Below, piece after piece: positions 1 to 32,000 of a DNA stretch of 32,000 nucleotides. A program made the position numbers and the translations under genes. A model generated the notes under the pieces. The model did not search any database and was not told where the DNA came from. It saw only the letters and a list, made by a program, of their open reading frames with translations. The stretch lies in the NCBI GenBank assembly GCA_964510585.1, contig CAZECW010000020.1:1-32000 (forward strand), read 5' to 3'. Within the stretch, counting starts at the first letter, position 1, and each line of letters begins with the position of its first letter. This stretch comes from an uncultured archaeon (GTDB lineage: Archaea > Asgardarchaeota > Jordiarchaeia > Jordiarchaeales > Jordiarchaeaceae).

Positions 1-347
1 GATTAAAAGATTCATAGATAAATCTAAATATCTATTTAAAAATTTTTGCCTTATTTATACTTCCAACCATATTCCCTAAGTCACCAAAATGGGAGAGGTT
101 AACCATTGGGAGGTGAGTGTTTTTGCTTGCTTCTACAGACAAATCTGGCTTTTTTTATACACAAAGATGTTAAAGAGGTGGGAATCCGGGTTCTACAACA
201 TTCGCAAAAGTTCCCAAAAATAGAAGCGCATTTAAACCTGAAGGCTATTATTCACAAATATTTATTAGGAAATAGATTTAAGAGTTTTGAACCAAACAAG
301 TTGTAAAAATTGGATTGAAACTAATTAATTGATTAGGAGGAAAAAGA

Positions 348-749
348 ATGCCTAGAAGAAGAGCTTCAAGAAGTAAGTCTAGAAGCACAGCATTACTCGG
401 CGCCCTTCTTTTACTTGTAACACCCTTTGTACCCAGCTTTGCGATAGGAATATACTATGGGCCTGGTCAGATTTTTCCGTCGCTTTCGGGAGGTATACGA
501 TGGCCCTGGCTTGACCTTGTGTCAATTCTCATTTTGATAATGGGTGTACTCGCGTTAATCGGTCTCCTAATTGATGGTGGGGACGTGTCCATGGTTCTCT
601 TAGTACTTGCAGGGGTAATCGGTTTGATTCTGGGTATCCTTGGTTTGTTCAGCTTCTGGGGATCTAGTATAATATTTGCTTTTGCGCCTGCTTGTGCGAT
701 TTTAGGTGGACTTCTAGCTTTATTTGGTGCGTTAAGAGTCAGGGTTTAA
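348..749 (+). CDS. Small integral membrane protein (about 4 hydrophobic segments) with Arg/Ser-rich N-terminus, function unknown
   Basis: 133-aa ORF; GGAGG RBS just upstream of ATG; long hydrophobic stretches; followed by a T-tract. Confidence 0.8.
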   Translation: MPRRRASRSKSRSTALLGALLLLVTPFVPSFAIGIYYGPGQIFPSLSGGIRWPWLDLVSILILIMGVLALIGLLIDGGDVSMVLLVLAGVIGLILGILGLFSFWGSSIIFAFAPACAILGGLLALFGALRVRV

Positions 750-761
750 AAACGCTGGCTC

Positions 762-774
762 CTTCCTTTTTTTG
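762..774 (+). terminator. Oligo-T archaeal terminator candidate
   Basis: CTTCCTTTTTTTT shortly after the stop of 348..749. Confidence 0.5.
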
Positions 775-970
775 GCTAATTTCTGAGTAGATTTGGGGAA
801 ATTTGTTTTAAAAACTAGTTTTGGTTGTTTTTCTTGCGTTTAGTGGTCTTCGAGTCGTGATATGTGTGTATATTTGAAGAATAGATATTGAAATATAGAT
901 GTTATTGCCATTATGTTATTTGTGAGATATTTATTTTTACAGATTTATGTTTATTTACGTGAATATTAAC

Positions 971-996
971 GAAAAACTTTATATTAAACGTGTTTA
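971..996 (+). promoter_or_regulatory. BRE-TATA promoter of the pur cluster with adjacent short inverted repeat
   Basis: GAAAAAC (971-977) + TTTATATT (978-985), about 75 nt before the purC ATG; TAAAC-GT-GTTTA at 985-996. Confidence 0.55.
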
Positions 997-1060
997 TAGT
1001 TGAGGTTGTCCAGCTTTAGGCTTCCGCGTATCACCCAAAATATGGTGTGGGGCAAGAAAA

Positions 1061-1804
1061 ATGTCCGAGTCTGCAGGCAAAGTTCTTTCTGAGGGTAAAA
1101 CTAAGATAGTTCGTGAAACTAGAGACAGAAACATTGTCCTTTTAGAATTTAAAGATAGTATTACAGCCCTCGATGGGGAAAAGAAGGACGTTTTAAAAGG
1201 AAAATCAGTAATAAACTCGCAAATATCTGCTCACTTTTTCAAGCTACTAGCAAAGAAGGGTGTTCCCACTCACTTTGTGGAATTTGTTGAGCCTAACATA
1301 ATGAGAGTGAAGAAGCTTAAAATGTTACCTGTAGAGGTTGTTTGCAGAAACATTGCTGCGGGACATTTAGTTAAAAATTTTCCCATAAGAGAGGGCACCC
1401 CCCTGAACCCTCCAGTGGTTGAGTTTTACCTCAAGGACGATGCACGTCACGATCCCATGCTCAATGAAGATCACTTTGTAATCCTTGGAATAGCCTCTAG
1501 AGATGAGGTTAAAAAAATAAAGGAACTCACACTCAAAACCAATAAAATTCTAAGTGAGTATCTAAAGTCTAAGAATCTTGTACTCGTGGATTTCAAGATA
1601 GAAGTTGGACGAGGGGAAGATGGCAAGATTTACGTGGGAGACGAAATTAATGGCGACTCGATGAGAATCTGGGAAGCCGGCACCAATAAAATTCTAGATA
1701 AAGATGTTTATAGAAAGGGCGCGTCCATGGAAGATGTCCTGAACACCTATATACAACTTTACCAGAAACTCTTAGGAAAAATGCCCCCAATTAGAGGAAA
1801 TTAA
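1061..1804 (+). CDS. purC: Phosphoribosylaminoimidazole-succinocarboxamide (SAICAR) synthase
   Basis: Motifs EGKTK, FKDSITALDGEK, LVDFKIEVG, DEINGDSMRIW, LDKDVYR. Confidence 0.97.
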   Translation: MSESAGKVLSEGKTKIVRETRDRNIVLLEFKDSITALDGEKKDVLKGKSVINSQISAHFFKLLAKKGVPTHFVEFVEPNIMRVKKLKMLPVEVVCRNIAAGHLVKNFPIREGTPLNPPVVEFYLKDDARHDPMLNEDHFVILGIASRDEVKKIKELTLKTNKILSEYLKSKNLVLVDFKIEVGRGEDGKIYVGDEINGDSMRIWEAGTNKILDKDVYRKGASMEDVLNTYIQLYQKLLGKMPPIRGN

Positions 1805-1805
1805 A

Positions 1806-2063
1806 ATGAATAATTACACGCTCGAAGTCATAATTGAAAATAAGCCAGCCGCAAGAGACCCCGAAGGAGAAACTATACTTAAAGACTTAATTAATCAGAA
1901 CGGATTCGAAATGGTCAAAAGCGTGCGCTCTGGGAAATATCTCCGCATAAACCTAGAGGCGGAGAGCAAAGAGGAAGCCAAGAACATCGTTTACAGAATG
2001 TGTAATGATTTGAGAATCTACAACCCTGTCATACATGTTGTTAGTATAAATGTGAAGGATTAA
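1806..2063 (+). CDS. purS: FGAM synthase subunit PurS
   Basis: 85 aa; DPEGETI motif, VRSGKY, NPVIH; position between purC and purQ. Confidence 0.95.
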   Translation: MNNYTLEVIIENKPAARDPEGETILKDLINQNGFEMVKSVRSGKYLRINLEAESKEEAKNIVYRMCNDLRIYNPVIHVVSINVKD

Positions 2064-2213
2064 CCAAATCTAAATAATCTATGAGGTTCCACTTTATGAG
2101 TGAATTGGTTTCGGCAAGTTCCGACGAGAAATGTGTGACCAAGCCTGTGATGGTGTATCTCTGCCGAAAATTTGTTTCTTCCATAATTTGGAGGAATATT
2201 TGAGGCGATAATT

Positions 2214-2930
2214 GTGAAGGTTGCCGTTATCCGTTTTCCTGGTTCGAATTGTGATCTGGATACCGTGTATGTGCTTAGAAGTGTGGTGGGTTTAGAAACA
2301 GAACTGGTGTGGCATAAGCATTTTAATGACGGCGACTTTGATGCGGTTGTGCTTCCAGGCGGCTTTTCTTATGGCGATGCTCTGAGAGCTGGAGTTATAG
2401 CTGCATATAGTCCGGCCATGAAGCGCGTAAAGGAGATGGCTAAGGAGGGCAAGCCGGTTTTAGGTATATGTAATGGTTTCCAAATCCTCGTTGAGTCAGA
2501 ATTGCTCGGCGGGGCCTTACTGAGAAATGATTGTCTCACGTTTATATGTAAATGGGTTACGCTCCGTGTTGATAATGATAAAACTGCGTTTACCAATTCG
2601 ATGAAAAAAGGCCAAATTCTCAAAATGCCAATAGCCCACAATGAAGGTCGATACTATAATGACCTGGAAGCTATTCGGGAAATGGAGGAAAATAATCAGA
2701 TTGTTTTTCGATACTCCAACGACAAAGGCGAATTAACATCTGAATCCAATCCTAATGGGTCTCTTGAGAATATTGCGGGTATATGCAACTTGGAGGGCAA
2801 TGTGTTAGGCTTAATGCCTCATCCTGAAAGAGCTTCTGAACCAATCCTCAGCCCATTTAAAACAGATCATGGAAAACTAATTTTCGAATCCATGGTTAAC
2901 GCAATTAAAAATGGGGGAAAATATAGGTGA
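2214..2930 (+). CDS. purQ: FGAM synthase glutaminase subunit PurQ
   Basis: PGSNC, PGGFSYGD, GICNGFQIL (catalytic Cys), MPHPER. Confidence 0.97.
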   Translation: MKVAVIRFPGSNCDLDTVYVLRSVVGLETELVWHKHFNDGDFDAVVLPGGFSYGDALRAGVIAAYSPAMKRVKEMAKEGKPVLGICNGFQILVESELLGGALLRNDCLTFICKWVTLRVDNDKTAFTNSMKKGQILKMPIAHNEGRYYNDLEAIREMEENNQIVFRYSNDKGELTSESNPNGSLENIAGICNLEGNVLGLMPHPERASEPILSPFKTDHGKLIFESMVNAIKNGGKYR

Positions 2931-5143
2931 CAATAGTTGAAGGAGTGCAGGTGGATTTAAAGCCCGAGGAGCTAAGCCAAGCCGTAAAAATGTTGGGAAA
3001 AAAACCCAACGCTGTAGAAGTGGGTATGATAGATGTTATGTGGTCTGAGCACTGCTCCTACAAGTCTTCAAGGCCAATTTTAAAGTTACTGCCCCAAAGT
3101 GGGCCGAGGGTTGTGTGTGGACCGGGAAATGATGCGGGCGCTGTTGACATTGGAGACGGCTACGTTGCTGTTTTCAAAATTGAATCGCATAACCACCCTT
3201 CAGCAATTGAGCCCTACAATGGAGCCGCAACTGGAATTGGGGGGATAATTCGGGACATCTTATGTATGGGTGCGCGTCCCATAGCGCTTCTGGATCCTCT
3301 ACGTTTCGGCTCTATTCGGAGTCCTCGTTCACGTTGGCTCTTTAAATATGTGGTGAAGGGCATTGCTGATTATGGAAACTGCGTGGGCATTCCAACAGTG
3401 GGGGGAGAAGTAGAATTCGATGAGAGCTTTGAATCAAATTGCCTCGTAAACGTGGTTTGTGTGGGCATAGCAAAAAGGGACGAAATAGTGTTAGCCGAAG
3501 CCAAGTATCCCGGCGATGTAGTAGTTCTGGCGGGCGGCTCAACTGGGAGAGACGGTATTCATGGTGTTACATTCGCCTCCCGAACTCTAACCGAAGAATC
3601 AGAAGAAGACCGACCTGCGGTTCAAGTAGGAGACCCATTCACAAAAAAGCTTATCATTGATGCTACACTAGAGATTTTGAAAACAGGTTTTGTGCATGGC
3701 TTGAAGGATCTGGGTGGTGGAGGTTTAACCTGCGCCTCTTCAGAGATGGCTAACAAAGGAGGCAGGGGTATTGACATTGAGCTATCAAAAGTTCACCTCA
3801 GGGAAAAGGGTCTTTCGCCATTCGAAATAATGCTATCCGAGTCCCAGGAACGCATGCTTTTCATTGTAGACCCAAAGGGTGTGGAAACTGTAACTGAAAT
3901 ACTTGACAAGTACGGTTTGTCCTGGAGTATTCCGGGCAAGGTCACCGACTCCAAAAATGTACGGGTTTTCCTGAATGGTTCATTGGTGGCTGAGGTGCCA
4001 GCAAAACTGTTGGCGGAATCCCCCATAATAGAGAGAAAAGCGAAGAAGCCTTCCTACATTGATGAGCTGAAAAAGGTTGAAAAACCCCCAATGCCCAACG
4101 ATTTGTCGGAGGTACTGATTCAACTAATGGCTTCAGAAAACATCGCAAGCAAGGAATGGGTCTATAGGCAATATGATCACGAGGTAGGTATAAGAAGCGT
4201 AGTAAAGTGTGGAGAGGCGGATGCGGCGGTGCTTAGAATACTTGGCGAGGATAAAGGCATTGCGGTCTCAAGCGATTGCAACTCCAAACACTGCTACCTT
4301 GACCCATTTAATGGTGGGGCGGGGGCTGTCGCCGAAGCCTGTAGAAACGTTGCCTGTGTGGGAGCACTTCCCCTAGCCATTGTAGACTGTTTAAATTTTG
4401 GCAATCCCGAAAAGTCCGATGTTTTCTGGCAGTTCAAAGAAACGGTGCGTGGAATGTCCGAAATGTGTAAGGTTATGCAGACGCCTTGCGTGGGTGGTAA
4501 CGTGAGTTTTTATAATGAAGATGAGGTTACCAAAAAGGCTGTGAAACCTTCCCCTGTGGTGGTGGCTCTTGGAGTTTTGGAGTCGCTTAAAAATGTGGTA
4601 ACATTAACATTCAAAAATGTCGGCGATTGTATTGTCTTACTGGGAAAAACATTTCCCGAAATGGGCGGCTCAGAATACTACTATACTATCCACCAAATTG
4701 AAGGAGGAATCGCTCCCAAAGTGGATATGAAAACAGAGAAAAGAACCATCGACCTTCTACTGTTAGCTATGAAGGAAAGCTATATCAATGCAGCTCACGA
4801 CTGCTCAAAGGGCGGTCTCGGCGTGGCTCTCTCCCTGATGAGCGTTAAAAGCAAACTTGGGTTGGAAGCTGAACTCCGAGAAGCTAATACCGAGAACCTG
4901 AGATTTGATGAGCTTCTGTTCTCCGAAAGCCATTCCAGGTTCATTGTCACCACCAAAAAAGCTAACCTTGACAATCTTCTGGAACTCGCCAAAAATCGAG
5001 GCGTCTTTGCATGTTATTTAGGAAATGTTATTAGTTCACCTCAAATCGTATTTCGCTATGAAGATAATGAAATTGTGGATTGCGATTTAATGGAGATAAA
5101 GCAAGCTTGGGAGAGTACAATACCCTCATATATGAGGCTTTAA
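2927..5143 (+). CDS. purL: FGAM synthase synthetase subunit PurL (small type)
   Basis: WSEHCSYKSS, KIESHNHPS, EPYNGAATGIGGIIRD, DLGGGG, SESQERM; GTGA overlap with the purQ stop. Confidence 0.97.
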   Translation: MTIVEGVQVDLKPEELSQAVKMLGKKPNAVEVGMIDVMWSEHCSYKSSRPILKLLPQSGPRVVCGPGNDAGAVDIGDGYVAVFKIESHNHPSAIEPYNGAATGIGGIIRDILCMGARPIALLDPLRFGSIRSPRSRWLFKYVVKGIADYGNCVGIPTVGGEVEFDESFESNCLVNVVCVGIAKRDEIVLAEAKYPGDVVVLAGGSTGRDGIHGVTFASRTLTEESEEDRPAVQVGDPFTKKLIIDATLEILKTGFVHGLKDLGGGGLTCASSEMANKGGRGIDIELSKVHLREKGLSPFEIMLSESQERMLFIVDPKGVETVTEILDKYGLSWSIPGKVTDSKNVRVFLNGSLVAEVPAKLLAESPIIERKAKKPSYIDELKKVEKPPMPNDLSEVLIQLMASENIASKEWVYRQYDHEVGIRSVVKCGEADAAVLRILGEDKGIAVSSDCNSKHCYLDPFNGGAGAVAEACRNVACVGALPLAIVDCLNFGNPEKSDVFWQFKETVRGMSEMCKVMQTPCVGGNVSFYNEDEVTKKAVKPSPVVVALGVLESLKNVVTLTFKNVGDCIVLLGKTFPEMGGSEYYYTIHQIEGGIAPKVDMKTEKRTIDLLLLAMKESYINAAHDCSKGGLGVALSLMSVKSKLGLEAELREANTENLRFDELLFSESHSRFIVTTKKANLDNLLELAKNRGVFACYLGNVISSPQIVFRYEDNEIVDCDLMEIKQAWESTIPSYMRL

Positions 5144-5145
5144 AT

Positions 5146-6591
5146 ATGTCTGAAAAATACCTTTTAGGCAAACCCCGCGAGCACTGCGGAGTAATAGGCG
5201 TTTATTCTCCAGACAAATCCATTCAAGTTTCAAGATACGCTTTTGACGGCTTAATTGCACTCCAACACCGAGGACAGGAGTCCGCTGGAATATATGTACA
5301 AAATGGTAAAGGAATCACCGGCCACAAAGATATGGGTCTAGCCAGCACAGTCTTTACAAAAAAAATCCTGTCCACACTCTACGGAAATAAAGCCATAGCC
5401 CACGTCAGGTACAGCACCACCTCAGACAGCAACATTGAAAACGCCCAACCCAAAAAGTTCGTCTCCACCTTGGGATCATATGCCATCGCCTTTAACGGTA
5501 CCATAACTAACTTCCTCAAACTGAGATCCATGTTAGAAGAGAAAGGACATGTTTTCCACACGGATTCAGACACCGAGACCATAGCCCACGTATTAGCAGC
5601 AAATCTACTTGAAACAGACGATTACACACAAGCCATACTTAAAAGCATGAACGAGTTAAAGGGCTCCTACTCCATGGTTATTCTAAACGAGAAAGGCGAT
5701 CTATATGCAGTGCGCGACCCACTAGGATTTAAACCACTATGCATAGGGCAGATCAACAACATTTATATGGTGGCATCCGAAACTGCCGCCATCGAATCTC
5801 TAAACGGTACAGTTTTAGGAGACGTAGCGCCTGGAGAGGTAATCAGAATCACTGACAGCGGGCCAGTAAAAGAAGGTGTCATTAAAGCTGAGAGGCATGC
5901 CCGCTGTATGTTCGAATTTGTTTACTTTTCAAGAACAGACTCCAGATTTGATGGAATCTCAATCTACAGGGTTCGAGAAAGACTGGGAAAAATATTAGCT
6001 CAAATACACCCCGTAGACGCAGACATCATCGTGCCTGTTCCTGATTCGGGCAGAACTGCTGCGGCGGGACTGGCGGCTGAGTCCGGCATACCTATGGCAG
6101 AGGGACTCATCAAAAACCGTTACGTTTGGCGAACCTTCATAATGCCCGTACAGGCAGAAAGAGAAGACCAAGTTAAGTTGAAACTTAACCCCGTGAGAGA
6201 ACTTATAAGCGGAAAGGACGTCGTGCTCGTTGATGACTCCATAGTTCGCGCAACCACAATGAAGAGAATAGTCTGCCTTATACGAAATGCGGGAGCCAAT
6301 AAAGTTCATGTCAGAGTCAGCTGTCCCCCCATCATAGCTCCCTGCTATATGGGAATAGACTTCCCTACCAGCCGTGAACTCATTGCTGCAAATCAAACAA
6401 TAGAAGAAATCCGAAAATTCATTGGCGCCGACTCACTGGGATACATGACAATTGATGGGTTAATGGAAGGCATCGGACTGCCAGAAAATGAGCTCTGCCT
6501 TGCCTGCCTAAACAAGAAGTATCCAATTGAAACTGTAGATACTGATTTCCTTGAGAAATACCTCGGAGGACAAAAAAGAGTTGAAGATTAA
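5146..6591 (+). CDS. purF: Amidophosphoribosyltransferase, copy 1 (intact glutaminase motifs)
   Basis: Short propeptide then EHCGVIG; QHRGQE, HVRYST, FNG, DSDTE, KNRY, DDSIVRATT; four Fe-S Cys. Start moved from the ORF track (5080) to the ATG 2 nt after the purL stop. Confidence 0.93.
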   Translation: MSEKYLLGKPREHCGVIGVYSPDKSIQVSRYAFDGLIALQHRGQESAGIYVQNGKGITGHKDMGLASTVFTKKILSTLYGNKAIAHVRYSTTSDSNIENAQPKKFVSTLGSYAIAFNGTITNFLKLRSMLEEKGHVFHTDSDTETIAHVLAANLLETDDYTQAILKSMNELKGSYSMVILNEKGDLYAVRDPLGFKPLCIGQINNIYMVASETAAIESLNGTVLGDVAPGEVIRITDSGPVKEGVIKAERHARCMFEFVYFSRTDSRFDGISIYRVRERLGKILAQIHPVDADIIVPVPDSGRTAAAGLAAESGIPMAEGLIKNRYVWRTFIMPVQAEREDQVKLKLNPVRELISGKDVVLVDDSIVRATTMKRIVCLIRNAGANKVHVRVSCPPIIAPCYMGIDFPTSRELIAANQTIEEIRKFIGADSLGYMTIDGLMEGIGLPENELCLACLNKKYPIETVDTDFLEKYLGGQKRVED

Positions 6592-7924
6592 AGAGAGATG
6601 CGGAGTATTTGGAATCTACGCCTTTGACCAGAAATGGAATGTTTCCAGATTCGTGTACTATGGATTAATAGCGTCACAAAACAGAGGACAGGAAACCTGC
6701 GGAATAGCCACCTACAACGGAAACGAAATCAAATGCATCAAAGGCAAAGGAATGGTAGAAGAATTCTTCTCAGCAGAAAAACTAGAAAAAATACCAGGCT
6801 GGATAGGAATAGGAAACGTCTCCCCATTCGCCCCAGAATCCACAAACAACATACAACCAGTCAGCGACAACAAAACCCAACTAGTCTTCAGCTACAACGG
6901 AAAAATACTAAACTTCAAAGAAATATCCCCCAACTCTAACACCGGACCAGACGAAGATCCAAATGTCGCCGCAAAGCTACTGTCTCAAGAACTAGAAAAA
7001 AGCGACCCCCTACAAGCCACCGAAACCGTTATGGAGAAATTCAAAGGAGCCTACTCATTCGTAGCCATCACCAAAAACGGCGAAATGATAGTTGCACGAG
7101 ACCCTATGGGCATAAAACCCCTATGCATAGGGAGCTTCGGCTTCGACCACGGAGCCATTGCTTCTGAGAGCGCCACCCTAGACATAATAGGCGCAGACTA
7201 CAAAGCACCAATAAAACCCGGAGAAATCTACGTATTCACCCCCTACAGCATAGAAAGAAAACAAGCCTTCAAACCCCAACCCAAATACTGCGCTTTCGAA
7301 TACGTCTACTTTGCACGCCCCGACTCCATAATAAACGACAAATCCGTCTACGAAGCCCGAATGAAAATCGGAGAACACCTCGCCAAAGAATTCCCCGTAG
7401 ATGCCGACGCAGTAATAGGCGTACCAGAAACCGCCATACCCTTCGCCATGGCCTACTCAAACTACACAGGCACACCCATAGAAATGGGATTCGTAAGAAC
7501 CGGCCGCTCAGTAAGAACCGCAATAAAACCCACACAGTTCGAACGACTCGTAGGAGTACAACTCAAACTAAATCCCATACGCAGCGCCATCCGAGGAAAA
7601 AAAGTAGTCCTAATAGACGACAGCGTAGTAAGAGGAACCACAACCAGAAACATCGTCAACCTAATGCGCAACCGCATAGGAGCCAAAGAAGTCCACGTAA
7701 GAATAGGAAGCCCCCGCCTAATCTCACCCTGCCCATTCGGCGTCGAAGTCCCAGAAAAAGACGAACTCATAGCAGCCAACCTAACACCCGAAGAAGTAAG
7801 CAAGGTAGTAGGCGCAGACACCTTCGCTTGGCTATCCCTCAAAGGCGTAATTGACTCAATAGGATTCCCCAAAGAAAAACTCTGCCTAGGATGCTTCACT
7901 GGAAAATACCCCATAGAAGAATAA
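6581..7924 (+). CDS. purF: Amidophosphoribosyltransferase paralogue, copy 2 (divergent glutamine-binding motifs)
   Basis: KERCGVFG, QNRGQE, CAFEYVYFARPDS, DDSVVRGTT, CLGC; TTG start 10 nt after GGAGGA, overlapping the stop of copy 1. Confidence 0.9.
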   Translation: MKIKERCGVFGIYAFDQKWNVSRFVYYGLIASQNRGQETCGIATYNGNEIKCIKGKGMVEEFFSAEKLEKIPGWIGIGNVSPFAPESTNNIQPVSDNKTQLVFSYNGKILNFKEISPNSNTGPDEDPNVAAKLLSQELEKSDPLQATETVMEKFKGAYSFVAITKNGEMIVARDPMGIKPLCIGSFGFDHGAIASESATLDIIGADYKAPIKPGEIYVFTPYSIERKQAFKPQPKYCAFEYVYFARPDSIINDKSVYEARMKIGEHLAKEFPVDADAVIGVPETAIPFAMAYSNYTGTPIEMGFVRTGRSVRTAIKPTQFERLVGVQLKLNPIRSAIRGKKVVLIDDSVVRGTTTRNIVNLMRNRIGAKEVHVRIGSPRLISPCPFGVEVPEKDELIAANLTPEEVSKVVGADTFAWLSLKGVIDSIGFPKEKLCLGCFTGKYPIEE

Positions 7925-7942
7925 AACATAGGAGAATAAAAA

Positions 7943-9421
7943 ATGGTAAAAATTCTACTCGTAGGAAACGGAGCAAGAGAACACGCCATAGCCGACACAC
8001 TAGCCAGAAGCACACACCAACCCAAAATATACGCAGCGGCTAGTGACCGAAACCCAGGCATAGTAAGAATATGCCAAAAAACTGGAGGAGAAATCATACT
8101 GGGAAACCCCACCGACCCCAAATTCGTAGCCCAAACCGCACAAAAACACTCCGTAGACTTCGTCTTCATAGGACCAGAAGAACCACAATTTATGGGCGTA
8201 GCAGACGAAGTAGAAAACACTGGAATCCCATGCATAGGAGCAAAAAAAGCCCCAGCAGAAATAGAAATGTCCAAAGCATTCATGCGAAGACTCATGTGGA
8301 AATACAAAATCCCCGGAAGACTAAGATTCATGGCCTTCAAAAACGTCGAAGACGCCATAGCCTACATAAACGAATACGCTGAAAGCATAGCCCTGAAACC
8401 AGCAAGACAAGCAGGAGGAAAAGGAGTAAAAGTCATCGCGGATCTCCAAGCATACCTCCAACAGGAAAAGGCAGAAGTAAAGAGAAAACATGCCCAGGAC
8501 ATCTACGAAAAACACATGCAACCCTACACAGACATCGAAGACCGAATACTAATAGAACAAAAAGTAGAAGGACCAGAATACACACTTCAATGCTTTACTG
8601 ATGGAAAAACCATAAAACCCCTACCGCTAGTACAAGACAACAAAAACGCATACAATATGGACATAGGGCCCGAAACCGGCGGTATGGGAAGTATTGGCGG
8701 TCCTGGTTTGACTCTGCCCTTTATAAACGAGGAGGAGTATAAGCAGTCCGTTTCTATTGTGGAGAGCGTTGTTAGAGCTATAAATAAGGAGTTGGGTCAA
8801 CCCTATCGTGGTGTTATTGCAGGTCAGATGATGTTGACTGCTCTGTGGGGGCCTACTATTATTGAGTTTTATTCTCGGTTTGGTGATCCTGAGGCGGTGA
8901 ATGTTCTTCCCATTCTTGAATCGGACTTGGTGGATATTTCAGAGGCCATAATAAGTGGTAAACTTGGTAAAATTAATTTGAAGTTTAGAGATACGGCCAC
9001 TGTTGTGAAGTGTATTGCTCCCAGAGGGTATCCTGATAGGAGAGATTTGGCTAAGGGTCATCCTTTGTATGTTGATGAGGCGGCTATTGAGAAGAGGGGT
9101 TGCAGGGTTTTCTATGGCTCTGTCGGGTTGCGGGATGGTGAGATGATCACTGGTGGGGCGCGTGCCGTGGAAATTTTGGCTGAGGCGCAATCTATTCCAG
9201 AGGCTTCAGAAATTGCGGAGAGCTGCATAGGTTTTGTTAAACTTGAGGATGATTGGAAACTATTCCATCGGTCAGATATTGGTGGTGAGACGCTTTTAGA
9301 GAAGAGAGTTGAGTTGGCGCAATTGATTAGGGAGATATACAATTATCGCAAAGAAAAGGATCTTGTTGGGAGACAGGTGGACTGGATTCCGGGCAGGGGA
9401 CGAATAGAGTACCAAGCTTAG
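7943..9421 (+). CDS. purD: Phosphoribosylamine-glycine ligase (long, crenarchaeal-like form)
   Basis: VGNGAREHAI, GPEEP, AGGKGV, GPETGGMGS, SRFGDPE, GGARAV. Confidence 0.96.
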   Translation: MVKILLVGNGAREHAIADTLARSTHQPKIYAAASDRNPGIVRICQKTGGEIILGNPTDPKFVAQTAQKHSVDFVFIGPEEPQFMGVADEVENTGIPCIGAKKAPAEIEMSKAFMRRLMWKYKIPGRLRFMAFKNVEDAIAYINEYAESIALKPARQAGGKGVKVIADLQAYLQQEKAEVKRKHAQDIYEKHMQPYTDIEDRILIEQKVEGPEYTLQCFTDGKTIKPLPLVQDNKNAYNMDIGPETGGMGSIGGPGLTLPFINEEEYKQSVSIVESVVRAINKELGQPYRGVIAGQMMLTALWGPTIIEFYSRFGDPEAVNVLPILESDLVDISEAIISGKLGKINLKFRDTATVVKCIAPRGYPDRRDLAKGHPLYVDEAAIEKRGCRVFYGSVGLRDGEMITGGARAVEILAEAQSIPEASEIAESCIGFVKLEDDWKLFHRSDIGGETLLEKRVELAQLIREIYNYRKEKDLVGRQVDWIPGRGRIEYQA

Positions 9422-9543
9422 TCGATTCCTTTTTGAAACTATAATGCCTTAGCTCCGCAAAGATTTTTTAGTTTATGATGCTCTAAAGGGAAGTAGTCAA
9501 TACTTGAATTGTTTTTTTGTCAAGGGAGGAATGGTGTAAAGCT

Positions 9544-9948
9544 ATGGCTGAGAAGGAACCTTTGGTGTCTATTGTTATGGGTAGCGAATCTGATAGGGAG
9601 ATAGCTTTGAAGGCTGTTGAGGTTTTAGACAGTAATAATGTTCCTTATGAGGTTAGGGTGCTTTCCGCCCATAGAAATCCCAAGGAGCTGGAGAAGTATA
9701 TAGCTGAGACAAAGTCTTTGGTGTTTATCGCGGTCGCGGGTCTGGCTGCCCATTTGCCCGGTTTCATTGCTTCGAGGACTGAGAAGCCAGTTATTGGTGT
9801 GCCTGTTAGTTCTAAGTTGGGTGGCTTGGACGCTCTTCTTTCCATCGTTCAGATGCCTTCTGGTGTGCCTGTGGCTTGTGTGGGTATTGATAATGCGCGG
9901 AACGCTGCCTTTTTGGCGTTAAGGATACTTAAACTCTTGGAACGTTGA
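9544..9948 (+). CDS. purE: PurE (N5-CAIR mutase / AIR carboxylase catalytic subunit)
   Basis: [36 protein letters not shown]; ATG at 9544 preferred over TTG at 9517 (GGTG 7 nt upstream). Confidence 0.95.
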
Positions 9949-9975
9949 AGTGTTTAGGTGGAGGCTTTGTGAAGT

Positions 9976-11346
9976 TTGAATTTTCGGGTGGTTATAGTTG
10001 GTGCGGGTCCTGCTGGGTTGGCGGCAGCCTATGAACTTTCAAAAAAGAATGTTAGGGATATTTTGGTCATAGATCAGGGTAAAGCTGCGTCCAAAAGGCA
10101 GTGCCCCATGCCTAAGAATTATAATAATTGTGCTCGTTGTGATCCATGTAGTATAATGTGTGGGATTGGTGGGGCGGGAACCTATTCCAGCGGTCTTTTG
10201 AACCTAAATCCCTACATTGGGGGTGACTTAACTGAATTTACTAGTGATGAAGGGGAAGCGTGGGAGTTAGTTAAGATTGTGGATCAGATGTTTCTGGAGA
10301 ATGGTGCCCCCAATATTTTGTTTAAGCCTGATAGGGAGAAGGTGGAGGAGCTTGAGAGAAGAGCGTCTTCTGCAGATGTCAGGTTTATTCCCATAGATCA
10401 GAGGCTTATTGGTACAGACAATGCTTGTGTGGTGATTGAAAGGATTCACTCTCGATTGGAGAGTAGAGGTGTGAAGTTTCTTCTTGAGACAAGGGTTGCC
10501 GAAGTGAAGGAGGGAGAATTGTTACTTGAGGGGGGTGAGAAGGTTGGGTTCGAGTATTGTATTCTCGCCCCTGGAAGGTCTGGGATGAAGTGGTTGGAGG
10601 GGCAGATGAGTAAGCTGGGTATCCCCACCCAGTATTTGCCTGTGGATATTGGGGTGAGGGTGGAGGTGCCGGCGAGCATAATGGAGCCAGTTTGTAGTAT
10701 AGAACATGACCCCAAGTTTCATATTCGTACTTCAACTTTTGATGATTTTGTTAGGACTTTTTGTGTGAACCATAAGGGATTCGTGGTTATGGAGGTTTAT
10801 GAGGATCATGTGGGTGTTAACGGTTACTCCTTCACGAATAAAACGTCGGATAACACCAATTTCGCTTTACTGGTAAGGGTGGGGCTTACTGAGCCCTTGG
10901 AAGATACGACGGCTTATGGTAGGTCGATTGCTACGCAGATTACCATTCTGGGGGGTGGGAAACCTCTGCTTCAGCGTTTGGGGGATCTCAGAAGGGGGAG
11001 GAGGTCTTACTGGTCTCGGATAGAGAGGGGAGCGGTTAAACCAACCCTGATGTCTGTAACTCCGGGGGATGTGTCAATTGGTATTCCCTACAGACTTTTA
11101 ACGGACATTCTTGAAGGTTTAGAGAAGCTAGACCGGGTCATTCCGGGCATTGCAAGTGATTCAACCTTGTTTTATGCTCCGGAAATCAAGTACTCTGCAA
11201 AAAAAGTTCTCACTGATAAAAGTTTGGAGACGAGAATACCCAACTTGTTTGTAGCGGGGGATGGTGCTGGAGTTTCGAGGGGCATAGTTACGGCGGCGGC
11301 CACTGGGATAGTAGCCGCAAGGGGTATACTCAAGAAAATGGGGTGA
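9976..11346 (+). CDS. NAD(P)/FAD-dependent oxidoreductase (COG2509-like) with Cys cluster
   Basis: VVIVGAGPAG, C-x8-C-x2-C-x2-C-x3-C followed by GIGGAG, APEIKY, GDGAGVSRGI. Confidence 0.85.
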   Translation: MNFRVVIVGAGPAGLAAAYELSKKNVRDILVIDQGKAASKRQCPMPKNYNNCARCDPCSIMCGIGGAGTYSSGLLNLNPYIGGDLTEFTSDEGEAWELVKIVDQMFLENGAPNILFKPDREKVEELERRASSADVRFIPIDQRLIGTDNACVVIERIHSRLESRGVKFLLETRVAEVKEGELLLEGGEKVGFEYCILAPGRSGMKWLEGQMSKLGIPTQYLPVDIGVRVEVPASIMEPVCSIEHDPKFHIRTSTFDDFVRTFCVNHKGFVVMEVYEDHVGVNGYSFTNKTSDNTNFALLVRVGLTEPLEDTTAYGRSIATQITILGGGKPLLQRLGDLRRGRRSYWSRIERGAVKPTLMSVTPGDVSIGIPYRLLTDILEGLEKLDRVIPGIASDSTLFYAPEIKYSAKKVLTDKSLETRIPNLFVAGDGAGVSRGIVTAAATGIVAARGILKKMG

Positions 11347-11721
11347 ATCATCCTATTTTCCCTTTTTACGCGAAGAAAATTTTTTGAGGGACCTGTTTTC
11401 TCCACAAGGAACGTTGGAGGGAGATCCTCCGACTTATCATTGGGAATTTTGGGATGGGGTTCTTTTTGGAGGAATTTTAGTGTGAGGTTTCAATTGTCTT
11501 TTTTTCTTTAGAAGGTGTCTTGGGTATTTTTGTTTAGATGTTGTGTTTTACAAGTTAGGGTGCTTGTTTAGGTTTGATGGGTTGTTGGGGAAGTGTGGTT
11601 GTGTTTAGTCGCCTTTTTTTGGGAAGCCAATAATCCTATATATCCTTGGGGGTAGATATTATGAAAGGAACAGTTGCCCTAGTTTGTTAGGCCTGTAGTA
11701 TTTATGGGAGGCATGTTTTGA

Positions 11722-12276
11722 GTGAGCTTCAAGGATTCTGGATGGTCGGATTTGGAAATCTTGCAAAATATTTCTGAGTGTTTTAAGCTTCTGAAAAAGG
11801 GTTTGGAAAATTTGAAGAACAAAGAATTTGAAAATGCCTTATCTGTTTTGTCAGACGCCTCTACCCTTATGTATATAAGTCTTAATCGGGCGGTTACCCG
11901 TAATTTATCCTACAGGCATGCTTATGGTATTATTGTGCAATTTAATGTTCTAGTAGTTTCTTTAGCTATAAGTTTTCTTGTGCGCGCTAGACAAGTTGAG
12001 AAGGAAGCAAGGGAGTGTTTGGGGGGAGCTACATCCCTTATTGCGCTCATCACCGCCTTTCTGAACCCGCTGTTGAGAAGCATTGTAGAGCAGGAATCAA
12101 AACCTGATGGTTATAAATTGACAGAAAAAGATAGGTATCTTTTAGCAGAGATGATGCAGTTGAACGAAGTCATCAGAGATTTCAAAAAACAATTTGAAGA
12201 AGAGAAAAAAGAGATTTTTGAAGAAAAGCCAAAAAAGGTGGCTGCAAAGGCCAAAAAACAGCCAGCCAAGAGTTAA
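11722..12276 (+). CDS. Hypothetical all-helical protein with Lys-rich tail
   Basis: 184-aa ORF, GGAGG upstream, helical composition; start codon uncertain. Confidence 0.7.
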   Translation: MSFKDSGWSDLEILQNISECFKLLKKGLENLKNKEFENALSVLSDASTLMYISLNRAVTRNLSYRHAYGIIVQFNVLVVSLAISFLVRARQVEKEARECLGGATSLIALITAFLNPLLRSIVEQESKPDGYKLTEKDRYLLAEMMQLNEVIRDFKKQFEEEKKEIFEEKPKKVAAKAKKQPAKS

Positions 12277-12322
12277 CGCTCTCCGCGAAAGTCTGGGGCC
12301 TTCCAGCCAACGGTTTTTGTAA

Positions 12323-14356
12323 TTATTTCTTAACAAGTATTTCTTCCTGATTTTTTGAGAGCAGTTTTCCCTCCTTTGTGAGAATCTCCGCTTTAGCCCA
12401 GATTTTTCCTTGGGGGCAGGTCTTAAACTCGAATACTTGATTGGTTCTATGTACGCTGTCTGGTTCAATGTTTAATGTTGCCTGTTTTTCGTTAAACCTT
12501 CTCCCATTCTCGTCTTCTAACCAGTAAATCAGTTGAACATTGGAATAGCTTCTATGCAGATCATTTATAATCCAGATAGCTCCCTTATCACTGGGTTTCA
12601 CAACATCACTAATCTCTATGCTGACCAGCACGGGTTGATACCCTGTTTTCATGGCATAGTAGCCTTTTTTGGGCTGGCGATAGTAATCCAAAACGCTCCA
12701 AGTTATTGAAGGCCAGCAGTCCACGAACATAAACTGGAAGATTCCAGTCATTGGGTTGTATTTTGCCCGTCTATATGTTTCAATGGCGTACTTGAGAAGC
12801 TTATACTGGTAGTTTTGGCTGTTCTCTACAAACTCTTCCAAAGAATTTCCGAGCTCAATTTTTGCCATGTTAAAAGTCTGCATGTGTTGAAAGTCGTGAA
12901 AAGTCCACTTACCCCAGTTGGGTGGCCAGAGATCCTCCTCAGGCATCATCCTTTTCAGGGTATCTACATTTGGGAGGGCTTGGGCGCCAAATTCAGTGCA
13001 GAAGGGCTGGGCGAGGAGCGTAGAGTACTTTTTGTAATCTTCCTCATACCAACCCGGATAAATGTGGAACTCGGTGGTTGAAGCAATGTCCACGTAGCGT
13101 GTAGCATCCTCTTCTGACGCTGCAACCATTAGGAGGGTATCGAGATTCCTTAATTGGTGCAAGTCGGGTTCATTGTGGCAGCACCAGACAACTATGCTGG
13201 GGTGATTATAAAAGGTTCTAATCATATCCTTAATTTGTCCAACGGCCTTTTCTGCAAATTCGTCGCATCTTGAATACCACCATTGCAGAGCAAAATCCTG
13301 CCAGACCATTATGCCGTTCTCATCGCAGGCGGAGTAGAATTCCTCCCTGTTGACATGTGCGTGCACCCTTACTGCGTTAACATTTGCTTCCTTGAGAAGC
13401 CGCATATCTTCCCGTATTTTTTCGGGAGTGTATTCTGAGAGCCACTGAGTGGGAATAATGTTAGTACCCCTAACGAAAATTTTTAAACCGTTAAGATACC
13501 AATTCCACCCCGAATCTATCCTGACTTCTCTAACACCGAACCGTTCCCTTAAAGAATCGAGAACATCTTCACTGTCTCGAACCGCAACCAACAAGTAGTA
13601 CAGGTTTTGTTCTCCATGATCCCAAGTCCACCAAAGCTGCGGCCTTTTCATACTCAGTACAAAGAATAGCTGGTTCTTCCCCCTAGATAAGAACACGTGT
13701 TTAAACTTTGATATACTGCCCCCCGAAGAAGAGTTTACAGGTTCTACTTCTACTTCGACCATTACCTCTTTGGGATAATCTAAATTCTCCAGTTCAACTT
13801 CAACAATTATTCTTGCAAGTTTTTCAGATTCAATTTTAGGCGATATTTTAACTCTGGAGATTCTTACTTTACTCGTTATTAGCAAGTCCACATCGTTCCA
13901 TATGCCTCCAGTGTTATAGTCTTGGCCGTGTTCTGGATCCCAGGAGCCTGGGCGGCAATCATGGTGGTTGAGAACCCCCTTAATTAGTCTCTTGTAACAT
14001 GGCCAAACTGGTTTTTCTTCCTTCGGAGAACCCACCTTGACGAGCAACGAATTCTCTTCCCTGATAACCTTGGTAACGTTAAACATGAAGGGTTGGAAAT
14101 ATCCCTCATGGTGACCTACAAAGACTCCGTTTAGATAAACGTCTGCAAAATAGTCAACGCCCTTGAATCTAAGCCAAAACTCTTTATCTGCTGGTACTTC
14201 TTCCAGCCCGAAGCTTTTTTGGAAGTAAATGTTTCCAGAGAAATCCACACCTCTAAGGTACCAGTTTGAGGGAAGCAACATTTCCTTCCAATCAGAGTCA
14301 TTACTTGGAACAGACTCAAAACTGTATCTCCATTTCCCATTTAAGCTAATTATCAT
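12323..14356 (-). CDS. Glycoside hydrolase family 2, beta-mannosidase-like, no signal peptide
   Basis: FKGVDY, GGIW, FVRGTN, VRVHAH, WCCHNEP (acid/base Glu), TEFGAQ (nucleophile Glu), SITWSVLDY. Confidence 0.9.
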   Translation of the reverse strand: MIISLNGKWRYSFESVPSNDSDWKEMLLPSNWYLRGVDFSGNIYFQKSFGLEEVPADKEFWLRFKGVDYFADVYLNGVFVGHHEGYFQPFMFNVTKVIREENSLLVKVGSPKEEKPVWPCYKRLIKGVLNHHDCRPGSWDPEHGQDYNTGGIWNDVDLLITSKVRISRVKISPKIESEKLARIIVEVELENLDYPKEVMVEVEVEPVNSSSGGSISKFKHVFLSRGKNQLFFVLSMKRPQLWWTWDHGEQNLYYLLVAVRDSEDVLDSLRERFGVREVRIDSGWNWYLNGLKIFVRGTNIIPTQWLSEYTPEKIREDMRLLKEANVNAVRVHAHVNREEFYSACDENGIMVWQDFALQWWYSRCDEFAEKAVGQIKDMIRTFYNHPSIVVWCCHNEPDLHQLRNLDTLLMVAASEEDATRYVDIASTTEFHIYPGWYEEDYKKYSTLLAQPFCTEFGAQALPNVDTLKRMMPEEDLWPPNWGKWTFHDFQHMQTFNMAKIELGNSLEEFVENSQNYQYKLLKYAIETYRRAKYNPMTGIFQFMFVDCWPSITWSVLDYYRQPKKGYYAMKTGYQPVLVSIEISDVVKPSDKGAIWIINDLHRSYSNVQLIYWLEDENGRRFNEKQATLNIEPDSVHRTNQVFEFKTCPQGKIWAKAEILTKEGKLLSKNQEEILVKK

Positions 14357-14555
14357 TGATATTCGCCTTTGCCAGTTAAATCTAAAACCATTAAAAAGAC
14401 ATTTTTTGGAATATACTGCTTCAGTTTCTGTTTAAAAAAGGTTTATGGTCATTTTAATTGGGAGGGAGGAGCTTTAAATATCAAATAAAAAAATTATAGT
14501 AGTGCAGAATCAAAATCTTATTTCTCTGGAAAGGATTTTTAGAGAAGTGAAATAG

Positions 14556-15074
14556 TTGAGGTTCTGGCTGGTTTCACCAGGGACTTTGAAACAGAAATGC
14601 TTGGAGTTTATCCTCCTTGAAGGATATTTTAACCCAGAGACTTTTTCAGAGTTGGAATACTCTCTCCACAACCAGGAATATCCAAGCAAAGACCTCATCT
14701 CTGAATTATGTAGAAATGTCAGATGCCCAGCCATTTGCGAAAAATGTCAAGCTGATTGCATACACAAAGAATTCTGTAAGCAGGTGGAGAGGCTGCACAT
14801 TGATAGAAGTCCACCATGTATAAGAAAAGCCTACAACTTGGGCGAGTTTCGAATAGTTAAAAACTATTTCAAGTCGCTAGGACTTCTACCCAATACAACA
14901 GAAGAACGCCCCGGAGTGAAATGCACATTTATGAGAAAAGTAGGACTGTGCGAAACGGACAATTTCTGTAAAAGTATGAAAACAGGAATTTTAACTGAAT
15001 ACTATAATATACGCTTAAAAAGAAAAATCACCGAAGAAATAAAGAGTAATAGGCCTCAAACATATAGGAAATAA
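14556..15074 (+). CDS. Small Cys-rich protein resembling the primase large subunit (PriL) C-terminal Fe-S domain
   Basis: PPCI ... KCTFMRKVGLCETDNFC ... EYY pattern plus an upstream Cys cluster; start codon uncertain. Confidence 0.65.
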   Translation: MRFWLVSPGTLKQKCLEFILLEGYFNPETFSELEYSLHNQEYPSKDLISELCRNVRCPAICEKCQADCIHKEFCKQVERLHIDRSPPCIRKAYNLGEFRIVKNYFKSLGLLPNTTEERPGVKCTFMRKVGLCETDNFCKSMKTGILTEYYNIRLKRKITEEIKSNRPQTYRK

Positions 15075-15097
15075 AGTCACCCTCTAACTGTTTTTTC

Positions 15098-16186
15098 CTA
15101 TTTTTTCCAGAGCTTCTGGGCAATTTCAGATGCGCGGTGTTTCTGCCACAGTTCTAAATACCTCAGTATGTTTTCATCGTTCCGGTAAACATCAAAAACA
15201 ATGTTATACTTTGCTTCCAGTACCGGGAGGAATGATCCCTGCAAAGCATCTCTATAAGTTCTGAGGCCCTCAAGGTTTTCCTCATCAAGAACTTTAATTA
15301 TCGTCTTCGCTGCTAATTCGCCCGACTCGAGGGCATAAGGAATTCCTTTGCCCGATATGGGATCCACTAGGCCAGCGGCGTCTCCTACTGCTACAATGCC
15401 CCCCTCGTGGAATTTTTCGCGAGTCTTTAGAGGAACCAAGTGGGCCGAGGTTCTGATGGTTTCCCCGCTTGATAAAATTTTTCTTATAGGTTCGTAGTCT
15501 AGAAACTTTTGAAAAGAATCCCTCGTATTACTAATATCTGATAATCGGCAGCCCCAACCCAAACTTATCACATTTCTTTTAGGAAAAGCCCACCCGTAAC
15601 CAAATTTACTTATGTCCTTGCCAAAATAAAAGTTGATGGTTTTTTCGCCTATGATTTCCGATATTTTTTCTTTTTTAGACAGAATCTCTTTTTGTACTGT
15701 CAGGTATACTTGATCTGCTTTGAAGGGACTCCAACCAATAGATTTTAAAGTTGGAGAATTGACTCCATCAGCTGCGATTACAATCTTGGCTTCGACATTA
15801 CCCCTCTTTAGTTTAAGCTTATAATGATCGTTTTTCCACGTAACACTTTTCAGACCTTGGGACTCCATGAGCTTTGCACCGTTCGCAGCTGCGAGGTACT
15901 GAAAGTAACCATCAAACTTTAGCCTCCAAACCACGGCGCCGAAACCAAGCCTGCGAAAAACTTTCCCCGAGGTGTGATAAGTTACCAGAGATTCCACTTC
16001 ACGCTCAATTACCTCACCCGGAATTTTATATTTACTCACAAGCGTTAATTCTATAGCTCCACCACAGGGTTTATACCTCGGAATCTCCTCTTTATCAATC
16101 AAAACTACCTTGTATCCCGCCTCCGCAATGTGAGCTGCGGACAATGAGCCTGAAGGTCCGGCGCCAACCACAGCAACATCATACAA
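15098..16186 (-). CDS. Geranylgeranyl reductase family flavoprotein
   Basis: DVAVVGAGPSG, KPCGG, IAADG, GYGWAFP, VGDAAGLVDPISGKGI; AGGTGAGG RBS upstream. Confidence 0.9.
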   Translation of the reverse strand: MYDVAVVGAGPSGSLSAAHIAEAGYKVVLIDKEEIPRYKPCGGAIELTLVSKYKIPGEVIEREVESLVTYHTSGKVFRRLGFGAVVWRLKFDGYFQYLAAANGAKLMESQGLKSVTWKNDHYKLKLKRGNVEAKIVIAADGVNSPTLKSIGWSPFKADQVYLTVQKEILSKKEKISEIIGEKTINFYFGKDISKFGYGWAFPKRNVISLGWGCRLSDISNTRDSFQKFLDYEPIRKILSSGETIRTSAHLVPLKTREKFHEGGIVAVGDAAGLVDPISGKGIPYALESGELAAKTIIKVLDEENLEGLRTYRDALQGSFLPVLEAKYNIVFDVYRNDENILRYLELWQKHRASEIAQKLWKK

Positions 16187-16330
16187 ATATTTTAAACCTC
16201 ACCTAATTTGTGCTATTCTGAATGGTAAACACCACTCATAAATATTATCCCAAAAAACAGCATATATTGTTATTCCATAAAAAACGGTTAAAAATATCTA
16301 TTATTATTTATTTTCAATTTTAGAGCTGAT

Positions 16331-16344
16331 GAAACCTTTTTATA
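16331..16344 (+). promoter_or_regulatory. BRE-TATA of the histone gene (divergent from the GGR gene)
   Basis: GAAACC + TTTTTATA about 50 nt before the histone ATG. Confidence 0.55.
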
Positions 16345-16392
16345 GAGGAAAGAAGCATTCTAAAGATAAATTATTAAAAAGAGGAAAGTAAA

Positions 16393-16635
16393 ATGCCCAG
16401 AAAAAAAAGCGAAACAATCATACCAGTCGCACCAATCGATAGACTGATCAGAAACGCCGGCGCGGAAAGAGTTTCAGAAGGTGGAGCTGCGGCACTAGCT
16501 AAAATTTTAGAAGAACTTGGGACAGAAATAGCACGACTAGCAGATGAGATGGCGAAGCACACTGGAAGAAAAACCATAAAAGAAGAAGACATCGACTTGG
16601 CATACAAAACATGGAAGAAAACAAAATTCCCATAA
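16393..16635 (+). CDS. Archaeal histone (HMf family) with short basic extensions
   Basis: PVAPIDRLIRNAGAERVS, AKHTGRKTIKEEDIDLA; GAGGA RBS. Confidence 0.97.
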   Translation: MPRKKSETIIPVAPIDRLIRNAGAERVSEGGAAALAKILEELGTEIARLADEMAKHTGRKTIKEEDIDLAYKTWKKTKFP

Positions 16636-16825
16636 AAAACCAATAAACATCTAGCAGATACGAGCAAACTGGTGTTTCAAATAGTGCCACTTTGAACAAG
16701 AAATTTTCCAAAGCACTATCCTATTATTTGCTATAAAAACATGTTTTCGTTCTTTGTCTAAGAAGCGCAGCTTATGTACGTTTTTAAAGCTGGTAGAATC
16801 TAAGTACGCAAAGTTAGAAATATTT

Positions 16826-19048
16826 TCATCTTGAAACTCGCAGCTCATACCGGAGTACATCGCCTAGGTTCTCAATCTCTGAAATATTGTAGATGCTGCC
16901 ACCACTTTTCTCCGCGATGCTTTGGCAAATCTTCTTCCGCCAATTCTTCATTAATGCATGGCTTTCTGGACGGATAACAACAGTGCGAATGTTTTCCTTT
17001 TTTATCAATTTAGCTATCTCTTCAATCTCGTATAGTAACTGATTGTAGGATTCCATCTCAGACCTCATCTGTTGAATGTAAGAGTAACGTCTTTCAGAAA
17101 AATTCCCGGCGTTTAGCGGCACATTTGCGCCCCCGTCACTAATAGTTACCAGGAAGGGTACTACCTTGTTATCTTTCATTTTCTCCCGTTTTAGTACCTC
17201 AAGTCCTTTGACCAGTCCCGCGGCTAGAGGAGTCCAGCTTCCAGATTTTACAGTTAGCAGTTTTGCAGTTACGGTTTGCAGGTTTACTGTGGGATATTGC
17301 ATTATTTCAGCGCTGTAGCCTTTAAATACCACTAGTCCCACGCGGTCCCTCTGTCGATAGGCTTCATCATGTAGGGAGAGTATCACCTGTTTGACTTTTT
17401 TTAGGTTTTTAAACATTGAGCCGCTGGCGTCAAGTACAAAGACTATGGAAAGTGGTGCGCGGTACTCAAATATTTTTTCGCGAATATCTTGTGTTCGTAT
17501 ATTTACTGCCAGATTTTTGTTTTTTCTATTTTTTTGGTAGGGCGAGGATGCCCTTATTGATGCATCCAATGCGATGTGCCTAGTTTTTTCCTTAGGGATT
17601 TTGTAGTAGATGTATCTTCCTTTGTCTGAGGAACCTTTTGCTTTTAGCCTCCTTCCCAGAAAGCTGGGTTCATCCTTTCTGAAGTAGCTTTTGTACTGCT
17701 GCCTAAAAAATTCCCCAAGAATGTTTGCCTTCTTGAGCTCTTCTATTTCTTCTTCTGTTAAGGCATCAAATCTTGGGTCTCTGATGTTTATCATTCCATC
17801 TCGGTCTTGGCCTTCTTGTTGCTGTGTATAACGGTTCAAAAGGTCTTGGTAGGGGATGTCCTGATTTGACGGAGCGGCTTGCATGCCTTCCTCAAATGAG
17901 ATGTTTTGAATATCTTTTCCTGAGGCGTCCTCACTTTTGTTTTGTTGTTGGCCATTCATTTCGGCGTCGTTACGAAAAAAACCCATGGCCTCTTGCTGTT
18001 TCACTTCGTTTAGTGTTTTTTCGAATGCTTCTGCTATCCTTTTGTTTACCGTTTCTGCATCTTCGAATTCAAATTTTCGAATTCTGTGACCCAGGGCTAA
18101 TTCCGCAGCCTTTAGCACATCTTGTTCGTTTACTTCTTTTCTACCGTCCAAGGCCGCTAATGCCTTGGCGCAGCGCATAACCGTTATATCCCCTCTATGG
18201 GTGCCTACCCCCAGCTCCAGACACAACCTCACAATGGTTACTAACAGGTACGTTGGTATTTTTACTTCTGGAAGAATTTCTTTGGCCTTCACTATCCTTT
18301 TCTGAAGATCCTCTTCTTCGCTCTGCCACTTCCTTAGAAACTCTTCCTGGTCTTTATCAAATTCTTGGATGCGGTTTAGTATCTCCAGTCTTTGTTTAAC
18401 ATCCTTGAGGGGGGTCACTTCTACCTGTAGGCCTATTCTGTCAAGTATTTGGGGTCTTAGTTCCCCCTCCTCCGGGTTCATACTTCCTACTAGCACGAAG
18501 CTTGAGGGATGGGATACAGATACACCTTCCCTTTCTACAGTGTTAACTCCAAAAGCTGCAGCGTCTAAAAGATCGTCCACTATATGGTCACTTAGAAGGT
18601 TAATCTCGTCTACGTATAGTATTTGTCGATTAGCTTCAGCCAATATGCCTGGCTCTAGAGCTTTAACTCCTTCCTTTATTGCCCTTTCAATGTCTAGAGA
18701 TCCCACAACTCTATCCTCTGTTACCCCTAGAGGAATTTCAACAACCCTCATCCTTCTTACTTCATATTCTAAGCTATTGTTTTCCTTTAATTTGGCTTTG
18801 CACATTTCACACATAGTTGATGGATTTGCAGGATCGCAGTTAAATGGACAATTCTTGACGAATTCTATTTCTGGCAATAATGCAGCTAATGCCCTTACTG
18901 CAGTAGATTTTCCTGTGCCTTTCTCTCCACGGATTAATACGCCGCCGATTTTAGGATCTATAACGTTTAAAATTAGACCGAGCTTCATATTAGTTTGGCC
19001 AACTATTGCTGTAAAGGGAAAAACTACTTTTTTATATCGAACAGACAT
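16826..19048 (-). CDS. chlD: ChlD-type chelatase subunit: ChlI-like AAA+ domain, linker, vWA domain
   Basis: [17 protein letters not shown] (Walker A), LYVDEINLL (Walker B), [10 protein letters not shown]; vWA DASGS MIDAS motif, TPLAAGL, ISDG. Confidence 0.92.
17970..17984 (-). other. Candidate programmed -1 frameshift / slippage site in chlD
   Basis: Minus strand ATG GGT TTT TTT CGT AAC contains in-frame heptamers G_GGU_UUU and U_UUU_UUU; the -1 frame reads TTT TTT TCG TAA. Confidence 0.55.
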
Positions 19049-19544
19049 GGCTTTAGTCGCTCCGTGCTATTAAGTTATGTAGGGCTAGAAATGAAGCTTC
19101 CTTCATGTTGCCCGCAACCATTTTAAAGTAATGAGGACAAATACTAGAAAACCAAAATACCTTTTTAACTTTATCATAAACTTAACAGCATAGCTTTTTG
19201 TTCACCTTTCCATTTCTTTAAACTTTTGTTTTCGTAATGGTCGCACATTCAATTTTTAGTTGCAATTATACCACTTATGAAGCTGCACAAAAAACACATG
19301 TACCACCTACCTTCCTTAAAAAATTAAGGTAAAGCTCTTTTCTCATAGAAAGTTCACATAAAGAACGCTTGCTTATTACAGTGAGTATACAAATGAGTGG
19401 GTAGAGCCAAGAAATTATGCAAAGTACGGTAACTCTCTTCAGGAAAGGAAACTTTATCTTTAGGGGTGTGAATAAGATAGATTAAACATACTTTTAGTTG
19501 TCTATAGAATTAGATATAAGTAAAATTTTGAGAGAAGGATTCCG

Positions 19545-20534
19545 GTGGCAGAAATGAAAACAATAATTTATGCAGGTGCAGAACTACCCCCCATATTAAG
19601 AGTAATGTCTAAAGCGTATTCCCTGAGTGATGTTACCATAATAGCAAATAACATACATGACTACTACCTTTCTGGTTTAAAAATTATGCATGAAACGGAC
19701 AGTGCAATACTGTTTTTATCAAAACTTAAAGAGGGAATGGACTCCTACACACTTCAAAGTATACTGGAAAAGTTTGGAGCTAAAACTAGCATACCCACAT
19801 CAGACGCTAAAATTGGGATCACTTTTTACAGGGAAGGAAAATTAAAAAATAACCAGGACCTTGTAAGCATTCATCGGGATTTATGCAAGGCTCTACAGCT
19901 TAAAACAAACGTAATACCCTTCACAGACAGAGAAGTCAAGGCGGCGGTCAAAACAGGGGAAGGCGAAATAAGCTTATTAGAATACTTTACTGCAAAAAAG
20001 GAATTCAACGTTAAAAAACTGGAATTAGAAGGAATAGAAAAAATAAAGCCTTTTGACCAGGTGGTAAAAATCATAAAAGATAGTGAATCAATACTCATCA
20101 TACCCAACGATCCAGTAAGCATCATGCCAATTATAAAAAACAAAAATATCCAGGAAGCCATCGAAAACTGTCAGGGACACGTTACAGTAATTTGTCCTTC
20201 CCTCACCAAAAAGTCAACCCTTCTTCTAGAGACGCTGGGCATCGAACCAACACCCCTAGGGGTAGCCAAAACCTTTGAAGAACACATAGACACCTTCCTA
20301 ATAGACCGCAACTATCAGGGCCTCAAGCCACAAATAGAACTCCTAAAAATGGAAGTCGTCGCCACAGACCTATACGAAACAGAAGCCGAATATGGAAATG
20401 CAATACCAAAACCACTACAAGAACACTTCCAGCTGGAAACCAAAGCCCCACCAGTAATTACCGGATTAAAAAAGGGAGTCCAAAAAATAGGAAAAATATT
20501 AGGAGCCCCTGAAAAAACCAAAGAACAAGAATAA
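19545..20534 (+). CDS. Divergent CofD/UPF0052-fold protein (2-phospho-L-lactate transferase-like), probably not a functional CofD
   Basis: Collinear with CofD (VTIIAN, SGLKI, PFTD, EYF, IIIP-DPVSI-PI, LG.EPTPLGVA, FLID) but signature motifs are altered. Confidence 0.7.
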   Translation: MAEMKTIIYAGAELPPILRVMSKAYSLSDVTIIANNIHDYYLSGLKIMHETDSAILFLSKLKEGMDSYTLQSILEKFGAKTSIPTSDAKIGITFYREGKLKNNQDLVSIHRDLCKALQLKTNVIPFTDREVKAAVKTGEGEISLLEYFTAKKEFNVKKLELEGIEKIKPFDQVVKIIKDSESILIIPNDPVSIMPIIKNKNIQEAIENCQGHVTVICPSLTKKSTLLLETLGIEPTPLGVAKTFEEHIDTFLIDRNYQGLKPQIELLKMEVVATDLYETEAEYGNAIPKPLQEHFQLETKAPPVITGLKKGVQKIGKILGAPEKTKEQE

Positions 20535-20655
20535 TATCCAAAAAACTACTCCTTTTTTCCAAGAGTAGAAAGCTTGTAATTCCTCAGTCGAAAAGGTAAT
20601 ATGTGGGTGTAGAAGATTAATTCTTAGAACCTACACATTTTTGGATTAATGGGGA

Positions 20656-21609
20656 TTGAATAATATGGATGGCGCAGACTATGGTACACTAATAATTTTA
20701 ATGGTGGTTGTAATCTTCATATTGTTGGCATTAATTGTGCCCAACATAAGAATATTGAAGGAGTACGAGAGGGCCGTAATATTTAGGTTGGGAAGAGTGG
20801 CTGGAACCAAAGGACCAGGTATAGTGTTTCTTCTGCCCCTCATAGACCGAGCTGTTAAGGTGGACCTAAGGGAAAACTACTTCGAAATTCGGAGACAAAT
20901 GTGCATAACAGGGGATAACAGCCCTTTGGACATTGATGTGTTAGTCTACTACAGAGTGATTAATCCTGAGGATAGCGTGGTTAAGATTAAAGACTTTCGG
21001 GGCGCAGCCATTGGTATTGCACAAACCACCCTGAGATCGGTAATTGGGGACATTATGCTTGACGATGTGCTCGCCAAAAGAGAATACATCAACACTGTTC
21101 TCAGAGATAAGCTGGACGAGATGACTGAAAGGTGGGGTGTTAAGGTCACCAGTGTTGAGATCCGAGAGATTCTCCCTCCCAGCCGGGTTCAAAACGCTAT
21201 GGTTCGCCAGATGGAGGCAGAACGGATCAGGCGAGCTATGGTCATTGAGGCTGACGGTACCAAAGAAGCAGCGATTAAGGTGGCTGAAGGTGACGCGCGC
21301 TCCGAGATTCTGAAGGCTGAGGGAGACCGTGAGGCGGCTATCTTAGAGGCGGAGGGTGTGAAGCAGAGCATTATTTTGGAGGCGGAGGGTGAAGCATTAG
21401 CTCTTGGTAAGGTTTTTGGAGTTGTAAAGGACATTGATAGTAAGACTATGACTTTACAGTATCTAAAGGCTCTGGATGCGCTGGGGAATAATGAACAAAC
21501 GCGTATGATATTTCCATTAGATTTCTCTTCTCTTACGGGAATGGTCTCGGAACATGTGGATAAAGCATCTGAAGAAGAGGCTCATAGTTCTAAGAAAAAA
21601 GTCAAATAG
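20656..21609 (+). CDS. SPFH/Band 7 (stomatin/QmcA-like) membrane protein
   Basis: N-terminal TM helix, EYERAVIFRLGR, GPGIVFLLP, TTLRSVIG, WGVKV, repeated AEG..AAI.EAEG. Confidence 0.95.
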   Translation: MNNMDGADYGTLIILMVVVIFILLALIVPNIRILKEYERAVIFRLGRVAGTKGPGIVFLLPLIDRAVKVDLRENYFEIRRQMCITGDNSPLDIDVLVYYRVINPEDSVVKIKDFRGAAIGIAQTTLRSVIGDIMLDDVLAKREYINTVLRDKLDEMTERWGVKVTSVEIREILPPSRVQNAMVRQMEAERIRRAMVIEADGTKEAAIKVAEGDARSEILKAEGDREAAILEAEGVKQSIILEAEGEALALGKVFGVVKDIDSKTMTLQYLKALDALGNNEQTRMIFPLDFSSLTGMVSEHVDKASEEEAHSSKKKVK

Positions 21610-21656
21610 AGAGGGATTGGGTTAGGAGCTAAAAAATTGTAATGGTAATTTGTGTT

Positions 21657-21974
21657 TCAAATTTTCTTAACCTTTTCTTTGATTTTGTCGAAGTCGCCGA
21701 CTTCCAGCACAATTGGGAGCTGGGCATACCCTGGTAAGCCATGTGTGATTTCTTCGAGCAAGTATATCAGCGCTTCTTTAGGTGTCAAATTCCTCTCCTC
21801 TAGATTTGCCTCGGGTAATGTTAACGACGCTTCCACCCATTTTTCCTTAGTTGCGGAATCTGTTGGGAACAGGCAGTAAATATAATCCTCGGTATTGATG
21901 ATTATGGAGGGGGTTTTGGTCCAAGCCTCGTCGAGGTATTTAAGCATTTTTTCAACATTTTTTTCCTTAGACAT
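21657..21974 (-). CDS. Hypothetical protein (105 aa)
   Basis: ORF with GGTGA RBS 4 nt before the ATG at 21974; no recognisable family. Confidence 0.75.
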   Translation of the reverse strand: MSKEKNVEKMLKYLDEAWTKTPSIIINTEDYIYCLFPTDSATKEKWVEASLTLPEANLEERNLTPKEALIYLLEEITHGLPGYAQLPIVLEVGDFDKIKEKVKKI

Positions 21975-22196
21975 TGATTCACCAACCACTATTTGGGAGC
22001 GAGTTCTATAGATTTAACTATCTTAATTAGACAGAATTCACTAATAAAAATATGTCCTATCTTAATTATGGATTAGCCGTCTTGTCTATTATTTAAAAGA
22101 CAATCCCTTAAAAACATATTAGTTGTGAGCTTAGGGTATAGTTTAAATATTTTTCAACGTACTATTTTAATCCAAAATACTCTTGGTGGAGAATAC

Positions 22197-23432
22197 ATGA
22201 AGACTATACAAGTAGTTGTACCAACTGTAGAATCAGGGCGAATAACAAAGATTTTAGGTGATTCCGGAAGAGATTTCTCGACGGTTTCAGGGAAGGAGAA
22301 TACCCTAATTCTAATCACCTCAGAGGACGACGATGTAGATGCGGTTCTATACGAGTTAAAACGTTTGGGTGTGGGCAGGGAGTTCGGAAAAATTCAGTTA
22401 ACTCCCTTAACTGCCTCTCTGCCTTCGATAATTACAAAGAAACCCTTAATTTCCTTCAAACGTTCATCCAGCGATGAAATTATCCAGATGGTGGAAAAGT
22501 CTGCTAAAATCAACATTAATTACATTGTGTTAACAATCCTTGCGGGCGTTTTGGCATCTTTAGGACTACTAGGGAACAATGCCGCAGTAATAATTGGCAG
22601 TATGGTGGTATCCCCCCTTATGGGACCAATTACTGGTACCGCTATGGGAACGGTTCTCAGTAAAAGAGAAATGTTTATGGATAGTATTAAGGCAGAAGCT
22701 GTAGGTATTCTTCTCGCTATAGCTCTTGGTTTCTTCTTGACTTACTTATTCCCGAGTGCTGCGCCAACTTCTGAGATTTTAGCCAGATCCCGACCAAACA
22801 TAGCGGATATGGCGCTGGCTATAGCTTCAGGTTTTGCGGCCGGTGTGGCTCTCAGCGGTGGTCTAGAATCTACACTGGTGGGAGTGGCGGTGGCTGCTTC
22901 GCTTCTTCCCCCCGCAGCAAACATTGGGGTCGGCATAGCTTTGGCTCAGTACGGTATTGCCGCAGGTTCGCTTGAACTATTATTAATCAACATTTTCAGC
23001 ATAAATCTTTGCTGCACTGCACTGTTCTGGATTCAGGGAATAAGGCCTGCGGTTTCTGTAAGGAAAGAAAGAGTGGCTGCAAGGGTTTTACGTAGAAGGC
23101 TGGTTATCGTTTTAATCGCTCTATTAGTTTTGGCGATGCCAATAGGCGTCACAACCCAGAGCGTGTACAAGCAAGCAAAGTACACGAATGTTGTCAACAC
23201 AGCTATTTACTCTCTAGCTCTACCGCCAAATAATGCTCTCCCCGGAAATGTTTGGACCCTATATGATCCTACAACAAACACACTCTGGGTTACTGCCCTA
23301 ATATTTACGCCGTCAGGCGTTGTCCCACCGGATCTTGCTCAAACTCTCTCTCTAATCATATCCTTAGGTACAGGAATTCCGACAGTAACAGTTTTGGCAA
23401 GTGCACAAGCCACGATACTGAGTCCCATATGA
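22197..23432 (+). CDS. TIGR00341 / DUF389 family membrane protein
   Basis: AVIIGSMVVSPLMGPI, EILARSRP, LVGVAVAASLLPPA; GGTGGAG RBS before ATG 22197 (ORF track start at 22125 is probably too long). Confidence 0.9.
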   Translation: MKTIQVVVPTVESGRITKILGDSGRDFSTVSGKENTLILITSEDDDVDAVLYELKRLGVGREFGKIQLTPLTASLPSIITKKPLISFKRSSSDEIIQMVEKSAKININYIVLTILAGVLASLGLLGNNAAVIIGSMVVSPLMGPITGTAMGTVLSKREMFMDSIKAEAVGILLAIALGFFLTYLFPSAAPTSEILARSRPNIADMALAIASGFAAGVALSGGLESTLVGVAVAASLLPPAANIGVGIALAQYGIAAGSLELLLINIFSINLCCTALFWIQGIRPAVSVRKERVAARVLRRRLVIVLIALLVLAMPIGVTTQSVYKQAKYTNVVNTAIYSLALPPNNALPGNVWTLYDPTTNTLWVTALIFTPSGVVPPDLAQTLSLIISLGTGIPTVTVLASAQATILSPI

Positions 23433-23591
23433 TGATCTTCAATAAAAACTTGAAATGTTTCCCCATTCCCCTTTTTCCTTAAAAAGTACTTTTATATGTG
23501 GCTGGCTCCTAATTACTCTATAGAACTTCTTTCTTTGTTGGATACTTACAGATTGTAAACATGAAAAGACTCAATGTATTGATGGATTCGA

Positions 23592-24374
23592 ATGAAGAGG
23601 CATAGAGAAATGAGTGAGAAGGTTTGTCCAAGTTGCGGGAAGACCGCTAAGGCGGGTATGAAATACTGCATGTACTGCGGAGAAAAGCTAGAGGAAAAGG
23701 ATGAGTGGTTCAGCGAAGAAAAATCAGAAGAAACGCAGTTGGAATCTTTTCATGAAGCCGTCGAAGAGATTTCTGGCAAAGAGGAGATTCCGGAGGATAT
23801 TAAGTATCAGTTAGAGTTGAGAACAAAACTGGAAGAACTAATTGGGGAAAGATCTGAGCTTACCAGGGAGATTGATAGGATGATGGAGGGATTGTCAGGC
23901 GATATATCTATTGAAGAGTACAGAAACAAAATAAAGAATTTAAAAAACCGGGTGGCTGAACTCAAGAAGGAAGAGAAAGACATAGAGAAGCTAATAAAAC
24001 CTTTACCCTTAGAGAAAATATCTAAAGAAAAAGAGGAACTGAAGGCGCGATTAGATAAACTTAAGGAAGTTTACAGATCTAAAGAAATCAGCAATGAAAC
24101 ATTCGAAAAGCTACGCAAAGAATACGAAAAAGAACTAGAAGATGTAAAGAAAAGACACAGAAACGAAAAAGACAGGGTGGAGAGCTGGATTGCACAACTA
24201 GAAAAAGAGAGAAAAAACATCCAAGAAACTTTAGAGCTACTATATGCAAGACACAAAACAGGAGAATTGGCTGAAGGGGAATACCAGAAAAAGAAGGAGG
24301 AACTGGAAAAAACCCTTAACAGAACTCAAATAAGCCTAGAAAATTTAAGAATAGAGGTACGCCAGTGGGGCTAA
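23592..24374 (+). CDS. Zinc-ribbon plus CdvA-like coiled-coil protein
   Basis: CPSCG-x9-YCMYCG; three helix-(G/K)-(D/E)-(I/L)-helix hairpin repeats; possible alternative start at 23610. Confidence 0.8.
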   Translation: MKRHREMSEKVCPSCGKTAKAGMKYCMYCGEKLEEKDEWFSEEKSEETQLESFHEAVEEISGKEEIPEDIKYQLELRTKLEELIGERSELTREIDRMMEGLSGDISIEEYRNKIKNLKNRVAELKKEEKDIEKLIKPLPLEKISKEKEELKARLDKLKEVYRSKEISNETFEKLRKEYEKELEDVKKRHRNEKDRVESWIAQLEKERKNIQETLELLYARHKTGELAEGEYQKKKEELEKTLNRTQISLENLRIEVRQWG

Positions 24375-24625
24375 AAAACAGATAGTAACCTTCTCCTGCT
24401 AAAAAACACGTTTGCCTTTTCGTCTGAGGCACAAAACTCATGCTAGTCTACCTTGCAAATATCAAAAGTAAGAAATAATATATTAAAAGCTCATAGAAAT
24501 CGGTCTACATCTTTATGTCTTCTCTCAGAATTATATTGAACAAAAAACAAATATTTAGTAGTTTCTATGGATTGTGTAATTGCCTAGTATTTGTTTTCCT
24601 TATTGGAAAGGTGATTTTTCACAAT

Positions 24626-24658
24626 AATAAATTTAAATTTATTCTGAAACTTTATATT
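24626..24658 (+). promoter_or_regulatory. Perfect 18-bp palindrome abutting a BRE-TATA
   Basis: AATAAATTTAAATTTATT (24626-24643), then GAAAC + TTTATATT (24646-24658). Confidence 0.5.
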
Positions 24659-24778
24659 CTTCCCTCTAACTGACATAGAAAAACGTAAAACTATGCAATC
24701 TGATACTCATATCGGAAAGTTTATTTATTCGTGTTTATTTTCTGTACTATAGAATATTAATTTAGGAGCTGTAGTGTT

Positions 24779-25117
24779 TTGGTTGGGAAACCATGCCAAC
24801 CCTCTTGCCAGTTCTTTCAGTGTACACAGCGCGCACTACAACCGAGAAGAACTAAACGGGGAACAGAACTTTTTTGCTCTTGGGGCGAAGATCTCTGCAT
24901 AGGGCCGCAATGCATACATGCGGACTGTGTTAGAAAAAAATTAAAATCAGACCTTACATGTGGTCTTGAGCCGCCCAAGCCTCAACAATTTAAAAAAGTT
25001 GAACAAGAATTCGAAGTAGAACCCGTAAAAATATCTGAGAAGTGGTCTCTTGATCATGTTCCCATAAGAGCGAAAACACTGAAGAGGATTAAGGCCCTTA
25101 AATATGACATAGACTGA
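24779..25117 (+). CDS. Small 8-Cys metal-binding protein, function unknown
   Basis: C-x3-C-x4-C-x17-C-x6-C-x4-C-x4-C-x10-C; GGAG RBS; TTG start. Confidence 0.75.
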   Translation: MVGKPCQPSCQFFQCTQRALQPRRTKRGTELFCSWGEDLCIGPQCIHADCVRKKLKSDLTCGLEPPKPQQFKKVEQEFEVEPVKISEKWSLDHVPIRAKTLKRIKALKYDID

Positions 25118-25391
25118 GTGTAATTAGGAATTTTCACCTGCGACGTAGTTCCTCTACCTGTTTTTAATTTTTTATTTATCTTCAAATATTTTCTTATTTT
25201 TCTATTTGAATTTTAAAATATACCTTTTTTGAGGCTTCGGTTACCTTGTTCTTGCGTTCCGTTTTTTCTTTTAAACTCAAATTTATAACTCTGTTATAAT
25301 TTGTTGACCCGTTTGACAATATGAGGGTTATAATTATGATGAGTGGCCAATTGGAAGCATTTTAATTTTCCAGGAGGTCTTCCTGTTACCT

Positions 25392-26330
25392 TTAAGTTTT
25401 ATAGTTTAGGAAGGTGTCTAGGCGGGACTTCGAGATTTTGTATTCTGGTTCTTGGCTACTCATCAGATAACTCCTTATTTTTAGTGTTTCATTAATTCTC
25501 TCGTCTATACTATCTTTTTCGCTTTTTGATTCGCAGATCATTATGGTTTTTTGTAAAAAATTTTGTTTCTTCAAAAAGGACAGGATGAATCTCCATGGAA
25601 GTTGATTTGATTTGTTGTCAAGAGTGGTGTGGGCTTTTTCCCCTCTTCTTGTGGTTATGATTCCAGAAATGTGTATGGGCACCTTATATTTTTTCAGATC
25701 TATACTGCTTTCTATCAATTCTAGTCTACGTAGTAAACCTGCCTCATTTGTTACCATTCCTCCTCTGGCGAAGTCGTGGGCTAAGTCCCAACAAATCAAG
25801 CAGTTAGTTTCGGCTGCTATTCTGATTAGGGTGTCGAAGTCTGCGAAGGATTTAACCTTTCCAGCGACTTCTGGCGCCAGCATGACTTTGTGTCCCCTAT
25901 CCTCTCTGATCTTCATAATTTCGGTTAAGAGGCTCTTGACTCTTGTTTCGCTGGTTCTGGTTTTCATTGAGCCACAGTGGAATGTAATGTGGGTAGCGCC
26001 CAGTATATCGCCCAGTTTTAAATTAATGCTGAAGTGTGCTTTTGTGTTCTTTACACGTTTGGCGCTACTGGTGGTTAAACTTATGACGTAGGGTGCATGT
26101 ACACTTACAAGCAGGCCGCGAAGATTTTCTGACAACATTTGTGCCTGTTCCACGGTAGGATAAAGAGGAGCGGAGCTGCCTTTGGGGGCGTAGAGCACAT
26201 TGCCTAGGAAAAGAATTTCTAAAGCGTTAAGTTCATTCTCATGTAGTCTGCTTACTATGTGGGAAACTTTTTCGTATGTTGTGTATACTGAAAGGTGGAA
26301 TGCGGGAAAACCCAAAAACAAATCTCTCAC
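25392..26330 (-). CDS. nfo: Endonuclease IV (AP endonuclease family 2, TIM barrel)
   Basis: HAPY, FHCG, APE, DLAH, HISGI...GEKAH, ICES metal ligands. Confidence 0.85.
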   Translation of the reverse strand: MRDLFLGFPAFHLSVYTTYEKVSHIVSRLHENELNALEILFLGNVLYAPKGSSAPLYPTVEQAQMLSENLRGLLVSVHAPYVISLTTSSAKRVKNTKAHFSINLKLGDILGATHITFHCGSMKTRTSETRVKSLLTEIMKIREDRGHKVMLAPEVAGKVKSFADFDTLIRIAAETNCLICWDLAHDFARGGMVTNEAGLLRRLELIESSIDLKKYKVPIHISGIITTRRGEKAHTTLDNKSNQLPWRFILSFLKKQNFLQKTIMICESKSEKDSIDERINETLKIRSYLMSSQEPEYKISKSRLDTFLNYKT

Positions 26331-26567
26331 CAGATGAGTGTGGAATAACTAGTGATGCAGTGTTATTATTGTTTTTCATTGTTTAGGGGCTGATTATATA
26401 TTCTCTTTCTTTATTAATTATGTGGTTGTTTCTTTTTTAGATAAATTTATATGTATGTTTGGACATTTTACCCATGGATTAAATGTATCTATCTTCACTT
26501 AAGTGTAATTAACTACACTAAACTACCAGGAGATGAGGGAGAGCAAGCACAACAAAGAGGGAAAAAA

Positions 26568-27569
26568 GTGAAAATAAGAATAAAAACCCCAAGCAGACTA
26601 CACTTCACCCTAATCGATCTCAACGGCGCACATGGCAGAATTGATGGGGGAATAGGAGTAGCACTGAATTATCCAAACGTGCTCATAGAAGCGGAAAAAG
26701 CAGACAAAATCATAGTGGAAGGAGAAAAAAAAGAGCTAACAGAATCCATCGCTAAAAATGTCATTGACAAAATCGCGCCCGGCAGCGGTATAAAAATAAA
26801 GGTTAAATCCACGATACCCGAACACATAGGTTTAGGATCAAAAACTCAACTCTCCCTAGCCGTCGCAACTGCCATTAGCAGAATCAATGGAGCATCCTTC
26901 TCGGTAAGAGAATTAGCAAGAATCGTTGGGCGAGCTGGAACATCAGGCATAGGCGTCGCCGCCTTTGAACATGGAGGATTTATAATGGATGGGGGGCACA
27001 CATTTGGACCGGGAAAACAGAAAGAAAAGTTTTTACCTTCATCAGCTTCAAACGCTCCACCTGCACCCATAATAATTAGACGGGATGTTCCAGAGGATTG
27101 GTTATTTGTAATAGGAGTGCCCAACGTGGACAGGGGGGCACATGGATCCCGAGAAGTGGGAATTTTTCAAAAACATTGTCCCCTTCCCTTGAGTGAAGTT
27201 GAAAAACTTAGCCACCTCATCTTAATGAAAACTCTACCAGCACTGGTAGAAGGAGATATCCAAAGTTTTGGGGAAAGCCTTTTTGAAATACAGAGTCTTG
27301 GTTTTAAAAAAGTAGAAGTTGAGTTACAGGATCCAGTGGTAAAGAAGTTAATAAATCATATGATGATGAAAGGAGCTTATGGTTCGGGAGTGAGTTCCTT
27401 CGGCCCCGCAGTTTATGGATTGGTGGAAGGAATGGAAGCCGCCGAAAAATTAGCTTTGGAAACAGAGCTTTTCCTCAAAAAGCATACTGGAGGAAGCGTA
27501 TTCATTTCAAGCGTTAACAACAGTGGCGTTGAAGTAGAAGAAACCGATTTAATAATACTCAGCAGTTAA
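26568..27569 (+). CDS. mptG: Beta-ribofuranosylaminobenzene 5'-phosphate (RFA-P) synthase
   Basis: TPSRLHFTLIDLNG, GRIDGGIG, HIGLGSKTQ, GGFIMDGGH, SSFGP; GTG at 26568 after GAGGG (ORF track start at 26451 looks spurious). Confidence 0.92.
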   Translation: MKIRIKTPSRLHFTLIDLNGAHGRIDGGIGVALNYPNVLIEAEKADKIIVEGEKKELTESIAKNVIDKIAPGSGIKIKVKSTIPEHIGLGSKTQLSLAVATAISRINGASFSVRELARIVGRAGTSGIGVAAFEHGGFIMDGGHTFGPGKQKEKFLPSSASNAPPAPIIIRRDVPEDWLFVIGVPNVDRGAHGSREVGIFQKHCPLPLSEVEKLSHLILMKTLPALVEGDIQSFGESLFEIQSLGFKKVEVELQDPVVKKLINHMMMKGAYGSGVSSFGPAVYGLVEGMEAAEKLALETELFLKKHTGGSVFISSVNNSGVEVEETDLIILSS

Positions 27570-27603
27570 TTTTTTAACTCCCCACTTTGTAAGGGGGCTA
27601 CCT

Positions 27604-28683
27604 ATGGTTAGAGTTTGTGGAATTGATCCCGGAACTGGATCGTGGGATTTTATTGGGTTGGAAGATGGAAAAGTGATTCTAGACACTTCCATTTCCACGA
27701 AGAATATTGTTTCAACACCTTCACTGGTAATTGATGTGGTAAAGTCAATGGGCAACCTAGACCTAATTGTTGCTCCCAGCGGGTATGGTCTGCCACTCAC
27801 CAGAATTGATGAACTTGATGAGAAAAAATCCTTTCTTCTCACATTAAAGAGGGAGGAGGAGAGGAAACTAATAGGGCTGAATGAAGTGATTGAGCTTCTT
27901 AAACGTGAAAAAATAAACGGTTACTTCATTCCGGGAGTCAAACATTTACCCACCGTCCCAAAATTTAGAAAGGTGGGTAAAATAGATATGGGAACCTCAG
28001 ACAAACTTTGCAGCGTAGCACTTGCACTATATGAGGAGTCCAGAAGACTGCAAAAAGAATATAGTAAAATATCCTTTGTTCTGGTGGAGATGGGTAGCGG
28101 ATTCACTGCAGTTGTGGGAATCAAAAATGGACAAATAGTTGATGGGATAGGTGGAGCGGAAGGCGGTATCGGATTCTTGGCATGCGGGGGACTTGATGCA
28201 GAAGTAGCCTACTTATTGGGTAAGTTTGATAAGAACCTACTATATACGGGCGGAGCTGCATACATCGCTGGATATAATGGGTTAAGCCCACAGGAATTCG
28301 AAATTATGGCTGAGAGGGATGAACGTTTTAAAATGGCTTGGGAAGCCCTCTTGGAAAGCACCGTGAAGGACATTGCAGCAATCAATGTTTCGGTGGGTGG
28401 TATGCCCCAAATACTTCTTTCAGGTAGACTATCAAGGGTGGAAGGAATCCAAAGAGAACTTACCCAAAGATTATCAAGTTTTGCAGGTGTCAGGAGGGTT
28501 GAGGGATTCGCCAAAATCGCGAAGGAGGCGGCTCAGGGGGCGGCTCTAATTGCTGATGGATTGGCTGGAGGCAGTAACGAGGATTTGGTTGAATCTTTGA
28601 AGATTAGGGAAGCTTCGGGAACTGTTCTTGACTATGTTTATTTTAAAGAGATTGAGGAGTTGAGGGAGAAACTTGGTATTTAA
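27604..28683 (+). CDS. DUF1464 family protein (ASKHA fold, 'predicted butyrate kinase')
   Basis: GIDPGT, IVAPSGYG, DMGTSDK, EMGSGFTA, GQIVDGIGG, LSGR, KEAAQGAALIADG. Confidence 0.85.
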   Translation: MVRVCGIDPGTGSWDFIGLEDGKVILDTSISTKNIVSTPSLVIDVVKSMGNLDLIVAPSGYGLPLTRIDELDEKKSFLLTLKREEERKLIGLNEVIELLKREKINGYFIPGVKHLPTVPKFRKVGKIDMGTSDKLCSVALALYEESRRLQKEYSKISFVLVEMGSGFTAVVGIKNGQIVDGIGGAEGGIGFLACGGLDAEVAYLLGKFDKNLLYTGGAAYIAGYNGLSPQEFEIMAERDERFKMAWEALLESTVKDIAAINVSVGGMPQILLSGRLSRVEGIQRELTQRLSSFAGVRRVEGFAKIAKEAAQGAALIADGLAGGSNEDLVESLKIREASGTVLDYVYFKEIEELREKLGI

Positions 28684-29404
28684 CATCGCGTGGTGCATTA
28701 CGGGAGCCGGCCATTTCCTCCTTGAAAGCTTTGATGTATTCTTAAAATTATCTAGTAATAGGCAGTTTAAAATCACTACCTTTTTGTCGTGTGCAGGCGA
28801 AGAGGTGGCTCGCATTTATGGAGTTCTTGACAAGCTTAAGCAGATATCTCCGGGAGGCTACTATCAAGAAATAGTTTTGGAGAGGGAGCAGGGAAAGGGG
28901 TTTCCCAAGGCTGGTAGGCTTGCTAGGGGGACTTATGTTCTTCTTGTGATTTCGCCAGCAACAGCCAATACTGTAGCAAAGATAGCTTGCGGAATAGCGG
29001 ACACTTTGGTGACCTCCGCCTTTGCACAGGCACAGAAGGGAAACGTACCAGTATACATTGTACCTACAGATTATAAGGAGGGCATAGTTACCACAAAGCT
29101 ACCTGCTGTTATAGACCATGAAGCTTGTAGAGGCTGTGATACTTGTCCACCTCTAATAAAATGTTCAAGCAATGCCATTAAGATGGTTGAGAAGCCCAAC
29201 ATTGATTTGACCCTGTGCCGAGGCTGTAAAATATGTGTAGACCTATGTCCTTATGGGGCAATTAGTTTTGGAAAAGAGGTAAAAACTAGGGTGCGAAGAT
29301 TAGATGCAGAAAACGTGCGCAAAATATTGCTCTTTGAAGGTGTAACGGTTTTGGAGAACCCCTCCGAAATTTATGATGCTATTTTATCTCTGGGTGTGAG
29401 TTAA
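28673..29404 (+). CDS. dmrX: Dihydromethanopterin reductase (acceptor), flavoprotein with two [4Fe-4S] motifs
   Basis: IAWCITGAGH, SPATANTVAKI..GIADTLV, CRGCDTC...C and CRGCKICVDLCP. Confidence 0.88.
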   Translation: MVFNIAWCITGAGHFLLESFDVFLKLSSNRQFKITTFLSCAGEEVARIYGVLDKLKQISPGGYYQEIVLEREQGKGFPKAGRLARGTYVLLVISPATANTVAKIACGIADTLVTSAFAQAQKGNVPVYIVPTDYKEGIVTTKLPAVIDHEACRGCDTCPPLIKCSSNAIKMVEKPNIDLTLCRGCKICVDLCPYGAISFGKEVKTRVRRLDAENVRKILLFEGVTVLENPSEIYDAILSLGVS

Positions 29405-30964
29405 TTGAGGGTTTTACTGGTTACTGGGAGGCTGGCTAAAGAGTCCGTGGAGAGGGCTGCTTCTCAGAGTAGCCTAGAAGTTGACGTTGTCGAATTACCC
29501 GTTTCGGTGGCTGCCTTCTTATCTCCACACTTTATAGTTAAACAGTTAAAGAACAAAATTTCCAAAAAGTATGATTTGTTGATTGTTCCTGGTCTTGTGA
29601 AGGGGGATGTTAGCATAATTGAGGATGAACTGAAAATTCCAACTTTTAAAGGTCCAAGGTATGCCTCTGACATCCCACTGATTTTGGACAATTTAGATAT
29701 TCCCCTATCAAAGATCTATCCTGCGGATTATATTATTAAAAAAAGGGGCATAGAAGATTACCAATGTTTAATTTCCCAGTTGGAAAAAACCACCATTGAA
29801 AATTCTAGAAATTTCAAAATAGGAAAAGGAATAAAACCGGTTTATGTGGGTCTTGATTTTCCACCTAGAGTCCTGGCTGAGATAGTTGATGCTCCAAAAT
29901 TAGATTTGGAAAAAGTAGTTTCAACTGCAGAGTACTATATAGGTTCTGGGGCAAGCATAATAGATGTGGGGGCAGTGGTGGGTGAGGATAATTCAAGTAA
30001 ACTTGGGGAAATAATATCCCTCCTTAAGGAGAAATTTTTAGTGCCAGTATCAATTGATTCCATGCTTCCTTCCGAAATAGAGGTGGGGGTGGAAGCCGGG
30101 GCGGACTTAGTTTTGAGTTTGGATCAGGGTAATATAGAGGAGTTGAAGTCCCTGCCTAAGGATGTAGGCGTAGTTTTGCTTCCAACCAACGTTAAGATGG
30201 GGTTCCTGCCCAAAACAGCTAAGGAGCGGGTTGAAACTTTACTAAATTTGTATCAGACTGCTGAGGGATACGGATTCAAAAAAATCATTGTTGATCCCCT
30301 CCTAGAATCTCCAATCAGTCCCGGCCTATCTAAATCTTTGGAGTCCTACATACTATTCAGGAGAACTAATCAGTCTCTGCCCATGATGTTTGGGGTGGGA
30401 AACGTCACAGAATTTATGGATGTTGATAGTGTGGGAGTCAATGGTCTTTTAACTTGTTTAGCGGTAGAGCTTGGGGTATCTCTTCTTCTAACCACAGAGC
30501 ACAGTGTGAAAACTAGGCGTAGCGTATATGAACTTAGTAGGGCGGCCATGATGGCCTTCTTAGCTTCTAAAAGGGATAAAACATTAAAGGATTTGGGGTT
30601 GACATTGCTAAAATCAAAAAGTAAGACTGATTATGTAGAACCACGCGTTGAGGACGTTGAGGTGATAGAAACCGACGTAGCCGATGAGTCTTACGTTCCC
30701 GACCCTAAGGGATACTTCAAGATATGGGTTAACCATGAGGAGGGAAAATTATATGTACTATTTAGTGATTCAAGCTCAAATAGGGAGCTGTTGCTCAAAG
30801 GCTTGTCTGCGGAGGCTCTCGGCAAGAAAATTATTTCTTTAGGACTAGTTAGCAGAATGGATCACGCATTGTACCTTGGTAGAGAATTGAGTAAGGCTGA
30901 AACATGTTTACTTTTGGGCAAGAGCTATGCTCAAGATTTGAATATTTTCGGAGAGGATGAATAG
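29405..30964 (+). CDS. Dihydropteroate synthase-like protein (TIGR00284/MJ0107 type) with C-terminal DUF4346-like domain
   Basis: LLVTGRLA, FKGPRYASD, LAEIVDAP, GASIIDVG, VSIDS, FGVGNVTE..DVDSVGVN, C-terminal DPKGYFKI. Confidence 0.85.
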   Translation: MRVLLVTGRLAKESVERAASQSSLEVDVVELPVSVAAFLSPHFIVKQLKNKISKKYDLLIVPGLVKGDVSIIEDELKIPTFKGPRYASDIPLILDNLDIPLSKIYPADYIIKKRGIEDYQCLISQLEKTTIENSRNFKIGKGIKPVYVGLDFPPRVLAEIVDAPKLDLEKVVSTAEYYIGSGASIIDVGAVVGEDNSSKLGEIISLLKEKFLVPVSIDSMLPSEIEVGVEAGADLVLSLDQGNIEELKSLPKDVGVVLLPTNVKMGFLPKTAKERVETLLNLYQTAEGYGFKKIIVDPLLESPISPGLSKSLESYILFRRTNQSLPMMFGVGNVTEFMDVDSVGVNGLLTCLAVELGVSLLLTTEHSVKTRRSVYELSRAAMMAFLASKRDKTLKDLGLTLLKSKSKTDYVEPRVEDVEVIETDVADESYVPDPKGYFKIWVNHEEGKLYVLFSDSSSNRELLLKGLSAEALGKKIISLGLVSRMDHALYLGRELSKAETCLLLGKSYAQDLNIFGEDE

Positions 30965-31917
30965 TGGTGGAACTTCCAGATGTTCAAAACCAAGAAGCAC
31001 TGTTACCTATAGATCTGGATAAGGTGGGTCTAGTTGGAATAGTTAAACGTGTCAAAATAACTAAAGATGGCGAGGAAATTATACTATTACCTTCAATATC
31101 TGCATTCATCAATCTTCCTAGAAACATGAGGGGGATTCACATGTCTAGAAGCATTGAAACCATCGAGGAGATAATAGAGGAAATTTCCTATCGTCCCGTG
31201 GCAAGCATCGAGGAATTTTGTGAGAAACTAGTTAAGACACTTCTCGAGAAGCATGACTACGCTTCACATGCCACAGTTAATATGGAGAGCCCACTGATCT
31301 TCGATGTAAAAAGTGGAGAAACAGGGGTTAAGAGGCAAAAGAATTACATTGTGTATGTCAAAGCGGTGGGAGAAAGAAGGGAGGGAAAAATAGATACAAA
31401 AATCTTTTTGGGGGTGAGTGGCCAAGGCATGACTGTCTGTCCCTGTGGGCAAGAAATCACTAAAGACTATTCAAGAATTATGCTTAAAAATAGAGCTAGG
31501 GAACTCCAAATAAGTGATGAATCTATTGAAAAAATTTTAAACCTCGTACCCATAGCTTCACATAGCCAGAGGTGCAGGGCAAAAATAATGATAGAGGTTC
31601 CCAAAGAGCAATTAGTGGGCATGAAAGACCTTACCCAGATAATTGAGGAGTCTATGAGTGGTGTAACACAAGATGTCCTAAAGAGGCCAGACGAAGCCCA
31701 GCTAATACGCATAGCACATCTGAACCCCAAATTCGTCGAAGATACAGCTCGACAGATAATTTACCGGAGCGCTCAAAAGTTTAAAGAACTACCTGACTCC
31801 ACTGAAATAGTTGTTGAAGTGGAAAGCATGGAGTCCGTCCATGGCTACAATGCCTACGCCACAAAGGCAACCACCCTAGGAGAGATAAGAAAAGCGTTAA
31901 AACTATCCCCCAAATAA
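30964..31917 (+). CDS. mptA: GTP cyclohydrolase MptA (FolE2 family)
   Basis: GIHMSR, GMTVCPC, SHSQR, KRPDE, NPKFVED, ESVH; 1-nt overlap with the upstream stop. Confidence 0.93.
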   Translation: MVELPDVQNQEALLPIDLDKVGLVGIVKRVKITKDGEEIILLPSISAFINLPRNMRGIHMSRSIETIEEIIEEISYRPVASIEEFCEKLVKTLLEKHDYASHATVNMESPLIFDVKSGETGVKRQKNYIVYVKAVGERREGKIDTKIFLGVSGQGMTVCPCGQEITKDYSRIMLKNRARELQISDESIEKILNLVPIASHSQRCRAKIMIEVPKEQLVGMKDLTQIIEESMSGVTQDVLKRPDEAQLIRIAHLNPKFVEDTARQIIYRSAQKFKELPDSTEIVVEVESMESVHGYNAYATKATTLGEIRKALKLSPK

Positions 31918-32000
31918 CAATCTGTAAAACTTAAAACCACCAAAAAATGTAGAAAAAATAAATGATTGAGCGTGAAAAATTGAGATACGTGAAGCCCATT

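Follow-up and report, generated by a model that had tools for sequence, protein, structure and literature searches.

A run of seven thymines within a ChlI/ChlD-type gene of this Jordarchaeia archaeon (T7; 17975..17981, minus strand) appears, on balance, to be a recoding site that gives a ChlI-like product of roughly 359-363 residues beside the full-length protein. Judged from comparative sequence data, this run is most likely a reversed form of the frameshifting known in the chlD gene family. The gene, here termed ChlID (P0001; 16826..19048, minus strand), is contained in a stretch of 32,000 nucleotides, the whole of which is referred to as the window, and consists of one in-frame open reading frame encoding a ChlI-linker-VWA protein of 740 amino acids. 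A single frame was likewise found in all 15 orthologues. Gene callers see one ordinary open reading frame here, and a second product would escape notice.

Pfam analysis of the ChlID protein identified AAA_lid_2, AAA_5, Mg_chelatase, and VWA domains. The ChlI-like AAA+ module (residues 1-347; 18008..19048, minus strand) was delimited by structure alignment and by TIGR02030, and inspection of the translation reveals the Walker A sequence GEKGTGKST within it. The VWA domain (residues 535-730; 16859..17446, minus strand), which matches Pfam VWA/VWA_2 and is present in the full-length product only, carries a MIDAS-type DxSxS motif that reads DASGS. Alignment of residues 5-347 with solved ChlI/BchI structures runs from end to end, the counterparts being residues 11-352 of 365 in 6l8d and residues 18-349 of 350 in 1g8p. 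Scores of 453 bits against TIGR02030 (ChlI; residues 10-345), 667 bits against TIGR02442 (“putative cobaltochelatase”), and 399 against TIGR02031 (ChlD) were obtained, each of which falls below the respective cut-off of 467, 779, and 500. By NCBI thresholds, ChlID is a relative, and not an equivalog, of the ChlI/ChlD chelatase motor families.

Codons 355-360 of ChlID read ATG GGT TTT TTT CGT AAC, which places T7 at the boundary between the ChlI module and the linker, 35 codons past the HR motif. Two overlapping heptamers are in phase with the reading frame, namely T_TTT_TTT, which is the T7 run itself and the proposed slip site, and G_GGT_TTT (17978-17984, minus strand). In the −1 frame, the stop codon TAA (17970..17972, minus strand) is reached after one codon (TCG), giving a predicted product of 359 amino acids that ends ...AMGFFS. 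In the +1 frame, TGA (17956..17958, minus strand) follows after five codons, and the predicted product of 363 amino acids ends ...AMGFF+VTTPK. The open reading frame, the six codons, both heptamers, and both stops had been reported in a preliminary description of this DNA, as had an SD-like GAGG (17989..17992, minus strand) situated 8 nt upstream of the first TTT; all were confirmed from the sequence.

The SD-like element takes the form AGGA or AGGAGG in other lineages. Such a purine-rich AGGA/GAGG precedes T7 in 11/11 lineages, is encoded by conserved Q-E codons, and is only mildly constrained. Motifs of the GGAGG type are enriched upstream of starts in this genome, and the 16S 3′ end is absent from the metagenome-assembled genome (MAG). 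Directly 3′ of T7 lies the rare arginine codon CGT (17972..17974, minus strand), which is CGA in other Jordarchaeia lineages. No sense codons are used less often in the genome than CGG, CGA, and CGT (2.9-4.0 per 1000), of which CGT and CGA, at 3.9-4.0 per 1000, rank second and third rarest among 61; AGR accounts for 70% of arginine codons. Only six tRNAs were detected in the MAG by ARAGORN. The TTT_C context permits +1 re-pairing, from UUU to UUC, before the rare A-site codon is decoded. At the genome level, T_TTT_TTT is under-used, encoding 58 of 1844 FF dipeptides against an expected number of about 96.

Conservation of the site was assessed in 15 orthologous sequences from 11 Jordarchaeia lineages, and a metagenome scan added one extra locus. 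T7 was invariant in 15/15 orthologues, which differ from one another at 45-60% of codons for the same amino acid; those under strong constraint all belong to one family-level clade and are not independent. No synonymous differences were observed at the GFF codons, compared with 56 expected, and the nine-codon window GFFRNDAEM showed 20 pairwise synonymous differences, compared with 158 expected. This nine-codon window ranks first of 721 in the gene for synonymous constraint, and the region from T7 to the +1 stop also ranks first at window sizes of 3, 5, and 15. The constraint ends exactly at the +1 stop, 19 nt beyond T7, which delimits a block of 26 nt (17956..17981, minus strand).

The stops themselves are also maintained. 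A −1 stop occurs one to two codons after T7 in 15/15 orthologues, as TAA, TGA, or TAG, and a −1 stop within two codons in all lineages is found at only 7/512 background positions. One lineage lost the −1 TGA and gained TAA, and in a lineage with a D→S change the −1 TGA became TAG. The +1 stop lies five codons after T7 in 11/11 lineages, as TGA or TAA, and survives M→V (ATG→GTG) and M→I (ATG→ATA) changes, but a +1 stop within five codons in all lineages is common (88/512 positions).

This commonness is what would be expected if the block had no function at the nucleotide level, such that the FFR peptide alone was conserved and the run, the CGN codon, and the stops reflected ancestry and the density of off-frame stops in AT-rich DNA. 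FFR is kept as protein in several clades, and part of the conservation signal is thus at the protein level. Against this reading, a fixed codon was found only at F357/F358 among 16 conserved phenylalanine columns, every other one of which toggles between TTT and TTC, and the codons of FF447/448 in the same gene vary freely. Fixed codons are present in just 23/301 conserved columns of the ChlID alignment, and the constrained window holds the first rank of 721. In addition, the module of L009 has TTT at only 1/9 other phenylalanine codons, and arginine would be expected as AGR, yet CGN is found. An absence of nucleotide-level function is therefore strongly disfavored and is regarded as very improbable. 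The comparison indicates that nucleotide-level conservation of the T7 site exceeds what amino acid constraint requires and is not due to chance, which is the outcome of a check proposed in the preliminary description.

Several other features of the block were considered. A direct repeat of CGAAATGA, present in two copies, provides both TGAs in most lineages; as an essential element it was rejected because the copies are degenerate in the lineage to which the window belongs. An overlapping antisense open reading frame (17824-18180, plus strand) is an unlikely source of the constraint, which forms an island of nine codons and is not gene-long. Internal initiation at the conserved ATG (M364) was also rejected, this codon being ATA in L049 and GTG in L045 and L048.

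A T6 or T7 run is present at the equivalent position of ChlID in six Asgard clades, and CGN follows the run in 5/6 of these T-run clades. Five Asgard ChlID genes are split (L029, L030, L056, L079, and L080). In these, ORF1 ends 2-6 codons past TTT TTT CGN, and the +1 frame that encodes the VWA half extends through the run, uninterrupted for more than 417 codons. The +1 frame of L056 aligns with in-frame siblings immediately after FF. Split and in-frame T-run genes are interleaved within one clade (support 99/88), and A-run Asgard ChlID genes likewise occur both split and in frame; the in-frame members L068, L076, L077, and L031 carry A9-A11 and have split sisters. L089, an independent T7 gene in a single frame, has a −1 stop after two codons and a +1 stop after five. 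The short product predicted for ChlID would comprise the entire ChlI fold and corresponds in length to ORF1 of the split relatives. Some split T6 genes have a possible start of their own for ORF2, and for the split T6 genes an arrangement of two genes with no shift is therefore possible.

The position of the run in the split genes also bears on transcription termination. T7 might act as an intragenic archaeal terminator or attenuator that tunes the level of full-length mRNA or gives rise to a shortened transcript of the ChlI part. Efficient stopping of archaeal RNA polymerase at 5-6 T at high temperature in vitro has been reported (PMC2253867), the organism lives in hot springs, and sense-strand runs of at least seven T are 6.7 times rarer than runs of at least seven A in the open reading frames of the genome (175 versus 1175). 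Termination would, however, leave unexplained the conserved stops close by in the −1 and +1 frames, the rare codon CGN, and the 19 nt of constraint past the run. Moreover, a truncated message would be without a stop codon, and in split relatives the run, which sits just before the ORF1 stop, is the junction to ORF2. A terminator is thus considered quite unlikely. In Logan contigs from one metatranscriptome, a relative of roughly 95% identity was covered on both sides of the site with no indel at the run, although assembled RNA contigs cannot show rare U6/U8 species, transcript ends, or levels. As an anecdotal observation, adapter letters terminate one RNA contig at 17954.

The preliminary description had noted no strong hairpin at the usual spacing 3′ of the run, in agreement with folding of the 90 nt downstream of T7, in which no significant hairpin was found (z +0.43). 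No conserved downstream stimulatory structure was found by alifold or by folding of these 90 nt; alifold returned just a weak hairpin that includes the run itself (−6.6 kcal/mol, no covariation). Two candidate stimulators were rejected: a GACGCC...GGCGTC pairing that is present in some orthologues and absent in others and in the window, and a GGCCAU/AUGGCC hairpin of the window (z −1.78) whose conservation does not extend beyond the lineage of the window.

The weak local hairpin that includes the run, the conservation of the rare CGN across clades, and the location of the block exactly between two domains could also be accommodated by a programmed pause in translation where the domains meet, in which slow decoding of TTT TTT and the rare CGN would leave time for folding or assembly of the ChlI module. 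The block might alternatively be the binding site of an RNA or protein regulator, and in neither case would an alternative product be made. A pause has no need for a fixed preceding T, which is the third base of a Gly or Asp codon, or for off-frame stops, and several codons of the block (GAA and GAC) are not rare. The split relatives, furthermore, indicate a change of frame at the run. The hairpin lacks covariation and is conserved only within the lineage of the window. An explanation of this type is considered unlikely.

A recoding site at T7 could operate by the following scheme. Standard decoding would yield the 740-amino acid ChlI-linker-VWA protein, and a fraction of ribosomes or transcripts would lose frame on T7 and terminate within one to five codons. 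Loss of frame would release a protein of 359-363 amino acids equivalent to a complete ChlI-like AAA+ ATPase, and this short form would presumably partner the long form, as ChlI partners ChlD. Frame could be lost through a +1 slip in which the tRNA-Phe of the P site moves from UUU to UUC with the rare CGN waiting in the A site, through a −1 tandem slip on U_UUU_UUU, or through the addition or omission of a U by RNA polymerase. We infer slippage on T7 from the features of the site; its direction may be −1, +1, or both, and its level that of the ribosome or of RNA polymerase.

In the preliminary description, a dnaX-like variant was proposed in which the full-length protein is made by default and the short form on slippage, with a −1 tandem slip placed first. 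Given the nucleotide-level conservation and the finding of no standalone chlI (see below), the dnaX-like idea stands as the best reading, but the precedence of the −1 tandem slip was not upheld. Because split relatives have a +1 junction, a rare CGN follows the run, and the constraint reaches exactly to the +1 stop, a +1 slip, slippage in both directions, or polymerase slippage appears at least as likely as a −1 tandem slip. Among the points against a recoding site, T7 is short for efficient polymerase slippage, no conserved structure that might stimulate a shift was found downstream, and a long form with an intact ChlI-like ATPase might make a free small subunit unnecessary.

The tau and gamma products of dnaX arise in Escherichia coli by −1 frameshifting and in Thermus thermophilus by transcriptional slippage, in both cases on A-rich sites, and the E. 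coli site also has a strong 3′ hairpin. ChlID resembles dnaX in that the long form is made by standard decoding and the short form is proposed to result from a slip on a homopolymer with a stop a few codons on. An SD-like element is likewise located upstream, and an AAA+ module would be shared by both products, which for dnaX work in one complex. ChlID differs from dnaX in its unrelated protein family, its T-run, its lack of a strong 3′ hairpin, and its Asgard host.

At +1 “hungry codon” sites, such as CUU_UGA of prfB and CUU_AGG_C of yeast Ty1, the shift restores or extends the product. The ChlID site is similar in that the P-site tRNA could re-pair one base forward (UUU_C to UUC) with a rare codon next, and the split ChlID relatives continue in the +1 frame. 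In contrast, a +1 shift in ChlID would truncate the product, and a site working by +1 slippage alone would require neither the invariant seventh T nor the maintained −1 stop.

Recoding genes of the fs-chlD type are reportedly the subject of a 2020 article by Antonov in MBE. In the fs-chlD cases used here for comparison, the gene consists of two overlapping open reading frames, the short form is made by standard decoding, and the long form depends on −1 slippage at A_AAA_AAR or at an A-run of greater length, with downstream structure; the archaeal members include Methanocaldococcus and Methanococcus (Antonov et al. 2013, PMC3711429; Atkins et al. 2016, PMC5009743; Kuznetsov et al. 2022, PMC9227772). 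Archaeal chlD genes that are not frameshifted were treated by Kuznetsov et al. (2022) as being without a signal (PMC9227772). Common to fs-chlD and ChlID are a gene family with a ChlI-like AAA+ module, a linker, and a VWA domain, a slip site at the ChlI/linker boundary with conservation at the nucleotide level, and the proposed origin of a small and a medium subunit from one gene. Unlike the fs-chlD cases compared, ChlID is in frame and makes the long form by default, has T7 followed by a rare CGN instead of an A-run, and has stops at once in both other frames with no downstream structure found.

No chlI gene is present in the window, as had been stated previously, and none was found in the genome (G000). 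A standalone chlI, the presence of which would have counted against the proposal of the preliminary description, was also not found in five genomes of the genus (G001-G005), one of which is closed. The only cobN of G000 is on contig C90, where it adjoins a ChlID paralogue of 40% identity, and the closed genome, G005, has kept the ChlID orthologue and has no cobN match. A CobN/ChlH partner near ChlID was therefore not found, the cobN of G000 being on another contig and none being present in G005. A check of the genome for cobN/chlH had been suggested in the preliminary description; with cobN beside a different paralogue, and a closed relative without any cobN, a link between ChlID and cobalt chelatase is doubtful, and the substrate of ChlID is not necessarily that of a CobN-type chelatase. 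The paralogue adjacent to cobN contains an in-phase A_AAA_AAA, which was rejected as an analogous site because the sequence is CCC AAA AAA in L051 and no near −1 stop is present.

The distribution of split and fused genes can be accommodated by an evolutionary reading that we offer tentatively, as one with nearly as much for it as against it. The T-run would be an old Asgard site at which a +1 shift builds the long form where the gene is split, with this polarity reversed where the gene is fused, in a motor that functions free of CobN/ChlH. In the fused gene, the run would have lengthened to T7 with stops in both other frames, and a slip on it, perhaps in either direction, would set free a ChlI-like ATPase. 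Retention of the gene in a closed genome that has no cobN implies that the ChlI/ChlD-type motor of that organism probably has a function other than metal insertion into tetrapyrroles.

If T7 is indeed a recoding site, loss of frame would supply the missing small subunit where only an in-frame chlD-type gene exists. Where such genomes obtain their small subunit is a question posed in earlier work on chelatases (PMC9227772). The site would extend fs-chlD recoding to a T-run with a rare codon, to a reversed, dnaX-like polarity, and to Asgard archaea. On the tentative evolutionary reading above, it would be the first recoding signal described in Asgard archaea and a case in which evolution has inverted the polarity of a programmed frameshift. 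The interleaved split and fused genes that carry the same run constitute a natural series on how a frameshift signal survives gene fusion.

The host is an Asgard archaeon of the Jordarchaeia from hot springs (its records are labelled Jordarchaeum or 'Freyarchaeota'), and the window lies on contig C20 of its MAG (3.78 Mb, 96% complete). The ChlID ORF (16826-19048, minus strand) encodes a 740-aa protein consisting of a ChlI-like module (residues 5-347), a linker without any family match and a VWA domain (residues 535-730). The first module aligned with solved ChlI/BchI chains across their full length and scored 453 bits with TIGR02030. The top model for the whole protein was TIGR02442, 'putative cobaltochelatase', at 667 bits, below its cut-off of 779.

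The T7 run in this gene is most likely a frame-loss site yielding a putative short ChlI-like ATPase beside the long protein. The reading of the site in the preliminary description matched the sequence exactly: the codons ATG GGT TTT TTT CGT AAC contain T7 at 17981-17975 (minus strand), the −1 frame passes through TCG to TAA (17972-17970, minus strand), the +1 frame runs for five codons to TGA (17958-17956, minus strand), and a GAGG lies 8 nt upstream of the site. The lack of a strong 3′ hairpin was likewise borne out, with no significant hairpin found 3′ of the run in the window (z +0.43). Standard decoding gives the long protein; if frame were lost on the run, a whole ChlI-like ATPase would be released, 359 aa long after a −1 shift and 363 aa after a +1 shift.

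Nucleotide conservation of the site beyond amino-acid constraint, which the preliminary description had left to orthologue comparison, was found in DNA of 15 orthologues from 11 lineages (78-92% amino-acid identity), those with strong constraint forming one family-level clade. Between the main lineages, 45-60% of the codons for identical residues are unlike, and yet G[G/A]T TTT TTT CG[A/T] AA[T/C] is present in 15/15. When pairwise synonymous differences were scanned in 721 windows of nine codons, GFFRNDAEM (codons 356-364) ranked first for constraint, with 20 differences observed and 158 expected; the same place ranked first at window sizes of 3, 5 and 15. This is a fair test because the site was named before the scan. 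The constrained block starts with the first T of the run and closes with the +1 stop codon. Fixed codons occur in 23 of 301 conserved degenerate columns and in only two of 16 fully conserved Phe columns, F357 and F358; at the second FF (447/448), TTT and TTC interchange freely. Pure amino-acid constraint, contradicted by the rank in the synonymous scan, by these two Phe columns and by L009, where TTT is used for a single one of the module's nine other Phe residues, is scarcely credible as an explanation, and a role of the block as a pause or binding site is unlikely. In the source genome 55% of Phe residues are encoded by TTT, T_TTT_TTT is used in 58 of 1844 FF dipeptides (∼96 expected from codon frequencies), and sense-strand runs of T≥7 in long ORFs are 6.7 times rarer than those of A≥7 (175 versus 1175).

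A −1 stop lies 1-2 codons past the run in 15/15 orthologues. The lineage of the window reaches it through TCG TAA, TCG AAA TGA is the usual form, and TCG AAA TAG occurs in a lineage with Asp replaced by Ser; TGA was lost in a single lineage, and there the TAA was gained. Across the alignment, 7 of 512 positions have a −1 stop equally near in all 11 lineages. The +1 stop five codons past the run is retained as TGA, TGA and TAA through ATG, GTG and ATA, comparable +1 stops being frequent (88/512 positions). In most orthologues the block 3′ of the run (window 17956-17974, minus strand; L009-L049) contains two copies of CGAAATGA as a direct repeat with an 11-nt period, which is the source of the TGA in each of the two other frames; in the window's own lineage its first copy is degenerate. 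In one metatranscriptome, assembled contigs of a ∼95% relative lie to either side of the site, and no indel was seen at the run. A single metatranscriptome contig from one study (public run X3), from a ∼95% relative, ends at 17954 (minus strand), two bases beyond the +1 stop, and continues into sequencing-adapter letters.

A scan of 400 Asgard genomes, with junction DNA fetched, revealed, in six clades, a TTT TTT placed ∼30 codons past the AAA-lid HR motif; five of these clades carry a rare CGN codon directly 3′ of the run. In the source genome no other sense codon is as rare as CGG, CGA and CGT, and AGR accounts for 70% of Arg codons. Genes split at the T-run were found at five loci in three families (L029, L030, L056, L079 and L080). 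There, ORF1 (the ChlI part) stops 2-6 codons past FFR. In +1, the frame of the VWA part stays open through the run for >417 codons; in −1, a stop is met within 9-15 codons. At L056 the +1 frame, FF-VQREGKYVL, aligns directly with FF-RREGEKYVL of in-frame siblings, which argues that the predicted frame change of the split genes takes place at the run. Some split T6 genes could have an independent ORF2 start. The putative short form belongs to the length class of ORF1 of the split relatives (38-43 residues past HR here, 35-38 there). The run might instead be an intragenic oligo-T terminator, which is plausible in a thermophilic archaeon (PMC2253867); this reading leaves the stops, the CGN codon and the split relatives unexplained and is quite improbable.

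In the ChlI-module tree, a single clade (support 99/88) holds split T-run genes scattered among in-frame ones. Genes with A9-A11 runs are likewise both split and in-frame, as close sisters (L058 and L068; L073-L075 and L076-L077; L031); the split ones continue in the −1 frame, like the published (classical) fs-chlD form, and in the in-frame ones both other frames stop within 0-6 codons. An independent in-frame T7 gene, L089, has a −1 stop after two codons and a +1 stop after five. Family f12 (L033, L034, L069-L071) comprises in-frame genes of 820-870 aa with runs about 24 and 66 codons past HR. All have an A6-A7 that lies in phase (A_AAA_AAA in ARKKVK), and two also have a T6/T7 in phase further on (RFFG). 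Family f9 orthologues L015-L018 (40-47% identical) carry T_TTA_AAA in phase (in GPLK) 42 codons past HR, in 4/5 sequences of their clade.

Frame could be lost at the T7 run by three routes. In favour of a ribosomal +1 slip, in which UUU would be exchanged for UUC while a slow CGN occupies the A site, are the split relatives, the rarity of that codon and the point at which constraint ends on the 3′ side. ARAGORN detected no more than 6 tRNA genes in the MAG, of which several contain introns, so most tRNAs may be absent from the assembly or of unconventional form. A −1 tandem slip on U_UUU_UUU is favoured because the seventh T (third base of a Gly/Asp codon) is fixed and the −1 stop well kept, and purine-rich AGGA/GAGG 7-10 nt upstream adds slight weight. 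Polymerase slippage would account for retention of both off-frame stops; against it, T7 is short for that. The −1 slip put first in the preliminary description is no more likely than a +1 slip, slips in both directions or polymerase slippage; the data fit all three routes, for which the biological outcome would be the same.

Besides the window's gene, the source genome contains one other of ChlID type (683 aa; identity between the two, 40%), placed immediately downstream of the sole cobN (C90:30124-35978; L002, L004, L055); no conserved slip site was found in it, the in-phase A_AAA_AAA of its linker being neither conserved nor followed by a near −1 stop. A third TIGR02030 match was a MoxR/DUF58 pair. 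Of the genome checks proposed in the preliminary description, that for a separate chlI found none in the source genome, nor in five others of the genus. That for cobN found one copy, beside the other paralogue. The closed, 100%-complete genome G005 keeps a T7-bearing ChlID orthologue (C1:1094569-1096794; L010), and searches of it for cobN, for the paralogue and for a standalone chlI gave no match. This argues that the window's gene does not depend on a CobN partner. The ChlI/ChlD-type motor of G005 lacks a large chelatase subunit. The conserved neighbours of ChlID (CofD-like, Band 7, histone and geranylgeranyl reductase genes) gave no functional clue. The 80-aa archaeal histone gene (CBFD_NFYB_HMF; 16393-16635, plus strand) lies between ChlID and the geranylgeranyl reductase gene, an order kept in all relatives fetched.

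Programmed frameshifting in chlD-type genes has already been published (PMC3711429, PMC5009743, PMC9227772). The cases described in these papers are two-ORF genes in which a −1 shift on an A-run gives the long form, +1 cases being mentioned as rarer, and archaeal chlD genes without a frameshift have been regarded as signal-less (PMC9227772). Compared with these cases, what is new here is the polarity, the gene being in-frame rather than two ORFs; a T-run with a rare codon in place of an A-run; the closure of both other frames at once; and an Asgard host in which the gene would not depend on CobN.

Follow-up and report, generated by a model that had tools for sequence, protein, structure and literature searches.

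A zinc-ribbon protein with a CdvA-like coiled coil in an Asgard archaeon, encoded away from ESCRT genes and near the Asgard-only protein c1

Described proteins with CdvA-like coiled coils

Among the components of the ESCRT-III machinery for division in archaea, CdvA is treated as the diagnostic, TACK-specific one (Makarova et al. 2024), and Asgard archaea are thought to rely on ESCRT-I/II-type adaptors instead of CdvA. [quoted passage not shown] 2026, PMC12818579). In its filaments, both of the lateral contacts are made via the PRC domain, and the longitudinal contacts are made by the hydrophobic residues A90, L94, I100, I149, M153 and I156, whose mutation abolishes polymerisation. A C-terminal peptide of CdvA (E3B) binds the winged helix of CdvB (PMC12818579).

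Relatives of this coiled coil have also been described outside cdv loci. In the Thermoproteales family arCOG03733, a zinc ribbon and a long coiled coil precede a CdvA-like domain (Makarova et al. 2024, 10.1101/2024.02.06.579148), and CdvA-like proteins outside cdv loci are found in Bathyarchaeia as well (Makarova et al. 2024). The same work defined the Asgard adaptor family Znr_PH_CC_SB (asCOG cog.011556), and an asCOG labelled CdvA (cog.004117) is cited in a 2023 preprint. The Asgard-wide family treated below, with a coiled coil of the PF18822 type (CdvA-like coiled-coil domain), is already auto-annotated.

We analysed a window of 32,000 nucleotides from an uncultured Asgard archaeon (assembly GCA_964510585.1, contig CAZECW010000020.1) that encodes one such protein, referred to below as the target. 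It is of a kind already known, and NCBI names some of its close homologues "CdvA-like protein". Its domain order is that of arCOG03733, compared by the published description, and it likewise lies apart from a canonical cdv operon; the two differ in phylum and in partner, as arCOG03733 pairs with a ribbon-less paralogue (arCOG03734), whereas the family of the target pairs with an unrelated small protein, here called c1. Members of Znr_PH_CC_SB are found in ESCRT loci and carry a PH domain and three zinc ribbons, whereas the target has a single ribbon and neither a PH domain nor ESCRT genes beside it. In the literature searched, we found no description of an Asgard family with an additional hairpin and c1 as its partner.

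Protein anatomy and homology to the CdvA coiled coil

The features of the locus are collected in Table 1. Because the homologues of the target begin with MSEK, in contrast to the 260-aa reading of its ORF, translation probably starts at the second ATG (M7, at 23610), which would give a protein of 254 aa.

Table 1. Coordinates of the target, its parts and its neighbours within the window
Feature	Position	Strand	Basis or remark
Zinc-ribbon / CdvA-like coiled-coil protein gene (target)	23592..24374	+	ORF list and sequence; 260 aa as read
N-terminal four-Cys zinc ribbon (C12, C15, C26, C29)	23613..23690	+	Pfam Zn_Ribbon_1 and Zn_ribbon_3, residues 8-33
Acidic disordered linker	23694..23786	+	Residues 35-65; pI 4.2
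Extra N-terminal helical hairpin, helices 68-99 and 107-134, turn motif EGLSGDISIEEY	23787..23999	+	AlphaFold model
CdvA-like three-helix coiled coil, helices 139-162, 168-222 and 228-259, family-specific W199	24000..24371	+	
c1, Asgard-only protein, about 108 aa, fold alpha-beta4-alpha-alpha	21657..21989	-	
DUF389 membrane-protein gene	22125..23432	+	Pfam PF04087; between c1 and target
SPFH/Band 7 (stomatin-like) gene	20656..21609	+	Pfam PF01145
Small Cys-rich ORF, 112 aa, directly downstream of target	24779..25117	+	Cluster c14; no Pfam match

The ribbon is formed by two cysteine pairs, CPSC (residues 12-15) and CMYC (residues 26-29). The Pfam zinc-ribbon models scored just below their cut-offs (24.9 bits for Zn_Ribbon_1, against a cut-off of 25), and all four cysteines were retained in 66-67 of 69 relatives. 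The linker that follows contains 13 D/E against 3 K/R between residues 35 and 65, differs in length between relatives and has a pLDDT below 50 across residues 35-62 of the AlphaFold model. The model as a whole had a mean pLDDT of 81.7, rising above 90 across the helical part, in which all five helices of Table 1 were predicted. Three turn motifs, at residues 97-115, 156-178 and 216-238, each correspond to a helix-turn-helix junction of the model. When sub-profiles of the three repeats were compared by hhalign, repeats 2 and 3 matched each other (E 3.9e-5, prob 70%); repeat 1 matched repeat 2 or 3 weakly (P about 0.002), yet in the correct register. Longer family members (290-350 aa) were considered as possible PRC-bearing forms and were ruled out, the extra length being linker after the ribbon.

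The C-terminal half of the target is homologous to the CdvA coiled-coil domain, and the likeness is at the level of this one domain. Pfam PF18822 matched residues 153-245 at 36.7 bits, above its curated cut-off of 30; in a whole-genome scan the target was the sole place in the assembly to exceed that cut-off, and the same domain is precomputed for 13 of its 15 closest homologues. The reach of sequence searches towards Sulfolobus islandicus CdvA depended on the query: the single target sequence found it weakly (E 0.8), as did a profile of the close family (A1; E 0.03), and for a broad profile of 29 diverse family members (A3), searched against 177,635 PDB sequences, it was the best match (9s9g, E 5.8e-6), aligned without gaps over 100 residues that include both turns and the long central helix. 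Structure comparison gave the same answer, with CdvA at rank 1 for the target model in Foldseek (E 0.11) and a superposition at 2.3 Å over 127 residues. An NCBIfam scan of the target returned sub-threshold SMC/Rad50-type coiled-coil noise only and listed no CdvA model.

That the resemblance arose by convergence, as a generic charged coiled coil with SHOCT-like turns and no relation to CdvA, is very improbable, since PF18822 exceeded its curated cut-off while SHOCT (PF09851; residues 213-238) stayed below its own (19.1 bits against 27), and since CdvA was the single best PDB match by sequence and by structure, with no gaps across both turns and the central helix.

The sequence-only reading of this locus had described a CxxC/CxxC ribbon, an acidic linker and three repeats, and Pfam, the composition and pLDDT of the linker, the turns of the model and the hhalign comparisons all agree with that description. 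It had also stated that motifs of Sulfolobus CdvA parallel repeats 2 and 3. This statement was accurate: CdvA RALEELYNKQEIPKSDY and LKMSYISSEIPENAY aligned gap-free onto those repeats in HMMER. The likeness goes beyond the generic coiled-coil or SHOCT similarity that would have spoken against a CdvA-like coiled coil.

The family to which the target belongs is widespread within Asgard archaea. Jordarchaeia/Freyarchaeia are the source of all 15 closest homologues, and a second copy in the same genome, on contig C33 (47846-48652), is of the type that is about 30% identical (P0015). Many of the cluster representatives found by an exhaustive profile search (1170 at E <= 0.001) match the zinc ribbon only; dozens of them are full-length family matches of 240-330 aa. 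The named sources of the family are only Loki-, Thor-, Hermod-, Odin- and Jordarchaeia and "Promethearchaeota", and outside Asgard archaea the profile search gave no matches beyond the zinc ribbon. At E <= 1e-5, 168 of 400 Asgard genomes matched the family, and some genera have as many as four copies; this count of genomes is an undercount, as an HMM of the coiled coil alone adds members, at E 1e-20 to 1e-49, in weakly scored families.

The helical region also occurs fused behind a HerA/AAA P-loop ATPase, in two Odinarchaeial proteins of 524 aa (P0048 and P0173) and in a third of 494 aa (P0134). In these fusions a C-terminal tail of ~190 residues matches positions 60-249 of the family profile (about 43-249), equivalent to residues 66-255 of the window protein, and the N-terminal P-loop ATPase stands where the target has its zinc ribbon.

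Differences from CdvA and the ESCRT genes of the genome

The target shares with CdvA (Sulfolobales/TACK; PF18822; 9s9g, 9s9h and 9s9i; PMC12818579) a three-helix antiparallel coiled coil with two E-I/L-x-x-x-x-Y/F turns. Unlike CdvA, it has a zinc ribbon for the PRC barrel, an acidic linker and an extra N-terminal hairpin, it has no cdvB/cdvC neighbours, and its host is an Asgard archaeon, not a member of TACK. Pfam found no PRC domain in the target, whose N terminus is the four-Cys ribbon, and the PRC matches of the genome lie in separate ORFs, open frames of 77 and 103 aa on contigs C60 and C126. The extra hairpin falls outside the sequence alignment with CdvA. In the AlphaFold model, helix 5 runs to the end of the protein (residue 259-260); because it stops at this last helix, it has no tail for a beta peptide, and no C-terminal motif is shared across the family.

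The residues on which CdvA depends for longitudinal contacts can be followed in the sequence alignment (not a superposed structure), where A90, L94, I100, I149, M153 and I156 correspond to K156, V160, I166, E215, A219 and K222 of the target. Among 69 relatives, the first of these positions is K/R in 54 and the fourth is E/D in 48; the last is more variable and mostly charged or polar (charged in 46). As judged from this alignment, the hydrophobic polymerisation surface of CdvA is not conserved in the target family. A whole-genome scan found no canonical CdvA in the genome of the target.

The ESCRT genes of this genome lie elsewhere. Contig C20, to which the window belongs, has no Snf7 or Vps4_C match; two Snf7 (ESCRT-III) genes are on C187 and a Vps4_C match is on C140. 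Both Snf7 proteins, with lengths of 211 and 203 aa, consist of the Snf7 domain alone, with no winged-helix extension, so they have no room for the winged helix that the tail of CdvA binds. On the minus strand of C187 (7721-13205), the Snf7 genes flank those of a HerA-like ATPase of 1012 aa and a protein of 345 aa without a Pfam match, and these genes apparently form one operon. A 512-aa ORF, also without a Pfam match, converges on this operon, and its hhalign match to the target family was confined to the zinc ribbon. The genome also carries two FtsZ/tubulin genes.

Because it has no PRC domain and no E3B tail, because three of the six polymerisation residues have charged counterparts in it and because the ESCRT genes are elsewhere, we conclude that the target is not a CdvA orthologue but a protein without the PRC barrel and without the ESCRT-III-binding tail. 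Much of the sequence-only reading stands: the CdvA-like coiled coil, a ribbon in place of the PRC barrel, one extra repeat (the hairpin of helices 68-99 and 107-134 in the model), no C-terminal ESCRT-III-binding beta peptide, and no cdvB, vps4 or ESCRT gene in the window. Two of its terms do not. "Filament-forming" is unsupported, as there is no PRC domain for lateral contacts and three of the six longitudinal residues map to K, E and K, and "paralogue of CdvA" is overstated for a member of an Asgard-wide family that shares the domain only, in a genome with no canonical CdvA.

The target could still act as a filament-forming analogue of CdvA that templates ESCRT-III at membranes, in division or vesicle budding, with the ribbon replacing the PRC domain and an ESCRT-III contact of another kind than E3B. 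The coiled coil that it shares with CdvA is the element of the CdvA head-to-tail contacts, two ESCRT-III proteins and a Vps4-like protein are encoded in the genome, and the two family copies in this genome, or the up to four in some lineages, could co-polymerise. We nevertheless judge this function improbable. Charged residues replace three of the six longitudinal contacts (the one at K222 being variable), the source of both lateral contacts is missing, and neither the E3B tail nor a winged helix on the ESCRT-III side is present. Moreover, an ESCRT gene adjoined the family gene at none of 36 loci compared, the ESCRT-III locus has a 512-aa ORF of its own that has the zinc ribbon alone in common with the family, and the genome has the two FtsZ/tubulin genes.

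A link to ESCRT could instead run through ESCRT-I, with the target as a subunit analogous to Vps23/Vps37, which combine a stalk with a steadiness-box hairpin; together with other hairpin-bearing subunits it would form a headpiece delivering cargo to ESCRT-II/III. The CdvA hairpin has been reported to resemble the steadiness box in HHpred, and the ribbon/coiled coil/CdvA-like architecture of arCOG03733 has been likened to that of Vps23 and Vps37 (both Makarova et al. 2024); a 2023 preprint argued that the hairpins of CdvA and Vps23 share an ancestor. Among the PDB sequence and structure matches listed for the target there were no ESCRT-I chains (Vps23/Vps28/Vps37). We consider an ESCRT-I role of this kind improbable.

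Gene neighbourhood, c1 and the proposed role

We compared the context of the family gene at the 36 loci, which come from many GTDB families; a search for related loci among genome contigs gave no more than five, all from close Jordarchaeia/Freyarchaeia. Most neighbours were housekeeping genes that differ by lineage; ribosomal L10e, POR gamma, metallo-beta-lactamase, NifU, TPR, thioredoxin-reductase-like and wHTH-regulator genes, all lineage-variable, were rejected as partners. The most constant neighbour among the loci compared was c1. It lies within 4 kb of the family gene in seven GTDB families (f1, f2, f4, f14, f16, f26 and f31), wherever both were located, and in 10 of 18 further c1-centred loci (f27, f30 and f31) a family member is directly downstream of c1 on the same strand. 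In the target's genus, a DUF389 gene has been inserted between the two in 5 of 6 genomes; in the complete genome G117 (L052), from the same genus, c1 and the target are adjacent and divergent, with no DUF389 gene between them. The association has exceptions in both directions, with the family protein present without c1 in f8, f10, f11 and f13 and c1 present without a family gene nearby in the samples from f5, f6, f17, f20 and f24. The gene-order link between c1 and the target is therefore conserved, but it is not obligate. In f5 and f6, c1 is divergent from the gene of a ~1230-aa protein with N-terminal CxxC pairs (L107 and L109).

Of 400 Asgard genomes, 280 have c1 as a single copy, and the sources of this protein are Asgard only. 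Its predicted structure is confident, and searches of Pfam, of PDB by sequence and of the ESM Atlas gave nothing usable and detected no fold relative.

We lean towards a reading in which the target is a soluble, highly charged scaffold or adaptor that forms no filaments and works with c1, the partner and the mode of action being suggested by gene order and anatomy. The rigid five-helix antiparallel coiled coil would be a platform for docking or oligomerisation, acting as a dimer or in complex with the paralogue, with c1 or with both. Residues W199, R220 and G224-E225 are conserved and family-specific, and the patch that they form would be the interaction surface. The zinc ribbon, tethered by the floppy acidic linker, would capture a second partner, which may be a protein or a nucleic acid. 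Such a scaffold would build no CdvA-type filaments and would not recruit ESCRT-III in the manner of CdvA.

A stronger proposal, that the target and c1 make up an Asgard-specific two-protein module and hence a so far undescribed scaffold system, we consider rather unlikely. If it were true, the module could correspond in Asgard archaea to the CdvA layer, positioning or tethering membrane-remodelling or SPFH assemblies, or alternatively a new coiled-coil cytoskeletal element. SPFH proteins have been contextually linked to ESCRT-type systems (Makarova et al. 2024). Near the family gene, an SPFH gene was found in 9 of the 36 loci, from three GTDB families, and so less constantly than c1.

In these three GTDB families, the SPFH gene remains close to c1 and the target despite rearrangements.

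The linkage with c1 could also reflect inherited gene order instead of function, because it lies partly inside a longer conserved block (PhoU_div, the tRNA-splicing endonuclease EndA, c1 and the target) that is found in at least six GTDB families. The recurrence of this block with a tRNA-splicing endonuclease could point to an RNA- or ribosome-linked role, in which the ribbon binds nucleic acid and the coiled coil docks on a large RNP. A second indication came from the close-family profile, whose best PDB sequence was the cytoplasmic domain of Lokiarchaeal OST1/ribophorin I (8whn, E 2e-4), a domain that binds ribosomes (PMC11417166); the similarity covers both turn motifs. With the broader profile, however, this match dropped to E 0.054, and 8whn superposed well on hairpin 1 alone. 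In OST1, unlike in the target, the matching domain forms the tail of a membrane glycosylation subunit. Gene order by itself is weak evidence, the block is broken in the genome of the target, and Pfam and NCBIfam scans detected no RNA-binding domain in the target; we regard an RNA-linked role as unlikely.

As far as sequence similarity goes, the tail of OST1 may likewise be a CdvA-like coiled coil. The same module is present in several Asgard frames of about 420-490 aa.

An Asgard family that has the CdvA-type coiled coil without the division parts shows the coiled coil to be a portable module that predates these systems or moves between them. It also occurs here in the fusions to HerA-type ATPases, and weaker sequence similarity suggests that the OST1 tail is related. 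For cultured Asgard archaea, the target and c1 are a concrete gene pair to work with, although of modest practical value as long as their function has not been established.

On the other side of the target, the Cys-rich ORF of 112 aa is probably a real small metal-binding protein, because three GTDB families have kept its cluster immediately downstream of the family gene, co-directional with it in 5 of the 36 loci.
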